Positions 1 to 64,000 of a DNA stretch of 64,000 bases are shown one piece after another. The position numbers and the translations under genes were made by a program. The stretch's first letter is position 1. The number at the start of each line of letters is the position of its first letter. The notes under the pieces are model-generated. The model saw only the letters and a list, made by a program, of their open reading frames with translations, had not been told where the DNA came from and ran no database searches. The DNA lies in the IMG/VR virus record IMGVR_UViG_3300033997_000478, positions 1 through 64,000 of that record; one strand, written 5' to 3'.

Positions 1-2895
1 GAGATCACCATCGTGGTGGAGAACTACGCACTGCTCAACCACCTCTACCGCTACCCGATCAACTACTTCCGCCAGTACTACATGTGGTGGAACGTGCAGG
101 CAGCACTGTGGAAGAACGTTGGCCGCATCACTGACTCCTACCCGCAACGGAATCAGTACCTGCGTGTCAACCTGCCCACCATCCTGCCGCCGATGAACAT
201 CCTGCGTCGCGGCGAAGGTGAGATGACCCGCACCCTGCTGCCCAACTTCGTTGAGCCAGAAGCGCTGTTCATTCTGGAGATCTGGAAGTGGCTGGGCGAG
301 CGCCGTGAGAACTCGGTACTGTCCAAGGTCTCCCCGGAATCGCTGCGTCAGATGAACATCATGTTCGTCGATGGCGACCGCTGGATCATGCTCAACCTGG
401 GACTGCTGGATCAGTGGCGTAAGGCACCGGGTGCTGAACTCACTGAAGACAGCGATCCGTCCAAGGTCAAGGGCGTGCTCGATGCAGTGCCGCTGCAGAA
501 GCGTTTCCTGCGCATGCTGATGACCTTGATGGACAACCGTCTGTCCAAGGAAGAAGCTGCTCAGGTCACCGCACAGATCGACACGGCAGCGGTGCCCACC
601 GAGATCCCGGCTGATAGCCCGGCCGGTGAACCGGTACAGACCGACATCGTCACTGCACGTGCCGAACCGGTCAAGCTGGACATCACCAATGCCGACGGCA
701 GCGTCTCCAAGGTCAAGCTCACCTCGAGCCTGAATCTGGATCGCCTGCCCGAGCAGCTGATCGAAGAAACCGAAGCCAATGCCAAGCGCATTGACGAGGC
801 CATTACCCGCGACCTGGAAGCACTGGAGCACATCGCTGCGCGCTACCAGGAAACCCGTACGGCCGAAGGTGCTGAAGACGCCCCCGAGGCGGTGGAACCC
901 AGCACTGAGGCTGGTAGTTTCATCAAGTACGATCCGGAAGACCGTACGCTCACCTCCGGGGTGATGAACATCGTCAATCAGCAAGCTGACGCCGGCATGA
1001 TCTCTGGTGCCGAGTACCGTCGCATGCAGGCGCTGGCCGATGCGTACACCCGCCTGCCCAATCCCTTCGGTGAGGGTCAGCTGGTGGATATGCTGGACAT
1101 CCCCAAGGATGATCTGGTTCTGCATCCGGAAGAAGTGGCGCCGAATCTGCCGACCGTGCCGGACAAGTCCATGCTCTCCTCGGTGGTGGCCTCCTATGAC
1201 CGCCAGTACCTGCGCAACGTACTGCCCAAGGACATCGTTCGTTCGGTGTTGTCGGTGCAGAATGCAGGCGTGGCCGTTACCGGTTTCCAGATGGAGGAGT
1301 ACCGTGACGCGCTGAGTAACTATCAGCAGTTCTCGGTCAACCTGACCCCGGTGGTGGGCAAGCCTTCCACGGTTCACTTCAAGCTGCCGGTCGTTGATGA
1401 CGATGGCACCTACACCGATAACGGCACCCGTCTGCGTCTGCGCAAGCAGCGCGGTGACATGCCGATCCGTAAGGTGGCGCCCAACCGCGTGGCGCTGACC
1501 AGCTACTACAACAAGGTCTTCATCAATCGAAGCGAGAAGAAGGCGTACACCTATTCGGATTGGTTGCTCAACCAAGTCGCTGCGCGCGCAGCCGACGAAG
1601 AGAACCCCTCCATCGTTTCGGCGATGATGGCCGATGTGTGTGACCACACCATCCTCTTGCCGCGACTGTACATGATCTTCGCCAGTCGTTTCCGCTCGTT
1701 CACCGTCTTCCACGAAGAGCGTCCGCTCAACTTCTTCTTCGACTACCATGCCCGCAAGGCTATGTTCGGCGAAGACGCGGTCGCCGCAGCGGAAAGTAAT
1801 GGTCTGGTGGTCTGTGGTCGCGTGGGCGACAACCTGCTGGTCATCGACAACACCGGAGCTGTCTACGAATCGCAAGGTCTGGAAACCCGTACCTTGGGTC
1901 CGCTGACCACCCTGCTGGACATTACCGGCAAGGCTCCGACGGAGATGGCCGAGATCAAGGTCTTGGGCAAGCTGATCCCGCTGGGTGTTGTACTGGCTTA
2001 CTACCTGGGTCTGAACGAACTGCTGCGCCTGCTGGGCGTGACGCCACGTCGCATCCCCACCGGTACCCGTGCTTATCTGGCCGATGATGAAATCGCCCTG
2101 CGCTTTGAAGATGAGATGTTGGCCATCCCGGCTGACAACGGCGTGCGTTCGATGTTGCTGACCGGCCTGGCTGCTTTTGAAAAGAGCACCCGTAACTACC
2201 CGGTCGCCCTGTTCAATCGCCGCGAGATCTACTTCAACGTGCTGGAGCAGTCCGGCTACGGCGGCCGCTACCTGCGTGAACTGGATCTGCTGCGCGACAT
2301 GTTCGTTGATCCGATCACCGCTGAGCTGCTGGAGGAAATGAAGGAGCCGACCGAGTGGATTGGTCTGCTGCTGCGTTCGTGCCAGTTGCTGGAAACGGAG
2401 TGGGCTCCGGATGAAACCGACATGGCCTACATGCGCATCAAGGGCTACGAGCGTTTTGCTGGCGCCATCTATGGCGAGCTGGTCAAGGCGATCCGTGTCC
2501 AGCGTTCGCGTGGTTCGGTAGCGCGTGCCAAGATCGACATGCACCCCCATGCGGTGTGGACCTCACTGCGCGAAGACCCGGCGGTGAAGATGGTGGAAGA
2601 ATCCAATCCCGTGCACAACCTGCGCGAGCGTGAGGAAGTCACCTTCTCCGGCACCGGTGGTCGTTCCAATCGTTCGATGGTTGGTCGTGCGCGCGTGTTC
2701 CATGAAAACGACATCGGCCTGATCTCTGAGTCCACCAAGGACTCCGGCGACGTGGCCATCACCACTTTCATGACTGCCAACCCGACCCTGATCAACGTGC
2801 GCGGCACCAGCCGCCGTTTTGAAGAAGGTAAGGACGGTGCTGCTTCGATCATGTCTTCACCGGCAATCCTCTCGCCGTGTGCGGATAACGATGAT
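1..2895 (+). CDS. Virion RNA polymerase beta-like subunit (phiKZ gp178-like), exon 1; gene begins upstream of the window
   Basis: Frame is open from base 1. RpoB-like motifs near the end (REEVTFSGTGGRS, GLISESTKDSGDV, SPCADNDD). Joined to 4226 it reads PCADNDD-GKRVNF, matching bacterial RpoB PFLEHDDANRALM. It lies upstream of the head protease, as in phiKZ. Confidence 0.92.
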
Positions 2896-4225
2896 TAATG
2901 GTTCTATTGAATACCTGTTAAGTTAACACTCCTATCTTATGGATGAGAGGAGATTGAGAGATGAAAAATTTGAGGTTCTTGCCGGGGTTGAGTAAATACG
3001 GCTTTAGCGAAAGTGGCCGTATATTCAGCTTCCGCACACACCGGTGGTTGAAGTACAGTAAAGACACAAATGGGTACTTCACCCTACTGCTGATAAATGA
3101 TGACGGGGTTTCATCCCGATACCTCCGACATCGGTTACTGGCACGACTATTTTTGGGCGAACCCAATTCACCCGAATTGCTAGTTAATCACAAAAACGGC
3201 ATAAAGGGCGATGATCGCATCGATAATCTTGAGTGGGTATCACCAACCGAGAATGTCGAGCATGCGGGGGCAATGGGCCTCACACCCAAATGCTTTCCTA
3301 TTTCTGTTCGCCATGTATCAGACGGCACGATCCACCACTACCCAAGCGCTGTCGCAGCGGCGCGCGCTCTCGGCATGAGTAAAGATGCGATCCTGTGGAG
3401 GATTCATGGCGACCCCGACGCCGTCTATCCTGAAGGACGTCAGTATCGTAAGCGCGATGATAATGCAACCTGGTTAACCGGACCTCGTAAAAATGGGCGA
3501 TCGGTGGTTACCCTCATGCGCGACATTCAAACCGGTGACGTTCTACGTTTCGAGCAGCAGGGGAAAGTGGCTGAGTTACTCTCATTGAGTTTGGCGGCCG
3601 TCAACAAGGCAGCCGGCGATGGGAGGCAGCGGTTACTTCATTCTAGGTATCTCTTGAAGCTAGAGGGAGATCCGACCCCATGGCGCGAGATCTCCAACCC
3701 AATGTTGGAAGGGGTGGGGTGTTGTGTGGTTGTCACACACGCTTCAACCGGCAATACACAGACCTTTAACACAGCCAAGGAGTGCGCTGAGGTGATGGGT
3801 CTGAAAGCAACAACTCTCAATGAACGACTTAACAAGGGCGGGCAACGTATCTATGCCGACGGGTACAGCTACAGCCGCCTGTAGAATCCTAGTCCATCTT
3901 CTAGGCGACTAGAAGAATGAATGTCCTTTAATTGCTGGAAACCCCTTAGAGCCACGCTACCACTGCGAGACGAAAGTCAAAGCCACTCCGTAAGGAGGTA
4001 CCCGTCCGTCAGGGCGAGTATGGTTAGAAAAGTGCGTGGATTGGGCAATCAGCAGCCAAGCTCCGTGTAGGAGAAGGTTCAACGACTAAGGCCTTATCAG
4101 CCTGTAGGGTCAAGTGGCCCGAAATGGGGACCCTCTCTCGAAGAGGAAGATATAGTCTCGTCTGCATGGAAACATGCAGCCGCCTTAGGGCGGGTGGTGT
4201 CTAACGAACACCATCGAAGATAACG
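2896..4225 (+). mobile_element. Group I intron in the vRNAP beta gene (boundaries +/-1 nt)
   Basis: Exon ends in U followed by an in-frame TAA. Core elements: AATTGCTGGAAAC (~3930), GGCAATCAGCAG (~4044), GTTCAACGACTA (~4077), AAGATATAGTCT (~4147); GACTA/TAGTC can pair as P7. GNRA-capped hairpin TCTTCTAG-GCGA-CTAGAAGA at ~3897-3916. Intron ends in G (ATAACG). Removing it restores the reading frame. Confidence 0.93.
2961..3884 (+). CDS. Intron-encoded HNH homing endonuclease (NUMOD4-like N-terminus, HNH core, NUMOD1-like repeats)
   Basis: VNHKNGIKGDDRIDNLEWVSPTENVEHA HNH motif; three repeats of the type YPSAVAAARALG / FEQQGKVAELLS / FNTAKECAEVMG; AGGAG RBS; codon usage less biased than the host gene. 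Confidence 0.92.
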   Translation: MKNLRFLPGLSKYGFSESGRIFSFRTHRWLKYSKDTNGYFTLLLINDDGVSSRYLRHRLLARLFLGEPNSPELLVNHKNGIKGDDRIDNLEWVSPTENVEHAGAMGLTPKCFPISVRHVSDGTIHHYPSAVAAARALGMSKDAILWRIHGDPDAVYPEGRQYRKRDDNATWLTGPRKNGRSVVTLMRDIQTGDVLRFEQQGKVAELLSLSLAAVNKAAGDGRQRLLHSRYLLKLEGDPTPWREISNPMLEGVGCCVVVTHASTGNTQTFNTAKECAEVMGLKATTLNERLNKGGQRIYADGYSYSRL

Positions 4226-5350
4226 GGCAAGCGCGTGAACTTCATTCCGATCCAGCACTCCTCCGGTACGTTCTGCAAGGGCGCCAAGCCCACGCCGCTG
4301 CATACCGGTGCCGACATGGTCATGGCCCACCGCACCGATCGTGCGTTCTCGGTGCCGGCCATCAAGGACGGTGTGGTGACCTCGCTGAATGAACGCGGCA
4401 TGGTGGTGACCTACGAAGACGGTACGACCGAGAACATCGCCCTGGGCCGTCGTTACGGCAAGGCGCAAGGTCTGTACTTCCCGCAGAACCTGACCACCCA
4501 GCTGGAGTTGAACCAGCCGGTCAAGGTGGGTGACATCATCGCCTACAACGACCGCTACTTCCAGCCGGACCGCATGGTCAAGAACCAAGTGGTGTGGAAG
4601 GCGGGTCTGTTGGTGCTCACCGCACTGATGGAAACTCCCGACACCCTGGAAGACTCCTCGGTGATCTCCGCCGAAGTGGCGAAGGAACTGGAGACTGAAA
4701 TCACCTACATTCGCGACATCACTGTGCAGTTCAAACAGGCCGTTCATGGCCTGGTAGAACCGGGCCAGGTGGTGGACATCAACAGTATCCTATGTACGAT
4801 TGAGGACGCTGTGACGGCCGAAAATCAGCTGTTCGACGAGCCTTCGTTGGACATGTTGCGTCTGCTGTCGTCCAACACGCCGCGAGCCAAGTACAAGGGT
4901 GTGGTCGAAAAGGTCGAAGTGCTCTACCACGGTGACATGGACGATATGTCCGACACCCTGCAAGAGATCACTGCCCTGTCCGATCGTGAGCGTAAGCGAG
5001 CCGCCCGTGCCCTCCAACAACCGGCCGTTCTCGGCCGCGTCAACGAGTCGGCACGTATCCAAGGTAAGCCTCTGCCGGTGGATTCCTTGGTCATTCGCGT
5101 GTACATCACCAGCCCCACGGCTGCCGGTGTCGGCGATAAGGGCGTGTTCGCCAACCAGATGAAGACCATCTTCGGCCGCGTCATGAATGGGCGCAACGAA
5201 ACTGCCGATGGTCGTCCGCTGGGTGCGATCTTCAGTTACCAGAGTCTGTCCAACCGTATCGTGCTCTCCCCAGAGAAGATCGGTTTGACCAATTCGCTTC
5301 TGATTGAAATTTCCAAACGCGCCGCCAAGGCGTATCGAGGCAACCGATGA
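4226..5350 (+). CDS. Virion RNA polymerase beta-like subunit, exon 2
   Basis: GKRVNFIPIQH continues exon 1; RpoB-like motifs LEDSSVIS and GVGDKGVFANQMK. Confidence 0.92.
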   Translation, partial: GKRVNFIPIQHSSGTFCKGAKPTPLHTGADMVMAHRTDRAFSVPAIKDGVVTSLNERGMVVTYEDGTTENIALGRRYGKAQGLYFPQNLTTQLELNQPVKVGDIIAYNDRYFQPDRMVKNQVVWKAGLLVLTALMETPDTLEDSSVISAEVAKELETEITYIRDITVQFKQAVHGLVEPGQVVDINSILCTIEDAVTAENQLFDEPSLDMLRLLSSNTPRAKYKGVVEKVEVLYHGDMDDMSDTLQEITALSDRERKRAARALQQPAVLGRVNESARIQGKPLPVDSLVIRVYITSPTAAGVGDKGVFANQMKTIFGRVMNGRNETADGRPLGAIFSYQSLSNRIVLSPEKIGLTNSLLIEISKRAAKAYRGNR

Positions 5351-5568
5351 GTGACTTCAAACAATCCCTGATCCGTGCCAACACGCCCATCATTGCCAAT
5401 GCCCTGGAACTGGGTGCTGCGGCTATCATGGACGTTTCGGGCAACGAGATTTCCAACCACGTGGACGGCCGGGAAGTGACCCCGGCCTTCCTGCAATCGG
5501 CGCTGGGTCGTAGCCTGAAGCACAACCTGCTTCACCACAACCCCAAGCCCACCAAGAGCTGGAGCTGA
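5347..5568 (+). CDS. Hypothetical protein, 73 aa
   Basis: ATGA overlap with the upstream gene; core-like codon bias. Confidence 0.75.
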   Translation: MSDFKQSLIRANTPIIANALELGAAAIMDVSGNEISNHVDGREVTPAFLQSALGRSLKHNLLHHNPKPTKSWS

Positions 5569-5571
5569 TCG

Positions 5572-6996
5572 ATGTCGCTGACCAAAACCTCCCTGGGCCT
5601 GGCCCACATGATCGCCAGCTCCCTGGCCGATCAGAACGTGGAACTGGGTACCGTGCCCAACACCAGTGTGGACGAGCTGACCCGCCTGTCCACCGGCGTG
5701 CTGGAGATGCAGGAAAGCATCCATCCGGCAGGCCGTGCCAACGTCACCATGCTGTCCATGGCTGACGCACTGGAAGCCGGCGCTTCGGCCACCACCGATG
5801 AAGAGCACTACCCGCACAGCGGCGCGATGGCACGCTTTGCCCAGAACGCCGGCCGTGTCCTGGCCTCGACCCTGGACCTGACCCAGAACAAGGTCACCCC
5901 GATGATCGGCCGTGTGGTCGAAGCCATCAACCAGACCGTGACTGAGCGCCTGCAAGGCATGGACTCCCCGCTGACCTTGGTCGAGCGTAAGGACGATCCG
6001 ATGCTGTCCTCGCATTACCTGCAGGAGAACGTGGCACGCTACGCCGGCTATCCGAGCGGCATGCGTCTGCGCAACTTCGGCCTGGGTGCATGCAGCTGGA
6101 ACCTGGCCGCCACCGGCCACTCGGGCATGGACAGCGAAGTGGCTGAGTTCACCAACCGCGTCGGTCAGGAAAAGATCAACTGGGTGTGCAACGCACTGTT
6201 CAACGGTGGCGCTGCCAACAGCTCGGAGATCTACGGCCTGGCTGATCAGTTCGAGAACTCGGTCATCGCCTACTTCCTGGCCATCCAGGGCCTGACCAAC
6301 GTTCCGGACGGCATCAACTGCTCGCTGGAAGAGTGGAACAGCTACTGCTCGCAGATCGTCAGCACCGCCGGTGCGGCCATCTCTTACGTGATGTCCCGTC
6401 GCGACAAGGTCAACTCCACCGGTCTGCTGGTCGTGAGCGCCCCGCTCAGCGGCGCCACCAGTGGCGTGATCGAAGTCAATGCTGCCCGCTACGCCGACTA
6501 CCTGGCTCAAGGCGGTACCGTCGAAGCGCTGTACGGCTCGTTCTACGAGCGCGGCAACTTCGAGCCGGGTTACCTGCTGGCCAACCAGGAACGGCTGACC
6601 AAGGACTGGGAGAACAGCCTGGCCCTGTGGAAGACCCAGCTGGTCGGTGCTCGCCTGGACGCCATGATCGCCGCCACCACTGCCGTGCTCACCGCCGAGA
6701 TCAACGCGATCCCGGAAGAAGAACTGGTCGGTTCGCGTGAAGCCTACCACGCTCGCCTGCGCGAGCGCATGGGTCATGCCAAGGCGCGCGACTTCGACAA
6801 CATGTGGCACTTCGCTCGCAAGGCGGTCTGCCGCGTGATCTTCCCGCACACCGACGCCGAAGTGCTGCTGCTGGGCGTTGAGCAGCAGGAGAAGATCTAT
6901 CCGGGTACTCCGGTGCGTGAGCTGGCCCTGCGTGCGGCCGTGGACCTGATGGGTGCATGGCTGGCTGAGCAGATCGTCACCACGGTCGTCAAGTAA
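5572..6996 (+). CDS. Probable virion structural protein (phiKZ gp177-like by position)
   Basis: 474 aa, strong codon bias, between the vRNAP gene and the protease; function inferred from synteny only. Confidence 0.6.
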   Translation: MSLTKTSLGLAHMIASSLADQNVELGTVPNTSVDELTRLSTGVLEMQESIHPAGRANVTMLSMADALEAGASATTDEEHYPHSGAMARFAQNAGRVLASTLDLTQNKVTPMIGRVVEAINQTVTERLQGMDSPLTLVERKDDPMLSSHYLQENVARYAGYPSGMRLRNFGLGACSWNLAATGHSGMDSEVAEFTNRVGQEKINWVCNALFNGGAANSSEIYGLADQFENSVIAYFLAIQGLTNVPDGINCSLEEWNSYCSQIVSTAGAAISYVMSRRDKVNSTGLLVVSAPLSGATSGVIEVNAARYADYLAQGGTVEALYGSFYERGNFEPGYLLANQERLTKDWENSLALWKTQLVGARLDAMIAATTAVLTAEINAIPEEELVGSREAYHARLRERMGHAKARDFDNMWHFARKAVCRVIFPHTDAEVLLLGVEQQEKIYPGTPVRELALRAAVDLMGAWLAEQIVTTVVK

Positions 6997-7006
6997 GGCC
7001 TGAGTC

Positions 7007-7732
7007 GTGAATCCCTCGACTTGGGTGCGCGATTGGGACAAGGTGAAGAAATGCCTTGTCACCAATGCCGACAAGTCGGTGATGACCACCAAGGCAGTCA
7101 AGATCTATATCCCGGAGCGATACCGGGAGAAGTCGCTGGCTGAAATCGGAACCGATACGTACATCCTTGGGATGTACGCCTTGGTGGTGGAAGACAAGTA
7201 CTACGCGGTGAGCAATGTCTGTGGCATGGTGCGAATCAAGCCCAGCTCCATTGCCACCGTGAAGTACGAGGGGGAGTCCTACTTGGAGTTCTCCTTTGAT
7301 CCGGGCAGTGTGGTCATTGCGACCACCTCCCTGGTGCGCGATGACGTTCTGGTCTACCGCATCTTCCACTACTTCATCGCCGGCGGTCGTGTTCCGTTCT
7401 ACATGGACTACGACGATGCCTGCCAGCTGTTCAAGACAGCCGACAAGCACGCCAACGTCCGGCTTGCCCGCTCCCGCCCCATTCTGGAAATGTTTGCTGC
7501 CACGATCTCCCGAGATCCGAAGAAGCGAACTGAGTACTACCGCCATTCGTTGCCGCAGGGCACTGAAGCGCCGACCTTTGGTCCGGCCTTTGTGGCCATG
7601 CGCGACGTAACCATGGGTCCGACCAACACGACAGCACGCCTGCAAGGTGCGTACTGGAATGATGCTCTGACCTCCGCGCTCGTCAACCCCAGCTCCCGAC
7701 CGGAGCGGTTCGAGCAACTTCTGCGCGCTTAA
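7007..7732 (+). CDS. Conserved jumbo-phage protein (gp176-like by position)
   Basis: 241 aa, immediately upstream of the protease. Confidence 0.6.
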   Translation: MNPSTWVRDWDKVKKCLVTNADKSVMTTKAVKIYIPERYREKSLAEIGTDTYILGMYALVVEDKYYAVSNVCGMVRIKPSSIATVKYEGESYLEFSFDPGSVVIATTSLVRDDVLVYRIFHYFIAGGRVPFYMDYDDACQLFKTADKHANVRLARSRPILEMFAATISRDPKKRTEYYRHSLPQGTEAPTFGPAFVAMRDVTMGPTNTTARLQGAYWNDALTSALVNPSSRPERFEQLLRA

Positions 7733-7744
7733 GGAAACAGGTCC

Positions 7745-8524
7745 ATGAGTTTTTCTCTTTCCTGTACCGCGCTGGTGGGCACCAACAAAGCTGGCACCCT
7801 CAAGCCGGATGCAGATGGCTATTACCAAGTGGTTCTGGGCGCACTGGACGTTTACAACAACACCGGTGCGTTCTACCCCGAGGCCACGGCCCGTCAACTG
7901 TTCCAAGCGTCCTCCTCGCTGATGCGCCGCATCGCCTCGGGTAACCTCCGCGGCGAGTACGGTCACCCCACCCCGGAACCGGGCATGTCCATGGATGCCT
8001 TCGTTGCGCGCGTTCGCCGCATCGACGAAGACCGCATCTGCATGCACATCCGCAAGGTGTGGATCGATTACTCCTTCAAGAACCTGAAGGGGCAGCCGAT
8101 CATTGCGATCCTCGGTGAAATCCGTCCGTCCGGCCCGCGTGGTCCGGCACTGAAGGACCAGCTGGAGAATCGCTTCGAGGACGTGTGTTTCTCCATTCGT
8201 TCGCTGACCCACGACTTCAACTCCGGTGGTCGCCTGACGAAGAACTTCAAGATGATCGTGACGTGGGACTACGTCAACGAACCGGGCCTGGATGTTGCAC
8301 GCAAGTGGAACTCCCCGGCCATGGAAAGTCTGAAGGAGCCAGTACTGGCCAAGCAGCTGGAAGAGCGTTTCATCATGCCCTTCCAGATCGCCAACATGGC
8401 CAAGACCCAAGGGCCGAACATGCTCGGCATGGAAAGCAACGGCGGCGTCTCGCTGGAGGAGATGGCCGAAGTCATGTCCGAAGTCGAGAAGGAAACCACC
8501 CCTCCGGCCTGGATGAATTGGTAA
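7745..8524 (+). CDS. Prohead (head maturation) serine protease, phiKZ gp175-like
   Basis: GEYGHP (His) and FSIRS (Ser) motifs, and VTWDYVNEPG, typical of T4 gp21/phiKZ gp175 proteases. Confidence 0.9.
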   Translation: MSFSLSCTALVGTNKAGTLKPDADGYYQVVLGALDVYNNTGAFYPEATARQLFQASSSLMRRIASGNLRGEYGHPTPEPGMSMDAFVARVRRIDEDRICMHIRKVWIDYSFKNLKGQPIIAILGEIRPSGPRGPALKDQLENRFEDVCFSIRSLTHDFNSGGRLTKNFKMIVTWDYVNEPGLDVARKWNSPAMESLKEPVLAKQLEERFIMPFQIANMAKTQGPNMLGMESNGGVSLEEMAEVMSEVEKETTPPAWMNW

Positions 8525-8608
8525 GGGCATTTCTGAAAAGAAATACACACCCTTACTATCTGAGTGAACTGTCATCCCGATAGACGCTCACCAACCAAGG
8601 AGCAACCC

Positions 8609-8887
8609 ATGCAGGACACCACCAGCTTCATCGAACGCGACGGCATGATCAGCGACAAGGACACCATGGCCGGTCAGACCACCGGTGATTGGATCGACCG
8701 CGAAGTCGTCGGCGGCTTCATCCGTGACAACGACACCCAGGCTGGCACGGCCGTGGGTGAAGGCATCAGCCTGGCCACCGAAACCATCGTCGACAACGGC
8801 GTCGAAGGCCTGAGTAACGGCTACGACGAAGGTATCACCGGCGTCGAAGATGTCATCAAGAACGACGCCTTCAACGTCGGCGGTTAA
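8609..8887 (+). CDS. Small acidic protein, 92 aa
   Basis: AAGGAG RBS before ATG 8609; strong codon bias; followed by a hairpin. Confidence 0.8.
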   Translation: MQDTTSFIERDGMISDKDTMAGQTTGDWIDREVVGGFIRDNDTQAGTAVGEGISLATETIVDNGVEGLSNGYDEGITGVEDVIKNDAFNVGG

Positions 8888-8895
8888 CCGCGCCT

Positions 8896-8938
8896 GCATA
8901 TCGCCCAGCTCCTGTTAAGGGAGCTGGGCTTTATGTCG
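8896..8938. terminator. GC hairpin flanked by GCATA ... TTATGTCG
   Basis: Stem GCCCAGCTCC/GGAGCTGGGC directly after the stop at 8887. Confidence 0.7.
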
Positions 8939-9007
8939 TCAAGTCGTCAATCTTTACACCGGGGTCTGATAGCTTGAACCATCCCCAACCACCAAGGAGT
9001 CATCTGA

Positions 9008-9427
9008 ATGGCATCTCTCAGCCGCCACGAAGTCAAAGAGCTGATCGCGAAGTTCAAGGAAAAGCACTTCCCCAAGTACAAGCCGGGGACCCAGTTGGTC
9101 GATCACATCGGTAACGGCGATACGCTGTACCCCGAGATCGGTCCACTGGAACACGAGCTGGACCACACCACCGGCCCGCTGGGTCCGTGTGTCAAGAACC
9201 GGGCGCGCATCCTCAAGCACTTCATCGAGATGCCGGCCGGGCCCGAGGTGTTGCAGATGTTCAACTTCGCCATGCATCGTGTCCGCTACGAAGGCGATGC
9301 CACGCGCGTGATCAAGCGCTTGCGCATCGACTGGACTGCGCACAAGAAGCAGCAGGACGAGCAGCTCAAGAAGCTGCCGAAGGTGATGGCCGAGATCAAC
9401 GAGGCCGAACGCCGCCTGTCGGCCTGA
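9008..9427 (+). CDS. Hypothetical protein, 139 aa
   Basis: AAGGAG RBS; biased codons; followed by a hairpin. Confidence 0.8.
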   Translation: MASLSRHEVKELIAKFKEKHFPKYKPGTQLVDHIGNGDTLYPEIGPLEHELDHTTGPLGPCVKNRARILKHFIEMPAGPEVLQMFNFAMHRVRYEGDATRVIKRLRIDWTAHKKQQDEQLKKLPKVMAEINEAERRLSA

Positions 9428-9476
9428 ACCACGGGCGGGAGGGCAACCTCCCGCTCTTATGCTCGCAAGGAATGAC

Positions 9477-9935
9477 ATGATTATCTCGGAACAACGGGAA
9501 GATCTGTTTCGGTGCCGTATGCAATGCCTGATATGTAGTGTTAATACGATCGGCGCCATGGGCAAGGGCATTGCAGTGGAGTTCCGCAATCGCGTACCGG
9601 GTCTCTACCGTTTCTACCAAGGCATCTACAACGACATCCCGCCCAACTACCACAAGATCCATCGTCTGGAAGTGTTTGACGTGGATGACAAGCGTAAGGT
9701 GTTGTTGTTTCCCACCAAAGACAACTGGCGCTTTCCGTCCAAGCTGCCAATGATCGATGCGAACCTGCGACAGCTCGCAGAACGCTACGAAGAATTCGGC
9801 ATCACCTCCATCGGCCTGCCCCTGATCGGGTGTGGGCACAACACCGGTCAGCTCAACTGGGAACAGCAGGTTCGTCCATTGGTTTATCAGCACTTGGACC
9901 CACTTCCCATTCCAGTCAAGATCTGCATCGGATAA
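9477..9935 (+). CDS. Macrodomain protein of the DarG/TARG1/Poa1p-like class (ADP-ribosyl hydrolase)
   Basis: Motifs VNTIGAMGKGIAVEF, LFPTKDNW, SIGLPLIGCG...LNW; AAGGA RBS 6 nt before ATG 9477. Confidence 0.85.
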   Translation: MIISEQREDLFRCRMQCLICSVNTIGAMGKGIAVEFRNRVPGLYRFYQGIYNDIPPNYHKIHRLEVFDVDDKRKVLLFPTKDNWRFPSKLPMIDANLRQLAERYEEFGITSIGLPLIGCGHNTGQLNWEQQVRPLVYQHLDPLPIPVKICIG

Positions 9936-9948
9936 CAAGGATTCAGCA

Positions 9949-10851
9949 ATGAGCAATATCGTCAGCCTTGACAAGTTCAAAACCGGTCGTAACTTGGACT
10001 CCGTGACGGCCTGGTTCGAGCAGTTTGCAACCGGTCCGGTATTCATGGAAATCATCCGCGGTGCTTTCGAAGCCCACTCAGATATTGACGGTGAGTATAC
10101 CCTACCGTTTAGCATCAGCGCACCGCGCATGGTGGCCGGTCAGTCACTTGACATGTGTTTCTATCGGGACGATCAGGAGTTCAGCAGTCTCACTCTAGGT
10201 TGGATGGCGGCGCCGGCGTTCGCCACTTTCGGTGTGATCCAATCCATGACACCGACCCTGGTGGAAACCACCGATCAAAGCAAGGCTTACCTGCAAAAAA
10301 CTATCGGTGAAATGCTGCTGTCCCTGAACGTCTATACCAACTTCGGTGGTGTGGGCAACTTGCTTTCCATGGCAGTTTGCCTGCTCACCGAAATGGTCAA
10401 GAGAACCGGGATGATCCACGAATACGTGGCGCCGGATGGGGATCATTTCTTCACCGCTTTCGTCACGGAGGACGGGGCTGATCCGAATGACGTAGAGCCG
10501 GAAGTTCTCACGCTGCGCATCAAGCATCAAGAATACAATCTGGTCAAGGGCCGCTTGCGGGCGCTGATGAAAACGCAGATGCCCGCAAGAGGTCCTAGCT
10601 GGGAAAATGTCGAGGGCGGCAAGATTCGTGCCAAGATTGTTTCCAGTAAGAAGCCTGAGAGTCCCCTCTTCAAGAGAGGCAAGGACAAACAAATCAACAA
10701 GTGGATCGGCGAAATCCTTACCGAGGAGATCGTCGGTAATGATCGCACTGCGATGGAGCGGTATGTCCGCAACCTTCTGTGCTGGCACGAACACTACGCC
10801 ACTTACTACAACATCGAAGGATGGTCCTATGAAGTTTCTTGGAAGGGATGA
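9949..10851 (+). CDS. Hypothetical protein
   Basis: AAGGA RBS before ATG 9949; atypical codon usage. Confidence 0.75.
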   Translation: MSNIVSLDKFKTGRNLDSVTAWFEQFATGPVFMEIIRGAFEAHSDIDGEYTLPFSISAPRMVAGQSLDMCFYRDDQEFSSLTLGWMAAPAFATFGVIQSMTPTLVETTDQSKAYLQKTIGEMLLSLNVYTNFGGVGNLLSMAVCLLTEMVKRTGMIHEYVAPDGDHFFTAFVTEDGADPNDVEPEVLTLRIKHQEYNLVKGRLRALMKTQMPARGPSWENVEGGKIRAKIVSSKKPESPLFKRGKDKQINKWIGEILTEEIVGNDRTAMERYVRNLLCWHEHYATYYNIEGWSYEVSWKG

Positions 10852-11809
10852 AGTCGTGACGTTAGCTGAGGTTCAAAAGTCTGCGGACGACCTACGCGTC
10901 ACATTCGATTTCTTTTCCACCGACGTGGGGAAGCTGCAGGAGAAATTGCAGAATAACCCGCTTTGGTTAGTCGAGACCATGTGGCGACTTCGCAAGAATG
11001 TTGGGACCGTAACGAATGAACGCGGGTTGTCTCCGGCGGCATTGGCGCGTGTCATCGGGTTATCGTTGGATCTGGAGTATCTTGAAGATCGAGTAAAGGA
11101 CTTTGCCGAACTTCTACCGGATTTCGTCAACTCCCAGGCCGAGGTAGAGTACAGGGAACTCAATGCCTTCCTGATCTCAGCTGAGAGTTCGTTTAGCATT
11201 TACGAGTTGATCATCCAGACAGCAATGATGGGCGTGTCCATTGAGAGTGAGGATCTCCCCTCGCTTTTGGACATGGAGAAGGAGGTACGGGACTACATCG
11301 ATCGGCTCGAAAAAGTTACAGTGAGCCCGAAATCGTTCTTCATGTCGATTCGGCTTATCAAGCTTCGACATCAATACGAATCCCTCTTGATGCAGTTTGA
11401 CTACGTCTCAGATCTGCAAGTCGGGTTGGAGAAAAAGCAACTCAAGAAAGCAGCCGAGCAAGCCAAGCTTTATCGCTTCTGTGACGCGCAGTCAGCAGTA
11501 GCTGCCGTCTGTCGCAAGGCCAGAGACTGGCTGGAGCAGACCTCCGACGAGCACTACGAGGAATGTTGTCGTGCTCTGGCATATGAAGTGCGGCGCGCCA
11601 TGAGTGAGTTGGGGGCGGCCACCATCGAACTTCAAGACCATCCAGGTTACGGTAAATATCGTAGCGAGTATGACGCGGCCAGTTTGACTTCCAAGTCGGT
11701 ATTGGCTTCCATCGACAAGGCTGTGCAGCATCACCAAAACAGCTTGACGCGGTGGGGACGGTTTGCCAACTGGATCGATAAGTGTCTCAGGACCAAGGAA
11801 CCCATGTGA
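10829..11809 (+). CDS. Hypothetical alpha-helical protein with an amphipathic C-terminal segment
   Basis: ATG 10829 overlaps the end of the upstream gene; helical heptad character; ends TRWGRFANWIDKCLR. Confidence 0.72.
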   Translation: MKFLGRDEVVTLAEVQKSADDLRVTFDFFSTDVGKLQEKLQNNPLWLVETMWRLRKNVGTVTNERGLSPAALARVIGLSLDLEYLEDRVKDFAELLPDFVNSQAEVEYRELNAFLISAESSFSIYELIIQTAMMGVSIESEDLPSLLDMEKEVRDYIDRLEKVTVSPKSFFMSIRLIKLRHQYESLLMQFDYVSDLQVGLEKKQLKKAAEQAKLYRFCDAQSAVAAVCRKARDWLEQTSDEHYEECCRALAYEVRRAMSELGAATIELQDHPGYGKYRSEYDAASLTSKSVLASIDKAVQHHQNSLTRWGRFANWIDKCLRTKEPM

Positions 11810-12246
11810 CTACAATTCCAGTTAAGCTTTTCAAGGATCAAATCGAAGAGTTGCACGACAAGGCCTTGGAGTTGAGCAAACATCTCGATGCCCTCGATAA
11901 TGCGTGCGATGATTCGGGGCGGAGCTTGGAGGAGCTCAAGAAGTCGATGGCACGTGCCATCGAACTGAGGGAGATCGGCAAGGCTTTGCAGCAGGAAGCC
12001 AATGAGATCACCTGCAGGGCACCGACGGCGATCTTCGAAGTCTCCGAGAGCGTGCGGCCAGCACTGAGTGCTTACTCACGGCAGGTGTACACGCTGTGCT
12101 TGACCATCTGCGCTCGAGCCGAGACTCTGTGTATGTTGACCGAGGCTCTTGTTGAGGAACACCAGATGTTCCATATCACACCGACCCGTCGATTCCGCAA
12201 TTGGCTGGGTGGGCTCTTCAGTCGAAAGGTGGCTCATCATGGTTGA
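11806..12246 (+). CDS. Hypothetical coiled-coil protein with an amphipathic C-terminus
   Basis: GTGA overlap and AAGGA RBS; ends TRRFRNWLGGLFSRK. Confidence 0.72.
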   Translation: MTTIPVKLFKDQIEELHDKALELSKHLDALDNACDDSGRSLEELKKSMARAIELREIGKALQQEANEITCRAPTAIFEVSESVRPALSAYSRQVYTLCLTICARAETLCMLTEALVEEHQMFHITPTRRFRNWLGGLFSRKVAHHG

Positions 12247-12664
12247 TGAACAAAAGCAAGTTCTTCAAGACAGCCAAATGCTTCTCATTGAAGCCAACGG
12301 TCTGGTCGAGCAAGCTCGCTACCTCCTGAACATCGCGGAAAGGAAATTGCCCCAGCGGGCAGATTGGCTGGAGTCCACCGCCCATCGACTCCGCGAGGAA
12401 GCCTGTAAGTTGATCGCAGATCACGGTGAGCTGCTCAATCGTCGTGAACCACCTGTGGACATCTACGCTCAGGCGTATTGGCGACACGCCACTGAACAAG
12501 TGGTGAATGCGCGTGAGACGGTCAGCAAGGCTTGGGTGGCAGCCACAAGCTACGCAGTGGAGCTGCGTTACCCACCAGGACCCAAGGGGTGGTGGTACGC
12601 CCTGTTGCGCGGTCTGGGGCTTCGTAAGGGCATTGACCGCAAATCGCTGGATGGTCAAACCTAG
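12239..12664 (+). CDS. Hypothetical helical protein with an amphipathic C-terminus
   Basis: Coupled to the upstream gene; ends KGWWYALLRGLGLRK. Confidence 0.72.
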   Translation: MVDEQKQVLQDSQMLLIEANGLVEQARYLLNIAERKLPQRADWLESTAHRLREEACKLIADHGELLNRREPPVDIYAQAYWRHATEQVVNARETVSKAWVAATSYAVELRYPPGPKGWWYALLRGLGLRKGIDRKSLDGQT

Positions 12665-12684
12665 ATAAACGCATTACAACCCTG

Positions 12685-12690
12685 TACTAT
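12685..12690 (+). promoter_or_regulatory. TACTAT phage-promoter-like element
   Basis: The same hexamer recurs in AT-rich intergenic DNA upstream of genes at 8554, 46881, 47001, 51324 and 62551. Confidence 0.5.
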
Positions 12691-12840
12691 CCCTTTGCAC
12701 ACAGCTGGAACAAAGCTGTTGCACCGGTGCAACACTTCGCAACACCCCTTGAATCTGCAGTAAATAGTTACCGACGAGGGTAGCTGTTATGCAGAACACG
12801 CAAAAGTTCCATTCCAACGCAACCACGAGGTTAGAACAAG

Positions 12841-13338
12841 ATGTCCACCGCAACCGAAACCAAGAAGACCACCAAGGCCGCCGCCGAAGACAACCCCCAC
12901 GGCATCTCCGACACCGTGCTGTCGCTGGCCAAGCTGATGCAGCAGAGCGGCGAACTGAAGGACGGCAAGTTCGAGCTGAACGCCGACTTCGTCAAGGACA
13001 ACCTGCCGCCGGACGTCAGCGAAGCCAGCTTCAAGCGCCACTCCCAGGTCCGTGCCGAACTCATCGCCGCCGGCGCCCTCGCGCTGTCCAACGTGGCCGG
13101 CCAGGACTTCAAGAAGCACAAAGACCACGACACCGCCTCGCTGCGCTTCAAGCTGGGCCGTGACACCGTCGACATCGACTACGACCGCGTGCGCGAGTTC
13201 AACGATGGCAAGGGCGGCAAGGTCAAGAAGCTGGGCCACGTGTCGGTGGGCTTCACCGCGGCCGGCGCCACGCCGACCGGCGACCTGGGCAAGGTCCGCA
13301 AGCACTCCAACGACGAAGCCACCCGCCTGTTCGGTTGA
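12841..13338 (+). CDS. Probably highly expressed hypothetical protein, 165 aa, Lys-rich
   Basis: Extreme C/G-ending codon bias; own upstream TACTAT element and downstream hairpin. Confidence 0.85.
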   Translation: MSTATETKKTTKAAAEDNPHGISDTVLSLAKLMQQSGELKDGKFELNADFVKDNLPPDVSEASFKRHSQVRAELIAAGALALSNVAGQDFKKHKDHDTASLRFKLGRDTVDIDYDRVREFNDGKGGKVKKLGHVSVGFTAAGATPTGDLGKVRKHSNDEATRLFG

Positions 13339-13368
13339 TCTTCGCGCCTTGCCGGCGCCACTAGGCGC

Positions 13369-13409
13369 CATACGGCAGAGGCCCATTCGTGGGCCTCTGC
13401 TGGTTATGC
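13369..13409. terminator. Hairpin flanked by CATA ... TTATGC
   Basis: Stem GCAGAGGCCCA-TTCG-TGGGCCTCTGC. Confidence 0.7.
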
Positions 13410-13441
13410 AGTACATCTTTTTTAGCTGTAGGGGGTACGTA

Positions 13442-13618
13442 GTGAATGATCTGACCTCAAGTCCGACGGCACTGATGATGATTCGTCAGTACTTGGATCG
13501 AGGCTACACGGCCGAGACCATCGCACGTGAGCTAGGGGCACCGATCAAGCGCATCAATGCGCTGGTCCACGAAGTAGAGCGTCAAGTAGCAGAGCAGAAG
13601 AATTCCACGCAAGGATAG
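13442..13618 (+). CDS. Small helix-turn-helix protein, 58 aa
   Basis: GTG start after AGGGGG; RGYTAETIARELGAPIKRINALV resembles an HTH. Confidence 0.6.
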   Translation: MNDLTSSPTALMMIRQYLDRGYTAETIARELGAPIKRINALVHEVERQVAEQKNSTQG

Positions 13619-13622
13619 GTGT

Positions 13623-14150
13623 ATGTCCGAACAACATGTCGTGCGGCTTTTCAGTATCCAAATGGGGAAGTGGCGTTTGGCCAAAGATCACGGCATCGAT
13701 CTGGTGGACACCACGCACGCTTCTCGGTTCCAACTGTTCTCACCAGTACGTGAGGCAGTGTACGCGTACAAGAACGGTACGATCGATGAGGAGGAGTACT
13801 CCAAGATCTATCGTCAGACCTTGATCAACTCTTGGCAGTCTAAGCGCCAGAACTGGATGGACTTCTTGCAGGCTGCGCCGATGAGTGCCATGGCTTGCTA
13901 CTGTGCTCCGGATAAGTTCTGTCATCGCCACCTGTTGATCAAATTCCTCGAACAGCTGTGCAAGCAGCTGAACATTCCCTTCGAATACTACGGTGAGCTT
14001 ACCGATGTTGAAAGTGCTTCGAAAACTGTGGCCGTCGTCCCCGAAGGAAAACCGCCCAGCCGGGGAACCGATCCCCAGCCAACCCCTGGCCCTGAAGCCG
14101 ACCTCCCTCAACAGCCTGCTGGTGCTGACGGAGATCCGTGGCCTCTGTGA
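13623..14150 (+). CDS. DUF488-like protein
   Basis: ACYCAPDKFCHRHLL motif after a helical segment (EEYSKIYRQTL), characteristic of DUF488-type proteins. Confidence 0.65.
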   Translation: MSEQHVVRLFSIQMGKWRLAKDHGIDLVDTTHASRFQLFSPVREAVYAYKNGTIDEEEYSKIYRQTLINSWQSKRQNWMDFLQAAPMSAMACYCAPDKFCHRHLLIKFLEQLCKQLNIPFEYYGELTDVESASKTVAVVPEGKPPSRGTDPQPTPGPEADLPQQPAGADGDPWPL

Positions 14151-14412
14151 GTTGCTCAAGCTCGATGAGACCGACCTTCGGACCTACAAGCTCTACAAGC
14201 TGATGGAAGCCGGCGAAAACGTCGCGCTCCATTTCGACGACGTCGATGCCGAAGAAATGTGGTTCCTGCTCCATACTCCGCAGAGCGTTGTCAGTGTGCG
14301 CGAGAAGCTGTGGGAAATGGTGCAGTTCCACGAAGTCGACATCGATTCCATCACAACCGCAATGTCCCAGTACAGCTGGGAACAACTGCGCAATTGGGTA
14401 GCGGCCAAATGA
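14005..14412 (+). CDS. Hypothetical protein overlapping the tail of the upstream gene
   Basis: GGTGAG RBS before ATG 14005; ATGA overlap with the next gene. Confidence 0.65.
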   Translation: MLKVLRKLWPSSPKENRPAGEPIPSQPLALKPTSLNSLLVLTEIRGLCELLKLDETDLRTYKLYKLMEAGENVALHFDDVDAEEMWFLLHTPQSVVSVREKLWEMVQFHEVDIDSITTAMSQYSWEQLRNWVAAK

Positions 14413-15197
14413 ACAACCCCGATGAAATGAATATCCTTCCCCCTTCCGAGGGGGAGGGCATTTATGACGATGAGCCGGAGCGGACCGATCCGCTCGGTGA
14501 AAAGATCAGTCCCGCTCAAGCCCGGCTGATCTATCGCATGACCATGCCGAACCTGATCATGCGGGTGCTGCGCTTCTTGTTGCCCCACGAAGCCGCCAGC
14601 CTGGCTCCAGAAGCCACGGAGAAGCTCCTGAGCGATGACATCATCGAGAAGGTGGTGTTGGGCGAGGGTACGACCTACATGCTTATCTACGAGCGTCTGG
14701 TGGCCCTGGAGGTGATCGAGGACCAGAAGCTGGGTGAGTATGCTTTGGCCTACCTGCGCAATCCCGATCCGTTGCAGGAAAAGATCGATCATAAGCTGGT
14801 CGAAGAAGAGGTGCGCTCTAATCACGCACTTGGCGTAGTTCCCACAGCGCTGACCTTCACCCCCGACGCGCAGCTGTTCAACTTCGATGAAGACAGCTTC
14901 TTGGTCCACGGCTCGCTGGTGGGTCGAGTCAAGCGCAACGGCCACACCTTGATGCGAGCTGTCGACTTCCAGTACATCTACAAGTGCGGCTGTGTGGGTG
15001 CGGTGTCTGATCCGGACGAACGCAAGAAAGTGCGCAGTCAAGCCCTCGGCGTCAGTCGCAGTGTGGTCCTGGAACACCTGCGCGATAACCCGCGTCTGTA
15101 CTTCGGCGTTTATGGCGGCTTGGAGGTGGAGTCGGTCACGTTGATCGATGTGGACATCTTCCGCGCCATGGATCACAAGGGCACCATCTTCATCTAA
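14409..15197 (+). CDS. Hypothetical protein
   Basis: ATGA coupling at 14409; biased codons. Confidence 0.75.
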   Translation: MNNPDEMNILPPSEGEGIYDDEPERTDPLGEKISPAQARLIYRMTMPNLIMRVLRFLLPHEAASLAPEATEKLLSDDIIEKVVLGEGTTYMLIYERLVALEVIEDQKLGEYALAYLRNPDPLQEKIDHKLVEEEVRSNHALGVVPTALTFTPDAQLFNFDEDSFLVHGSLVGRVKRNGHTLMRAVDFQYIYKCGCVGAVSDPDERKKVRSQALGVSRSVVLEHLRDNPRLYFGVYGGLEVESVTLIDVDIFRAMDHKGTIFI

Positions 15198-15212
15198 AGA
15201 AGGAGGTTGTGG

Positions 15213-15602
15213 ATGCAAAACACCGACTGGCTTTTCCTGATCCAAGATCGGAAGAAGACCCACAAGCTCCCGCCGGCGATGGTCTACGTCTGGGGGTCTG
15301 AGTCGAAGATGGCACGCCTACAGGTTGACCGGCGTTTCCCCAACGCAATGCTCCTGATGCAATTGGAAATCAGGGGCTTGGCCAAGCAGGGCCAGCAGTT
15401 CGTGACCCTGCACTGCGGGAAGGACAAATACCACATCGCGGTGGAGCCGGAGAACTACTTCTTCAACACCTTGATGACCGCTTACCGGGAAATGAATCCG
15501 GAGCGGTCTTGTAAGGAGTTCGTCTACGATCTGGTGCAGGCCCGCGTCTTCACCATGTCCCCTGAATCCCACGCCTTCTCAATCACCGAGCACTGGCGTT
15601 GA
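15213..15602 (+). CDS. Hypothetical protein
   Basis: AGGAGG RBS 6 nt before ATG 15213. Confidence 0.78.
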   Translation: MQNTDWLFLIQDRKKTHKLPPAMVYVWGSESKMARLQVDRRFPNAMLLMQLEIRGLAKQGQQFVTLHCGKDKYHIAVEPENYFFNTLMTAYREMNPERSCKEFVYDLVQARVFTMSPESHAFSITEHWR

Positions 15603-15618
15603 CACCCTGAGGAAACGC

Positions 15619-15975
15619 ATGTCAAGTAAAATCATCGCCATCGTCGAAGGCCAGCAGAACGCCAGCGTCCTGCCCAACCTGATCGTCATTCATGGCCATG
15701 TCGACTTCAAGGCACAAGGTGGCAATGAAAAGCCCTTCACTGCCTTGCTCCAGAACGACCAAGCGTGGAAGCTGCAGGATGTCACGCAGGGCTGGAATGA
15801 GGTTACCCCGCAGGTCCTGGAGTGGTTGAACTCTGAAGATCAGATGGTCAGGGTTCTTCTGGGCATCCATCCCGATGCGGCCATCACCTCTGCCAACCTC
15901 CACCTCACCCGTCTCATCATGTCCACGGGCATGACCTACCCCATCCAACGCCGCAAAGAGAAAACCAATGACTGA
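15619..15975 (+). CDS. Hypothetical protein
   Basis: GAGGA RBS; coupled to the next gene. Confidence 0.75.
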   Translation: MSSKIIAIVEGQQNASVLPNLIVIHGHVDFKAQGGNEKPFTALLQNDQAWKLQDVTQGWNEVTPQVLEWLNSEDQMVRVLLGIHPDAAITSANLHLTRLIMSTGMTYPIQRRKEKTND

Positions 15976-16372
15976 CATTACTGCAGGCTGCGCATCCAAC
16001 GTCTTCGCCGTCAACGACATCGAACGCTTCACCCAGCGCATGGCCGAACATCAGCCGGAAGTGGTGATCACTCCCCACTCGCCCAACGAAGCCGGTGTCC
16101 CGATGGTGAAGCTGCACACCGACTATGGTAACTGGCCGGAAGTGGATGAGATGGGCGAGACCCATGCGAACTTCTACCAGATCCTGATCGATCACACCAA
16201 CGATGGTGAAGTTGTGTTGAGCACGGTCAGCATCATGGGGCCGGGTAATATCCACTTCGAGTCCACCCTCGTTCGGCGTGAGGAACTGCTGCCGGGTCTT
16301 TACGAACCGGTGCTGTGCAGCATCCGTCTGGCCGACATCGAACGCCTGCAGGATTTCATCAGCTACCTGTAA
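15968..16372 (+). CDS. Hypothetical protein
   Basis: Overlapping start; followed by a UUCG hairpin. Confidence 0.78.
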   Translation: MTDITAGCASNVFAVNDIERFTQRMAEHQPEVVITPHSPNEAGVPMVKLHTDYGNWPEVDEMGETHANFYQILIDHTNDGEVVLSTVSIMGPGNIHFESTLVRREELLPGLYEPVLCSIRLADIERLQDFISYL

Positions 16373-16380
16373 ACGTGTTG

Positions 16381-16411
16381 CCCCCTGCCTTCGGGCAGGG
16401 GGTTTATGTCG
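16381..16411 (+). terminator. UUCG hairpin followed by TTTATGTCG
   Basis: CCCCCTGCC-TTCG-GGCAGGGGG just after the stop at 16372. Confidence 0.75.
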
Positions 16412-16599
16412 GCTTCTTTCTTTTTTGGTTTCGGCGGCATAAAACCCCGCCCTCTTGCGAGGGCGGGGCGAGGTCCCCAAGGGTAGCGAATCCTTGGATC
16501 GGGTTGCCGTCGGTTGGGGGAGAGCGGTCCCGCGACGGCGCCAGATGCTTTCAACGAGAGATGTCAGCAGATGTCGATGCGCTTCTTACATACCATAGG

Positions 16600-16632
16600 G
16601 CATAAAGCGGGAGGTTTCCCTCCCGCCTATGC
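16600..16632 (-). terminator. Hairpin downstream of the tail tube gene, flanked by GCATAA ... CTATGC
   Basis: GCGGGAGG-TTTC-CCTCCCGC (GAAA loop on the minus strand). Confidence 0.7.
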
Positions 16633-16647
16633 TTGGTACGGTTGTCC

Positions 16648-17529
16648 TTACGGACGCGGAACGGTGTTGCCGCTGGTGGCGACGCGACGCGCCTGCTCCA
16701 TGTAGCCGTTCGGCACATCGGCCACGTACGGGTCGATGCGGCTGGTGAAGGCGTTCTGGGTCAGGTACGGGTTCATGCCGGTCATGACCATCGCGCTCAG
16801 ACGCTCCTGCGCGAAGTCGATGACACGCTGGCCGACCTGGGTCAGGGCGGTGAACTCGACGTTGTAGTCGAGCGACTCGCCTGCCTGGGTCAGATCACGG
16901 CGACCGGTGGTCTCGGCGATCTGGTTGTTCGGCCGCATGTTGGTGCACAGCCATGCTTCCTGGACCTTGGTGAAGGTCGGATCCGGCTCGAAGAAGAGCA
17001 CGGTCATGGCGGTGTAGTCGGGCAGCAGGTCGTTCGGACGGCGGCCGGAGGCGATGATGCCAGGTGCCTTGGTGATGGGATCCATCATCAGCATCTGGAC
17101 CCAGCCGTTCAGGAAGGCCTTGATCGGCTTGCCGTACTTTTCGGTCCAGGTGAAGGCCGGCACCGAACGGGTGCGGGTCACGTTGGACAGGTCCTGCTGC
17201 ATTTCGCCAGCGCCACCCACAGCGTTCTCGACGTGCTCGACGTTCAGGGTCGAGTTGAGGCCGTCGATGGACTTCGGGTGGACCTCGACCAGGGCCTTCA
17301 GAGTCTGTTCCCAGATCTCCGGATTGTCCAGGTCGCGGAAGCCGCGCGGAGCGGCGATCAGCAGGGCGATGATGTTCCGACGCACGTAGGCCGCGTTGTT
17401 CACGTAGGCCGCGAAGTCGGTCATGATGCCCATCTGGCCGCCGATGGCCGGATTCAGCATCGGAGCCTGGGTCTGCTTGCCGAAGGCGTTGCTACCCAGG
17501 ATCGTGCCTTGGATGCGAGTGTTGCTCAT
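16648..17529 (-). CDS. Tail tube protein (phiKZ gp30-like)
   Basis: 293 aa, directly downstream of the sheath gene; strong codon bias; size and position as in phiKZ-like phages. Confidence 0.8.
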   Translation of the reverse strand: MSNTRIQGTILGSNAFGKQTQAPMLNPAIGGQMGIMTDFAAYVNNAAYVRRNIIALLIAAPRGFRDLDNPEIWEQTLKALVEVHPKSIDGLNSTLNVEHVENAVGGAGEMQQDLSNVTRTRSVPAFTWTEKYGKPIKAFLNGWVQMLMMDPITKAPGIIASGRRPNDLLPDYTAMTVLFFEPDPTFTKVQEAWLCTNMRPNNQIAETTGRRDLTQAGESLDYNVEFTALTQVGQRVIDFAQERLSAMVMTGMNPYLTQNAFTSRIDPYVADVPNGYMEQARRVATSGNTVPRP

Positions 17530-17574
17530 TGTCTTAGTTTCCTCGAGTCGTAGTCAGACTGTGGTGAGGGCCCA

Positions 17575-19686
17575 TTACTGGGCCAGCACCAGATCAGCCG
17601 TGTCATGGGCCACGACGGAGTACGTGCCGACGGTACGCATCTGTTCACCGTACATGTGGATGTCGGTCTTCCAGCTGTACCCACGCTGCTCGTCGGCGAC
17701 GGTGAAGTAGGTATCCGGCTTGATGGTCACACGGCCGTCGTACTTACCTTCGGTGCGGCTGGTGATCAGCTCGTTCGACTTGGCGATGAACTGACCCTGG
17801 GTCAGCTTGCCACTCGAACCGGTCAGATCGGCCCAGGCGCGCTGCGCAACCTTCCACAGGTCCACCGCGATGGCGACGTTGAAGAAGTTGTTCAGGATCG
17901 AGGTGTCGTCGTCGTAGACGGTCTGCAGGCCGGGCCAGAACTGGCTCAGCATGTCGTAGTCCTGCGCCCAGACCAAGCCATTGCGCCAGTCATTCAGACG
18001 GGCGTTGGCGCCCTTGTCGGTGATGTTGACGTTCTTGAACTTGCTGATCTGGTTGTTCGGCGACTCGTCGAAGGCGGCGTTCGAATTCCAGATGCCGGTG
18101 CCGGCGCCCATGTAGGCGGCGCACTTGGCAGCGAACTCGATGGTCAGCGGCAGCTGGTTGTTCTGCGGACCGCGGTACTTGGAGTTCAGCAGCTGGCCGG
18201 AGTGACCCACGACCACCGCACGGCAGACCTTGGTACCGAAGATTTCCGACTCCGGATACAGGCGAGCGGCGTTCTTCAGGTTGATGGCCATGGACGATTC
18301 CTTGGCGCCATCGTTCTGCGGCTGGCTGATGTCCTGGGTGGACAGCACCGAGATCACGTCCTTGCGCACGCCGATCGGCCGGAGGAAGGCCAGCTTGGTG
18401 TCCAGGGTGAAGCCGGAGTCGTAGTAGAACGACACCGGGTACTTGGCCCAGTTCTCCATCTTCGCTTCCAGCTGGCCGTAGTTGGTCAGCTCGTTGCGCA
18501 CCGCGCTGTCGAAGGCGGTGAAGGACTGGGTACCGTCAGCACCACCCACAGCCCACTGCGCCGAAGCGTCGGACAGCAGGATGCCACCCTGGGCCGGACC
18601 CAGCAGCTCGTAGCTGTAGTACGGGGTGCCGTACTGGTCGGTTGCGCCCAGCAGGTTCACCATGTACAGGTACTGCGAATTGGCGTCCATGGTCAGTTCC
18701 GGCAGCAGACCCGCCGGGGCTTCCTTGGCGCCGATCATGGCCAGCACTTCCTTGATGTTGTCCTCGTAGATGTGGACATCACCGAAGGCGCCGTACACCG
18801 GGCTCATGCCCGAGGACGGGTCGGCCGCCTCGTAGGCGTCCTTGAAGGTGCGGGCCAGGTAGATCTCGGAATCGTTGCTGGTGTCGATCGCATCGGGCTT
18901 CAGCGAGAAGTCCAGCGTCGGGCTGCCCAGCAGGGTGTTGATGACGTTGGTCGTCGAATCCGGGTCGTTGCGCTTGACCAGCTGCAGGCGGTAGATGTAC
19001 GACTTGGTCTGGGAGACCAGGTTGTCGTTGATCGGGTTGCCCGACTGGGTGGTCGGCACGCTGAAGCGGGTGCCCTTGTTGTTGCCGGCATTGCCGAACC
19101 AACGGGCCGGCAGTTCGATCAGCGGGATCACCTGCGACTGCACGTCGGTGCTGGAGGTCAGACCACCAGCCTTCTTGCTGACCAGGCCGAACTCCTCGAC
19201 GGTGTTGCCCAGGGTCCAGTCGTTCAGGACCAGACGGGCACGGTGGCCGGGGATCTTGGCGCCGGAGCCGGTCACCGGGATCTTGGCACCGCTTTCGTCG
19301 CGCTTGAAGGTCTTGTCGTCGTTACGCTCGTACTGCTGCACGTCGTCAGCAACGATGTCCAGCGACAGCAGCAAGCGGGCTTCCTTACCGTCGGCCGGAC
19401 GAATGCGCTGCGCCATGATGGCGTTGCCTGCGCCCATGATCTGGGAGGCCAGCTCCGAGGCATGGTTGTAATACGGGGAACGGGTGTCCAGCGTCTTGGC
19501 GCCGTACAGGGTGGAGAAGGCGGCACCGGAAGCCAGGTGCGGCAGGGTGGGGCCGTCTTCGGCGTACAGGTACACGTGCGCCAGGTGGGTCGGCAGCGCC
19601 AGCGGTTCACGCACAGGAGCATTTCCGGAGTCGTCCAGAATACCCTGCATGTGAATGGCCGGAGCAGCGCTGAGGATGTTGCTCAT
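17575..19686 (-). CDS. Contractile tail sheath protein (phiKZ gp29-like)
   Basis: About 703 aa from ATG 19686 with an AGGAG RBS; N-terminal IHMQGILDDSG...PTHLAHVYLYA; YDSGFTLDTK motif; transcribed divergently from the gp28-gp25-like block. Confidence 0.85.
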   Translation of the reverse strand: MSNILSAAPAIHMQGILDDSGNAPVREPLALPTHLAHVYLYAEDGPTLPHLASGAAFSTLYGAKTLDTRSPYYNHASELASQIMGAGNAIMAQRIRPADGKEARLLLSLDIVADDVQQYERNDDKTFKRDESGAKIPVTGSGAKIPGHRARLVLNDWTLGNTVEEFGLVSKKAGGLTSSTDVQSQVIPLIELPARWFGNAGNNKGTRFSVPTTQSGNPINDNLVSQTKSYIYRLQLVKRNDPDSTTNVINTLLGSPTLDFSLKPDAIDTSNDSEIYLARTFKDAYEAADPSSGMSPVYGAFGDVHIYEDNIKEVLAMIGAKEAPAGLLPELTMDANSQYLYMVNLLGATDQYGTPYYSYELLGPAQGGILLSDASAQWAVGGADGTQSFTAFDSAVRNELTNYGQLEAKMENWAKYPVSFYYDSGFTLDTKLAFLRPIGVRKDVISVLSTQDISQPQNDGAKESSMAINLKNAARLYPESEIFGTKVCRAVVVGHSGQLLNSKYRGPQNNQLPLTIEFAAKCAAYMGAGTGIWNSNAAFDESPNNQISKFKNVNITDKGANARLNDWRNGLVWAQDYDMLSQFWPGLQTVYDDDTSILNNFFNVAIAVDLWKVAQRAWADLTGSSGKLTQGQFIAKSNELITSRTEGKYDGRVTIKPDTYFTVADEQRGYSWKTDIHMYGEQMRTVGTYSVVAHDTADLVLAQ

Positions 19687-19899
19687 GGTTGGAAGCTCCT
19701 GAAAACTGGGACCAGTTTTTGCTTGCGGCAACGAAATCTCGGGACGCGACTCCGAAATTAAACGTGGTTGACACAGGCAGTGCTGACTAATGCTATAGCA
19801 ATGGAGTGATGTCGCGCATCATAGTAATAAATAACTCACACATCATCTATCTCCGATGCGCAACCTTTTGACCCAAACAACCTCCGCTGGAGTGGCAAG

Positions 19900-20835
19900 A
19901 TGATTGATTCTGCATACCAAACCACGGCAGCCTCGGCAGCTGCTGCGGCCACCAAGCCGATCCAGATGGCGCTCAAGCAAGCGTTCATCCATGGCGATCT
20001 GGCACCGGCCAAATCGCTCAAGGGTGAGATCATTGAGGGGGTCTACATCGTACCTCCATACCTTAAGGGGGTGGCCCCCTTCACTATGCCGTTGGAATTT
20101 GAAACGGCCCAAGGTGAAGCAATCGCCGTCGATGCCCGTGGCTTCATGCGCGGCAACGATGCTGACTCGCTGAAGGTGGTCCAACCCGGTGAATACGAAG
20201 GCGCCGTCCTGCAAGCGGCCCTGACCCGCATCTGGCGTCGCAACGGTGCCACCGAAATGCGCCGCTGGAATGATCTGGCCGCCAAGGTCTACATCCGTCT
20301 GGTCTCTGAAACGTTGGTGCGCGTGCTGCACCTGAGCGCCTACGACCAGCAGCCGCTGGCGGTGCTGACCGGCTACTTCTACTACACCCTGTTCATCGGT
20401 AACCGGGAGATCCTGCGAACCGATGCGATCACTCACGAAGAGCGTGAGAAGATCATCGTGGCCGTCTCGCGCATCACCCGAGTCAATCCGAGCAAGGTCG
20501 AAGAGATCATTCGCGAAGATCTGACCCGACCGTACACCCTGCAAGACTTCGCCGAGATGCTCAAGCGCGAGATCCCGACCCCGCGTCTGGAAAAGCTCTC
20601 CGATGCGCTGATCATGCAGATGCTCGGTGGCATCTGGTACGGTGGCAACGCCCGCCAGCTGGTGGCCGTGGCCCTGGAGTTCCCGCCGGCGTGGCTGACC
20701 ATGATCTTCCAGGCGGTCAATGATCGCGGCTTCCGCGGTGCAGGTCTGACCAAGATGGTCGAAGACAACAACAAGCAAGATGCCGGCGCACGCTTCACGC
20801 GCGACGTGCTCAATGCGCTGGAGGACTTTGGATGA
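19900..20835 (+). CDS. Virion structural protein (gp28-like by synteny)
   Basis: 311 aa, divergent from the sheath gene. Confidence 0.6.
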   Translation: MIDSAYQTTAASAAAAATKPIQMALKQAFIHGDLAPAKSLKGEIIEGVYIVPPYLKGVAPFTMPLEFETAQGEAIAVDARGFMRGNDADSLKVVQPGEYEGAVLQAALTRIWRRNGATEMRRWNDLAAKVYIRLVSETLVRVLHLSAYDQQPLAVLTGYFYYTLFIGNREILRTDAITHEEREKIIVAVSRITRVNPSKVEEIIREDLTRPYTLQDFAEMLKREIPTPRLEKLSDALIMQMLGGIWYGGNARQLVAVALEFPPAWLTMIFQAVNDRGFRGAGLTKMVEDNNKQDAGARFTRDVLNALEDFG

Positions 20836-23435
20836 GCAACACTGACGATTACCTCGTCCGCCATGCGTTGAAGAACGTATGGTGCAGTCCTCGCCAGGAC
20901 TTGCAGGTGATCTACACGCCTCGTCGCATTTCGAACCCGCGTGGTGAGCGGGTCTCGATCAACCACCTTTGGGGGTCGGTGATGCTGCCCACCAACACCG
21001 ATGTCTATCATGTCTATCAGATCGGTCAGTACGCACCGCATCTGGTTGGTCTGAAGGCTGAGCGTGGGGTGTGGCACCATGTTCCGACCATGATGCACGA
21101 TGAAGAACTCATCGTGGACATCTATACCAGCAATGGTGTCAACGTGGCGCGGCTGTACACCTGGATCATGATCACTCCGGACAAGGACATCCTGGTCGCT
21201 GTGCGCGATCAGCCGCAGGTGGTCAATCTTCGTACCACGCCGATCCATGTGCGGTTGTACTCCAACTCGTTCTTCTCCTCGGTTCGCAGTGACGACTTCC
21301 AGCACCAGATCTACAGCTGGGGCCGGCGTTGCCTGACCCCGGCACATCAACTGGAAGTGCAGCGCGCCTACCACGAGTACATGCTCAAGCGTGGTCACAC
21401 CTGGCTCTACGTCAACGGCATCTACCGCGACGACTACACCCCCTCGATGTTCGTCTCCGGCGACATCGTCGAGTTCGTCTACGACAGCACGGTCAAGGCA
21501 GTCAAGGAATGGAAGGTCAAGGACCTGGACTACTTTGACAGCGATCGCGACAACAAGCGCAAGTACTTCCTGCATTATGCTGGCGACCAAGTCGGCGGGC
21601 AGATCATCGACTATCAAGATGACATTGATGTCTTCCTGATCAAGCGTCGTGCGTCCAACAACGATCGCTTCGACGGTCTGTACTACCACAAGAACAATGT
21701 CGATGGCGATGCGATGCGCATGGTCACCCACCGTGACTATTCGATTGTGGTCGACTACGTGGTCAGTCTGCAGCAGTCGCGTGTGGCGCAGTGGCCGACG
21801 GTGGAAGATCTGTCGGTGCAGCTGTTCATCCGCGAAGGCGGCTACTCCCGTCCGTTGGTGTTTGAACATCACCGCATCCAAGAGCTGTACAAGCTCAAGG
21901 AACCGGATCTGTATCAGGCCATGGTCGGTGTAGACTCCTCGGTCCACTGGTGGCGGGCCAACGAGCTGGAGAATTCCCTCTACGTCAAGATCATGGGCAT
22001 GAACCCGCACGTGATCACCAACGACGTGGTGCGCGACGCCTACGGCTACAACGCCATCGCCAAGCTGATTGGCGACACGCCCAAGTACGTGGTGGACATC
22101 AACGGTCGCAAGGTCGTGCCGATGCCCTACGGCTTGCAGGTGGATTCGACGGTCTACGAGCTGGATGCCAACGGGCTGCTGATTGCCCCGTACGTTCATC
22201 GGGCCGGCGTGGAGTACACCCCGTTCAACGCTAGCTGTCGTTCGATCGAAGCCATCGGTGGTATCGGTGGGGGTCGACTGGATCTGAGTCTGGCCATGGA
22301 CGATGTGGCCTTGCAACCCAACGCCAGCTATCGCTTCTACGTGGCCCCGATCCTGCATGATGTCATCCAGTGGAATGACTGGGAAGATGTCACCGGCGAT
22401 GAGACCAAGTACACCATCATCGACGGCAAGATCAAGTGGCTGGTGGACCCGCGCTTCTTCTACACCGCGGTCAAGTCCGACACCATGTTCCTGAGCTATG
22501 AACTGGATCTGGCCCCGGACAACGGGTTGCTGCGATTCTCGGTCAATGGCCAGTACACCGAAAAGGGCGTGGTCAAGTCGGGCATCATGTACATCCCGCC
22601 GGGTCGTCTGGACATCTGGCTCAACAGCCATGCCCTGATCGAAGGTCTGGACTACTACGTGCAGTGGCCGCAGGTGGTGATCTGCAACAAGGAGTTCCTG
22701 GTCGACGGCAAGGCGCAGAAGCTGCGCATCCGTGGTACGGGCTTCTGCAATCCGGACATGTCCTTGGTCCAACCCAAGGAAGTGGGCTTTGTCAAGTACG
22801 GCAAGCTTTCCCACAACAGCCGCTTTGACCTGCGCGATGACCGCGTCATCCGTCTGGTAGTGCGCGGTGGTACCTACAACCGCGACAAGCTGTTGTTCAA
22901 CGAGGACACTCCGGACCTGTGGATGGACAACGTCCCCAACGGTTCACCGTACACCATGGAAGACCTGGTCGTACCGCTGCGCGGGATCGTCAATGGCGAT
23001 ACCTACGATCTGATGGAGAGGTCGCGTGAGGTGGATGCGGCCGTGTCGGCATACCTGACGCAGTACCTGCCTGAGCCGGTGCCGGAAAACCCGGACCCGA
23101 TTCCGGAGCGGTACACGATCTACAGTCCCTTCGCCTCCACGGTCATGTACGATTTGCTCAATGGTCGTCTGAGCTATCAGCAGTTCATGGGGCAGTACTC
23201 GGATCAGAAGCTGCGCGAGTTCTTGGCAAGTTACGAATGGCTGCTGGATTACGATCCGTGCATCCGTGACAATGTCGATCTGCGCTACGTCTGTGTGCAC
23301 CCGCACGACCGGACGGTGACGTTCGATCTGAACATCTACCAGTACAACATGCTCCGGCGTGCGATCAGGATCTTCCTGAACGATAAGGTGGACATCTCGC
23401 ACTTCGTCCGTATCAAGGACTCCTACGTCGATTAA
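20832..23435 (+). CDS. Virion structural protein (gp27-like; probable baseplate component)
   Basis: 867 aa; DDYLVRHALKNVWCSPRQD N-terminus; ATGA coupling; synteny. Confidence 0.65.
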   Translation: MSNTDDYLVRHALKNVWCSPRQDLQVIYTPRRISNPRGERVSINHLWGSVMLPTNTDVYHVYQIGQYAPHLVGLKAERGVWHHVPTMMHDEELIVDIYTSNGVNVARLYTWIMITPDKDILVAVRDQPQVVNLRTTPIHVRLYSNSFFSSVRSDDFQHQIYSWGRRCLTPAHQLEVQRAYHEYMLKRGHTWLYVNGIYRDDYTPSMFVSGDIVEFVYDSTVKAVKEWKVKDLDYFDSDRDNKRKYFLHYAGDQVGGQIIDYQDDIDVFLIKRRASNNDRFDGLYYHKNNVDGDAMRMVTHRDYSIVVDYVVSLQQSRVAQWPTVEDLSVQLFIREGGYSRPLVFEHHRIQELYKLKEPDLYQAMVGVDSSVHWWRANELENSLYVKIMGMNPHVITNDVVRDAYGYNAIAKLIGDTPKYVVDINGRKVVPMPYGLQVDSTVYELDANGLLIAPYVHRAGVEYTPFNASCRSIEAIGGIGGGRLDLSLAMDDVALQPNASYRFYVAPILHDVIQWNDWEDVTGDETKYTIIDGKIKWLVDPRFFYTAVKSDTMFLSYELDLAPDNGLLRFSVNGQYTEKGVVKSGIMYIPPGRLDIWLNSHALIEGLDYYVQWPQVVICNKEFLVDGKAQKLRIRGTGFCNPDMSLVQPKEVGFVKYGKLSHNSRFDLRDDRVIRLVVRGGTYNRDKLLFNEDTPDLWMDNVPNGSPYTMEDLVVPLRGIVNGDTYDLMERSREVDAAVSAYLTQYLPEPVPENPDPIPERYTIYSPFASTVMYDLLNGRLSYQQFMGQYSDQKLREFLASYEWLLDYDPCIRDNVDLRYVCVHPHDRTVTFDLNIYQYNMLRRAIRIFLNDKVDISHFVRIKDSYVD

Positions 23436-23533
23436 CGGGTTACATGCGGCACTGCCGTGAACAGCACGCTCGGCTACTACAAGTCCATGGCAGTGCCGCC
23501 TCTCCCGTTGCCTTTTCAACATCAGGAAATCTC

Positions 23534-25210
23534 ATGTCCAATACCATCCCCGGTAACGGTGTGACGTTCATCGTCGACCCGAACCGTCGTTTCACCAGCT
23601 GGCACATCAGCGAAATCTACAAGCCCGGTGGCGATCCGGAAGTGGCCAAGTACGTTCCCAACAAGAACGACGAAGTCCGCGACTGGGACAGCGGTACCTA
23701 CCGGGTCACCGATGTGGATTACACCACCGGCATCTCGATCCTGACCAAGTGGAAGGAGCCGACCACGCCGGGCGAGGTGGAGAACGTCGACGTCCTGCTT
23801 GCTGCAGGTCCCGGTCATGTCTCCGAGTCCTACCGCTGCTACATCGATGACAGCGTGATCCCGCACACCCTGTGCGTGGATGCGCGTGCGCACGTCTACG
23901 GCACCACCGTCACCAGCTTCAAGATCTTCCTGGGTTCGGACATCGGTCAGAACGGGGAGATCATCTCCAGCCTCTACGACAACGCCGGCAATCTGCTGGG
24001 CGAGAACATCCCGTTCGAAGTGGTGGCCATGGATGACATCAACAACATCGCCATCAAGGCTCCGATGGTGGGCCACACCAACCGCAAGCTCAAGGACGGC
24101 GAGCAGCTTACGCTGGTGGCCTACGATGCTTCCGGTCAGCCGCGCTCGCAGGTGCTGTTGGTGGTCAAGAACACCCGCTTCATCCGTCGCCATGATGCGT
24201 CGCTGAAGTACGTGCTGGGCATCAGCCTGGAGACCCCGTTCCTGAATCCTTCCGATCCGACGGTGGTGGAATACCCGATCAACATGCCGGTGGCGGGCCT
24301 GAACCTGATGGGTCGTGTGACCTATTCGGACGGCACCTCGCTGAGCATGCCGGTGGACGGTACCAAGTTCTCCATCGCAGGCCTGACCAACTACGTGGCC
24401 ACCATCCAGGGCCAGCCGGCGCCGCTGATGCTGTTCTACCAGCTCAGTGATGGCGAGGTCGCTTACCTCGATACCCCGGCACCGAATCGCAAGATTCCCA
24501 AGCCGTACACCGCCCGCACCAAGGAGCGCGATGGCGCTTACTCGGTCAAACTGTACGTGGTTCCGACCTGGGTGGACGTGCTCACCGGCTACCGCCTGAA
24601 CTACTTCCTGTACGATCTTGACCGCAAAACGGTCTATGATGTGACGTCCCACGTCGAGTTCGGCGTTAACAGCCCGGCTTTCCGCCCCACCGAATACGGT
24701 GTGGTGCAAAACCTGGTAGTGCGTCTGAACATGCAGAAGGTCAATCCGCAGTTCGAACAATGGGCTCACACCCAGACCTTCGCGCTGACTCTGCTGCGTC
24801 GTGGTGACCAGGACGTTGGCACCAACTGGACCATCGCGTACGATCCGGGCCAGAACCCGCCGTACGGCGAAGCGCTCAAGGCTGCCTACAAGTTCATCAA
24901 CGTCGGCAATTACCAGCTCAACGTTTCCTCCGGTGCCCTCACCCAGGAAGAATGGCTGGATCGCCTGTACTACCGTTCCAAGCCGCTGTTCGATGCACGC
25001 AGCGAATCGGCGCCGCTGGTTCCGACCCACTTCACCGTGGTCACCGGTACCCAGAGCATCGACCTGCCGATCTCGGCCTGGAACCAAACCATCACCGCCA
25101 CGGCCATCCCGGCCGAAGGTCGTCCGGTCTACATCCGCTTCATCCGGCGGATGGCAGACAACGACCTGCAACTGGCGTTGGCAGGTTTGATTACCCACCA
25201 AACCCCATAA
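23534..25210 (+). CDS. Virion structural protein (gp26-like)
   Basis: AGGAA RBS before ATG 23534; directly upstream of the terminase gene. Confidence 0.65.
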   Translation: MSNTIPGNGVTFIVDPNRRFTSWHISEIYKPGGDPEVAKYVPNKNDEVRDWDSGTYRVTDVDYTTGISILTKWKEPTTPGEVENVDVLLAAGPGHVSESYRCYIDDSVIPHTLCVDARAHVYGTTVTSFKIFLGSDIGQNGEIISSLYDNAGNLLGENIPFEVVAMDDINNIAIKAPMVGHTNRKLKDGEQLTLVAYDASGQPRSQVLLVVKNTRFIRRHDASLKYVLGISLETPFLNPSDPTVVEYPINMPVAGLNLMGRVTYSDGTSLSMPVDGTKFSIAGLTNYVATIQGQPAPLMLFYQLSDGEVAYLDTPAPNRKIPKPYTARTKERDGAYSVKLYVVPTWVDVLTGYRLNYFLYDLDRKTVYDVTSHVEFGVNSPAFRPTEYGVVQNLVVRLNMQKVNPQFEQWAHTQTFALTLLRRGDQDVGTNWTIAYDPGQNPPYGEALKAAYKFINVGNYQLNVSSGALTQEEWLDRLYYRSKPLFDARSESAPLVPTHFTVVTGTQSIDLPISAWNQTITATAIPAEGRPVYIRFIRRMADNDLQLALAGLITHQTP

Positions 25211-25274
25211 GCCAAAACCAGCCAGAGGGGGAGCGAAGGCTCCCTCTCTGGTCGGCGATGGCAAAGGATTCTTT

Positions 25275-27572
25275 ATGATTCTGTTTCACAGTGATTGGGA
25301 TTACTATCCCGACGCCATCGCTGATTTTCAAACCACCAACCAGAGCTTCGTGCGTCTGGCTCAGCTGTACGCTGATATGGGCGTTGAGAACAACGTCTTC
25401 CATCTGGCGCTGCATAACCCGGACCTGCAGGGCGTTGACCCATTCTCCCCCAACCTGACCGTCGAGCAGATGGTCGACATCGGTTTGGAGTGCGCGGAAA
25501 ACCCGTGGTACTTCTTCCGAGAAATCATTCGCGTTCCCGCGGCTGGTGGTAGCGAGCATCCTCGCTTGATTGCTAACCGTGGCAACATTGGCATGTATTG
25601 GTGCTTCTTCAACCACGTCGACGTTGCGCTGATCCAGCCACGTCAGACCGGTAAGTCGGTGTCCACGGACTGCTTGATGGTGAACCTGGTTCACTTCGCA
25701 ACCGACCACACCTACATCACGATGATCACCAAGGACAACAGCCTGCGCACCAAGAACGTCGAGCGTCTGAAGAAGATGCGCGACCTGCTACCTAAGTACC
25801 TGTTGGAGATGCGCCCGGACGATGCGGACAACCAGATCGAGCTAACCTACAAGTCGCGCGACAACGGCTACTCCACCGCCGTGGCCCAGAACTCCGAGGC
25901 CGGTGCGAACAACGTGGGTCGTGGTTTGACCTCCCCGGTTCTGCATTCGGACGAAGGTCCGTTCACCAGCTTCATCAACATCATTCTGCCGGCAGCACTG
26001 GCAGCAGGTACGGCTGCTCGTAACAACGCCAAGAAGGACGGCCAGCCCTACGGTAACATCTTCACTACCACGGCCGGTAAGAAGGACAACCGCGAAGGTA
26101 AGTTCATGTACGAACTGATCTTCGGTGGCATGACTTGGGATGAGCGCATGGTGTTTGATGCGGCCAACCAAGAAGAGCTGCACCGTCGTATCAAGAAGAA
26201 CTGTACCGGTGTGGTGGGTCCGGGTGGTAAGAAGGTCGACGATGACATGAAGCGTGCGCTGGTGAACATCACCTTGTCGCATCGTCAGCTCGGTTACACT
26301 GACCGCTGGCTCAAGGAGGCTATGGCCAACGCCGGTGGTACGCCGGAGTCGCTGGCTCGAGACTTCCTGAACTTCTGGTCGTCCGGTTCGCTGTCCTCGC
26401 CGCTGAGTCAGAAGCTCAACGAACGCATCCGCGATTCGATGCGCAAGGCCGATTACCTGGAATGGTCCAAGGACAACTACTGTCTGAACTGGTACATCCC
26501 GGAAAACCAGATTGCCAAGCGCATGGCCGAAGGTCGCTTCATCGCCGGTTTGGATACCTCCGAAGCGGTCGGCCGCGATACCATCGCGCTGGTGATCATC
26601 GACGTGGAAGATCTGTCGGTAGTGGCTACCGGTACTTACAACGAAACCAACCTGATCAAGTTCTGTAACTATCTGGGTAATATCCTGATCCGTTACCCGA
26701 ACATCACCTTGGTGCCGGAACGCAAGTCCACCGGTGGCATGATCATCGACTACCTGATCCTGCAGTTGACTCGCGCCGGTCAAGATCCGTTCAAGCGCAT
26801 CTTCAACCGCATCGTGGACAACGCCTCCACCGATCCGGAATCGTTCAAGGAAATCCAGACCAGCCTGCTCTCGCGTCTGGAAAACTTCTACGATACCCGC
26901 AAGGCCACCTTCGGCTTCAACACCAATGCCGAAAACCGCAGCCTGCTGTACACCACGGTGTTGCAGAACGGTGCCAAGAACGGCGGCGACAAGGTGCACA
27001 GCGAAAAGCTGGTCACCGAGCTGCTGGGTCTGGTGGTCAAGAACGATCGCATTGATCACAGTGCCTCCGGGCACGATGACCATGTCATTGCTTGGCTGTT
27101 GGGTCACTGGTTCGTGGCTCACGCCCGTAACCTGGCTTACTACGGCATCCCCAATGGTCTAGCCATGTCGGCGGTGGCCAAGTTCTCCTTGGAAGAGGAG
27201 ACGGTGGAGCAGCAGTACCAGCGCCAGCAACAACAGCGCCTGCTCAACGAAGTGGCCAGCCTGCTGGAGCAGCTCAATGACTTCCAGCAAGACCCGATGA
27301 GCGTGGCCAAGTTGGAAGGTCGACTGCGCGCCATCTCCGGTCGCTTGGTGGATGACACTGATGTCTCCTACGTGCAGACCATCGATGCGGCTATCCGTGA
27401 GTCGCAGGAAACGCGTATGCAGCGCATGCGCATGCGGGGTCGCAACGCAGGCGGTTACCGACCGCTGGAAGGGGTGGGTTGGAACTCGCCGTCTTCGATG
27501 GCTGGAACGTCGGCCTACAACCCGTACAGCTCGCTCATTGGCGGGCCGAGCCACAACATCACCTTTGCATGA
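25275..27572 (+). CDS. terL: Terminase large subunit
   Basis: Walker A PRQTGKS, Walker B LHSDEGPF, nuclease motifs GLDTSEAVGRD and HDDHVIAWL. Confidence 0.93.
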   Translation: MILFHSDWDYYPDAIADFQTTNQSFVRLAQLYADMGVENNVFHLALHNPDLQGVDPFSPNLTVEQMVDIGLECAENPWYFFREIIRVPAAGGSEHPRLIANRGNIGMYWCFFNHVDVALIQPRQTGKSVSTDCLMVNLVHFATDHTYITMITKDNSLRTKNVERLKKMRDLLPKYLLEMRPDDADNQIELTYKSRDNGYSTAVAQNSEAGANNVGRGLTSPVLHSDEGPFTSFINIILPAALAAGTAARNNAKKDGQPYGNIFTTTAGKKDNREGKFMYELIFGGMTWDERMVFDAANQEELHRRIKKNCTGVVGPGGKKVDDDMKRALVNITLSHRQLGYTDRWLKEAMANAGGTPESLARDFLNFWSSGSLSSPLSQKLNERIRDSMRKADYLEWSKDNYCLNWYIPENQIAKRMAEGRFIAGLDTSEAVGRDTIALVIIDVEDLSVVATGTYNETNLIKFCNYLGNILIRYPNITLVPERKSTGGMIIDYLILQLTRAGQDPFKRIFNRIVDNASTDPESFKEIQTSLLSRLENFYDTRKATFGFNTNAENRSLLYTTVLQNGAKNGGDKVHSEKLVTELLGLVVKNDRIDHSASGHDDHVIAWLLGHWFVAHARNLAYYGIPNGLAMSAVAKFSLEEETVEQQYQRQQQQRLLNEVASLLEQLNDFQQDPMSVAKLEGRLRAISGRLVDDTDVSYVQTIDAAIRESQETRMQRMRMRGRNAGGYRPLEGVGWNSPSSMAGTSAYNPYSSLIGGPSHNITFA

Positions 27573-27610
27573 CGGCATAAGCCCCCTCCCAAACGGGAGG
27601 GGGCGTTATG
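27573..27610. terminator. Bidirectional hairpin between convergent genes, CGGCATAA ... TTATG
   Basis: GCCCCCTCCC-AAAC-GGGAGGGGGC between stops at 27572 (+) and 27616 (-). Confidence 0.8.
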
Positions 27611-27615
27611 TTGGT

Positions 27616-27975
27616 TCAGCCGATCTTGCGGTGGTCGGCCATGGCCTGACGCTTTTGCTGGATGACCACATCCAGCAGCTTCATGACCGTCATGTCGCGG
27701 GCGCGATTGAAGTCATCGTCGGGCAACACCACGCTGACGCGAATGGGTTCGCCGGTCAGGGTTTCGGCCGTACCGTCCATGGCCCACACACGATTGACTT
27801 CTTGGGCAACCCAGGGGAAGACGAAGTCGCGACGCAGCACGATCTTTCGACCACCCACCATGACCTTACGCAGGTGGCCCTTCAGGCGCGCCGCTTCGAT
27901 CGGGGTGAACTGGATGTACTCGGAGAAACCGGTGCTCACCGAGGACGGACCCCGGAGCCATTTGGGAAGTTTCAT
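27616..27975 (-). CDS. Hypothetical protein, about 119 aa
   Basis: ATG 27975 overlaps the stop of the upstream gene by 4 nt. Confidence 0.72.
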   Translation of the reverse strand: MKLPKWLRGPSSVSTGFSEYIQFTPIEAARLKGHLRKVMVGGRKIVLRRDFVFPWVAQEVNRVWAMDGTAETLTGEPIRVSVVLPDDDFNRARDMTVMKLLDVVIQQKRQAMADHRKIG

Positions 27976-28373
27976 AGTTCTCGTTGGTTTGTCAGATGCA
28001 CGCCAGGCACCCGGTCCAAGAACGCACGCATCACGTACGCCTGCGGATAGCGGGTGTGGCGCAGCAGAGGGTTGCACAGCATCGGGAAAGTGATGCGCTC
28101 AAAGAACCGTGGATCGATGTACGGTTTCTCTGCCTCCGAGGCAAAGGCCTTGACTTCGAACAACACAAACAGTCGGTCGGGAATCCACCATCGGACAAAG
28201 CGGGTCCTGTAGGTGCGCTGGCGAATTTCCAAGCCCAGCTCGATTTCCTTTTTGTCGGTATCAGTGCGGTAGGTTACCGTGGGGTAGAGCACCTTTTCGA
28301 AGGTCTCCTCGGTCCGTCGTTCCCCCAGCAGGTTATCCCACAGCAGACCCAGTTGCAAGAGCAGCCATTGCAT
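27972..28373 (-). CDS. Hypothetical protein, 133 aa
   Basis: Co-oriented and coupled with its neighbours. Confidence 0.7.
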   Translation of the reverse strand: MQWLLLQLGLLWDNLLGERRTEETFEKVLYPTVTYRTDTDKKEIELGLEIRQRTYRTRFVRWWIPDRLFVLFEVKAFASEAEKPYIDPRFFERITFPMLCNPLLRHTRYPQAYVMRAFLDRVPGVHLTNQREL

Positions 28374-28388
28374 AGGAGTCTCCCTGAC

Positions 28389-29645
28389 TCACGAGGTCTT
28401 GATGAACTGGGCGGTGTTGTTCTGGTAGTACTGCATGGCCATGGCCCTGATCACCAGATACAACTGAACACCCGTCTTGACCGAAGCAATGACGGACTCG
28501 TTTCGAGACTTGATCGAATGTCGTACAACCCGCTCGGCCAGTTCCTTGGTCTTGAGCAGGGTCGGATCGGCCATACGCGAGGCCATGTACATGGCGCGCA
28601 GTTTGGTGATCAGCGGCATCAGGCCGCCACGGGGGTTGTAGAGCTCACGATCGGAGGTGATCATGCCAAAGGCGTAGATCAGCGTTTCGTTGGCCAGCTC
28701 AGTGATGTACTCATGGCCCTTGGTCTGCTTGAACCGGGACATCCAGGTCAAGGCATCACGCAGGTCATTGGGATTCATCGAACGCATGCCATCACTGACC
28801 ACCTCAATCAGCTCTTCGATCACAAAGCTGCGGGGGTCGTCCATCACCTCGTTCAGGTAACGGATGAAAGTGGTGAACTGACGCGTTCGGTCTTGCATGA
28901 CCACCGAGCCGTCCACCTCGGTGCGCACGCTTTTCTGCACGACGACTTTCTTGCCTTCTTCGTGCAGCTTGTAGAAGATCTTGTTGATGGACTTGATCAG
29001 CTCGCGGATACGGTTTTGGATGTCGGAGATCATGTAGATCACATCCTTGTCGTTCTTCATCTCCATGTAAGCCCGGCGGTAGACGCTTCGGGGGGAGATG
29101 ATTTCCGCGGCTCGCTTTTCGATCAGGTCGCCCCAGTTCTTGTGGGTCTTGATCAGGAACTTACGGCTCATCGCGTTCAGGGCTGCCTGCGCCGTGCCTT
29201 CGTCGGCCGGGTAGGGGTAGCTGCGCGAGAGCACCGAACCGAGGTACTTGTAGAGCAGGGCTCGGATGGTCAGTTCCGCACCTTCCTGGCGCAGGGCCGG
29301 GGAGATGTGTTCGGCAGTCATAAGCCGGTGGACCAGCCACACTGCCGATTGGTTGAAGGTATCGTTGGCTCGCACCCAGTCTTTGGGGATGTCGAGTTTG
29401 GCAACGCCTTCTTCGACTGCGCCCTCGTCCACATCCCGCAGGATTTCGACGAACCACTTTTCGCGGTCGGAGGGACGGAAGCGCATGGGGTGGACGCCAG
29501 TAAGCTGGCCGCCGAAGAAAGCGATGTGGTCCTCGTTACGGGACGTGAAGCTGTGGTCAAACTCACGCAGCCGCTTGATCAGGTCGAGGTCGACCTTGAA
29601 GTCAGGCGCAGCTGCGTCGAAGACCGATTTGATGTTAGGGGACAT
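28389..29645 (-). CDS. Conserved jumbo-phage protein (phiKZ gp32-like, probably virion-associated)
   Basis: 418 aa; HIAFFGGQLTGVHPMRF motif; identity from recollection and synteny. Confidence 0.6.
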   Translation of the reverse strand: MSPNIKSVFDAAAPDFKVDLDLIKRLREFDHSFTSRNEDHIAFFGGQLTGVHPMRFRPSDREKWFVEILRDVDEGAVEEGVAKLDIPKDWVRANDTFNQSAVWLVHRLMTAEHISPALRQEGAELTIRALLYKYLGSVLSRSYPYPADEGTAQAALNAMSRKFLIKTHKNWGDLIEKRAAEIISPRSVYRRAYMEMKNDKDVIYMISDIQNRIRELIKSINKIFYKLHEEGKKVVVQKSVRTEVDGSVVMQDRTRQFTTFIRYLNEVMDDPRSFVIEELIEVVSDGMRSMNPNDLRDALTWMSRFKQTKGHEYITELANETLIYAFGMITSDRELYNPRGGLMPLITKLRAMYMASRMADPTLLKTKELAERVVRHSIKSRNESVIASVKTGVQLYLVIRAMAMQYYQNNTAQFIKTS

Positions 29646-29728
29646 TGCGCGCCTTTAGGAAGTGAAGAGGGCTCAAGAATTCTTGGAATCTATACCATCT
29701 TGTTGAAAACCTAAAGGAACTTCAAGAC

Positions 29729-30289
29729 ATGACATCACATGGCATGAGTTACACGGCGGAATATTCAGCTTGGCGAGAAGCGAAATACCGGTGCATTCGA
29801 GCAACCCACCAGAACTATCCACATTACGGAGGCCGGGGTATTCGGATGTGTGAACGGTGGTTGGAATCTTTCGAGGCCTTCTTCGCAGACATGGGTCCCC
29901 GCCCCAGTGAAGACCATTCCCTCAATCGAATCAATAACGATGGTGACTATGAGCCGGGGAATTGTGAATGGGCTACTCTCAAAGAGCAGGCTCGCAATAA
30001 AACCAACAATCGCAAATTCCACCACGATGGGATCGACAAGACGGTAGCTCAGTTGGCCGAGGAACGTGGCCTGAGTCCCCATCGCGTTTTCCAGCGGCTG
30101 GATCAACAAGGCGATTCGCTTGAACGGGCCCTAAGACCGGTCAAGGTCCGACCTGTCTATAGTCACGATGGGAAGTCTTTAACGCTCAGCGAGTGGTCAA
30201 AGGTGACAGGTATTCGGACATCTACTCTTCATCGAAGAATTCACGATCTCGGCTGGTCTGTAAGCAAAGCGCTCACCACTCCGACTTGA
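29729..30289 (+). CDS. Free-standing HNH-family endonuclease-like protein with two C-terminal HTH-like repeats
   Basis: YGGRGIRMCERW...DMGPRPSEDHSLNRINNDGDYEPGNCEWAT. Confidence 0.8.
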   Translation: MTSHGMSYTAEYSAWREAKYRCIRATHQNYPHYGGRGIRMCERWLESFEAFFADMGPRPSEDHSLNRINNDGDYEPGNCEWATLKEQARNKTNNRKFHHDGIDKTVAQLAEERGLSPHRVFQRLDQQGDSLERALRPVKVRPVYSHDGKSLTLSEWSKVTGIRTSTLHRRIHDLGWSVSKALTTPT

Positions 30290-30702
30290 TGTTTTCCACG
30301 AGGAGAGCTCCAGGAGGATCGAAAGAGTAGGCTACACAATTACACCGATCCTCTGAGCATATCCTCTAGAGTCTGCTGTAAGATTTCAGTGAAGCCCTTG
30401 TTCACAGGCCCATTTCTGGGCCTTCACAGGCTTACGTAATTCTTAACGTAAGTGACTGTATCTCGTAGTAGATATTTAACAGTAGTACCTACGGTACTAC
30501 TATACTACTTGTTATATTTGCTTCTATTGGGACTACTAGAAAAATTTGGGACCAAGCCCAGGCCCGTAGGGCTGGGCGTTAAGGTCCAAAAAAGAAATTT
30601 CGTTTAGGACGCGAGGGCCCCAAGCCCTCGCTTATGACGTTGAGTAGAAAAGCACACAAGCTCCTATGTCTATGTAACCTATCCCTCTTAGAGATCCTTC
30701 AC

Positions 30703-31179
30703 ATGACTGAAAACGCTTCGACCTCCACGCCGCGCGTTGCGGTCTTCGCGACTGTCTCGATGGAATCACGTCTGCGCGGTCTTGAGACCCGCGCTGAGCT
30801 CATCTTCCCGGAAGGCTCGCAGGTTTCCATGGAAACCCAGCAGCTGGAAGAGAAGGAAAAGATCGACAACCTGGTTGATCAGCACGAACGTCTTCGTGCC
30901 CTGCTCAAGGACGAACGTACTACCGGCGCCGCCCACCTGTACATCCTCGAACCCGAAGCGCTGGCTCACTCCGATCCGGCGGCGCAGTCGACCCTGCAGG
31001 CGTTGACCAACGCCCAGCTTTCGGACAAGACCTCCATCGTGGCGGCCATGCTGCCTCCGACCACCGGCTACACCGACGCCGGTCTGGCCGCCCTGGATCT
31101 GCTCAAGCCGGATCTGGAAAACGGCAAGGTCGTCACCGTCGAATCCTTCGACGACCTGCTGGCGTTGCTCAACCGCTAA
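30703..31179 (+). CDS. Hypothetical protein
   Basis: Biased codons from ATG 30703; followed by a hairpin. Confidence 0.78.
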   Translation: MTENASTSTPRVAVFATVSMESRLRGLETRAELIFPEGSQVSMETQQLEEKEKIDNLVDQHERLRALLKDERTTGAAHLYILEPEALAHSDPAAQSTLQALTNAQLSDKTSIVAAMLPPTTGYTDAGLAALDLLKPDLENGKVVTVESFDDLLALLNR

Positions 31180-31180
31180 G

Positions 31181-31217
31181 CGGCATACGGCCCCACCTTC
31201 GGGTGGGGTCTTTATGC
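31181..31217. terminator. UUCG hairpin flanked by CGGCATA ... TTTATGC
   Basis: GGCCCCACC-TTCG-GGTGGGGTC. Confidence 0.75.
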
Positions 31218-31288
31218 AGGCAATACGATGACTAATGAAAAACCTTTCAGGACTATAATACCGAAGGGAGATACACCCACGATAAAGG

Positions 31289-31876
31289 ATGGCTTCAATG
31301 GTTGCAAAGATCAAAGACATGACCGGTGAGCGGTTTGGTCTACTGACGGTGATCGGAATGCATCCGCACCGCAACAGATTCAAGCAGGTCATGTGGGACT
31401 GCCGCTGCGATTGCGGCAACATGATCGCCTACAGCGGATGCCTGCTGCGGATCAACAACATCGTCCACTGCGGCAAATGCCCCTATCGCATCCTGGGTTA
31501 CGCCAAGGGGTCGATCCGCTTGGCATGGCTGGAGGTTCTCAAGGACCTGCACAAGGTGTACATCGACCCCAAGTGGGTTATGTCGATCATCGAGTTCTAC
31601 AAAGACGTTGGCGACCGACCCAGCGCAGATCACGCGCTGGAGCGCATCGATCCTAAAGGTCCATACGTCAAGAACAACATGCGGTGGGTAGACGGTCTGG
31701 CCCACCGGCGCCAGCCGCGTTACCTGTTCATGGGCGAGAGCGTGTCGTGTGCGGAGCTGGCTCGTAAGTTTGGCATTACTCGACAGGCGATGAGTCAAGG
31801 CTTGAAGTCTGGCTGGACGATGGCCCAGCTCGAAAAGCGCTACCGCAAACAGCAAGCCGAAATGAGCAGCAAATAA
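31289..31876 (+). CDS. Degenerate HNH-family endonuclease-like protein
   Basis: KDMTGERFGLLTV...WDCRCDCGN N-terminus; DVGDRPSADHALERIDPKGPYVKNNMRW; lacks the YGGRGI motif. Confidence 0.7.
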   Translation: MASMVAKIKDMTGERFGLLTVIGMHPHRNRFKQVMWDCRCDCGNMIAYSGCLLRINNIVHCGKCPYRILGYAKGSIRLAWLEVLKDLHKVYIDPKWVMSIIEFYKDVGDRPSADHALERIDPKGPYVKNNMRWVDGLAHRRQPRYLFMGESVSCAELARKFGITRQAMSQGLKSGWTMAQLEKRYRKQQAEMSSK

Positions 31877-32026
31877 AAGAAATTCAGAACTATACTACTC
31901 CTACGACAGGTGCCCTGTAATTTCTCTTCGCTCTATGGTGGGGCAGTCAGTGCCCACGGTCTAGTTAGCCCCCTGGTCGTGGGGTGCGCGCTGGCTGTCT
32001 CACCACCCTATTCTCAAGGAACTGCA

Positions 32027-32515
32027 ATGAAAGATGAATCCAAGCGTTTGGAAATGAAGATCAACAAACCCACCACCGATGGCTACTGTCGCATCATTGT
32101 TACCCTCGATGCCGCTGTACCCATGGTCGGAAAGAGGACGATCGACAAGGCCCCCAACGGGCGCCTCAACGAGCTGCTCCCCATGGCGAAGATCCGTAAC
32201 TACAACAAAAGCGATACGGACTTCCACAAGGACGCCGGTGTTGTCATTTGTGCAACCGTGAAGTTCGGTCGCGTGATCAACGCCGACGATCGTCCGGATG
32301 GTAGTTACTCGACTTTCGAAACTACCGTGACCATCCACAGCTCCGAGCACGGCTCGGCCGATCTTGACATAGCGCTGGCGCAGTACAAGGCGCAGATCGC
32401 TCGCACCGAACCGATCATCGTCCACGCACTCGGCGCGCTCACTACCGATGAAGCCGAGGCCGATCTGCTGTTCTCCTCCATCATGCACGCCATAACTCCG
32501 AAAGAAGTCAACTAA
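32027..32515 (+). CDS. Hypothetical protein
   Basis: AAGGAA RBS before ATG 32027. Confidence 0.75.
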   Translation: MKDESKRLEMKINKPTTDGYCRIIVTLDAAVPMVGKRTIDKAPNGRLNELLPMAKIRNYNKSDTDFHKDAGVVICATVKFGRVINADDRPDGSYSTFETTVTIHSSEHGSADLDIALAQYKAQIARTEPIIVHALGALTTDEAEADLLFSSIMHAITPKEVN

Positions 32516-32547
32516 CCTACCGCTTCAACAACCCCAAGGAATCTGCA

Positions 32548-33093
32548 ATGAACGCTCTGAACAAGATGATCCGCAACATCTCCGACTCGCTGTTCTTCCG
32601 CAGCCGCAATCCCCATCAGGTGCACCGCAACGGCCACCACCTGCACAACGAATACCGCCGGATCCTGACGGCACCTGATCTGGCCGTCGAAGTACTGATG
32701 ACCATCGCACTGAAGGACGAACACTTCCGCGACCTGCTGCCCAAGAACGAGGGTCCGGGCCTGGTGCGTCTGGCCGTGGTCGGCAACTTCCTGTACGCCA
32801 ACGTTTTCGAACTGCACGAATTCCCCGGCGGTCCGATGGAACATCCGTTCAACGAAGACTGGCGCAAGGACAGCATCATCGACTACCTGGTCGCCACCGA
32901 AGTCAGCTACAACGACAAGGGCCGGCCGGAATCGTTCATCCATTCGCTCGAACCGATCGTTCGCCACTACCACACCCACCACAGCTTCGATCCCGACGAA
33001 CCGATCCACTCCTACGCTCTGACCTTGAACAAGGAAGAGCTGGAGCAGATCAACCGCCTCAGTGTATCCCACCATCGCCGCAAAGCGGCATAA
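32548..33093 (+). CDS. Hypothetical protein
   Basis: AAGGAA RBS; biased codons. Confidence 0.78.
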   Translation: MNALNKMIRNISDSLFFRSRNPHQVHRNGHHLHNEYRRILTAPDLAVEVLMTIALKDEHFRDLLPKNEGPGLVRLAVVGNFLYANVFELHEFPGGPMEHPFNEDWRKDSIIDYLVATEVSYNDKGRPESFIHSLEPIVRHYHTHHSFDPDEPIHSYALTLNKEELEQINRLSVSHHRRKAA

Positions 33094-33103
33094 AGGAACT
33101 ACC

Positions 33104-33736
33104 GTGAACAAGATCCTGATCAGCTCCATCCTGGTTGCGGCCCTGGTGGGTTGCAGCAAGGCTGAACCGGCGCAGACCACTACCACTGTCAAGGAGGTGG
33201 CTGCTGCTGAAACCGCACAGGCCCTGGCGGCCGAGGTGACTGCACTCCGGCAGGAGCTGGCAGCCAAGGACGTACAGGCCGCCACTGAAGCGGCCAAGTA
33301 CGTGGACGTCGACCCGGCGCTGTGGTCGCAGATTCCCAACAACCAGGCTCAGGCCGATGCATCCAAGGCAGCTGCCAAGGAACACATCGAATCGGGCAAG
33401 GCGTGGGACTACCTGCCCTCACAGCACGTCCAGGTCGATGGCTACCCGGTCTTTGACACGGTGACCTGTGACTTTGACGCTTTGCCCAACGCCTCCCTGT
33501 GCGAAGTCAACGGCAACGAAGCCGTCGATGAGTACTGGGTCAGCCTGCACACCACCGTAGTGGACAACCGTGACTTCTTCCGCAAGGACTGGATCTGCGG
33601 TCGCGTCTGCTTCGATGGCGCCGGCAACCTCGTCGGCTCGGTGAGCGAAGAGATGGTCAACTGGGTTACCGCCCAGTGCGACTGGTCTGTTTACACTGCG
33701 CCGGACTGCACCATCAACCGCAAGAAGAACCACTAG
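33104..33736 (+). CDS. Predicted lipoprotein
   Basis: AAGGAA RBS, GTG start, signal peptide MNKILISSILVAALVG-C with an LVGC lipobox. Confidence 0.8.
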   Translation: MNKILISSILVAALVGCSKAEPAQTTTTVKEVAAAETAQALAAEVTALRQELAAKDVQAATEAAKYVDVDPALWSQIPNNQAQADASKAAAKEHIESGKAWDYLPSQHVQVDGYPVFDTVTCDFDALPNASLCEVNGNEAVDEYWVSLHTTVVDNRDFFRKDWICGRVCFDGAGNLVGSVSEEMVNWVTAQCDWSVYTAPDCTINRKKNH

Positions 33737-33747
33737 GAAAGCAATCA

Positions 33748-34215
33748 ATGTACAAAGAGAAGATCAACTACTTCGCCGGCACGATCATCCCCAAGTCTGC
33801 GGTGGATGGTTTTGAAGATACGCTGCGCGACCTGATCACCTTCGATGGTGTGGAGCGTAAGCTCCAGCGTATCGCCAACCGTGAAAGTGACAGCCGAGCA
33901 CGGGCCGGGCTGAAGAAGCCGGTAACCATTGCCGGCGAAGTAGTGGTCGACCTGAGGGGTGAGAATAAGCCGAACTTCTTCTTCACCGCCAAGTACGAGT
34001 TCGAGGCTGACGAGCTGGACTACAACGTCATCCTGCGCATCTCGGCGGAGCGCAGTGCGATCTTCAACGACATCTATCGGGAAGGCCTGATTCGCATGCG
34101 CGATCTGACTGACCTCAAGCCGCATTACAAGCCCGAAGATGCCGATAGGTTGGAGATGTTGGAGCAGACGATCGCCACGTTCCTCCATGACCTGTCATCC
34201 ATCCTCCCGCACTAG
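33748..34215 (+). CDS. Hypothetical protein
   Basis: AGGAAA RBS before ATG 33748. Confidence 0.75.
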   Translation: MYKEKINYFAGTIIPKSAVDGFEDTLRDLITFDGVERKLQRIANRESDSRARAGLKKPVTIAGEVVVDLRGENKPNFFFTAKYEFEADELDYNVILRISAERSAIFNDIYREGLIRMRDLTDLKPHYKPEDADRLEMLEQTIATFLHDLSSILPH

Positions 34216-34223
34216 GAGTCGTC

Positions 34224-34652
34224 ATGAAGTTCAAAGAGAAGATCACCATCACTCTCCCACCGACTTCACCAGGCGCTTACGACTCCAAGGCCTATGGTGA
34301 GGAGTTCGTGGGTGGGATGATCCGTGAAGCGGTGGCGGTCTTGGATCGTCACGCCAAACCACCTGAGATTGAGGTGAAGGTGTACGACCAGCCCCCACGA
34401 ACCCCGTCGGGATTCATGGAGATCGAGTACTCGGTCGAGTTTGAGTACATCTCCCTGTGCAATGTCAGTCAAGACCGGGTCCAGCAGTTTGATCGGGAGC
34501 GGACCAGCACTCAAGATGTGGTGGACGCGGTGATGACCATGCGGGCAGCTTCGATCGGGCAGATACTGCTGAACGCCATCCAGCATCCGGTCATCTACGG
34601 AAATTCGGACGTGATGATCGATATGATCGAGCTGCTTCCCAAGCAGATCTAA
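34224..34652 (+). CDS. Hypothetical protein
   Basis: AGGAG RBS; followed by a hairpin. Confidence 0.75.
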   Translation: MKFKEKITITLPPTSPGAYDSKAYGEEFVGGMIREAVAVLDRHAKPPEIEVKVYDQPPRTPSGFMEIEYSVEFEYISLCNVSQDRVQQFDRERTSTQDVVDAVMTMRAASIGQILLNAIQHPVIYGNSDVMIDMIELLPKQI

Positions 34653-34744
34653 CGGCATAGCCCCTCCTCCCGATCGGGAGGAGGGGCGGATAGGGTGCTT
34701 TTCTTTTTCGCTATTTTGTGGATACCAACACAGAGGAAACATCC

Positions 34745-35131
34745 ATGCAGTTCTACGAAGGTCTGGTCATCACGCGTAACGCCAACATGACCGACGACGG
34801 TGCCGACTGGACCGCCGACCTGGTCGCCCATTGCTCCGGTGATGGTGCGGTCAACCTCGGCGCCCAGCTGGTGGTCAGCGATGACCCGGATGCTCCGAAC
34901 TACTCGGTGGTCTACATCGCCGGCGTGCAAGCCGCACCGACCCTGGGCAACGAACGCCACGAACAGCCGCCGATCGAGTCGGATGTTCTGGACCAAGCGA
35001 TGGTCGAGAAGATCGCCAACCTGCGTGCCCGTGTCGTGGCTCGTCTGCTGTACATCGCCATTCGTCATGACGACCTGCTGTACATGGACAACCTGGAAAC
35101 CCTGCGAAACACCATCTCCCCGTCGTACTGA
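34745..35131 (+). CDS. Hypothetical protein
   Basis: GAGGAA RBS before ATG 34745. Confidence 0.75.
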   Translation: MQFYEGLVITRNANMTDDGADWTADLVAHCSGDGAVNLGAQLVVSDDPDAPNYSVVYIAGVQAAPTLGNERHEQPPIESDVLDQAMVEKIANLRARVVARLLYIAIRHDDLLYMDNLETLRNTISPSY

Positions 35132-35168
35132 CGGCATAGCCCCTCCCCATTTGGGGAGGGGCCTTATG
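35132..35168. terminator. Bidirectional hairpin, CGGCATAG ... TTATG
   Basis: GCCCCTCCCC-ATTT-GGGGAGGGGC between convergent stops. Confidence 0.78.
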
Positions 35169-35172
35169 ATGC

Positions 35173-35973
35173 TTAGTTGTTTCCCCCCGTTAGGGTCCGC
35201 AGTGCTCTTTCGTAGCCCTTGCGATCGTCCATGAACATCACCTTTTGCCAGACTTCATCGATGTAGTCCAGATACATCTGGTTGGCGTCAGAGTAGCTGT
35301 CGATGATCTCGCGGTAACGACCCAGTTCCATACCACCGACCAGACGATTCATGCCGGTGGGGATGACCTGGTTGTTGTAGATGTAGGCCTTGGTTGCCAA
35401 CTCTACCAACTTGGAGAACGGGCGGTAGGTGGTCGGCTGGAGCGTGTTGAACTCGTCGTCGTATTCCAGATAGCAGCGCAGGAAGCAGGTGCGCGGCATC
35501 GACAGCACATCGCTGACCAGCAGGACGTTGTCACCGACCAGACGGATGTAGGCGGTGGAGACGATCGGGATACCCATCTGCGCATTCATCATGCCTTGGG
35601 CGGCATCGAGGATTTGCGAGTAGCCATTGACACCCATGTACGAGTTGTTCATCGTGTTGCTCGGACCGATGGTCAGCGAGACGACACGGGAGATCTTGCG
35701 GTTCTGGGTGAGGTTGGCCGGAATGCGGTAGATGTAGCGCGCGGTGTCGATTTGCTCAGCCGGCACGTTGTCCAGCGGGATCTCGATCATGTTGCCGCCG
35801 GCCAGATTGCAGTCGGGGATCACGCGCTCGTTGATCACCTTCTCCCGGATCATGGCATCCAGTGAAACCGGCATTGGAGTCCGGTTGAACTCCTTGCGGA
35901 TAAAGACCTCCTCAAGGATCTCTCGAGGAATGGCGAACTTGACGTCTTGGATCGCCTTTTGAAGAGCGCCCAT
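35173..35973 (-). CDS. Conserved jumbo-phage protein, probably virion structural
   Basis: 266 aa; N-terminal ALQKAIQDVKFAIPREILEEVF; divergent from the phuZ unit; TATG on the minus strand about 24 nt upstream. Confidence 0.6.
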   Translation of the reverse strand: MGALQKAIQDVKFAIPREILEEVFIRKEFNRTPMPVSLDAMIREKVINERVIPDCNLAGGNMIEIPLDNVPAEQIDTARYIYRIPANLTQNRKISRVVSLTIGPSNTMNNSYMGVNGYSQILDAAQGMMNAQMGIPIVSTAYIRLVGDNVLLVSDVLSMPRTCFLRCYLEYDDEFNTLQPTTYRPFSKLVELATKAYIYNNQVIPTGMNRLVGGMELGRYREIIDSYSDANQMYLDYIDEVWQKVMFMDDRKGYERALRTLTGGNN

Positions 35974-36122
35974 GAAGGACTCCTATGTAGATTCTCATAG
36001 ACTAATCCATCAATAGACCAACTTTCAAAACTACAATATCTCCTTGAGTCAGCTACGTGAAGACGTAAAAAATCCCACTAGCTAACTCATCGTTTGATAA
36101 CCCCGCCATTGAGGCTTCTCTC

Positions 36123-36590
36123 ATGTCCCGTTCTTTCGCAGCAAATCACAGTTGGGTGGTCCATCGCGACTTGCGGTACATCAGTCGCAATCTTACCCCG
36201 GAAGACCACGACAGGCTGGCCCTGTACGTTGTCAGTCGAGATCCCGAGTTGTATGGGATCCACGCCACCGTCAACTACCAGCCAATGCTGGGGGTAGTTG
36301 TGGGTAAGCGCACGATCCACGTTCGGGTCTATGACCTGGATGCGATGAAGAAGAAGCCTGACATGTTGGCCAGCCGCTTGGGGCTGATCGACAATGCCAG
36401 CTATATCCTGTTCGATCACAGAGGTGAGCCGTATGTGGTTCACGGTGAACAACGGTATGTAGCCAGCGGCGAGTCACCGGAGTTCGTTGCGGAGAAGTAT
36501 CTGAGCCCCGCAGCTGTTGTTGCACTGGACAATGCACTGGTCCAACAGCAGAAAATCGAACCCTCCCGACCACTGGCGGCGGTTAGCTAA
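36123..36590 (+). CDS. Hypothetical protein upstream of phuZ
   Basis: GAGG RBS; 155 aa. Confidence 0.68.
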   Translation: MSRSFAANHSWVVHRDLRYISRNLTPEDHDRLALYVVSRDPELYGIHATVNYQPMLGVVVGKRTIHVRVYDLDAMKKKPDMLASRLGLIDNASYILFDHRGEPYVVHGEQRYVASGESPEFVAEKYLSPAAVVALDNALVQQQKIEPSRPLAAVS

Positions 36591-36623
36591 ACGCACTACC
36601 CACATCCCATTTCGAGGAAGAGC

Positions 36624-37607
36624 ATGAGTATCGAAGAGACCCCGCGCGGCAAGATCAGCCTGTACGGCGCCGGCGGCGCTGGCATCAACCTGGTCAGCAG
36701 CTGGAACGACGCGCACAACGACCACGCCACGGGGCAGGCTCTGCTGCAGGTGTCCTACGTGGACACCTCCAAGTCCAACCTCCCCGCCAGCGTCAATCCG
36801 GAAACCGTGTACGTGCTCGATGGCGTGGACGGCTCGGGCAAGATCCGCAGCGAGAACCACGTGGAAATCTCGCGCAACATCCGCAGCGTGCTGCAGAAGC
36901 ATGCGCCGGGTGACCTGAGCGTGGTGGTGTTCTCCGCCTCCGGCGGTTCTGGTTCGGTGTTCGGCCCGCTGCTGATCGCCGAACTGATCAGCACCGGCAA
37001 TCCGGTGGTGGGCGTGGTGGTGGGTTCGGAAGAATCCAAGATCACCACCGAGAACACCCTCAAGACCCTGAAGACCCTGGAACACATCGCCCAGTCCAAG
37101 GGCGTGCCGGTGGTCATCAGCTACCACCACAACAAGGCCGGCACCAAGCGCTCGGACAACGACAAGGCAGCCCGCCGCGTCATGGCCACCCTGAGCGTGC
37201 TGGCTTCGCGCCGCAACACGGCGTTGGACACCAAGGACATCGCCAACTGGCTCGAATACACCCGCGTGGCCCCGGCCATCAAGCCGCAGCTGTCGCTGCT
37301 GCACGTGTACGACCAGATCGACGACGTCCAGAATGCCACCCGGCCGATCTCCATCGCCGCGCTGCTGAAGGACCCGGACGAGCCGACCTTCGACGTGCCC
37401 TGCGAATACGAGACCACCGGCTACCCCAAGAACTGGCCGGACGGCTTCAACCAGCTGTTCTTCGTCATCAACGTCGATGGCGTGCCGGTCGTGGAGAAGA
37501 TGGTCAAGGACCGTCTGGAAGGTCTGGAGAAGGCCAGCGCTTCGCGCGTGACGCGTGACTCCATGGTCGACGGCAAGGACAACATCGTCGGCGACCTGAT
37601 CCTGTAA
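36624..37607 (+). CDS. phuZ: PhuZ phage tubulin
   Basis: YGAGGAGINL, VDTSKSN, DGSGKIRSEN and the tubulin signature SASGGSGS; acidic-hydrophobic C-terminal tail (DNIVGDLIL). Confidence 0.95.
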   Translation: MSIEETPRGKISLYGAGGAGINLVSSWNDAHNDHATGQALLQVSYVDTSKSNLPASVNPETVYVLDGVDGSGKIRSENHVEISRNIRSVLQKHAPGDLSVVVFSASGGSGSVFGPLLIAELISTGNPVVGVVVGSEESKITTENTLKTLKTLEHIAQSKGVPVVISYHHNKAGTKRSDNDKAARRVMATLSVLASRRNTALDTKDIANWLEYTRVAPAIKPQLSLLHVYDQIDDVQNATRPISIAALLKDPDEPTFDVPCEYETTGYPKNWPDGFNQLFFVINVDGVPVVEKMVKDRLEGLEKASASRVTRDSMVDGKDNIVGDLIL

Positions 37608-37651
37608 CCGACAACGCCCCCTCCCTTCGGGGAGGGGGTTATGGAACCCCC

Positions 37652-37846
37652 ATGAACGATACCTTTGTCTGCGACACCTGCGGCTGCATCGATCAACTCG
37701 AGCTGGCCGGAATCACCAACCCCTGCGGGAATCTCCAATGCACCCAATGCGCTTCCGGGACGTGGCACGATCTGTTTCCGAGGAGGCAGTACAATCCGAT
37801 CACCGATTTGGTCGTGAACCGACCCAACGGCATCGGGATCGGGTAG
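37652..37846 (+). CDS. Small zinc-ribbon-like protein
   Basis: CDTC...CTQC motifs in 64 aa. Confidence 0.6.
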   Translation: MNDTFVCDTCGCIDQLELAGITNPCGNLQCTQCASGTWHDLFPRRQYNPITDLVVNRPNGIGIG

Positions 37847-38313
37847 CCAACCAAAACCCGGCCATCACCATCCTCGTTCCGTGGGAGGACCCTGAGTTCT
37901 TCGACGAAGACGATCGACTGGCCTGCGATGAACTGACCATCGACCTCAACTACCTGTTCGTTGAGGCCGCAGGGTTCATGCCCTTGTTGGAGGTGGAGTA
38001 TCACTCCACCCAATTCATGGCCGTACTGGACATGAACTACAACGTGGTCTGGGATTGCCTGTGGAACATGTTCGAGGCGTGCGCCGACGACCAGCGGGTC
38101 ATGTCGCGCGATGCTTACATCGGACTGGCCGAACAGCACATCCACACACTGGTCCATACCACCGGCCGGATCATGGAGTGGATGGCGTGGCGGTGCAGTA
38201 ATTTCGCCGCTCCTCGTGAAGGTATGCATCCGCTCCACACGTACATCGACAATGCCGAATGGCGGCCGGGGGTGGGCGTATACATCTCCTTTGACTTCAG
38301 CGATGCGTATTAA
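37738..38313 (+). CDS. Array member 1 (hypothetical; start uncertain)
   Basis: Coding-like from about 37850 (ITILVPWEDPEF) to the stop at 38313. Confidence 0.65.
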   Translation: MHPMRFRDVARSVSEEAVQSDHRFGREPTQRHRDRVANQNPAITILVPWEDPEFFDEDDRLACDELTIDLNYLFVEAAGFMPLLEVEYHSTQFMAVLDMNYNVVWDCLWNMFEACADDQRVMSRDAYIGLAEQHIHTLVHTTGRIMEWMAWRCSNFAAPREGMHPLHTYIDNAEWRPGVGVYISFDFSDAY

Positions 38314-38324
38314 GGATAGTTGAA

Positions 38325-38747
38325 ATGAACCAACCCAAAGGCTTGACTGTCCATTTTGATCCGGCTGAGTTTGCTGGACCGCAGGACAGGCAGTTGCTGG
38401 AAAGCTTGAATCTGGCGATGGCTGATCTGGTCAACGTGGTACTCTGGGTGTGGCCTTCCTTCAAAGACGACCCCAGTCGCACCTATGAGGTGATCGTCGA
38501 TGAAATCGCCGAGATGGTGATGGGCGACGTCGAAGACCATCGGGCCACGGCGCTGTGCGAAGGAGCCGATCAGGTGGTAGATTTGTGCACCCGGATCTAC
38601 AGCCACCTAGAGCCGTCCATCAGGGACCTACCCGATCAGCTGTACGATGCAGTCAATAGCGGACTGCGCTCGGACCTGGACAGCGGAATCATGCATGTAC
38701 TGCGCGAGGTCCCGCAGGGCAAGATGCTGCTCTTGTCGATGGATTAA
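38325..38747 (+). CDS. Array member 2 (hypothetical)
   Basis: AAGGA RBS; 140 aa. Confidence 0.75.
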   Translation: MNQPKGLTVHFDPAEFAGPQDRQLLESLNLAMADLVNVVLWVWPSFKDDPSRTYEVIVDEIAEMVMGDVEDHRATALCEGADQVVDLCTRIYSHLEPSIRDLPDQLYDAVNSGLRSDLDSGIMHVLREVPQGKMLLLSMD

Positions 38748-38901
38748 CATACGGCCCGGCCTCGCCGGGCTTTATGCCGCTAAAAGCCCCTCAGACGCGT
38801 TCTGAGGCCCGTACGTTATTTGCCACACCGTTCCGTAATCTAGTGTATGGAAAGGCCGCCAAGGCGCGCCTGTTGGCCTTCCCTTCAAAGAGACATTTTC
38901 C

Positions 38902-39294
38902 ATGAACCCTCAGACGCGCCAATATCCGAGTAAGTTCGTGCTCTCAATAGCCAATATCGAGACCGAACTGATGGCTTTGACCGAAGCCACAATGCAGCAG
39001 ATGGGCCGCAACAAAGATGACGAACCATTCCGCGATCAACTGATCCGGGCGTGGGTGGTGCATCAGTTGCAGCGTGAGCTGTATCTGACCTTCGATCGAG
39101 ATCGCACGTACAACGAAGCACAGACCATGTTCTTCGAGACCCCGCCGTCGTACTTCAACACCCACCGACACCTGATTGATCAGTTTGTCGGCCAAGTCCG
39201 CCCCGTGCTGAGCGTGGGACCGGACATCCCTTACAACGAGCGCATCTGTACGGTGGAGTTCTGGCTCCCCAACCTGACGCTCAAGTTCCTATAA
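38902..39294 (+). CDS. Array member 3 (hypothetical)
   Basis: 130 aa ORF in the run. Confidence 0.72.
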   Translation: MNPQTRQYPSKFVLSIANIETELMALTEATMQQMGRNKDDEPFRDQLIRAWVVHQLQRELYLTFDRDRTYNEAQTMFFETPPSYFNTHRHLIDQFVGQVRPVLSVGPDIPYNERICTVEFWLPNLTLKFL

Positions 39295-39302
39295 AGAGAA
39301 AA

Positions 39303-40025
39303 GTGACCGCCATGGCAAATCTGCCTGAAAGTAAGTACTTCATCATCTCCATCGCCGAGGAGGTGGATGTGCTGATGATGAGTATCGAGGAAATGGCGGC
39401 AGGCATGTTCGACAACAACCCTCTGCGCCAGCAGTTGCTGCCGGCAGTATCGGAGGAGACGAAGGGGTTCAACCCCGTGACGTGCGCAGAGCTGGCCAAA
39501 GCGTACTACCTGAACTGTCTGCAGGAAACCGCCCTGTGGATGGAAAAGGCCGGTACCAAACAGGACTACGTGGTGGACCAGCTGGGGGTGATGATCCCGA
39601 TGTGGAATGATGTCGATTCCAAGACGCAAGATGACATCGTCCGTTTTGTTGAGGCAGCCTTTGCCGAAACGGCCAACGACAATCTGGTGCTGTTCGATGG
39701 CCCAGATCCGAATTGGCGTGTGTGGGCCGCACGCACGCTCAGCACCAATGCACTGGTGTTGGAGAATGTGGGCGACTTCCGCATTCTGGATTGGGAGCGC
39801 CGAATGGGCCTGACCGAACAGGCCGAGAAGGACGGCGTGGAAGTTTCCGAAGATGCGTGGGATGTGGATGAGGATATGCGTACCTTCGCCCAGCTCAACA
39901 GCATCCGGGCCAGCAAGTCGACCTCGGTCCGGTTGTATGCGGTGGATGTACTGGATCATCGCAAGGCCAAGGCTCAAGGTCGCGGTAGCAGGATCGTCGC
40001 CCGTGCAGTCCGCCACGACCTCTAA
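39303..40025 (+). CDS. Array member 4 (hypothetical, C-terminally extended)
   Basis: 240 aa; an alternative ATG lies at 39312. Confidence 0.75.
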   Translation: MTAMANLPESKYFIISIAEEVDVLMMSIEEMAAGMFDNNPLRQQLLPAVSEETKGFNPVTCAELAKAYYLNCLQETALWMEKAGTKQDYVVDQLGVMIPMWNDVDSKTQDDIVRFVEAAFAETANDNLVLFDGPDPNWRVWAARTLSTNALVLENVGDFRILDWERRMGLTEQAEKDGVEVSEDAWDVDEDMRTFAQLNSIRASKSTSVRLYAVDVLDHRKAKAQGRGSRIVARAVRHDL

Positions 40026-40038
40026 ACTACCCCCCTCG

Positions 40039-40500
40039 TTGCGACAGACCAATGCGCAACGTCGCTTCAACCCCAAACCACGGCACATCATCGTCGACCT
40101 GAAATGGTTCGGCGAACGGATCGAGACCACCATTGAGCATTACTTGGGAACGGCCTCGTTCGTGGACTACTCCGTGTTGGCAGACTTCATCGCTGGCGGG
40201 CTGGAACAGATTTTTTACGGGGCAGCATTTACTGGTGAGGCCACGCTGGAAGGTCTGTTGGCTGAGTACCGAGTTCCCCGTGACGTAGCCCGTCAATTGC
40301 TCGATGAATTGGACATCGCAGTCCAGCGGTATTTCGACCAGGAGTTCGGTGGTCGAGATTCAGCCAACGAATACAACTTCCGCCTACTCTCGGCCAATAC
40401 GGTGATCCTCACCGAAAGCCAGCCGGTTCCAGAGTTTCGGAAGGGCTACCTACTTACGGAGTCACCGCATGACCTTTACATCGAGGTACCAACTCTCTGA
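40039..40500 (+). CDS. Array member 5 (hypothetical; start uncertain)
   Basis: In-frame TTG at 40039; HIIVDLKWF ... YNFRLLSANTVIL. Confidence 0.65.
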   Translation: MRQTNAQRRFNPKPRHIIVDLKWFGERIETTIEHYLGTASFVDYSVLADFIAGGLEQIFYGAAFTGEATLEGLLAEYRVPRDVARQLLDELDIAVQRYFDQEFGGRDSANEYNFRLLSANTVILTESQPVPEFRKGYLLTESPHDLYIEVPTL

Positions 40501-40984
40501 TCACGAGGATGACCGCGCGGTCGACTACACCAACGTGATCATCCCCATCGAAGATGTGTGGCATGAGCTCTATCAAGATTACCGACTCTTCTCACATCTG
40601 GAGTTGGACCCAAGCGAAGTGATCAAAGCGGCCATCGCCTACGCAATCGCTGGCACCCGCACTGATGACAGTCCGTTGGTCTTCACCAACGCCTTCGCTC
40701 GTGTCAACGCCCACATGCAGGCCTATCAGCTGATCGTCGACCGGGCGCAGTATCCGGACGAGGTGATGCAAGAGGGAGCTTCGCATCTAGACGTCCATCG
40801 GTTGGTGGACATTATCGGTAAGGTCGCTTATCGTCTGACCGAGGCACTGCTGCTCAACCTTGGCACTGTGCCACTGCAAACCCGTCTTCACCGATTCCTC
40901 GGCCGAGACATCATTCTTCTGATACCAACCGAGGTACACCGTGGGCATGAACGTAATCTTGCCCGTTCGAATTCCCGACTCTGA
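40469..40984 (+). CDS. Array member 6 (hypothetical)
   Basis: Overlaps its neighbours; VIIPIE ... RLHRFLGRDIILL. Confidence 0.72.
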   Translation: MTFTSRYQLSDHEDDRAVDYTNVIIPIEDVWHELYQDYRLFSHLELDPSEVIKAAIAYAIAGTRTDDSPLVFTNAFARVNAHMQAYQLIVDRAQYPDEVMQEGASHLDVHRLVDIIGKVAYRLTEALLLNLGTVPLQTRLHRFLGRDIILLIPTEVHRGHERNLARSNSRL

Positions 40985-41369
40985 TCGAGTTGCGGTAGAA
41001 CGGGCCATGGAAGCATGCCGGAACAAGCTGGACTTCACCGACTTTCTGATGCTCGCCTTCGAGTATTGGGATCTGGGCGATGACGGCCAGTATTCCGGGA
41101 TGCAGGACGACGCTCTCCGAGATGTCTTGCGCGGCCACCTGAACAAGGTGCTGCCTAAGATCGTCCATACTTACGCCCAGCTGGAACAGCTGACGGCGTT
41201 GGTGATGCACGCAGTGACGGTATTCCGTACCGCCGCTTACACTTCACTGGGCCCCATCGTGGAGTCCCTCAACGCACCGGTGACGATGTACTTCGTGCGC
41301 TATTTGGCACAAGACGTCATGGTGCGGATCGAACCGGAATGGGAGGCTACGTCTCATGAGCAGGAATGA
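40941..41369 (+). CDS. Array member 7 (hypothetical)
   Basis: VILPVR ... YFVRYLAQDVMVR. Confidence 0.72.
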   Translation: MGMNVILPVRIPDSDRVAVERAMEACRNKLDFTDFLMLAFEYWDLGDDGQYSGMQDDALRDVLRGHLNKVLPKIVHTYAQLEQLTALVMHAVTVFRTAAYTSLGPIVESLNAPVTMYFVRYLAQDVMVRIEPEWEATSHEQE

Positions 41370-41835
41370 ACGAGACCGCGCCTACCTGGTCTTCAATGGC
41401 CGGGAGATCATCGGTGAGATCAAGCCGTCCTCGACCTTGCTGGAAACCCTGGAGCTCACCCCGCGTACGGTCGTGCGTGAGATCTTGGAGGTGGTGTTTA
41501 GCGCCAACAAGTACCAGCATATCCAGCCGCCGATTGCCGCAGCCCACATCCCCGGTGCTGGCCAGTTGATCCGCGCCACCTACGCAGTGCAGGAGATGAT
41601 CGAATCCAACTGGATGGAGCAGCTGGAAGAGACCTCTGAGATCGCCCGCCGAGCTCGGGAGGACATAGCCGCCCTGCGTCAGCTGTTGTATTCGATCTGG
41701 ACTCTGATCAGTGATGAGCTGATCTATCTGATTGAAGCCTTCAAGCTCAGTGACGCTGAGATCCGCGATCTGCGTTTTGAACGCTGGATCGATGAGGACT
41801 TCATCGTGTCCATTCCATCCCGCCGGAGGAAGTAA
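41356..41835 (+). CDS. Array member 8 (hypothetical)
   Basis: GGAGG RBS; YLVFNGRE ... LRFERWIDEDFIVS. Confidence 0.75.
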   Translation: MSRNERDRAYLVFNGREIIGEIKPSSTLLETLELTPRTVVREILEVVFSANKYQHIQPPIAAAHIPGAGQLIRATYAVQEMIESNWMEQLEETSEIARRAREDIAALRQLLYSIWTLISDELIYLIEAFKLSDAEIRDLRFERWIDEDFIVSIPSRRRK

Positions 41836-42350
41836 TGCAGAAACCCAAGACGATCGCCCGCTACGGGCAGATCAGGCCGGCCAGGCTGATCTTGGACCCG
41901 CAACTGAGTGACGAGCAGATCATCGCCCTGAATCAGTTCACCTACGAATGCGATGCCACGTTGACGGGCACGGCGAAAGCGCCGGTGTGGATGATGGTGG
42001 CACAAGGCATTTTGGATGTGGTGTGTCGCCATGAACGCGACCATGTCACTGCCGTGGACACAGCAGCAATGCTGGGCAGTCAACCCAAGCCCGCACGACC
42101 GCAGGTCGACCCCAGCGAGTTGTGTGATCACGTCTATGGCTTGTTCGAGTCATTGCCGATTCCGATGCTCAATGCCGAACGGGTCTACGACGAACCGATG
42201 CGTACGTTGCTGGTCCATCTGTACGAAGCAATGCAGCAGTACGTCCCGCAGCTGCTCGGTACTTCGATGTGGTCTCGTTTCGAGAACTTCATCCAAGTCG
42301 AACGTTTCGGCTCGCGTATGCTGGAGCTGCACTTTACGAGGCCGGTGTGA
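41835..42350 (+). CDS. Array member 9 (hypothetical)
   Basis: TAATG coupling; RLILDP ... IQVERFGSRMLEL. Confidence 0.75.
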   Translation: MQKPKTIARYGQIRPARLILDPQLSDEQIIALNQFTYECDATLTGTAKAPVWMMVAQGILDVVCRHERDHVTAVDTAAMLGSQPKPARPQVDPSELCDHVYGLFESLPIPMLNAERVYDEPMRTLLVHLYEAMQQYVPQLLGTSMWSRFENFIQVERFGSRMLELHFTRPV

Positions 42351-42727
42351 GTTACTCACTCCCGACTCGGGTGGTCCTCTCCGGCCGCGAGGCCGGAGTG
42401 CGACCGCAATCCTTGATTAACGGCATGATCCAGCGCCCCATGGACCTCAATGCCTACGGCGACATGATGGTCCAGATGATGCGGGCAGTGCACGACAACT
42501 GGTCAATTGCCCAGCGCTCAGAACTGGCGATGTATTTCCTGCGTGGCTTCGAATTGAAGGACGTGGAAGACCCCGGCTTTGACCAACGCATCATGTTGGA
42601 AGCGGTCAACTTCGGTGCACTGATGTTCCTTGAGAACTGGCGCGCAGCAGTGCCGAGCTGGGTACCTCTGAACCAGTACCATTTCGATCGCTGGATTGGC
42701 TGGGACTTGGTCCTGGTCAGGCAGTAA
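42347..42727 (+). CDS. Array member 10 (hypothetical)
   Basis: GTGA coupling; RVVLSGRE ... YHFDRWIGWDLVLV. Confidence 0.72.
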   Translation: MSYSLPTRVVLSGREAGVRPQSLINGMIQRPMDLNAYGDMMVQMMRAVHDNWSIAQRSELAMYFLRGFELKDVEDPGFDQRIMLEAVNFGALMFLENWRAAVPSWVPLNQYHFDRWIGWDLVLVRQ

Positions 42728-42761
42728 GGTATGACACCTTTCTTTTTTGTAGGCGCATGCC

Positions 42762-43169
42762 ATGCTCAATCAATCTGACATCGTCCTGGGCACGACCGTC
42801 ACTTTCGATCTGTACCCGTTTGCCCTGTTCGGCACGACCATCAAGAATGCGAAGGTCCTCTCGCTGCTCGATGGTCAAACCGCCCAGGTGCTAGGCTACG
42901 ACCCCCGTAGCCTGCATGTACAGGTCTACCCGACCCTGCCGCCCGGTACGCCCGACGGCTTTGACAAGTACTTCTACCTCCAGGTGCTGCTGCCCTCCGG
43001 TCAGCGCGCCGTCTACGGCCTGCCGTGGATCAAGAGCGAGACGTACAAGACTGAAGTGATGCGCGACATCATGATCCGCTTGAACGGGGTCACCCCGGAC
43101 AAGGAAAATCAGATCCGTCGCGCCCTGGCCAACATCGACCAGCCGATCACTTCGCTTGATGTAGTGTGA
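42762..43169 (+). CDS. Conserved jumbo-phage protein upstream of the DNA polymerase (gp49-like by position)
   Basis: 135 aa, beta-rich; VTFDLYP ... VYGLPWIK. Confidence 0.65.
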   Translation: MLNQSDIVLGTTVTFDLYPFALFGTTIKNAKVLSLLDGQTAQVLGYDPRSLHVQVYPTLPPGTPDGFDKYFYLQVLLPSGQRAVYGLPWIKSETYKTEVMRDIMIRLNGVTPDKENQIRRALANIDQPITSLDVV

Positions 43170-43322
43170 ACGACCGGTTTTTTCTCACAGACAAGCAGCT
43201 ATAGTGTGGATGACATCGGCGGGTGGCATCCATCAGCCACGGCGTTTTTCGGTTTCGACGTGGCGCTTCGGAATGGTGTCTGTGACACTAACCATTTGGC
43301 GCTCTGCCTGTGCGACGATGGT

Positions 43323-43360
43323 GGGAGGTCCCGTTTGGGGCCTCCCTTCTTTTTATGCCG
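43323..43360 (+). terminator. Hairpin followed by a U-tract and TTATGCCG
   Basis: GGGAGGTCCC-GTTT-GGGGCCTCCC-TTCTTTTTATGCCG. Confidence 0.75.
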
Positions 43361-43422
43361 TTTAGGTGTGATTTGCTTTTTTATCAGCGAGTATAATGGA
43401 GTAGGTAGGAAGTGGATAGAAC

Positions 43423-45642
43423 ATGCATCATTTCGTAAATCCGGCTGACACGTACGTCCGCAAAGTCGACATTCGACGCACGTATGTCGAGGACACAGCG
43501 CGTTACCTGTCGCTGATGACCAAGCAGCCCTATGACTACTGCTTGAATTTCGTATCAACCCTGGTCGGCCCCGGCGGCACCATGGAGATGAAAGACCCGG
43601 AAGTCATGGTGCTACGCCGTGGCGAGAACGGGGACCGCGAGAAGATCTTCACCACGTTCGGGGGATTCCTGCAATCGGTGTATTCCGAGAACCAGATGCT
43701 GTCCCCGTCGATGACCGCTTATATCCACCCGGACAAGCAGAAGTCGATCCTGGCTCTGTACATTGACGGCAACTTGCAGCTTCGTAAAGAGGCCAAGCAT
43801 GAGATGTTCGTCGCCCAGATGGCCGGTGATGAGATCAAGCGCAAGATCCAGAACTCCAAGCAGACCACGTTCAAGATCAAGAACAACTCGCTGTCGGGCG
43901 CGCACAGCTCGCCGTACACGATCCTGTGGAATAAGTCCAGCCACTCCACGCTGACCTCCACCTGCCGTGTTGCCGTGTCCTACGGCAACACCAACAACGA
44001 GAAGTTCCTGTACGGTAACCGGCATTACTGGTGCCCGGACGTGGCCCGCAATAACATCATCTCCATCATCAACCACACCGATCTGGAGAAGGTCGCTGCG
44101 GTAATGACCAAGTACGGCCTGAAGGCGCCCAGCGTGGAGCTGGTGATGTCGTTGCTGGAACGCTCCACGGAGAACTACTGGCGCAGTACCGAGGAAATGG
44201 CCCGCCTGCGACTGCTGGTGGAGGCACTGGACGATACCCAGCGTTCGGCCTTCGCCTACGTCTCAGATCTGTACCACCTGTCGCTGGGTAACGATGAGTT
44301 CGTTCGCGAGTTCTTCCGTCGCATGTCCAAGCATGACCTTGAACCCATCACCGATATGGACGAGGCCGACAAGTGGACCAGCAAGAAGATGATGGACGAC
44401 AACCTGCTGGCCTTCGTTGGCATGTTGTGCTCGGAAGAGCTGGGTGGCGGTACGCTCAATAACGTCCACGGCGATAACACCAACCTGAAGCTGAAGGACG
44501 TTCGTCCCAAGGACTATGGCGTGTTCGCAGCCACGGTGCGCAACGTCCATGAAACGCTGGACTACTACGAAGATTTCATCCGTGCATTCTGGGTCACCCC
44601 CAACCTGCCGGCTTCGGTCTTCCAAGCGCCGAGCATCATCCGTCGTGGCGCCATTGCCTCGGATACCGACTCGACCATCTTCACCGTGCAGCACTGGACC
44701 ATGTGGTATCGTGGCCAGCTGGACTTCACCAAGGAGTCTGAGGACGTCGCATCGACTGCGGTGTATCTGGCCGGTCAGCTGATCCGTCACGTTCTGGCAA
44801 CCACCTCCGGTGCAATGGGTGTGGCCAAGCAGTTCGTTAACAAGCTGTCGATGAAGAACGAGTTCTACTTCAAGGTGTTCTTCTTGACCTCCCGTGCCAA
44901 GCACTACTACGCCTATCAGGCAGCACAGGAAGGTAACGTCTTTAAGAAGATGAAGAAGGAGATCAAGGGTGTTGCACTGCGCAACTCCAACATCCCGCCT
45001 TCAATCACCAAGAAGTCCAACGCGCTGCTGACCTACGTGATGGATTCGGCACTGCGACTGGAAGAGATCGATCCGCGTCGTCTGCTGCGTTACGTGGCCA
45101 AGGTGGAAGATTCCATCCGTTCTGAAGTGTACCGTGGTTCTTACGACCTGCTGGCAACGGTGGGTATCAAGGCACCTGATGCGTACAAGAAGGGCGAGGA
45201 CACCCCGGCTTATCAGCACTACCTGATGTGGGAGGAGGTCTTTGCCACCACCTACGGTCATGCCCCGCCACCGCCCTACGGTGCGGTCAAGGTTCCGGTC
45301 AAGCTCGAGAAGAAGATCGAGATGAAGGAATGGCTGGACAACATGGAAGACCAAGTGATCGCAGATAAGTTGCGCGCTTGGAATGCCAACACAAAGGGCA
45401 CGATGGCTGTCATGTACCTGCCCGAGCAGGTGTTGGGTATGACAGGTATCCCCAAGGAAATCATCGCCGCGGTGGACATCCGTCCGCTGATTGCGCAGAT
45501 GATGGAAGCGTTCTACCTGATCCTTGAGTCGGTGGGCCTTTTCATGAAGAACGCAGACAACACCCGTCTGGTCTCCGATGAAAAGTGGCTGCTGCGTGAG
45601 GACTGGCCGCTTCCGGAACTGGACATCGACCATTTGGGTTAA
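43423..45642 (+). CDS. Family B DNA polymerase, polymerase domain (phiKZ gp50-like)
   Basis: KIKNNSLSGA (motif B-like) and ASDTDSTIF (motif C); no exonuclease domain, consistent with the split polymerase of phiKZ-like phages. Confidence 0.9.
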   Translation: MHHFVNPADTYVRKVDIRRTYVEDTARYLSLMTKQPYDYCLNFVSTLVGPGGTMEMKDPEVMVLRRGENGDREKIFTTFGGFLQSVYSENQMLSPSMTAYIHPDKQKSILALYIDGNLQLRKEAKHEMFVAQMAGDEIKRKIQNSKQTTFKIKNNSLSGAHSSPYTILWNKSSHSTLTSTCRVAVSYGNTNNEKFLYGNRHYWCPDVARNNIISIINHTDLEKVAAVMTKYGLKAPSVELVMSLLERSTENYWRSTEEMARLRLLVEALDDTQRSAFAYVSDLYHLSLGNDEFVREFFRRMSKHDLEPITDMDEADKWTSKKMMDDNLLAFVGMLCSEELGGGTLNNVHGDNTNLKLKDVRPKDYGVFAATVRNVHETLDYYEDFIRAFWVTPNLPASVFQAPSIIRRGAIASDTDSTIFTVQHWTMWYRGQLDFTKESEDVASTAVYLAGQLIRHVLATTSGAMGVAKQFVNKLSMKNEFYFKVFFLTSRAKHYYAYQAAQEGNVFKKMKKEIKGVALRNSNIPPSITKKSNALLTYVMDSALRLEEIDPRRLLRYVAKVEDSIRSEVYRGSYDLLATVGIKAPDAYKKGEDTPAYQHYLMWEEVFATTYGHAPPPPYGAVKVPVKLEKKIEMKEWLDNMEDQVIADKLRAWNANTKGTMAVMYLPEQVLGMTGIPKEIIAAVDIRPLIAQMMEAFYLILESVGLFMKNADNTRLVSDEKWLLREDWPLPELDIDHLG

Positions 45643-45652
45643 AAATCGACTG

Positions 45653-45700
45653 ACGGCATAAGCCCCCTAGCACTCCTCACGGGGCGCTAGGGGGTGGTGC
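45653..45700. terminator. Hairpin between convergent genes, preceded by CGGCATAA
   Basis: CCCCCTAGC...GCTAGGGGG. Confidence 0.72.
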
Positions 45701-45701
45701 C

Positions 45702-46790
45702 TTACAGGTACGGCTTGATGCCGCGGTCGATCAACATCATGATCTCATCAAAGGTCTGCGCAGACAGCGCGTTGCGCAAAGCGCCGTTACCTTCGATGTA
45801 TTGCAGATGTCGACGGATGTAGTTCAGGTACTGGTAGTTGCGTTGGTTGTCGGTGTTCCGGTTGAACTGGACCAAGAAGGCAATCAGCATTACACGAGCC
45901 AACAACACTGCCCAGGAGATCTGGGTAGAGTAGGCCTGTTCCGGCAACCGTAGTGTCTCGTGTAAATCTTCAGAGGAAACCGTAGGAATGTGAGACACCA
46001 ACGTGTCAAAGTCCCACCGCTTGGAACTGGCCAGCATCAGCCAGCGTTCCAACAGGCTGTCCACCTCTTTATCCCAGTTGGTGACGAAGAAGGTGTGGTG
46101 ACGTTCAGTATCGCGGGGTGATTCAATCCCGAAGTACAGATTCGTCAGGCGGTTGAGGATGGCGATGTCAGCGTAGGAGTCGAGCATGTTGGGCAGCGGG
46201 TACGCTTGCAGGAACTGACCAACCGTTCGTGGGGATTCGTCCACCACGCTGTTGGCCCGGCGCCACGCACGGTACTGACTGGCCAGCATGGGGATATTGA
46301 TCGAGATGACAGCAATGCCACTTTCAGTTGACGCGAACTGATCGTCGGCCACTGGCATATTAAGGGATGTCATCGGATGGTACAGGTAGCGAATGGGACT
46401 TAGCTCCTCCCATCGCTCCAGTCCCGCCTTGACGTCCCATTGATCGGTATCGGCAATGATGACTTCTTGTACCTTATTGCCCAAGAAAGGTCCAGGACGC
46501 CAGAGTTGTCCACGAGAGAGAGCCGAGGTCATCTTCAGGCTCTGCGTGAACAGAAGTGCGACGTCGGAAATCTTGTCGTTGAAGACCTGATCGGTAGGTC
46601 CATTCGAATAGGGAATCGAACCCATCAGCCGCAACAGCAGATGGCCACCCGTGATGTTGCGGGGATTCTCCCGACGGTACTTCTTGACACGTTCCACCGT
46701 CAGGCGCAGTCCATCACGGACACGCCTGAACTCAGGAAAGGTCATGCCGCCTCCAAAGTTCAGAGGCGACTGGTTCAGCAGTTGGTACAT
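45702..46790 (-). CDS. Conserved jumbo-phage protein (gp52-like by position)
   Basis: 362 aa between the DNA polymerase and chimallin genes, on the opposite strand. Confidence 0.62.
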   Translation of the reverse strand: MYQLLNQSPLNFGGGMTFPEFRRVRDGLRLTVERVKKYRRENPRNITGGHLLLRLMGSIPYSNGPTDQVFNDKISDVALLFTQSLKMTSALSRGQLWRPGPFLGNKVQEVIIADTDQWDVKAGLERWEELSPIRYLYHPMTSLNMPVADDQFASTESGIAVISINIPMLASQYRAWRRANSVVDESPRTVGQFLQAYPLPNMLDSYADIAILNRLTNLYFGIESPRDTERHHTFFVTNWDKEVDSLLERWLMLASSKRWDFDTLVSHIPTVSSEDLHETLRLPEQAYSTQISWAVLLARVMLIAFLVQFNRNTDNQRNYQYLNYIRRHLQYIEGNGALRNALSAQTFDEIMMLIDRGIKPYL

Positions 46791-46880
46791 TTCGCCTCCA
46801 CGGGAGATGGGTCACGGCTGTAAGGTTGGGGTCATAATATCCCGCCCAGATAACTCTTGAGTAATTCTTTACGACAATTG

Positions 46881-47006
46881 TACTATGTTGTAGGAGATGT
46901 ACGCTCCAGACCGCTCTTCGGAGAGGTCTGCAACCTGGAGGGTATATTCTCGACCGGTGGTAAGGGACAGAAAAACCGATTCAACCATTCTGAATCCCCT
47001 TACTAT
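46881..47006 (+). promoter_or_regulatory. Two TACTAT elements upstream of chimallin
   Basis: TACTAT at 46881 and at 47001 in a 300-nt AT-richer intergenic region. Confidence 0.5.
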
Positions 47007-47090
47007 CTACTTGACACTGGAGGAGAGCGTTCTTTCCGGTGTTCGCGCGAACATCCACGATTTATCAAAGGCAACCGAGGTTTTTAAGAA

Positions 47091-49019
47091 ATGGCCACCA
47101 ACACCCCGAACGACAACAACAACGAAACCGGCACCACCAGCGCAGAAGCCATCTTCAACCGCAACTCCGGCAACACCGCCGGTGCCCAGAACGCCGGTGG
47201 CAGCCAGAGCGGCGGCTTCAACCGCAATGCCGGCCGCGCTGCCCGTCCGGGCCTGACCGCTCGCCTGAGCGGCGCACGTGGCGTGGTCTCGCGCCGCCGT
47301 CCGGGTGCCGAACTGGAAGTCATGCGCAAGGCCTTCGAAGAGGCCCTGAGCCAGTTCCACACCTCCGGCCGCCTGCAGGGCGGTGAGAACCTGAAGCTGA
47401 TGCTGATCGATCGCCAGGAACTGGACCGCAAGGTCGAGCTGCTGGTTGCCTACATCCCGATGACCGTCGACAACCAGCTGCACGTGTCGATCTACACCGT
47501 GATCCTGGCCGACCAGAGCGAGAACCTGGACAGCATCAAGTTCCAGGGCACCGGCGGCCGCAACTTCGCCTACACCGTGACCGCAGGCGACGCCTGGGAT
47601 CGCAACCTGTGGGTGAAGGTCGCAGCGATCGTGCAGGAAAACATGGGCGCTGTCGCCATCCAGCACAACGCCGGCGCGCAGGTCATCCCGGCCGAAACCG
47701 ACGTCACCGACAAGGGCCTGATCCACGGCCTGGCGTTCTTCGTCTCCGAAGGCCTGACCCGCACCATCACCGACAAGATCCTGAAGTCCACCGATGACGT
47801 GATCTCGGTCGCCGACATCGGCGACGACGAAATCGTCGAAGGCAAGCTGGTCTACAGCACCCTGCCGCTGACCACCGCCGCCGGCCTGCCGCTGCGTGGT
47901 GACATCCAGGCCAAGCTGAGCTACAGCCAGCGCGGCAACGAGGGTGACCAGCGTGAACGTGCCTTCAGCCTGGACAACAGCCGTCCGCTGGCCGGCGCCG
48001 CCGGCTTCATCGACCTGGGCTGGGAAGACCCGCAGCAGCCGGCCTTCGGCCAGCAGCCGGCCACCCAGCGCTACCGTGCACGCTTCGTCATGACCCGCCT
48101 GGACACCGAAGGTGACTGGATCACCCCGGAACTGCAGCTGCTGTCGCTGGCCGGCGCCACCCTGGTGGCACGTCAGATGGCCTGGGCTCGCATCTGGTCG
48201 CAGGAGTTCCGTACCAAGGAACACGACATCGGCGTGATCGGCTACGAGCTGGCTCCGGGTGGCGAAGCTGAGCGCATCAACACCTCGGCCGCAGCCTTCA
48301 CCAACGAAGCGCTGTACCAGCTGGTGTCGGCGACCATCTACCCGGACATCCTGTTCCAGCTGGACATCGAAGAAGTCGGCGAGCTGTCGTTCCAGAACCG
48401 CGTGCTGCTCGACGCTGCCAACAACAACGCCGATGCGCAGGACGCCGTGATCGCGGCCGCCAACAACCTGACCAACAACGAGTTCACCCGTCTGTGGCAG
48501 GCCGGCACCCCGTTCGTCATGAACGATGGCAACCGCATCCACCTGGGCTACTACGAAGCCAACGACGGTCAGCGTCGTGACATCCGTGACCTGGACTACC
48601 TGTTCATGCTGGAGCGCTTCGGCGCGCAGGATCCGAAGATGGTCGAGCGCTGGCAGGCGACCTTCGACGACGTCGAACGCGACGAAGTCGAGCGTGTGGC
48701 TGAGCGTGAAGACATGATCCGCAAGATCCTGGGCCCGACGGTGACCATCACCGGCTACGCTCGTCGCGTGACCTTCCACCCGCAGGCCCTGGACGTCCTG
48801 CTGGCCGCTTGCGGCGCAGCCGGCCTGACCATCCGTCAGGACTCGCAGTCCTACGGCTTCACCGGTTCGGCCGCTCGCGGTCGTGCTTCGGGCGGTGCCT
48901 TCGCCTTCGGCGGCGGCGCTACGAACAACCTGTTCAGCTCGGGCGTCACCGGCAGCCGTGGTCGCGGCTTCGGCTCCACCTTCACCGGTGGTTCGACCTG
49001 GCGTGGTCGCGGTAACTGA
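47091..49019 (+). CDS. chmA: Chimallin, phage nuclear shell protein (phiKZ gp54 / 201phi2-1 gp105-like)
   Basis: 642 aa, among the strongest codon bias in the window, disordered N- and C-tails, directly upstream of the nvRNAP beta' gene; followed by a strong terminator. Called from size, synteny and family resemblance. Confidence 0.85.
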   Translation: MATNTPNDNNNETGTTSAEAIFNRNSGNTAGAQNAGGSQSGGFNRNAGRAARPGLTARLSGARGVVSRRRPGAELEVMRKAFEEALSQFHTSGRLQGGENLKLMLIDRQELDRKVELLVAYIPMTVDNQLHVSIYTVILADQSENLDSIKFQGTGGRNFAYTVTAGDAWDRNLWVKVAAIVQENMGAVAIQHNAGAQVIPAETDVTDKGLIHGLAFFVSEGLTRTITDKILKSTDDVISVADIGDDEIVEGKLVYSTLPLTTAAGLPLRGDIQAKLSYSQRGNEGDQRERAFSLDNSRPLAGAAGFIDLGWEDPQQPAFGQQPATQRYRARFVMTRLDTEGDWITPELQLLSLAGATLVARQMAWARIWSQEFRTKEHDIGVIGYELAPGGEAERINTSAAAFTNEALYQLVSATIYPDILFQLDIEEVGELSFQNRVLLDAANNNADAQDAVIAAANNLTNNEFTRLWQAGTPFVMNDGNRIHLGYYEANDGQRRDIRDLDYLFMLERFGAQDPKMVERWQATFDDVERDEVERVAEREDMIRKILGPTVTITGYARRVTFHPQALDVLLAACGAAGLTIRQDSQSYGFTGSAARGRASGGAFAFGGGATNNLFSSGVTGSRGRGFGSTFTGGSTWRGRGN

Positions 49020-49060
49020 TCCTCAAGTCGCAATGACCTGAGCCGCGCAACCCGCGGATA

Positions 49061-49097
49061 AGAGAGAGCCACCCTTCGGGGTGGCTCTCTTTTTTTG
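49061..49097 (+). terminator. Canonical intrinsic terminator after chmA
   Basis: AGAGAGCCACCC-TTCG-GGGTGGCTCTCT followed by a T-run. Confidence 0.9.
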
Positions 49098-49306
49098 CCG
49101 TTAAGACGTAATTTGCAACACAATAGAGAGATCTATTGAGCACTGTCTTTTGGGTGGCAGTGTGAAAACGACAAACCGAAAACCCAAGCAGAAACGAGGG
49201 CTGTGTCATAGACACTCAACTACCAGATGTTGGTGAAAACCCATATCGTGCTGTCCCACGCATCCCCGTAGGACTGGGGCGTAAGTTCGATGGTATCGGT
49301 ATCGGG

Positions 49307-50743
49307 TTGGTGGATTTCGATGCGCTGTTTGAGCAGGCAACGACTCCCCCGGTGATTCTCAACACATTCAACGTCGATACGGTGGATGACAAGACGTTGC
49401 TGGACTCGATGGTGTACACTTACTACGACGGCGATTCGCTGAACGTGGTACCGATGTGTGAATGCCAGCGCACCACTGGTGCCGGCATGATCAATCAGCG
49501 ATGTAGCTTCTGCGGTACGACCGTTCTCCCGCTGAGCGAGCGTCCGCTGGAATCGCTGCTGTGGATGGAACCTCCGGCAGGTGTGGAGACGTTCATCAAT
49601 CCGCAGGTGTGGACCATGCTGTCCAAGGCCATGACCCATGGTGGGATCAATGGTCTGTTGTGGTTGGTGGATCCTCTGGCCATCGTAGGGCCGGAACCGC
49701 ACAAGGAAATTCGACGCCTGATGGATCTGGGCATCGATCGCGGCATCAATCACTTCTACAAGAACTTCGACCAGATCATCGAGCTGCTGTTCAATACGCA
49801 GGTGATCGCCGGTGGCAACCGCCATCAGCGTGAAGAGCTGTGGCAGTTCATCCAGTGCAATCGGCACAAGATCTTCGCCAAGCGACTGCCGGTCCCCTCG
49901 CGTATGGGCTTTGTGGCCGAGCGTACCGTCACCGGTACGTTTGCAGATAAGACCATGAAGCCGATGCTCGATGCGATCCGCACGATCTCCTCGGCAGTGC
50001 ATTCGCAGACGCCACTGGACATCCGCAAGCTCCAGTCGCGCACGATGCTGGCCAATGACCTGGTGGCAACCTACTCCCAGGACTTCATGGCCGCAACGCT
50101 GACCTCCAAGCGGGGTTGGCTGCGTAAGCACGTGTACGGCAATCCGCTGTTCTTCACCTTCCGTGGTGTGATCAGCTCGATGTCCGAGCGCCACGAGTAC
50201 GACGAACTGCACGTGCCGTGGGGCATCTGCATGTCGACCTACTCCAAGCACTTGGAGAACAAGCTCTACAAGACGGCGATCAATGAGCGTGGACGTCCGT
50301 TCACTCCCAACGAAGCTATCGGGCTCATCGAAAGCCATACCCTGCGGTACCACCCGGTCCTCCACAGCTTGTTCAATGAGCTGATCGAGGAATCCCCGCA
50401 CAAGGGCCTGCCGGTGCTGTTCAACCGCAACCCGTCGCTGGACCGTGGTTCGATCCAGGAGTTCTTCATTACCAAGGTGATCGAAGACCCCGAGATCAAC
50501 GCCATCGCAATGTCGGTTCTGTGCCTGAAGGCGCCGAATGCTGACTTCGACGGCGATGCCCTCAACGGCATGGCGATTCTGGACAACCGTTCTGAACGCC
50601 ACTTCGCTGCACTGGCCCCGCACTTCGGTGCACTGGACCTGGATCATCCGCGCCGGATGTCCAACAACCAGGCTTTCCCGCCTCCGGTTGCTGGCGCCAT
50701 CGCGAACATGGTTCATCGCAGCGATCGTACTGTGGTACAATGA
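49307..50743 (+). CDS. Non-virion RNA polymerase beta'-like catalytic subunit (phiKZ gp55-56.1-like); start uncertain
   Basis: Zn finger CEC...CSFC; FNRNPSL; catalytic APNADFDGD; uninterrupted. Confidence 0.93.
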   Translation: MVDFDALFEQATTPPVILNTFNVDTVDDKTLLDSMVYTYYDGDSLNVVPMCECQRTTGAGMINQRCSFCGTTVLPLSERPLESLLWMEPPAGVETFINPQVWTMLSKAMTHGGINGLLWLVDPLAIVGPEPHKEIRRLMDLGIDRGINHFYKNFDQIIELLFNTQVIAGGNRHQREELWQFIQCNRHKIFAKRLPVPSRMGFVAERTVTGTFADKTMKPMLDAIRTISSAVHSQTPLDIRKLQSRTMLANDLVATYSQDFMAATLTSKRGWLRKHVYGNPLFFTFRGVISSMSERHEYDELHVPWGICMSTYSKHLENKLYKTAINERGRPFTPNEAIGLIESHTLRYHPVLHSLFNELIEESPHKGLPVLFNRNPSLDRGSIQEFFITKVIEDPEINAIAMSVLCLKAPNADFDGDALNGMAILDNRSERHFAALAPHFGALDLDHPRRMSNNQAFPPPVAGAIANMVHRSDRTVVQ

Positions 50744-50803
50744 CCGGCATAAGGGGAGGAGCTTCGGCTCCTCCTTCTTGTGCTCTACCCTGGAGAGTGT
50801 TCA

Positions 50804-51301
50804 ATGCAACATAGTCTTCCGAAACTGATCATCCGCAATGGCGGCGAAGGTGGCGATACCTTCGGTCCCATCATTGCTGGGCCCAATCCCTACAACCGTC
50901 CATCCTTCCGCGTGGATGGGGAGTTCAAGTTCAAACGCGTTTACAAGGCCAGCGAAGGCAACTTGACCTTGGTCTCCACAGTGGGTCTGGGTGGCGATGC
51001 GGTGATCAGCCACTACGCCATCGATCATGAACTGCCCGGCCACTTCGCCGGATACGTGAATGATTTCATCGACCGCCTGATCACCACCCTGAAAGTGCAG
51101 AACTACCGGGACAAGGAGAACCTGTGGTTGGTGGAAGTGCACTGGCGTGATCTGGCTGGCGAGCATGGTCATCGGCAGGTGACGTTGGAACCGTGGGAGC
51201 GCATGCTTCATGACATGCTCTCCATGGACGTCTTCAACTTCCAGTCCTACCTGACGATCGCCGAAGCTCAAGCAATCGATCATCCGCCCGGCCAAGAATA
51301 A
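50804..51301 (+). CDS. Hypothetical protein
   Basis: GGAG RBS before ATG 50804. Confidence 0.72.
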   Translation: MQHSLPKLIIRNGGEGGDTFGPIIAGPNPYNRPSFRVDGEFKFKRVYKASEGNLTLVSTVGLGGDAVISHYAIDHELPGHFAGYVNDFIDRLITTLKVQNYRDKENLWLVEVHWRDLAGEHGHRQVTLEPWERMLHDMLSMDVFNFQSYLTIAEAQAIDHPPGQE

Positions 51302-51371
51302 CAAGAAAAGTCCTTCAGGACTGTACTATTCAATTGCAACATCCGCCTACACAACAAGAAAGGTAAAACCG

Positions 51372-51704
51372 ATGAGCACCGAAGAACAGACCAAGGAAAT
51401 CGTGGACGCAGCCCTGGCCAAGCAGGTCACGGCCAACGGCGATCTCGCTCAGGCCACTGCCGTGGCGCTGCGTGGTGTCCTGCCGTACGCGCGTCAGGAA
51501 GTGCTGAGCATCCATGAAGTGGCCCGCCGTGATGGCGATGAAGTGGCCGCCAGCGAAGCAGCTGCCGGCGATGTCGCCATCGAACGTGCCGACAAGGTGC
51601 TGCGTGCGATCGACAAGTCGCACCTGCCGATCAGCGCGTTGAAGGATGACCACTTCGACAACCACATCAACACCTACCTGGACGAAAGCGCCGGCGAGGA
51701 GTGA
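51372..51704 (+). CDS. Small acidic hypothetical protein
   Basis: TACTAT at 51324; AAGGT RBS; strong codon bias. Confidence 0.8.
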   Translation: MSTEEQTKEIVDAALAKQVTANGDLAQATAVALRGVLPYARQEVLSIHEVARRDGDEVAASEAAAGDVAIERADKVLRAIDKSHLPISALKDDHFDNHINTYLDESAGEE

Positions 51705-51707
51705 TCG

Positions 51708-52055
51708 ATGGAGCTGACCCCACTTGAAATCTTCATCATCGACAATCTGGTCAAGGGCGGAGCGTCGGTCTATCTTTCTCACCGCAGGGAGATCGTGCTG
51801 AAGTTTAAGCGAGTCGCCGACGGTGAGGAGACGGAGATGAGTTTCACCATTCCGGCGCTGACGACCTACGTTCACTGGACCATTCACGGGTTCTTGGAAC
51901 GTGTTGCATCGGCCAGCAAAGAGGAGTTCCTGATAACGGAAGTCCATCTGGACTGGCGTGACGTGGTGGGGTCATGGAAGGAAGGTGAGGATTGGGAGGC
52001 ATTCATCGCTCCCATCCGCGCCAAGGTCGTCAATCCCTACCAGAAGATCCAATAG
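51708..52055 (+). CDS. Hypothetical protein, similar to the C-terminal half of 50804..51301
   Basis: GAGGAG RBS; shares an EVH-x(0-2)-WRD motif. Confidence 0.72.
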   Translation: MELTPLEIFIIDNLVKGGASVYLSHRREIVLKFKRVADGEETEMSFTIPALTTYVHWTIHGFLERVASASKEEFLITEVHLDWRDVVGSWKEGEDWEAFIAPIRAKVVNPYQKIQ

Positions 52056-52101
52056 ATTTTTACAGGGCTTTGCTACCTTATAGAGCCTCAGAGGAATTCA
52101 G

Positions 52102-52722
52102 ATGTCAGGAATCATTGACGGCGGCCGTCTCGCCTTCAGAGCGATGGCCTTCGGTCGACCATCGCAGCAGAAGATTGAGTTTCTGCAGCGTCAGTTCGAT
52201 GACCCGAGTCGAGCGTTGAACTTTGCCAACCGCTCGTTCTTCGAGCGATCCCGGCAACTGTTCGAGAACAACTTCAGTGAAGATGTGATGTACCAGTACG
52301 ATCGTGTACTGGAAAGTCACAACCGGACGTGGGACGAAGACAGCATCCGTCCGCTGCGCACGCTGGAAGATTTCCAGTTTGCCAAGCCGCAGATGCAGCG
52401 TTGGATGATGGCCAATCCGCGCCTTCGTCAGTTGCAGCGCCAAGGTCGCATCAGCGGCTGGGCCGGCAGCTACTTCGACCACTCGCCCAAGATCGACCCA
52501 CGCAAGCATCACGACTACCGTAAGGTCATGTCGGGTTTGGAGCAGGAAGACGAAAACGGCGAGACTGTGTTTATCACTTATATGGACGAGGAACTGCCGG
52601 GCGATAGCCCGCTGTACTTCACCGATAAGAAGATCATTCGCAGTGCTTGGGAGGAGATGGAGCATCTGCTGGATACCCAGCGGAAAGATCCGACCGACAC
52701 CGAAGGGTCCGATTGGGGTTAA
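52102..52722 (+). CDS. Conserved jumbo-phage protein (gp59-like by position)
   Basis: GAGGA RBS; FQFAKPQMQRWMMANP and HHDYRKVMSG motifs. Confidence 0.62.
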   Translation: MSGIIDGGRLAFRAMAFGRPSQQKIEFLQRQFDDPSRALNFANRSFFERSRQLFENNFSEDVMYQYDRVLESHNRTWDEDSIRPLRTLEDFQFAKPQMQRWMMANPRLRQLQRQGRISGWAGSYFDHSPKIDPRKHHDYRKVMSGLEQEDENGETVFITYMDEELPGDSPLYFTDKKIIRSAWEEMEHLLDTQRKDPTDTEGSDWG

Positions 52723-52785
52723 GCATAACAGGGGCCCTTCGGGGCCCCTGCATTCAGCTTTCTTTTTTCTTTGCATGGGCCCATC

Positions 52786-53208
52786 ATGTCCGACACACCG
52801 CGCAAGAAAGCGATCGCTACGCTCAGTACGATCGGCTATGCCACCGACCCCGAGCAACGCTTGGATCGGTTGATGGCATACTACCTGACCAGCTACTACT
52901 CCCAGTCGCTGCTGTTCAGGGGAAACATCATGTCGCTGCAAAAGCAGCTGCGTGAATACGGTCACGACACCACCGAACTGGTCACTCGTGTCACCGATGA
53001 AATGACCAGCTACCTGGCCCAGGAATTCCAGGGCGTCACGGTGCGTATCCGTACCGACATCCCTAACCCCGAAGACCCCGGTCGTATCAACATGACCGTG
53101 GAGGCAGTCGTCTCGGTGGATGGTAAGAACTATTCGCTGGCACGCGTGGTGGAAACCCGCAATGCCGTCATCATCGACATCATCAAGATCAACAACGAAG
53201 GCCAGTAA
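52786..53208 (+). CDS. Conserved protein, possibly T4 gp25-like baseplate wedge fold
   Basis: About 140 aa; helical N-terminal half followed by a beta-sheet (VTVRI...INMTVEAVV); low-certainty fold guess. Confidence 0.5.
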   Translation: MSDTPRKKAIATLSTIGYATDPEQRLDRLMAYYLTSYYSQSLLFRGNIMSLQKQLREYGHDTTELVTRVTDEMTSYLAQEFQGVTVRIRTDIPNPEDPGRINMTVEAVVSVDGKNYSLARVVETRNAVIIDIIKINNEGQ

Positions 53209-53209
53209 C

Positions 53210-54013
53210 ATGTCCGAACAGAACGAGGCTGCCACCGAAGCGGCGGCAGTGGAAACCCCGTCCACGCCGGTGGGCACCGAACAACTGCTGAAGTCGCTTC
53301 AGCAAACCGAACATGCGCTGTTCGCACTGATCCAGTCCAATGGCAAGATTGCTGCCCAGCTGGGCAATGCTCTGCGCCGGATCGATCTGCTGGAAAGCGA
53401 AGCCCAGTACCAGGGTACGCTGTTCGGCGACCTCTACCATCACCTGGAACTGGAGCCGCCGGCACGCCCGGTTGTGGTTCACGCCCTGAACGGCAACCTG
53501 ATCCACCCCAGCGATGAAGGCTACGACCCCGTCCAGAATGCCGCCCTGCGCGTCAAGTTCCACAGCGAAGCGCATCCGATCTACGGTTCGTACGAAGTGC
53601 TGGTGACGGACGTCGAAAACGGTGGCTCGCCGGTGGCTCGTCCAATCGAAACCCTGCATCCGCTGGCCCAGCAGCTGATCGCTTCGGAATTCCTGCGCCT
53701 GCGCGAAGAAGGCAAGCTGGACGAGTCCGTGTTCTACGGCACCAACTTCATCGCTCGGACCGAAGCGCCGCTGTCGGACACGTCCACGCCGGCCACCATG
53801 GCCGACCCGCTGCCGGTCGGCGTAACGGCCGATGAACCGGCAGGTGAGTCAGACGTACCACCGGCGCCGGAACCGATCGAAGAAACGCCGCACGTGGAAA
53901 CGGTGAAGGAAGTGTCGGTCGACACCGACGCCTTCGAAGCCGATGGCGAACTGGGTGGCGAAGCACCGCATGCAACGGGTGAAACCAATGCCGACGATTC
54001 CGAACGATCCTGA
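53210..54013 (+). CDS. Hypothetical protein with a coiled coil and an acidic Pro/Ala-rich tail
   Basis: ATG 53210 directly after the upstream stop. Confidence 0.75.
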   Translation: MSEQNEAATEAAAVETPSTPVGTEQLLKSLQQTEHALFALIQSNGKIAAQLGNALRRIDLLESEAQYQGTLFGDLYHHLELEPPARPVVVHALNGNLIHPSDEGYDPVQNAALRVKFHSEAHPIYGSYEVLVTDVENGGSPVARPIETLHPLAQQLIASEFLRLREEGKLDESVFYGTNFIARTEAPLSDTSTPATMADPLPVGVTADEPAGESDVPPAPEPIEETPHVETVKEVSVDTDAFEADGELGGEAPHATGETNADDSERS

Positions 54014-54575
54014 TGCACTCGAACCGGCGTTGGCAGCGCCGGCTCCGACCCCAGCCACGGTCCTGACCGCCTTCAAGCAGCTGGCCAGCATCGAAGCGAC
54101 CGAACTGACCAAGCTGCCCGAGCCGCACTTCCGTGACAAGCTCTTGCCGTTGGTCAAGGCATGGCGCGAGAATCCGGGCAACGTTGACATCTCGACCTAT
54201 CTGGCCGTGGCCGGCGGCCCGCAGCGTCCGATCGATGTCATCGACCACGCAACCGGCGAAGTCCTGTTCCGTGCCCCGCCGCTGCTGGGTACGCTGGATC
54301 TGATGACCAAGGAACATCGCCACATCCACGCAGTGGTCAACCAGGCCGTGCTGGTGGAAGCCAACCAGCACGCGGCGGTGGCTGACCGTGTCCTCTATGA
54401 AGGCCTGTCTCCACACCACCCCACCGCGGTTGGTCGAGTCCGCGATGCCATCGCGCAGTGGAATTTCATTTTCGCGCGCTATGGTCTGGAACCGTCCTTC
54501 GCCGGCAGTTCCTCCCCCACTGAAGCTTTCGATCCCAACCAGACGGCCGAGCCTTTCGACCAGATGGACTTCTAA
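53988..54575 (+). CDS. Conserved hypothetical protein
   Basis: ATG 53988; PIDVID...GEVLFRAPPL motif. Confidence 0.72.
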   Translation: MPTIPNDPDALEPALAAPAPTPATVLTAFKQLASIEATELTKLPEPHFRDKLLPLVKAWRENPGNVDISTYLAVAGGPQRPIDVIDHATGEVLFRAPPLLGTLDLMTKEHRHIHAVVNQAVLVEANQHAAVADRVLYEGLSPHHPTAVGRVRDAIAQWNFIFARYGLEPSFAGSSSPTEAFDPNQTAEPFDQMDF

Positions 54576-54587
54576 AAAAGAGGCAGC

Positions 54588-55730
54588 ATGAAGCCGGAAT
54601 TGTATGGAGCTTCCATCTCTGACGTCCACCTTGGGCATCAGAGAACGAAGACCCGCCATATTGTCGACAACCTGTGGAAGGCATTTCCCAACGCCGAGTC
54701 AACCGGTCAGTTGGATGTCATCTTCTGGGGTGGCGACTTGTTTGACCGGCTTCTGACCTTGGGTGATGAAGCTGTTCCCCAGATTCTCGTATGGGCCTAC
54801 TCCTTCTTGGAGATGGCCAAGGAAAGAAAGATCCATGTGGTGTTCATGGAAGGCACGCCTTCCCATGACTGGGCCCAAACCAAGCTGCTGAAAACCATTG
54901 CAGAATTCGGTAAGGGTAACCCGTACTTCCACTATATCGACACCCTGTCGATCGTTCACTTCGACGATCTGGATGCCGATGTCCTGTTCGTGCCCGATGA
55001 GTGGCGCCCGGAACCGGATGATACCTGGATGGAAGTACGCGAACTGTTGCGAGAAAAGGGACTGGAGAAAGTCGATTTCACCTTGCTTCACGGTGTCTTC
55101 GATCACCAGCTCCCCGATCACGTAAGCGTCCCCACCCATGTGACTGAGCGGTATGTATCGATCACCCGGCACTTCGTGTTCGGGGCGCACGTGCATACGC
55201 CCTCCGTACGAGATAACTTCCCGGCCGATCACGGCCGGCTCTACGTCAATGGCTCCTTTGATCGACTCGCCCACGGCGAGGAGGAATCGAAGGGCCATTG
55301 GCGCTTCCGCTTCCCGACAGACAAACCACCCCAGTGTTGGTTCGTCGTCAATGAAGGGGCCCAGATTTACAAAACGTTGGACTGCACCAAAAAGTCCCTC
55401 GAAGAATCTTTGGCCTTCCTGCAACAGGTCAGCAAGTTGCCTGAGGACAGCAGCATCCGCGTTCAAGCGAACAAGGATGATCCGATCTTGGCCAACTTCG
55501 ATGTCCTGCGTCGGGAGTATCCCCACATTCACTGGTCCTCCAAGCCCAACGAGGCGGTGGAGAAGGACGTGCAGAAGAACCTGCTCGTGGATCTGCGCTC
55601 GGCGTACACCTCTGTGCAGATCACCCGTGATAATCTTGAAGAGCTGTTGATGGAACGTATCGGTCTGCTGACCAACGATCCTGATCAGCTGCAACGATGC
55701 GCTCGCCGCATTCAGGAAGTGGTCCGATGA
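54588..55730 (+). CDS. SbcD/Mre11-like metallophosphoesterase nuclease
   Basis: ISDVHLG, GGDLFD, GTPSHD, LHG and GAHVH motifs. Confidence 0.9.
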   Translation: MKPELYGASISDVHLGHQRTKTRHIVDNLWKAFPNAESTGQLDVIFWGGDLFDRLLTLGDEAVPQILVWAYSFLEMAKERKIHVVFMEGTPSHDWAQTKLLKTIAEFGKGNPYFHYIDTLSIVHFDDLDADVLFVPDEWRPEPDDTWMEVRELLREKGLEKVDFTLLHGVFDHQLPDHVSVPTHVTERYVSITRHFVFGAHVHTPSVRDNFPADHGRLYVNGSFDRLAHGEEESKGHWRFRFPTDKPPQCWFVVNEGAQIYKTLDCTKKSLEESLAFLQQVSKLPEDSSIRVQANKDDPILANFDVLRREYPHIHWSSKPNEAVEKDVQKNLLVDLRSAYTSVQITRDNLEELLMERIGLLTNDPDQLQRCARRIQEVVR

Positions 55731-56578
55731 ACTTCATTCAGCAAGCAGTGGAAGCACGCGAAAAAGGGCAGACCGTACCGGTGTCAATCGGTACGGCTTT
55801 GGCCATCGAAGCCGGCTGTGGCGTCTACCCAGATCGCCCCGAACATCCGGCACCTTTCGTCTTTGTCCAGCAAGTGTGGATCAACTTGCGCACCTTGGTG
55901 CGTAACCTCTACGCCTGTTTGGACAAGGACGTGAAGGATACCGCCCTGCCCGATGATCTCTGGCAGGCGGGTCTGGAAGAAATGCAGATCATCGAAACCG
56001 CCGTGGCCCAAGCCACCGGTAATCGAACCAAGGTGGTGTTCTACGTGTCCGACTACAAGCGGCCGGAGCAACTCTTCCCTGGAGCCATCATCAAGAAGGC
56101 GATCACCCCCAAGCAGATCTTCCAGCTGACCGTGGAAGAGGACACCCTGAAGTTGATGCTGCAGAACAACCAGCAAAACCACATGGTGCACTTCTACGAG
56201 TTCATGATCGAGGGGAATCACCCCGCCAGTCTGATCATTACCCACATGCCGGTTGACTTGCTCGCCCGGTTCAGGTTTGAGCGACTGGAGTTGCTGGAGT
56301 CCCATACCGGCGCTATCAAGAAGCCGGCGCAATGGAACACGAAACTGACCAACGGCAAAGAGTTGACCAACATCCCCTTCAACCGGATGACGTTGCAGCT
56401 GTTTGGGGATAACGGAAACCTGTTTTCGCCCCTGTCCATCACCATTCGTCGAGAGGTGGTGCGACTAGCCGGTATCGACCAGTGGACGGCCGTGACCAGT
56501 ATGGAAAAGGTGCGTGCCACAATCAGTGGGAAGATGGACAACGACGAGCATCGCAAGACCGTGCTCAAGCTGATGTAA
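55727..56578 (+). CDS. Conserved protein (gp66-like), possibly a FEN/T4 RNase H-like fold
   Basis: ATGA coupling; WINLRTLVRN and LIITHMPVDLL loosely resemble PIN/FEN strands; fold assignment is tentative. Confidence 0.55.
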   Translation: MNFIQQAVEAREKGQTVPVSIGTALAIEAGCGVYPDRPEHPAPFVFVQQVWINLRTLVRNLYACLDKDVKDTALPDDLWQAGLEEMQIIETAVAQATGNRTKVVFYVSDYKRPEQLFPGAIIKKAITPKQIFQLTVEEDTLKLMLQNNQQNHMVHFYEFMIEGNHPASLIITHMPVDLLARFRFERLELLESHTGAIKKPAQWNTKLTNGKELTNIPFNRMTLQLFGDNGNLFSPLSITIRREVVRLAGIDQWTAVTSMEKVRATISGKMDNDEHRKTVLKLM

Positions 56579-56630
56579 ATTTTCCCACATCCCGCTTATC
56601 TATTGAGAACCACTCCGGAACACTGAAACC

Positions 56631-57434
56631 ATGTCTGACGGCCAACAGAATCGTACCAACAAACCGCCCATCCTCACCATGGGCGTCCAGAGCCTGAAGC
56701 TCTATGGCGAGAACATCAACGGCGCGACCAAGTCGCCGATGCTCTCGCTGAAGATCAAGCGCAACGAGCCCGTCCTGGCCGTGTCCACCGGTGTGGAAGG
56801 TGACAAGGACTACGGCAAGTTCGAAGTGGCCATCGACTGGCCGACCCTGTTCCAGATCTTCCAGCACGTCGACGACGCTGCCAACAATCCGGAATTCCCC
56901 GGCGCCAAGATCGAGTTCCACCAGAAGCGCTACATGCGTGCCCAGGGTGGGCAGTCGCAGACCCCGATGCTGGAAGGCCAGATCGTCGTCGGCCGCATCG
57001 CCGCTTCGGGCGTGATCTACATCGGCGTGTCGACCTGGGACAACGATCGTCCCAAGTGCAAGTACATCTTCCGTCCGATCATCGATGCACGCAAGAAGGT
57101 CCAGGTCTTCAAGGGCGACGGCACCCCGTGGGGTGAAGGCGAACTGAGCCAGGCCTACGCCAAGGGTTGGGTGCGCATGATGTCGCAGATCGCCGTCATG
57201 ATGGCCAGCCAGGAATACGTGGCACCGGACTACAGCCAGCAGAACGGCGGTGGCGGTCAGCGTCAAGGCGGCGGTGGCGGTAGCTGGGGTAACCGCGGCG
57301 GTGGCAACGGCGGTGGTGGTTACAACCAGAACCGCGGTGGCGGTAATGGTGGTGGCGGCTACCAGCAGAACCAACAGCAGTCCAGTGGCGGCGGTTCGTC
57401 CGGCGGCTGGGGTGATGACGACATCCCCATGTAA
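56631..57434 (+). CDS. gp67-like protein with a G/Q/N-rich linker and an SSB-like acidic tip; candidate ssDNA-binding protein
   Basis: Ends GGSSGGWGDDDIPM; directly upstream of the gp68-like gene. Confidence 0.7.
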   Translation: MSDGQQNRTNKPPILTMGVQSLKLYGENINGATKSPMLSLKIKRNEPVLAVSTGVEGDKDYGKFEVAIDWPTLFQIFQHVDDAANNPEFPGAKIEFHQKRYMRAQGGQSQTPMLEGQIVVGRIAASGVIYIGVSTWDNDRPKCKYIFRPIIDARKKVQVFKGDGTPWGEGELSQAYAKGWVRMMSQIAVMMASQEYVAPDYSQQNGGGGQRQGGGGGSWGNRGGGNGGGGYNQNRGGGNGGGGYQQNQQQSSGGGSSGGWGDDDIPM

Positions 57435-57455
57435 GGGATGCCGAGTTGAGGAACG

Positions 57456-57476
57456 AGGGGGCTTCGGCCCCCTCAA
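57456..57476 (+). terminator. UUCG hairpin after the gp67-like gene
   Basis: GAGGGGGC-TTCG-GCCCCCTC followed by AATTCTT. Confidence 0.65.
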
Positions 57477-57788
57477 TTCTTCCCCTTAAACAAGGCGCTG
57501 AAAAAGGCCTAATCCTATTACGGTGGATAGACATGTCCAAGCAACACATGCAGTGCATCTACTGAACAACCTCAAGACCTCACCGAAGCTCTCAATAGCG
57601 CCAAGGCGTATTGGGGGTTTCGAGGCAACGTAAGTTGCCCCTCCATTCGAGGGGACGTGTGGCGTATAAACAGAATAACCGAATTTCAAACCCACACTAT
57701 CCTTTCGAACACACCTATCAGAAATAGCGCAAGGACTGCGCTCTGGGTAGTTCGCAATAAGAAGTAAAACCGAAGGGAACCCGCCAAG

Positions 57789-59384
57789 ATGAAAATCAGT
57801 GCAATCTCAGCCCCCGGTCAAGGGTTGACGACCGTCATCACCGAACATGGTGGCGAACGACTGACATGGGATGTTAGTCCGACATACGGCCGCAGTAATA
57901 GCCGTGGTGGTAAAGGCAGTATCGCCGATGATGAAATTGACAGCGCCAAGCTGTTTGATGAATTCAACGGCTACGTGGCAACGCTCAGCATGGAACGGCA
58001 GCAGGGTATCTGGGAAGCATTCCAGGACATCTACGCCATCTTCCGTGCGGACTACGAACTGGAAACGGCCACCGAGAAGCTCAAGCAGAAGATCCGCTCG
58101 CTCTACTCGATGATCCCGATGGCAGAGTTGCGCCACTGGCTCCAGTTCTACGGCAACATCAACTATCCGGCCACCGTCAAGGAACGGTTGGATGGGGATG
58201 AAATCACCGACCGCTCTCCCAGCCGTACGTACCTGCGTGCGGACTACTTCGGTCTGGTGGTCTTCACCGTCGCACTGCGACCGATGCTGCCGATCTGGGG
58301 TGAGTACATCGCAGCCACCCGGCGCGACTCGGGCAACAACTACAAGGAGAACCGAGCCTGGGGTCTGCTGTATCACACCGAGCTGCCGCGCTCTCCGGAA
58401 TACGATCGTCTGCTGGAATTCATCACCCACACCAGCCAGAACTTCATCAAGCAGGACGAGACCTTCACTGCAATTCTCGAAGGCCTCAGCACTGCTGAGA
58501 TGCCGAGCTGGATGCTGGCCATCACCGCCGTACGGCGTCTGGTGATCAGTGAAATCCATCCCGATCCGGATCAGCGCAACAAGAACCTGATCGCGATGGT
58601 CCACTTCTTCATTGACAGCAAGATCCTGTCGATGCCCCGCGACTTCGGTCGCAAGTTCGGTGGTCGCATCAGCGACAAGAAGCCGCCAGCCGGCCAGTCC
58701 GAGGAAAGCAACTCCTCGGTGGTGGAGCAGTACAAGATCAAGCCGGACATTCCCGACGGCCACATCGTTTCGCTCAACGTGTACTCCGAAGATCCCCACC
58801 GGATGTTGCTGGTGCGCGATCCCGACGTACCGACGGAACTGCTCGAAAAGTGCCTGAACTCCATCAAGGACATGGCACCGCGCGACATCGACGCCAGCGG
58901 CATGTGGCTCACCCGCTGGGCCATCAGTCCCGTACTGCCGGCCCGAGCCATCGATCTGCTGCTGATCGATTCGCTGAAGAATACCATGGCTGTCTCCCAG
59001 GCAACCCTGTGGCATTGGGGTTTCTACGATCTGGCAGCACTGGTCACTGCAACACCGCAGATCACCAACGATGAAATCATTACCGCTCCGGGTGAATCGC
59101 GTGGTAAGGTCAACAAGGAGATGATGTCTCAGTTGGCCCAGAACTACACGTACCACCCCCAAGTCAAGCGCAGCACTTCGGTCCGTCAGGCCCGAGGCGA
59201 CGTGCGTGCAATCGACGCACTGGCTGATCTGATTTCCCGCAACGACTGGATCCTCAATGCTCCCTCAGAGCTGATCGAGGCCTCCTCCACCATCGGCGAC
59301 TCGCGGTTCATGATGCCGCCGCCGCTGCTGCGTGTCCAGTTGGGGCATCTGCTACTCCACCCGAAGTTCAACAGGATTGATTAA
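57789..59384 (+). CDS. Non-virion RNAP promoter-specificity (sigma-like) subunit, phiKZ gp68-like
   Basis: 531 aa, mostly helical; TYLRADYFGL...LRPMLPIWGEY; position between the gp67-like and gp69-like genes. Confidence 0.75.
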   Translation: MKISAISAPGQGLTTVITEHGGERLTWDVSPTYGRSNSRGGKGSIADDEIDSAKLFDEFNGYVATLSMERQQGIWEAFQDIYAIFRADYELETATEKLKQKIRSLYSMIPMAELRHWLQFYGNINYPATVKERLDGDEITDRSPSRTYLRADYFGLVVFTVALRPMLPIWGEYIAATRRDSGNNYKENRAWGLLYHTELPRSPEYDRLLEFITHTSQNFIKQDETFTAILEGLSTAEMPSWMLAITAVRRLVISEIHPDPDQRNKNLIAMVHFFIDSKILSMPRDFGRKFGGRISDKKPPAGQSEESNSSVVEQYKIKPDIPDGHIVSLNVYSEDPHRMLLVRDPDVPTELLEKCLNSIKDMAPRDIDASGMWLTRWAISPVLPARAIDLLLIDSLKNTMAVSQATLWHWGFYDLAALVTATPQITNDEIITAPGESRGKVNKEMMSQLAQNYTYHPQVKRSTSVRQARGDVRAIDALADLISRNDWILNAPSELIEASSTIGDSRFMMPPPLLRVQLGHLLLHPKFNRID

Positions 59385-59390
59385 TAGCCC

Positions 59391-60863
59391 ATGAAAATTG
59401 TCAAAGTTCTGTTCATGGAAATTGGCGCAAATGACCAGATGTATCTGCGCCCGTTTCAGGCAAACGTGGATGGCGAGGAACTGAACCACCTGCAGGAAGT
59501 CACCCGCAACGGCAAGAACCTGACACCGGCCGCGCTCAGTGGCGTGGGTGCTGACATCATGCGTCCTTCGGCCACGATCTCCAATCCGGTGGACGTGGTG
59601 GGCGGTCTGAACAACGGCCGTCTGGTGTTCATGATGGAAGTGGAATGGCCGGCGCAAGCGGGTCTGGTCACGGTGGAGTACCTCACCGGTTACACCGACT
59701 ACGTCGGCGTCAACGCCACCTTCGGTCGCAACACCTACGACCCGAACATGCGGCTGTACTTCAACAACGTGATCCGCGGTAGCCGTCGTCGCGATCGCAG
59801 CGGCTTTGCTTCCCGCTCCACGGTGCACGTGCAGGATTCCCACCAGATCATCTCCGGTGAGTACCAGCCGGACATCACCAACCTGCACAACGTCCCGCAC
59901 CTGATGCGCCCGCAGGACGTGTTCACCAACGTCTCCATGGCCGAATGCCGGAACCTGATCTCCGGCGACGTCTACGACACCCGCTCCACCCACGGCCCGG
60001 ACAAGCTGCAGGTCAGCGACCGTCGCAACAACATCCCCGGCACCTACCTGTCGCGCCTGCTGACCACGTGGAACGATCACAGCGATCGTGATCACCACGA
60101 CGAGGCGACCATGTACAGCTCGATGGCCTCGGTGGTTGCAGAACCGTCGATCATCAAGCTGCGCACGATCTCCAAGCTGTCCACCATGACCGACCTGCGT
60201 CGCGGTGGTTCGGTCACCTGGGGCGAGCTGAAGGAAGCCGATGAAGTGGGCATGCTCGAAGCCCGCACCACGGCGGCACTGGCGCTCTCCAATGCCACCC
60301 GCAGTCAGCTCAGCCATGTCGGCCAGGGTCAGCACTGGCGCGGTAATGATCACCACACGATCATCGCCACCAGCGTCGCCCAAGCAGTTCCGGGCATCAT
60401 GGCGCAGCTGCTGTTGACCATGGCGCAGTTCACGGCCACCAACATGACCTTGGACGGCAGCTGGATCGTCAACATGATCGACTGGGAGTCCTTCAACGAC
60501 GACCAGGACATGGTGATCGAGCAGGTCAAGCTGTTCCAGCAGCGCATGATCACTGATCTGCTGTTGGGTGTTTCGGCAGGCAACCTGATGCCGATGGCCC
60601 TGACCTGCACGTTCGATGTCATGTCCCAGACCAGCATCGAAGTGGACTTCGACGGCGAAGCTGTACCGTTCTTCGCCCCGAGCTTCTGCGACGGCCTGTT
60701 CTCCAACATCCGCGCACCCGGCACCAACGCTTTGGACGATCTGGCTACCAACATCCAGAAGCTGATGCTCTCCATGCATCAGGACAACTCGGCCAAGCAC
60801 ACCGCCTACGAACCAATCGAAATGGGAAATTTCCGTAATGATCAAGCCAACCACTCTCTTTGA
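59391..60863 (+). CDS. picA: Probable PicA/Imp1 nuclear import factor (phiKZ gp69-like)
   Basis: 490 aa directly after the gp68-like gene; YLRPFQAN, YLTGYTDY and MRLYFNNV motifs; assignment rests largely on synteny. Confidence 0.65.
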   Translation: MKIVKVLFMEIGANDQMYLRPFQANVDGEELNHLQEVTRNGKNLTPAALSGVGADIMRPSATISNPVDVVGGLNNGRLVFMMEVEWPAQAGLVTVEYLTGYTDYVGVNATFGRNTYDPNMRLYFNNVIRGSRRRDRSGFASRSTVHVQDSHQIISGEYQPDITNLHNVPHLMRPQDVFTNVSMAECRNLISGDVYDTRSTHGPDKLQVSDRRNNIPGTYLSRLLTTWNDHSDRDHHDEATMYSSMASVVAEPSIIKLRTISKLSTMTDLRRGGSVTWGELKEADEVGMLEARTTAALALSNATRSQLSHVGQGQHWRGNDHHTIIATSVAQAVPGIMAQLLLTMAQFTATNMTLDGSWIVNMIDWESFNDDQDMVIEQVKLFQQRMITDLLLGVSAGNLMPMALTCTFDVMSQTSIEVDFDGEAVPFFAPSFCDGLFSNIRAPGTNALDDLATNIQKLMLSMHQDNSAKHTAYEPIEMGNFRNDQANHSL

Positions 60864-62133
60864 AATGGTTCTGAACTCGGCCGGTGCCGACCACGACGAA
60901 AACGGTCTGGTCAGCATGCGCATGATCGATGAAGAACCGATGCCGTGGAAGATCGGCGGCAAGCGACTGGCCATCCCGTACAAGGAGCTGCTCCGTGAGG
61001 GCGCCTTCAACGAAGATGGTCAGCTGATCGCCTTCCAGCCGTTCAGCGAGAACGTCGTGCTGGACACGTCCCCGGTGCTGGAGTCGTTGAACAACGCCTT
61101 CCTGCATCGCCTGACCACCGTCACCAAGGAGCTGGTCATCCAGCTCTCGGCGGTGGCTGCGGACAAGGACAAGCACCCGAAGATGAAGATGAATGCCCAG
61201 AAGGTGCTCTCGGCCATGCCGGACGCCGACGAGACCATGGCCAAGTCCTTCGCCAAGATCATGCAGGCATCTTCCACCGTCGGCAAGAACCAGCTGCTGT
61301 CGCTGTTCGTGCGCTCCTCCGGCACCTACGGCGGCGAGAAGGTGCATCGCCTGGGCAAGTTCTTCCCGCGCGTGGCCGGTGAGCTCGACGATGGCAACCA
61401 CGAGATCTTCGGCGTAACCCTGCGCAAGAAGAAGGACGTGCCGATGTTCAAGGCACTGCTGGAGTACCTGTTCCCCGGCTACGAGGATCCGGACACCTAC
61501 TCGGCCCCGTCCAACTCGCCGGTGGCACCGACCTTCCACGCGCTGCTCAAGTGCTTTGCCAAGGTGGCTGCTCAGCTGAACAAGATCGTGGACATCCACG
61601 CTCGTCACCTGAACAACCCCGACAGCCTGCGCATCGACATCGACTGGCGGGAAGCGGTGGAAAGCCTGGAACCGTACCGCGACCTGCTCCCGGTACTGCC
61701 GGGCAACGACGGCAAGGAAGGCATCAAGACCCAGCGCGTGCGCGCTGAGAAGAGTACGGCCGCGGCCAACACCGCAGCAGCTGCAGCGCCGGCACCGGTC
61801 CGCAAGGAAGGCGGCGTGAGCGTGACTGACTTCCTCGGCGGCATCCGTCAATCCACTCAGCCGGCAGCGGCCAGTGGTTGGGGACAGCCCGCCAATGCGG
61901 GGGGTCTTCAACCCATGGGTTTCCGCGCTCAACAGCAGGAGCTGATCCGTCGCCAGCGTGAGCTGGAGCAGTTGCCCGATTGGGCTCGTCCGGAGCAGGA
62001 TAATTCCCGCTTCCAGTCCAACACCGGCAGTGGCTGGGGTCGGGACAACGGCACCATCTCTCGGGGTGGTGGGCGAGTCTTCGGTGGTGGCGGTAGCAGC
62101 CGTGGCGGTTGGGGTGGCGGTTCTTCCCTGTAA
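60838..62133 (+). CDS. Conserved protein (gp70-like) with a Gly/Arg-rich disordered C-tail
   Basis: Overlaps the end of the picA-like gene; strong codon bias. Confidence 0.7.
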   Translation: MIKPTTLFEMVLNSAGADHDENGLVSMRMIDEEPMPWKIGGKRLAIPYKELLREGAFNEDGQLIAFQPFSENVVLDTSPVLESLNNAFLHRLTTVTKELVIQLSAVAADKDKHPKMKMNAQKVLSAMPDADETMAKSFAKIMQASSTVGKNQLLSLFVRSSGTYGGEKVHRLGKFFPRVAGELDDGNHEIFGVTLRKKKDVPMFKALLEYLFPGYEDPDTYSAPSNSPVAPTFHALLKCFAKVAAQLNKIVDIHARHLNNPDSLRIDIDWREAVESLEPYRDLLPVLPGNDGKEGIKTQRVRAEKSTAAANTAAAAAPAPVRKEGGVSVTDFLGGIRQSTQPAAASGWGQPANAGGLQPMGFRAQQQELIRRQRELEQLPDWARPEQDNSRFQSNTGSGWGRDNGTISRGGGRVFGGGGSSRGGWGGGSSL

Positions 62134-62135
62134 GG

Positions 62136-62170
62136 CGGCATAAGCGCCAGGCCCCTCCGGGGGCCTGGCA
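62136..62170. terminator. Hairpin between convergent genes, preceded by CGGCATAA
   Basis: GCCAGGCCCC-TCC-GGGGGCCTGGC. Confidence 0.72.
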
Positions 62171-62183
62171 ACTCAGGACATTT

Positions 62184-62522
62184 TCATTTTGCCAAGGACC
62201 GATACACTTGGTACAGGCGATTGAGGGTTTCGGTCGTAGGAATCATGACCGTACCTCGACTGCCATCAAACTCGGTGGGGTTGGTCATGCCATTGACCCG
62301 CAGTGCTACCCAGTGACGCTCAGGTGGGACTCCCAGTTCCAGCAGGGCTCCATCAAAGTCGCCGCGGTACTTGTAACCCAAGTGGTCGTCAATGATCACC
62401 ACGTCCATCTCCGCACTGCTTCGCAGCCATTGGAGATGGTCTTCCACCAGCTTCCTCCATTCGGGGGTGTAGTAAACAGCACCACCGGAAGGGGTAAGCA
62501 GGCCCAAAACCGACATGGTCAT
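62184..62522 (-). CDS. Small conserved protein, possibly T4 gp53-like (LysM-like) baseplate component
   Basis: YRGDFDGALLELGVPPERHWVALRVNGMTNP...IP pattern; AGGAGG RBS. Confidence 0.5.
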   Translation of the reverse strand: MTMSVLGLLTPSGGAVYYTPEWRKLVEDHLQWLRSSAEMDVVIIDDHLGYKYRGDFDGALLELGVPPERHWVALRVNGMTNPTEFDGSRGTVMIPTTETLNRLYQVYRSLAK

Positions 62523-62586
62523 CGCGACCTCCTAAAAAATCTTAGACACATACTATCATGGGGAGAGTACTCCTGGTAGAATTGTA

Positions 62587-63168
62587 ATGCACAAAACCAA
62601 ATCGCCGAATTACCAGCGTTGGGTCATGATGGTGCGCAGATGCACCAATCCCCAAGACCCCTCATACGGAAACTACGGTGCACGTGGTATTCGAGTTTGC
62701 GAAAGGTGGATGTCTTTCGAGAACTTCGACGCCGACATGGGATTGCCACCAACGCCCGATCATTCGATCGAACGTCTTGACGTCAACGGCCATTATGAGC
62801 CGAACAATTGTTGTTGGGCCACTCCCCAGGAACAAGCAAGAAATCGCAGAAGTAACGTTCTGCATGAGCATGACGGGGAGAAACACTTCCTCGATGATCT
62901 GGCTGATAAGAACAACATCCCTAAGCGCACCGTGATCGATAGGATGCGTCGAAAGGGAATGAGTTTGTCCGAAGCACTGACAATGCCGAGGATGCGCGAA
63001 GACGTCTACATTGAAGTGGACGGCGTAAAGGTGAAAAGGGCTGATCTCTTGCGTAACGCCAAGATTTCCATACCCACTTTCAACAAACGACTCAGTCAAG
63101 GAATGTCGGTCGAAGAGGCACTGAAGGCGCCCGTCGTTAGGGGTCGCCCGCGTAAAACACCTAAGTAG
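62587..63168 (+). CDS. Free-standing HNH-family endonuclease-like protein with two C-terminal HTH-like repeats
   Basis: YGARGIRVCERW...DMGLPPTPDHSIERLDVNGHYEPNNCCWAT. Confidence 0.8.
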   Translation: MHKTKSPNYQRWVMMVRRCTNPQDPSYGNYGARGIRVCERWMSFENFDADMGLPPTPDHSIERLDVNGHYEPNNCCWATPQEQARNRRSNVLHEHDGEKHFLDDLADKNNIPKRTVIDRMRRKGMSLSEALTMPRMREDVYIEVDGVKVKRADLLRNAKISIPTFNKRLSQGMSVEEALKAPVVRGRPRKTPK

Positions 63169-63239
63169 GGTCGGTTAGAACTACTGTATCCGCTGCCGCC
63201 GCAGCACGTCGTAAAAGCTACTGGGGTAGAAATAAGACC

Positions 63240-64000
63240 ATGAAACAGGTCAACGAACACCGCGCCGAATTGGCGTCCTCAGCATCGTTCAACCCGTTCA
63301 TCGCCCATGATTCCTCTGCCCGCGTGCAGATGATGGGCTCGCATCTTTCGCAAGCACTCCCCGTCAAGGATTGCCAACCGCGCCGGATTCTTACCGGCAT
63401 GGAACGGGAATTTGGCCGGGCCACGTTCAATGTCGAGATTCCGGTGGATGCGGAAATCATCGACATCATTCACAAGTTCACCGATACAGCCGGTGCAGGT
63501 GGTATTCGCATCAACCCCACCACCGTGATCATCTACATGGATGCTCGCACCAACCAGTTCGATGCCGTGGAGTTCAACAGCTACCACAGCATGCACCAGT
63601 CGTTCGGCTTCAACTTCGTCCGCACCCAGGCCATGCGCAACCTGCGTCCTGAGCAGTCGATCCCGGCCGGCACCGTACTGGGTCGTTCGCCGACACTGGA
63701 TGATCAGGACAACTACCGGATCGGTCTGAACGTCAAGTCGGCGTTCATGTCCATTCCCGGCGTTACCGAGGACGGCTTCATCGTCTCCGAAAGCCTGTGC
63801 AAGCGCATGACCACCACGTGCATCAAGAAGACCAGCTTCAGCTGGGGCAAGACGTGGTATCCGCTGAACTTGTACGGCGATGAGAAGAACTACAAGCCGA
63901 TGCCCGACATCGGTGATCGCATCCGTGACGATGGCCTGATCTGCACCCTGCGCCGCATGGACCAGGATACGGACATCATGTACTATCCGCTGGAGATGTC
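63240..64000 (+). CDS. Non-virion RNA polymerase beta-like subunit, N-terminal part (phiKZ gp71-73-like); runs off the window
   Basis: Not in the supplied ORF track. ATG 63240 gives MKQVNEHRAELASSASFNPFIAHDSSARVQMMGSHLSQA and later GLNVKSAFMSIPGVTEDGFIVSE, both RpoB-like. Confidence 0.9.
   Translation, partial: MKQVNEHRAELASSASFNPFIAHDSSARVQMMGSHLSQALPVKDCQPRRILTGMEREFGRATFNVEIPVDAEIIDIIHKFTDTAGAGGIRINPTTVIIYMDARTNQFDAVEFNSYHSMHQSFGFNFVRTQAMRNLRPEQSIPAGTVLGRSPTLDDQDNYRIGLNVKSAFMSIPGVTEDGFIVSESLCKRMTTTCIKKTSFSWGKTWYPLNLYGDEKNYKPMPDIGDRIRDDGLICTLRRMDQDTDIMYYPLEM

What the first reader, a model, noticed from the sequence alone, without database searches (positions are those of the whole stretch)
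56631..57434. gp67-like protein carries a bacterial SSB-type tail ending DDDIPM
Seen: a folded domain of about 205 aa with two beta-strand-run plus helix units, then an ~60 aa G/Q/N-rich linker (QQNGGGGQRQGGGGGSWGNRGG...), then GWGDDDIPM-stop (57414-57434). Established: bacterial SSB ends in DDDIPF after a G/Q/N/P-rich linker, and that tip recruits ExoI, RecQ, PriA, RecO and Pol III chi. Inference: the N-domain does not look like a bacterial SSB OB-fold (its repeat pattern suggests Whirly/PC4), so this may be a phage ssDNA-binding protein that mimics the host SSB hub. It could recruit or sequester host repair enzymes, or license their entry to the nucleus. It lies between the SbcD/gp66-like genes and the sigma-like/PicA genes.
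Basis: partly seen in the sequence, partly recalled or inferred. Interest (0 to 1): 0.72.

Follow-up and report, generated by a model that had tools for sequence, protein, structure and literature searches.

The report
Phage ChmC carries SSB-type tail
This gene encodes the ChmC/Imp6 RNA- and ssDNA-binding protein of a nucleus-forming jumbo phage, and its disordered tail ends in the acidic docking motif that bacterial SSB uses to recruit partner enzymes, a family-wide feature that the ChmC papers I could search do not describe.

Summary
ORF 56631-57434 (+) encodes 267 aa: a folded domain (about residues 20-205), a 53-aa linker that is 53% Gly plus Q/N, and the tip GWGDDDIPM followed by a stop.

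The protein is the orthologue of phiKZ gp67 / PhiPA3 gp61, the published ChmC/Imp6. It sits in the conserved SbcD-gp66-ChmC-gp68-PicA block of a complete 324-kb chimallivirus. The AF2 model matches Whirly/PUR/MRP folds, not an OB fold.

The new point is that the tip is a family trait. Among 254 full-size relatives, Pro at -2 occurs in 88% and the tip motif in 82%. The consensus of the last seven residues, FDDDIPF, equals the E. coli SSB tip. Terminal Met is fixed in the window's clade (19 of 20). The model phages (phiKZ, PhiPA3, 201phi2-1, Goslar) have degenerate tips, which may explain why this went unnoticed.

What the tip binds is unresolved: the PicA+ChmC complex prediction gave no answer. 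I favour a docking and autoregulatory peptide for phage-encoded partners over hijacking of host SSB partners. The genome has no match to three canonical SSB families, so ChmC could be the phage's SSB-like hub.

The parts
56631..57434 (+). ChmC/Imp6 orthologue CDS (267 aa plus TAA stop)
   Evidence: ORF list and translation. phrog_3284 E 3.5e-39 over residues 7-266. tblastn to Xanthomonas phages RTH11 and LucasX (about 40% identity, E 1e-41), PhiPA3 gp61 (E 6e-15) and phiKZ gp67 (E 8e-13).
56631..57245 (+). Residues 1-205: Whirly/PUR-like nucleic-acid-binding domain (first ~20 aa low confidence)
   Evidence: AF2 pLDDT above 90 over about 20-205, two beta-sheet-plus-helix repeats. Foldseek PDB top hits are MRP1/MRP2 2gia, WHY2 4kop, PBF-2 1l3a and Pur-alpha. 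VIA-align wide gives StWhy2 Z 8.2, PBF-2 7.9, MRP 7.1, Pur-alpha 6.5, and unrelated folds at 4.9 or below. Domain pI is 8.9. K34 and K63 align with the PhiPA3 RNA-binding residues K30 and K59.
57246..57404 (+). Residues 206-258: intrinsically disordered G/Q/N-rich linker
   Evidence: 53 aa with G 28, Q 8, N 6, S 5, R 3, Y 2, W 1 and no D/E. pLDDT is below 50. The family-wide linker is 41% G, 13% N and 8% Q.
57405..57431 (+). Residues 259-267: acidic tip GWGDDDIPM with free C-terminus (SSB-Ct-like)
   Evidence: Translation. The family consensus of the last seven residues, F-D-D-D-I-P-F, is identical to the E. coli SSB tip. Pro at -2 occurs in 88% of 254 relatives. Terminal Met is found in 19 of 20 leaves of the window's clade.
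57448..57482 (+). Terminator-like hairpin (G+C stem, UUCG loop) 14 nt after the stop codon
   Evidence: Sequence read directly and MFE fold of the intergenic region. The consensus terminator scan did not list it, so its function is inferred.
57789..59384 (+). gp68-like non-virion RNA polymerase subunit (context; its PhiPA3 orthologue gp62 co-purifies with ChmC)
   Evidence: phrog_3209 E 7e-108. Synteny with phiKZ gp68 and PhiPA3 gp62. The GFP-ChmC pull-down is reported in PMC11077065.
59391..60863 (+). PicA/Imp1 orthologue (context; the phiKZ protein binds gp67 directly)
   Evidence: phrog_3141 E 4.5e-78. Synteny. Imp1-gp67 co-purification at about 1:2 in bioRxiv 10.1101/2024.03.27.586873.
54588..56578 (+). 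SbcD-like (54588-55730) and gp66-like (55697-56578) genes upstream (context)
   Evidence: phrog_100 E 1.6e-42 with a weak Metallophos hit, and phrog_3229 E 5.7e-77.
47091..49019 (+). Chimallin (ChmA) gene, which shows that the genome is a nucleus-forming chimallivirus (context)
   Evidence: PF25677 Chimallin_Phikzvirus E 5.6e-50.

Best explanation
The gene encodes the ChmC/Imp6 protein of an uncultured chimallivirus related to Xanthomonas phages RTH11 and LucasX.

Shown here:
- It has a Whirly/PUR-like domain.
- A roughly 53-aa Gly/Gln/Asn-rich disordered linker follows it.
- The protein ends in a short acidic tip with a free hydrophobic C-terminus.
- This tip is conserved across the whole ChmC family, and its consensus (FDDDIPF) is that of bacterial SSB.

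Taken from orthologues in the literature:
- PhiPA3 ChmC is a tetramer that binds ssRNA and, less tightly, ssDNA.
- It is very abundant and essential, and it sits at the nuclear shell.
- The phiKZ orthologue binds PicA directly.
- Removing the whole PhiPA3 tail abolishes condensates and shell localisation.

Inferred mechanism:
- The tail works like the SSB tail. The linker gives reach and weak multivalent self-association (condensates).
- The tip is a short linear docking peptide. It inserts its Pro-hydrophobic-COOH end into a pocket on partner proteins.
- When free, it can fold back on the basic nucleic-acid-binding face and so tune RNA/DNA binding and condensation.
- The tip varies by phage lineage (F, M, W, L; IPNF; degenerate in some model phages), whereas bacterial SSB tips, by general knowledge, are near-invariant. 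I therefore infer that the main partners are phage-encoded and co-evolve with it. Candidates are PicA, the gp68-type nvRNAP subunit, ChmB, the RNase H-clamp Rhc and the DNA polymerase.
- Which partner binds the tip is not established.
For: Identity:
- searches give homology and conserved synteny, including in IMG/VR loci.
- one search finds chimallin and a divergent PolB in the window.

Fold:
-.

Tip conservation:
- In 120 word-indexed homologues, 104 have Pro at -2.
- A further 138 representatives come from a profile search that found 1470 clusters at E<=1e-3.
- Pooled over 254: P(-2) 88%, motif 82%, exact DDDIPF 25.
- Positional consensus is F.21/D.54/D.71/D.73/I.46/P.88/F.54. E. coli SSB ends PPMDFDDDIPF.
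- None of 124 family members hits Pfam SSB, so the hits are not mis-collected SSBs.

Beyond the hexapeptide:
- The last 23 aa of a double-domain member (P0159) are 70% identical to the last 23 of E. coli SSB, pairwise E 3e-8.
- The language-model features of residues 200-267 alone give SSB-family clusters in 59 of 100 named hits. This is a lead only.

Lineage specificity:
- Terminal-residue changes on the tree are 68, against 122 for shuffled labels.
- The window's clade is 19/20 Met.
- Cultured phages on one host genus carry different tips.

Literature:
- DeltaC loses shell binding and condensates but keeps the tetramer and RNA binding.
- Imp1-gp67 form a direct complex.
- The GFP-ChmC pull-down brings ChmB and RNAP subunits. 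The Rhc pull-down brings ChmC.
- The SSB tip and linker properties are described in PMC7145534 and PMC5872125.
Against: - No partner of the tip was identified. The only complex prediction (PicA plus two ChmC) scored 0.00 and is explicitly no evidence either way.
- The published deltaC removes linker and tip together, so its phenotypes cannot be assigned to the tip.
- An exact match of the family consensus to the bacterial tip is not what a purely phage-internal interaction predicts. It fits an origin from, or mimicry of, SSB.
- The raw association between position -3 and the terminal residue, which might suggest pocket co-evolution, has no support after phylogenetic correction.
- The near-invariance of host SSB tips is taken from general knowledge and PMC5872125. 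I could not sample it here.
Confidence: 0.5

Rival explanations
1. Host-SSB mimicry. The abundant ChmC displays a bacterial SSB-Ct so as to bind host SSB-interacting proteins (ExoI, RecJ, RecQ, PriA, Pol III chi, RNase HI, Topo III). It either sequesters them from host or phage ssDNA or brings them to the nuclear shell and PicA for use or import.
For: - The family consensus FDDDIPF is identical to the E. coli SSB tip.
- Some members match far beyond the hexapeptide: P0159 is 16/23 identical to the E. coli SSB tail, E 3e-8.
- Enterobacterales phages carry near-canonical tips: Proteus phage 10 KDFDDDIPF, PCH45 YDEDIPF, pEa_SNUABM_54 PPAFDTDIPF.
- ChmC/Imp6 binds the import factor PicA, and a host topoisomerase is imported in phiKZ.
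Against: - Tips differ from the DDDIPF tip that I take these hosts' SSB to have (general knowledge). P. aeruginosa phages have IPNF or MPSF. Xanthomonas phages and the window's whole clade have IPM. Ralstonia phages have IPW or ISF. 201phi2-1, Goslar, Eowyn and a Vibrio phage are degenerate. ChmC is nevertheless essential in Goslar and phiKZ.
- The main text's summary of the GFP-ChmC pull-down names ChmB, RNAP subunits and ribosomal proteins, and no SSB partner.
- The paper on a host-gene screen for PCH45 does not mention ssb, priA, recQ, sbcB or rnhA.
- The literature states that nuclear import does not use terminal signals.
Confidence: 0.2
2. There is no specific partner. The acidic end is only an 'electronegative cluster', as proposed in the ChmC paper. 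It shields the basic RNA-binding face and tunes solubility and condensate formation by charge alone.
For: - This is the interpretation in PMC11077065.
- The tip carries 3 acidic residues and no basic one, next to a basic domain (pI 8.9) and a linker with 3 Arg.
- Degenerate tips in some phages keep acidity plus a hydrophobic end.
- SSB tails are known to contribute to phase separation (papers listed).
Against: Charge alone does not explain 88% Pro at -2, 90% I/L/F/M/V at -3, or a hydrophobic last residue in over 90% of members. It also does not explain their fixed register relative to the C-terminus. That pattern is typical of a peptide-in-pocket contact.
Confidence: 0.2
3. The tip is a relic. 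The tail was captured from an ssb gene, and the motif persists without present function in this lineage.
For: Tail similarity to SSB extends into the linker in some members. Several lineages have let the motif decay.
Against: The motif is retained across hundreds of clusters that share only about 30% identity in the folded domain. It sits next to a freely evolving low-complexity linker, and Met has been fixed clade-wide for a long time. Neutral relics do not stay this conserved.
Confidence: 0.05

Closest known systems
ChmC (PhiPA3 gp61; Goslar gp176) = Imp6 (phiKZ gp67)
   Same: Homologous sequence, the same place in the conserved chimallivirus gene block, the same Whirly-like fold, and the same N/G-rich disordered C-terminal region followed by an acidic end.
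   Different: - Only 28-30% identical.
- The window's tip is near-canonical SSB-Ct (DDDIPM). The studied proteins end in FDDEIPNF, FDEDMPSF or VAFDGLAF.
- Only two of the six PhiPA3 RNA-binding residues align with K/R here.
- Tetramer formation, RNA binding and PicA binding are not shown for this protein.
Bacterial SSB C-terminal tail (disordered linker plus acidic tip MDFDDDIPF; E. coli SSB)
   Same: - The tail is laid out in the same order: Gly/Gln-rich disordered linker of 50-60 aa, then D-D-D-I-P-hydrophobic-COOH.
- The family consensus is identical over seven residues.
- The carrier is a homotetramer in the characterised PhiPA3 orthologue, and the tail drives condensates in both.
   Different: - The nucleic-acid-binding domain is Whirly-like, not an OB fold. 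There is no PF00436 match and no significant global similarity.
- The last residue is Met, not Phe.
- The orthologue prefers ssRNA.
- Binding of SSB partner proteins is untested.
Whirly / PUR / MRP1-MRP2 nucleic-acid-binding proteins
   Same: These are the best structural matches by two independent aligners over most of the domain. They are tetrameric ssDNA/ssRNA binders.
   Different: No sequence-level match to Pfam Whirly, MRP or PurA. The repeat is beta-beta-beta(-beta)-alpha with an rmsd of 5-7 A. None of these families is known to me to carry an SSB-type tip.
Acidic C-terminal tails of phage SSBs (T7 gp2.5 ending in Phe; T4 gp32)
   Same: From general knowledge: an acidic, disordered C-terminus that both competes with ssDNA for the binding cleft and docks the phage's own polymerase, helicase and related proteins. 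This is the working model proposed here.
   Different: Unrelated folds. The genome has no match to the gp32 or gp2.5-like families. Those tails lack the I-P-F ending.

Membership tests
ChmC/Imp6 (phrog_3284) | Sequence homology to PhiPA3 gp61 / phiKZ gp67 | tested here: met
   phrog_3284 E 3.5e-39 over nearly the full length. tblastn E 6e-15 and 8e-13.
ChmC/Imp6 (phrog_3284) | Location in the conserved block SbcD-gp66-ChmC-gp68(nvRNAP)-PicA of a chimallin-encoding genome | tested here: met
   ChmA is at 47091-49019.
ChmC/Imp6 (phrog_3284) | Whirly-like fold of tandem beta-sheet/helix repeats | tested here: met
   AF2 model. Foldseek and VIA-align top hits are Whirly, MRP and PUR.
ChmC/Imp6 (phrog_3284) | Disordered N/G-rich C-terminal region followed by an acidic segment | tested here: met
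ChmC/Imp6 (phrog_3284) | Homotetramer; binds ssRNA more tightly than ssDNA; binds phage mRNAs; forms condensates | not testable with these tools
   Known for PhiPA3 ChmC only. The complex job that held two ChmC copies gave no answer.
ChmC/Imp6 (phrog_3284) | Direct binding to PicA/Imp1 | tested here: inconclusive
   Complex prediction PicA + 2x ChmC(14-267) scored 0.00, 'no answer'. Binding is shown biochemically for phiKZ.
Bacterial SSB (PF00436) | OB-fold ssDNA-binding domain | tested here: not met
   No PF00436 hit in this protein or in any of 124 family members. The fold is Whirly-like. BLASTP against E. coli SSB is not significant.
Bacterial SSB (PF00436) | Gly/Gln/Pro-rich intrinsically disordered linker of about 50-60 aa | tested here: met
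   Residues 206-258, 53% G, pLDDT below 50. It lacks Pro here, but other family members have P/A/Q-rich linker ends.
Bacterial SSB (PF00436) | C-terminal acidic tip D-D-D-I-P-F with free carboxylate | tested here: met
   DDDIPM, 5 of 6 identical with a conservative F->M. The family consensus is FDDDIPF, and exact DDDIPF occurs in 25 of 254.
Bacterial SSB (PF00436) | The tip binds SSB-interacting proteins | not testable with these tools
No binding data exist.
Whirly (PF08536) / MRP (PF09387) / PurA | Sequence match to the family profile | tested here: not met
   No Pfam family at E<=1.
Whirly (PF08536) / MRP (PF09387) / PurA | Shared fold | tested here: met
   StWhy2 Z 8.2, PBF-2 7.9, MRP1/2 7.1, Pur-alpha 6.5, clearly above unrelated rows. 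Foldseek probability is 1.00 for 2gia.
Phage SSBs of the gp32 (PF08804) or gp2.5/Enc34 (PF10991) type | Sequence match anywhere in the genome | tested here: not met
   No match at E<=1 in the complete 324-kb genome. The same holds for PF00436.

The most novel reading that the evidence does not exclude
ChmC is the chimallivirus counterpart of SSB. It would be a Whirly-fold tetramer that took over (or captured) the bacterial SSB tail and serves as the single-strand nucleic-acid hub of the phage nucleus.

- It would coat nascent RNA and exposed ssDNA.
- Through the conserved tip it would dock the phage's own RNase H-clamp, polymerases and the PicA/shell machinery.
- This would link replication, transcription and transport.
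- In lineages with a canonical tip it may in addition engage host SSB partners.
Probability: 0.3. Interest if true: 0.8.

Novelty: new member of a known kind. Interest (0 to 1): 0.62.

Why it matters
ChmC/Imp6 is essential, highly abundant and conserved in all nucleus-forming jumbo phages. How it attaches to the nuclear shell, to PicA and to the transcription and replication machinery is unknown.

A short, strongly conserved C-terminal peptide identical in consensus to the SSB docking tip gives a precise handle that is cheap to test: tip deletions, Pro->Ser, peptide pull-downs. It could separate tip-specific docking from the condensate role so far assigned to the whole tail.

It also raises a concrete answer to what replaces SSB in these phages. 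This genome has no match to three canonical SSB families.

It would be a clear case of one disordered tail module serving on two unrelated nucleic-acid-binding folds.

Practically, the best-studied phages have degenerate tips. Canonical-tip phages such as Proteus phage 10, Serratia PCH45 or the Xanthomonas phages may therefore be better models for this question.

Tried and rejected
- Complex prediction of PicA (37-row alignment) with two copies of ChmC 14-267 (121-row alignment) scored 0.00. The controls were not run. It is no evidence for or against binding, and the only job of that kind is now used.
- The search for related loci with the full ChmC alignment failed because it had no conserved 7-10-column stretch. 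The PicA alignment gave only 15 IMG/VR loci. That is enough to confirm synteny and tips, but too few for tip/partner covariation.
- I tried to sample bacterial SSB tips across taxa through the E. coli record. W handles have no relatives. Only the E. coli tip was read directly, so invariance of host tips rests on literature and general knowledge.
- Covariation inside the motif was tested. [F/W]-P-M occurs in 19/47 M tips, against [F/W]-P-F in 8/123 F tips. The independent-pairs test has no power (median p 1), so I make no claim.
- I compared the P0159 tail with the E. coli ssb 3' end at the DNA level, looking for recent transfer. There is a 17-nt identical run over the PPMDFD codons, but only 52 of 84 positions are identical. 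This is not decisive.
- phmmer of the window tail against PDB sequences returned only a low-complexity chance hit.
- The supplementary pull-down table of the ChmC paper is not held.
- I considered a C-terminal degron or an import signal. Nothing supports a degron, and the literature says that import uses surface patches rather than terminal signals.
- An annotation artefact is rejected. The stop is followed by a strong hairpin, and orthologues end at the same motif.
Full report
**1. The observation**

The ORF at 56631-57434 on the + strand runs from ATG to TAA and encodes 267 aa ending GWGDDDIPM.

An AlphaFold2 model built on 121 sequences has mean pLDDT 78.7. Residues about 20-205 are above 90, and residues 213-263 are below 50. 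The folded part has two sheet-plus-helix units: strands 24-67 with helix 70-85, and strands 92-146 with helix 169-194.

Residues 206-258 contain 28 Gly, 8 Gln, 6 Asn, 5 Ser, 3 Arg and no acidic residue. The last nine residues carry three Asp and no basic residue.

Only this ORF, out of 1919 six-frame ORFs of at least 50 aa in the whole genome, ends in such a motif.

**2. What the gene is**

The window belongs to a complete 324,428-bp virus record with terminal repeats and 58% G+C. It encodes:
- chimallin at 47091-49019 (PF25677, E 5.6e-50);
- a divergent family-B DNA polymerase at 43423-45642;
- a non-virion RNA polymerase beta' fragment at 49307-50743.

Around the ORF lie an SbcD-like gene, a gp66-like gene, a gp68-like gene and a PicA-like gene (phrog_100, 3229, 3209, 3141). 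This is the same order as phiKZ 65-69 and PhiPA3 59-63 and as the Xanthomonas phage LucasX. The order also recurs in IMG/VR loci.

The protein matches phrog_3284 (E 3.5e-39). By tblastn it matches RTH11 and LucasX (about 40% identity), PhiPA3 gp61 and phiKZ gp67.

PhiPA3 gp61 is ChmC. According to PMC11077065 it has these properties:
- a predicted Whirly fold;
- a homotetramer by SEC-MALS;
- Kd of 58 nM for ssRNA and 184 nM for ssDNA;
- binding to phage mRNAs, high abundance and early expression;
- an N/G-rich disordered tail followed by an S/D/E-rich 'electronegative cluster';
- loss of both condensates and nuclear-shell localisation when residues 204-251 are removed, while the tetramer and RNA binding are retained.

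phiKZ gp67 is also Imp6. It co-purifies directly with Imp1/PicA at about 2:1 (bioRxiv 10.1101/2024.03.27.586873). The gene tolerates no transposon insertions. In Goslar, ChmC comes down with the RNase H-clamp protein Rhc together with RNA and DNA polymerase subunits.

**3. The fold**

Foldseek against the PDB ranks these first:
- trypanosome MRP1/MRP2 (2gia, probability 1.00);
- plant WHY2, PBF-2 and StWhy2;
- Pur-alpha.

Against Swiss-Prot models it finds Pur-alpha 1 and WHY1-3.

An independent search that does not lean on Foldseek gives StWhy2 Z 8.2, PBF-2 7.9, MRP 7.1, Pur-alpha 6.5 and SsgA-like 5.2. Everything else is at 4.9 or below.

There is no Pfam match to SSB, Whirly, MRP or PurA and no significant BLASTP similarity to E. 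coli SSB.

K34 and K63 align with two of the six residues whose mutation abolishes RNA binding in PhiPA3 ChmC. The other four positions are not basic here.

**4. The tip is a family character**

This is the main result.

- Among 120 homologues from the word-indexed search, 104 have Pro at -2. The last residue is F 58, M 28, W 16, L 7, I 5.
- A profile search of 1.84 billion cluster representatives found 1470 clusters at E<=1e-3 and 629 at E<=1e-30. Its 138 new top hits show the same ending.
- Pooled over 254 full-size members, Pro(-2) is present in 223 (88%).
- The motif acidic - acidic/small - I/L/M/V/F/W - P - hydrophobic-end is present in 208 (82%).
- Exact DDDIPF occurs in 25, and DDD[IL]PF in 35.
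- The commonest residues at -7 to -1 are F, D, D, D, I, P, F. That is exactly the end of E. coli SSB, read here as PPMDFDDDIPF.
- None of 124 members matches Pfam SSB, so these are not SSBs collected through their tails.
- P266 is one of only twelve columns that are at least 90% conserved in the alignment.

The similarity can extend into the linker. Some members are tandem duplications of the Whirly domain: P0122, P0159, P0227 and the annotated 470-aa protein of Erwinia phage pEa_SNUABM_54. The last 23 residues of P0159 are 70% identical to the last 23 of E. coli SSB (pairwise E 3e-8).

As a lead only, language-model features of residues 200-267 alone place SSB-family clusters in 59 of 100 named hits.

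**5. Variation of the tip**

- The terminal residue has a strong phylogenetic signal: 68 changes on the tree, against a mean of 122 and a minimum of 116 for shuffled labels.
- The window sits in a clade of 20 leaves, of which 19 end in Met.
- Other clades are fixed for I-P-W, V-P-L or F/W-P-M.

Tips of cultured phages:

| Phage | Tip |
|---|---|
| Proteus phage 10 | KDFDDDIPF |
| Serratia PCH45 | YDEDIPF |
| Salmonella SA002 | FDESIPF |
| Burkholderia FLC9 | SEDLPF |
| Xanthomonas RTH11 / LucasX | DDDIPM |
| PhiPA3 | FDDEIPNF |
| phiKZ | FDEDMPSF |
| Ralstonia RSL2 | DFDDISF |
| Noxifer | DFDDFVM |
| 201phi2-1 | SFDW |
| Goslar | FDGLAF |
| Eowyn | DDDVWG |

The four phages on which ChmC has been studied have the least canonical tips. 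This probably explains why the ChmC paper calls the segment an electronegative cluster and never mentions SSB (0 occurrences). No paper in the searchable library links ChmC or phiKZ with SSB or DDDIPF.

**6. How it most likely works**

*Shown.* The tail has the SSB design, and the tip is under strong purifying selection in a fixed register to the C-terminus.

*Known for SSB* (PMC7145534, PMC5872125). The tip is the docking site for at least 17 partner proteins. From general knowledge, it also binds back to the DNA-binding core. The linker and tip contribute to cooperativity and phase separation.

*Inferred for ChmC.*
- The tip is a peptide-in-pocket docking element and an autoregulatory competitor of the basic nucleic-acid face.
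- The linker provides reach and condensation.
- The tip drifts by lineage while, by general knowledge, bacterial SSB tips hardly vary. ChmC also remains essential in phages whose tips no longer resemble SSB. I therefore think the main receptors are phage-encoded and co-evolve with the tip.
- Candidates named by the literature are PicA, the gp68-type polymerase subunit, ChmB and Rhc.
- This genome has a 499-aa protein with an RNase H domain at G000:295231-296730.

The complete loss of shell localisation in the published tail deletion fits a docking role, but it cannot be assigned to the tip. My one complex prediction (PicA with two ChmC chains) returned no answer.

**7. Rivals**

*Host-SSB mimicry.*
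- For: the exact consensus and the extended similarity in some Enterobacterales-type members.
- Against: the lineage-specific and degenerate tips.
- Against: no SSB partner is named in the main text's summary of the GFP-ChmC pull-down.
- Against: there is no mention of such genes in the paper on a host-factor screen.

*A purely electrostatic role.* This does not explain the conserved Pro and the hydrophobic positions.

*A neutral relic.* This is incompatible with the degree of conservation.

*A stronger reading.* The evidence does not exclude that ChmC is the SSB equivalent of these phages. The complete genome has no match to PF00436, gp32 or gp2.5-type families. The PhiPA3 orthologue binds ssDNA at 184 nM, is a tetramer and is among the most abundant early proteins. 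Three negative profile searches do not prove the absence of another SSB.

**8. Comparison and novelty**

The protein is a member of the ChmC/Imp6 family. All sequence, context and fold criteria are met; biochemical criteria are untested.

It is not a member of the bacterial SSB family, because the OB fold was tested and not met. Its tail nevertheless works-like, and may derive from, the SSB tail. At the fold level it resembles Whirly/PUR/MRP proteins without profile-level membership.

The gene itself is a new member of a known kind. What appears to be unreported is the family-wide SSB-type tip, which gives a directly testable handle on an essential and poorly understood protein.

I score interest at 0.62. 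The identity is ordinary, the conserved motif is striking and actionable, and the mechanism is still inferred.

Noticed in passing
window 57435-57788: The 354-nt spacer between ChmC and the gp68-like gene is long for this dense genome and is strongly structured. MFE is -123.7 kcal/mol against -96.2 +/- 6.1 for shuffles (z -4.5, 0 of 100 shuffles as stable). It starts with a GC-rich UUCG hairpin (57448-57482) right after the stop. There is no Rfam match at E below 0.4.
   Followed up: partly
P0122, P0159, P0227; L036:1-1413 (Erwinia phage pEa_SNUABM_54 CDS); L035:6001-7263: Some chimalliviruses encode a ChmC with two tandem Whirly domains (419-470 aa) and a single Q/P/A-rich linker plus tip (PPMDFDDSIPF, PPLDFDTDIPF, PPAFDTDIPF). 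This recalls the two-OB-fold SSBs of Deinococcus/Thermus. The P0159 tail is 16/23 identical to the E. coli SSB tail.
   Followed up: partly
L002, L003, L023, L027 (PhiPA3, phiKZ, 201phi2-1, Goslar ChmC): The model phages used for all ChmC/Imp6 experiments have the most degenerate tips (IPNF, MPSF, SFDW, FDGLAF). Proteus phage 10, Serratia PCH45, Salmonella SA002 and the Xanthomonas phages keep near-canonical ones.
   Followed up: yes
G000:C1:295231-296730 (outside the window; locus L034:1276-2772): A 499-aa ORF has an N-terminal RNase H domain (PF00075, E 2e-21) and a roughly 300-aa C-terminal part without a Pfam match. It is probably the orthologue of the recently described RNase H-clamp Rhc, which pulls down ChmC in Goslar.
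   Followed up: partly
window 63240-64000 (ORF runs on to 65639 in the genome): A 799-aa ORF ends in a very long poly-acidic tail (D/E/N/G-rich, over 20 acidic residues in the last 30). It is a different kind of acidic C-terminus from the ChmC tip.
   Followed up: no
ChmC family tips: Bulky residues at -3 (F/W) go with terminal Met: 19 of 47 M tips against 8 of 123 F tips. Val at -3 goes with terminal Leu. This suggests a co-evolving pocket, but it is not significant after phylogenetic correction.
   Followed up: partly
window 55697-55730: The SbcD-like and gp66-like ORFs overlap by 34 nt as listed from the first start codon. The true gp66-like start may lie further downstream.
   Followed up: no
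L032 (Xanthomonas phage RTH11 record): The deposited RTH11 genome is linearised so that base 1 is the first base of its ChmC gene.
   Followed up: no
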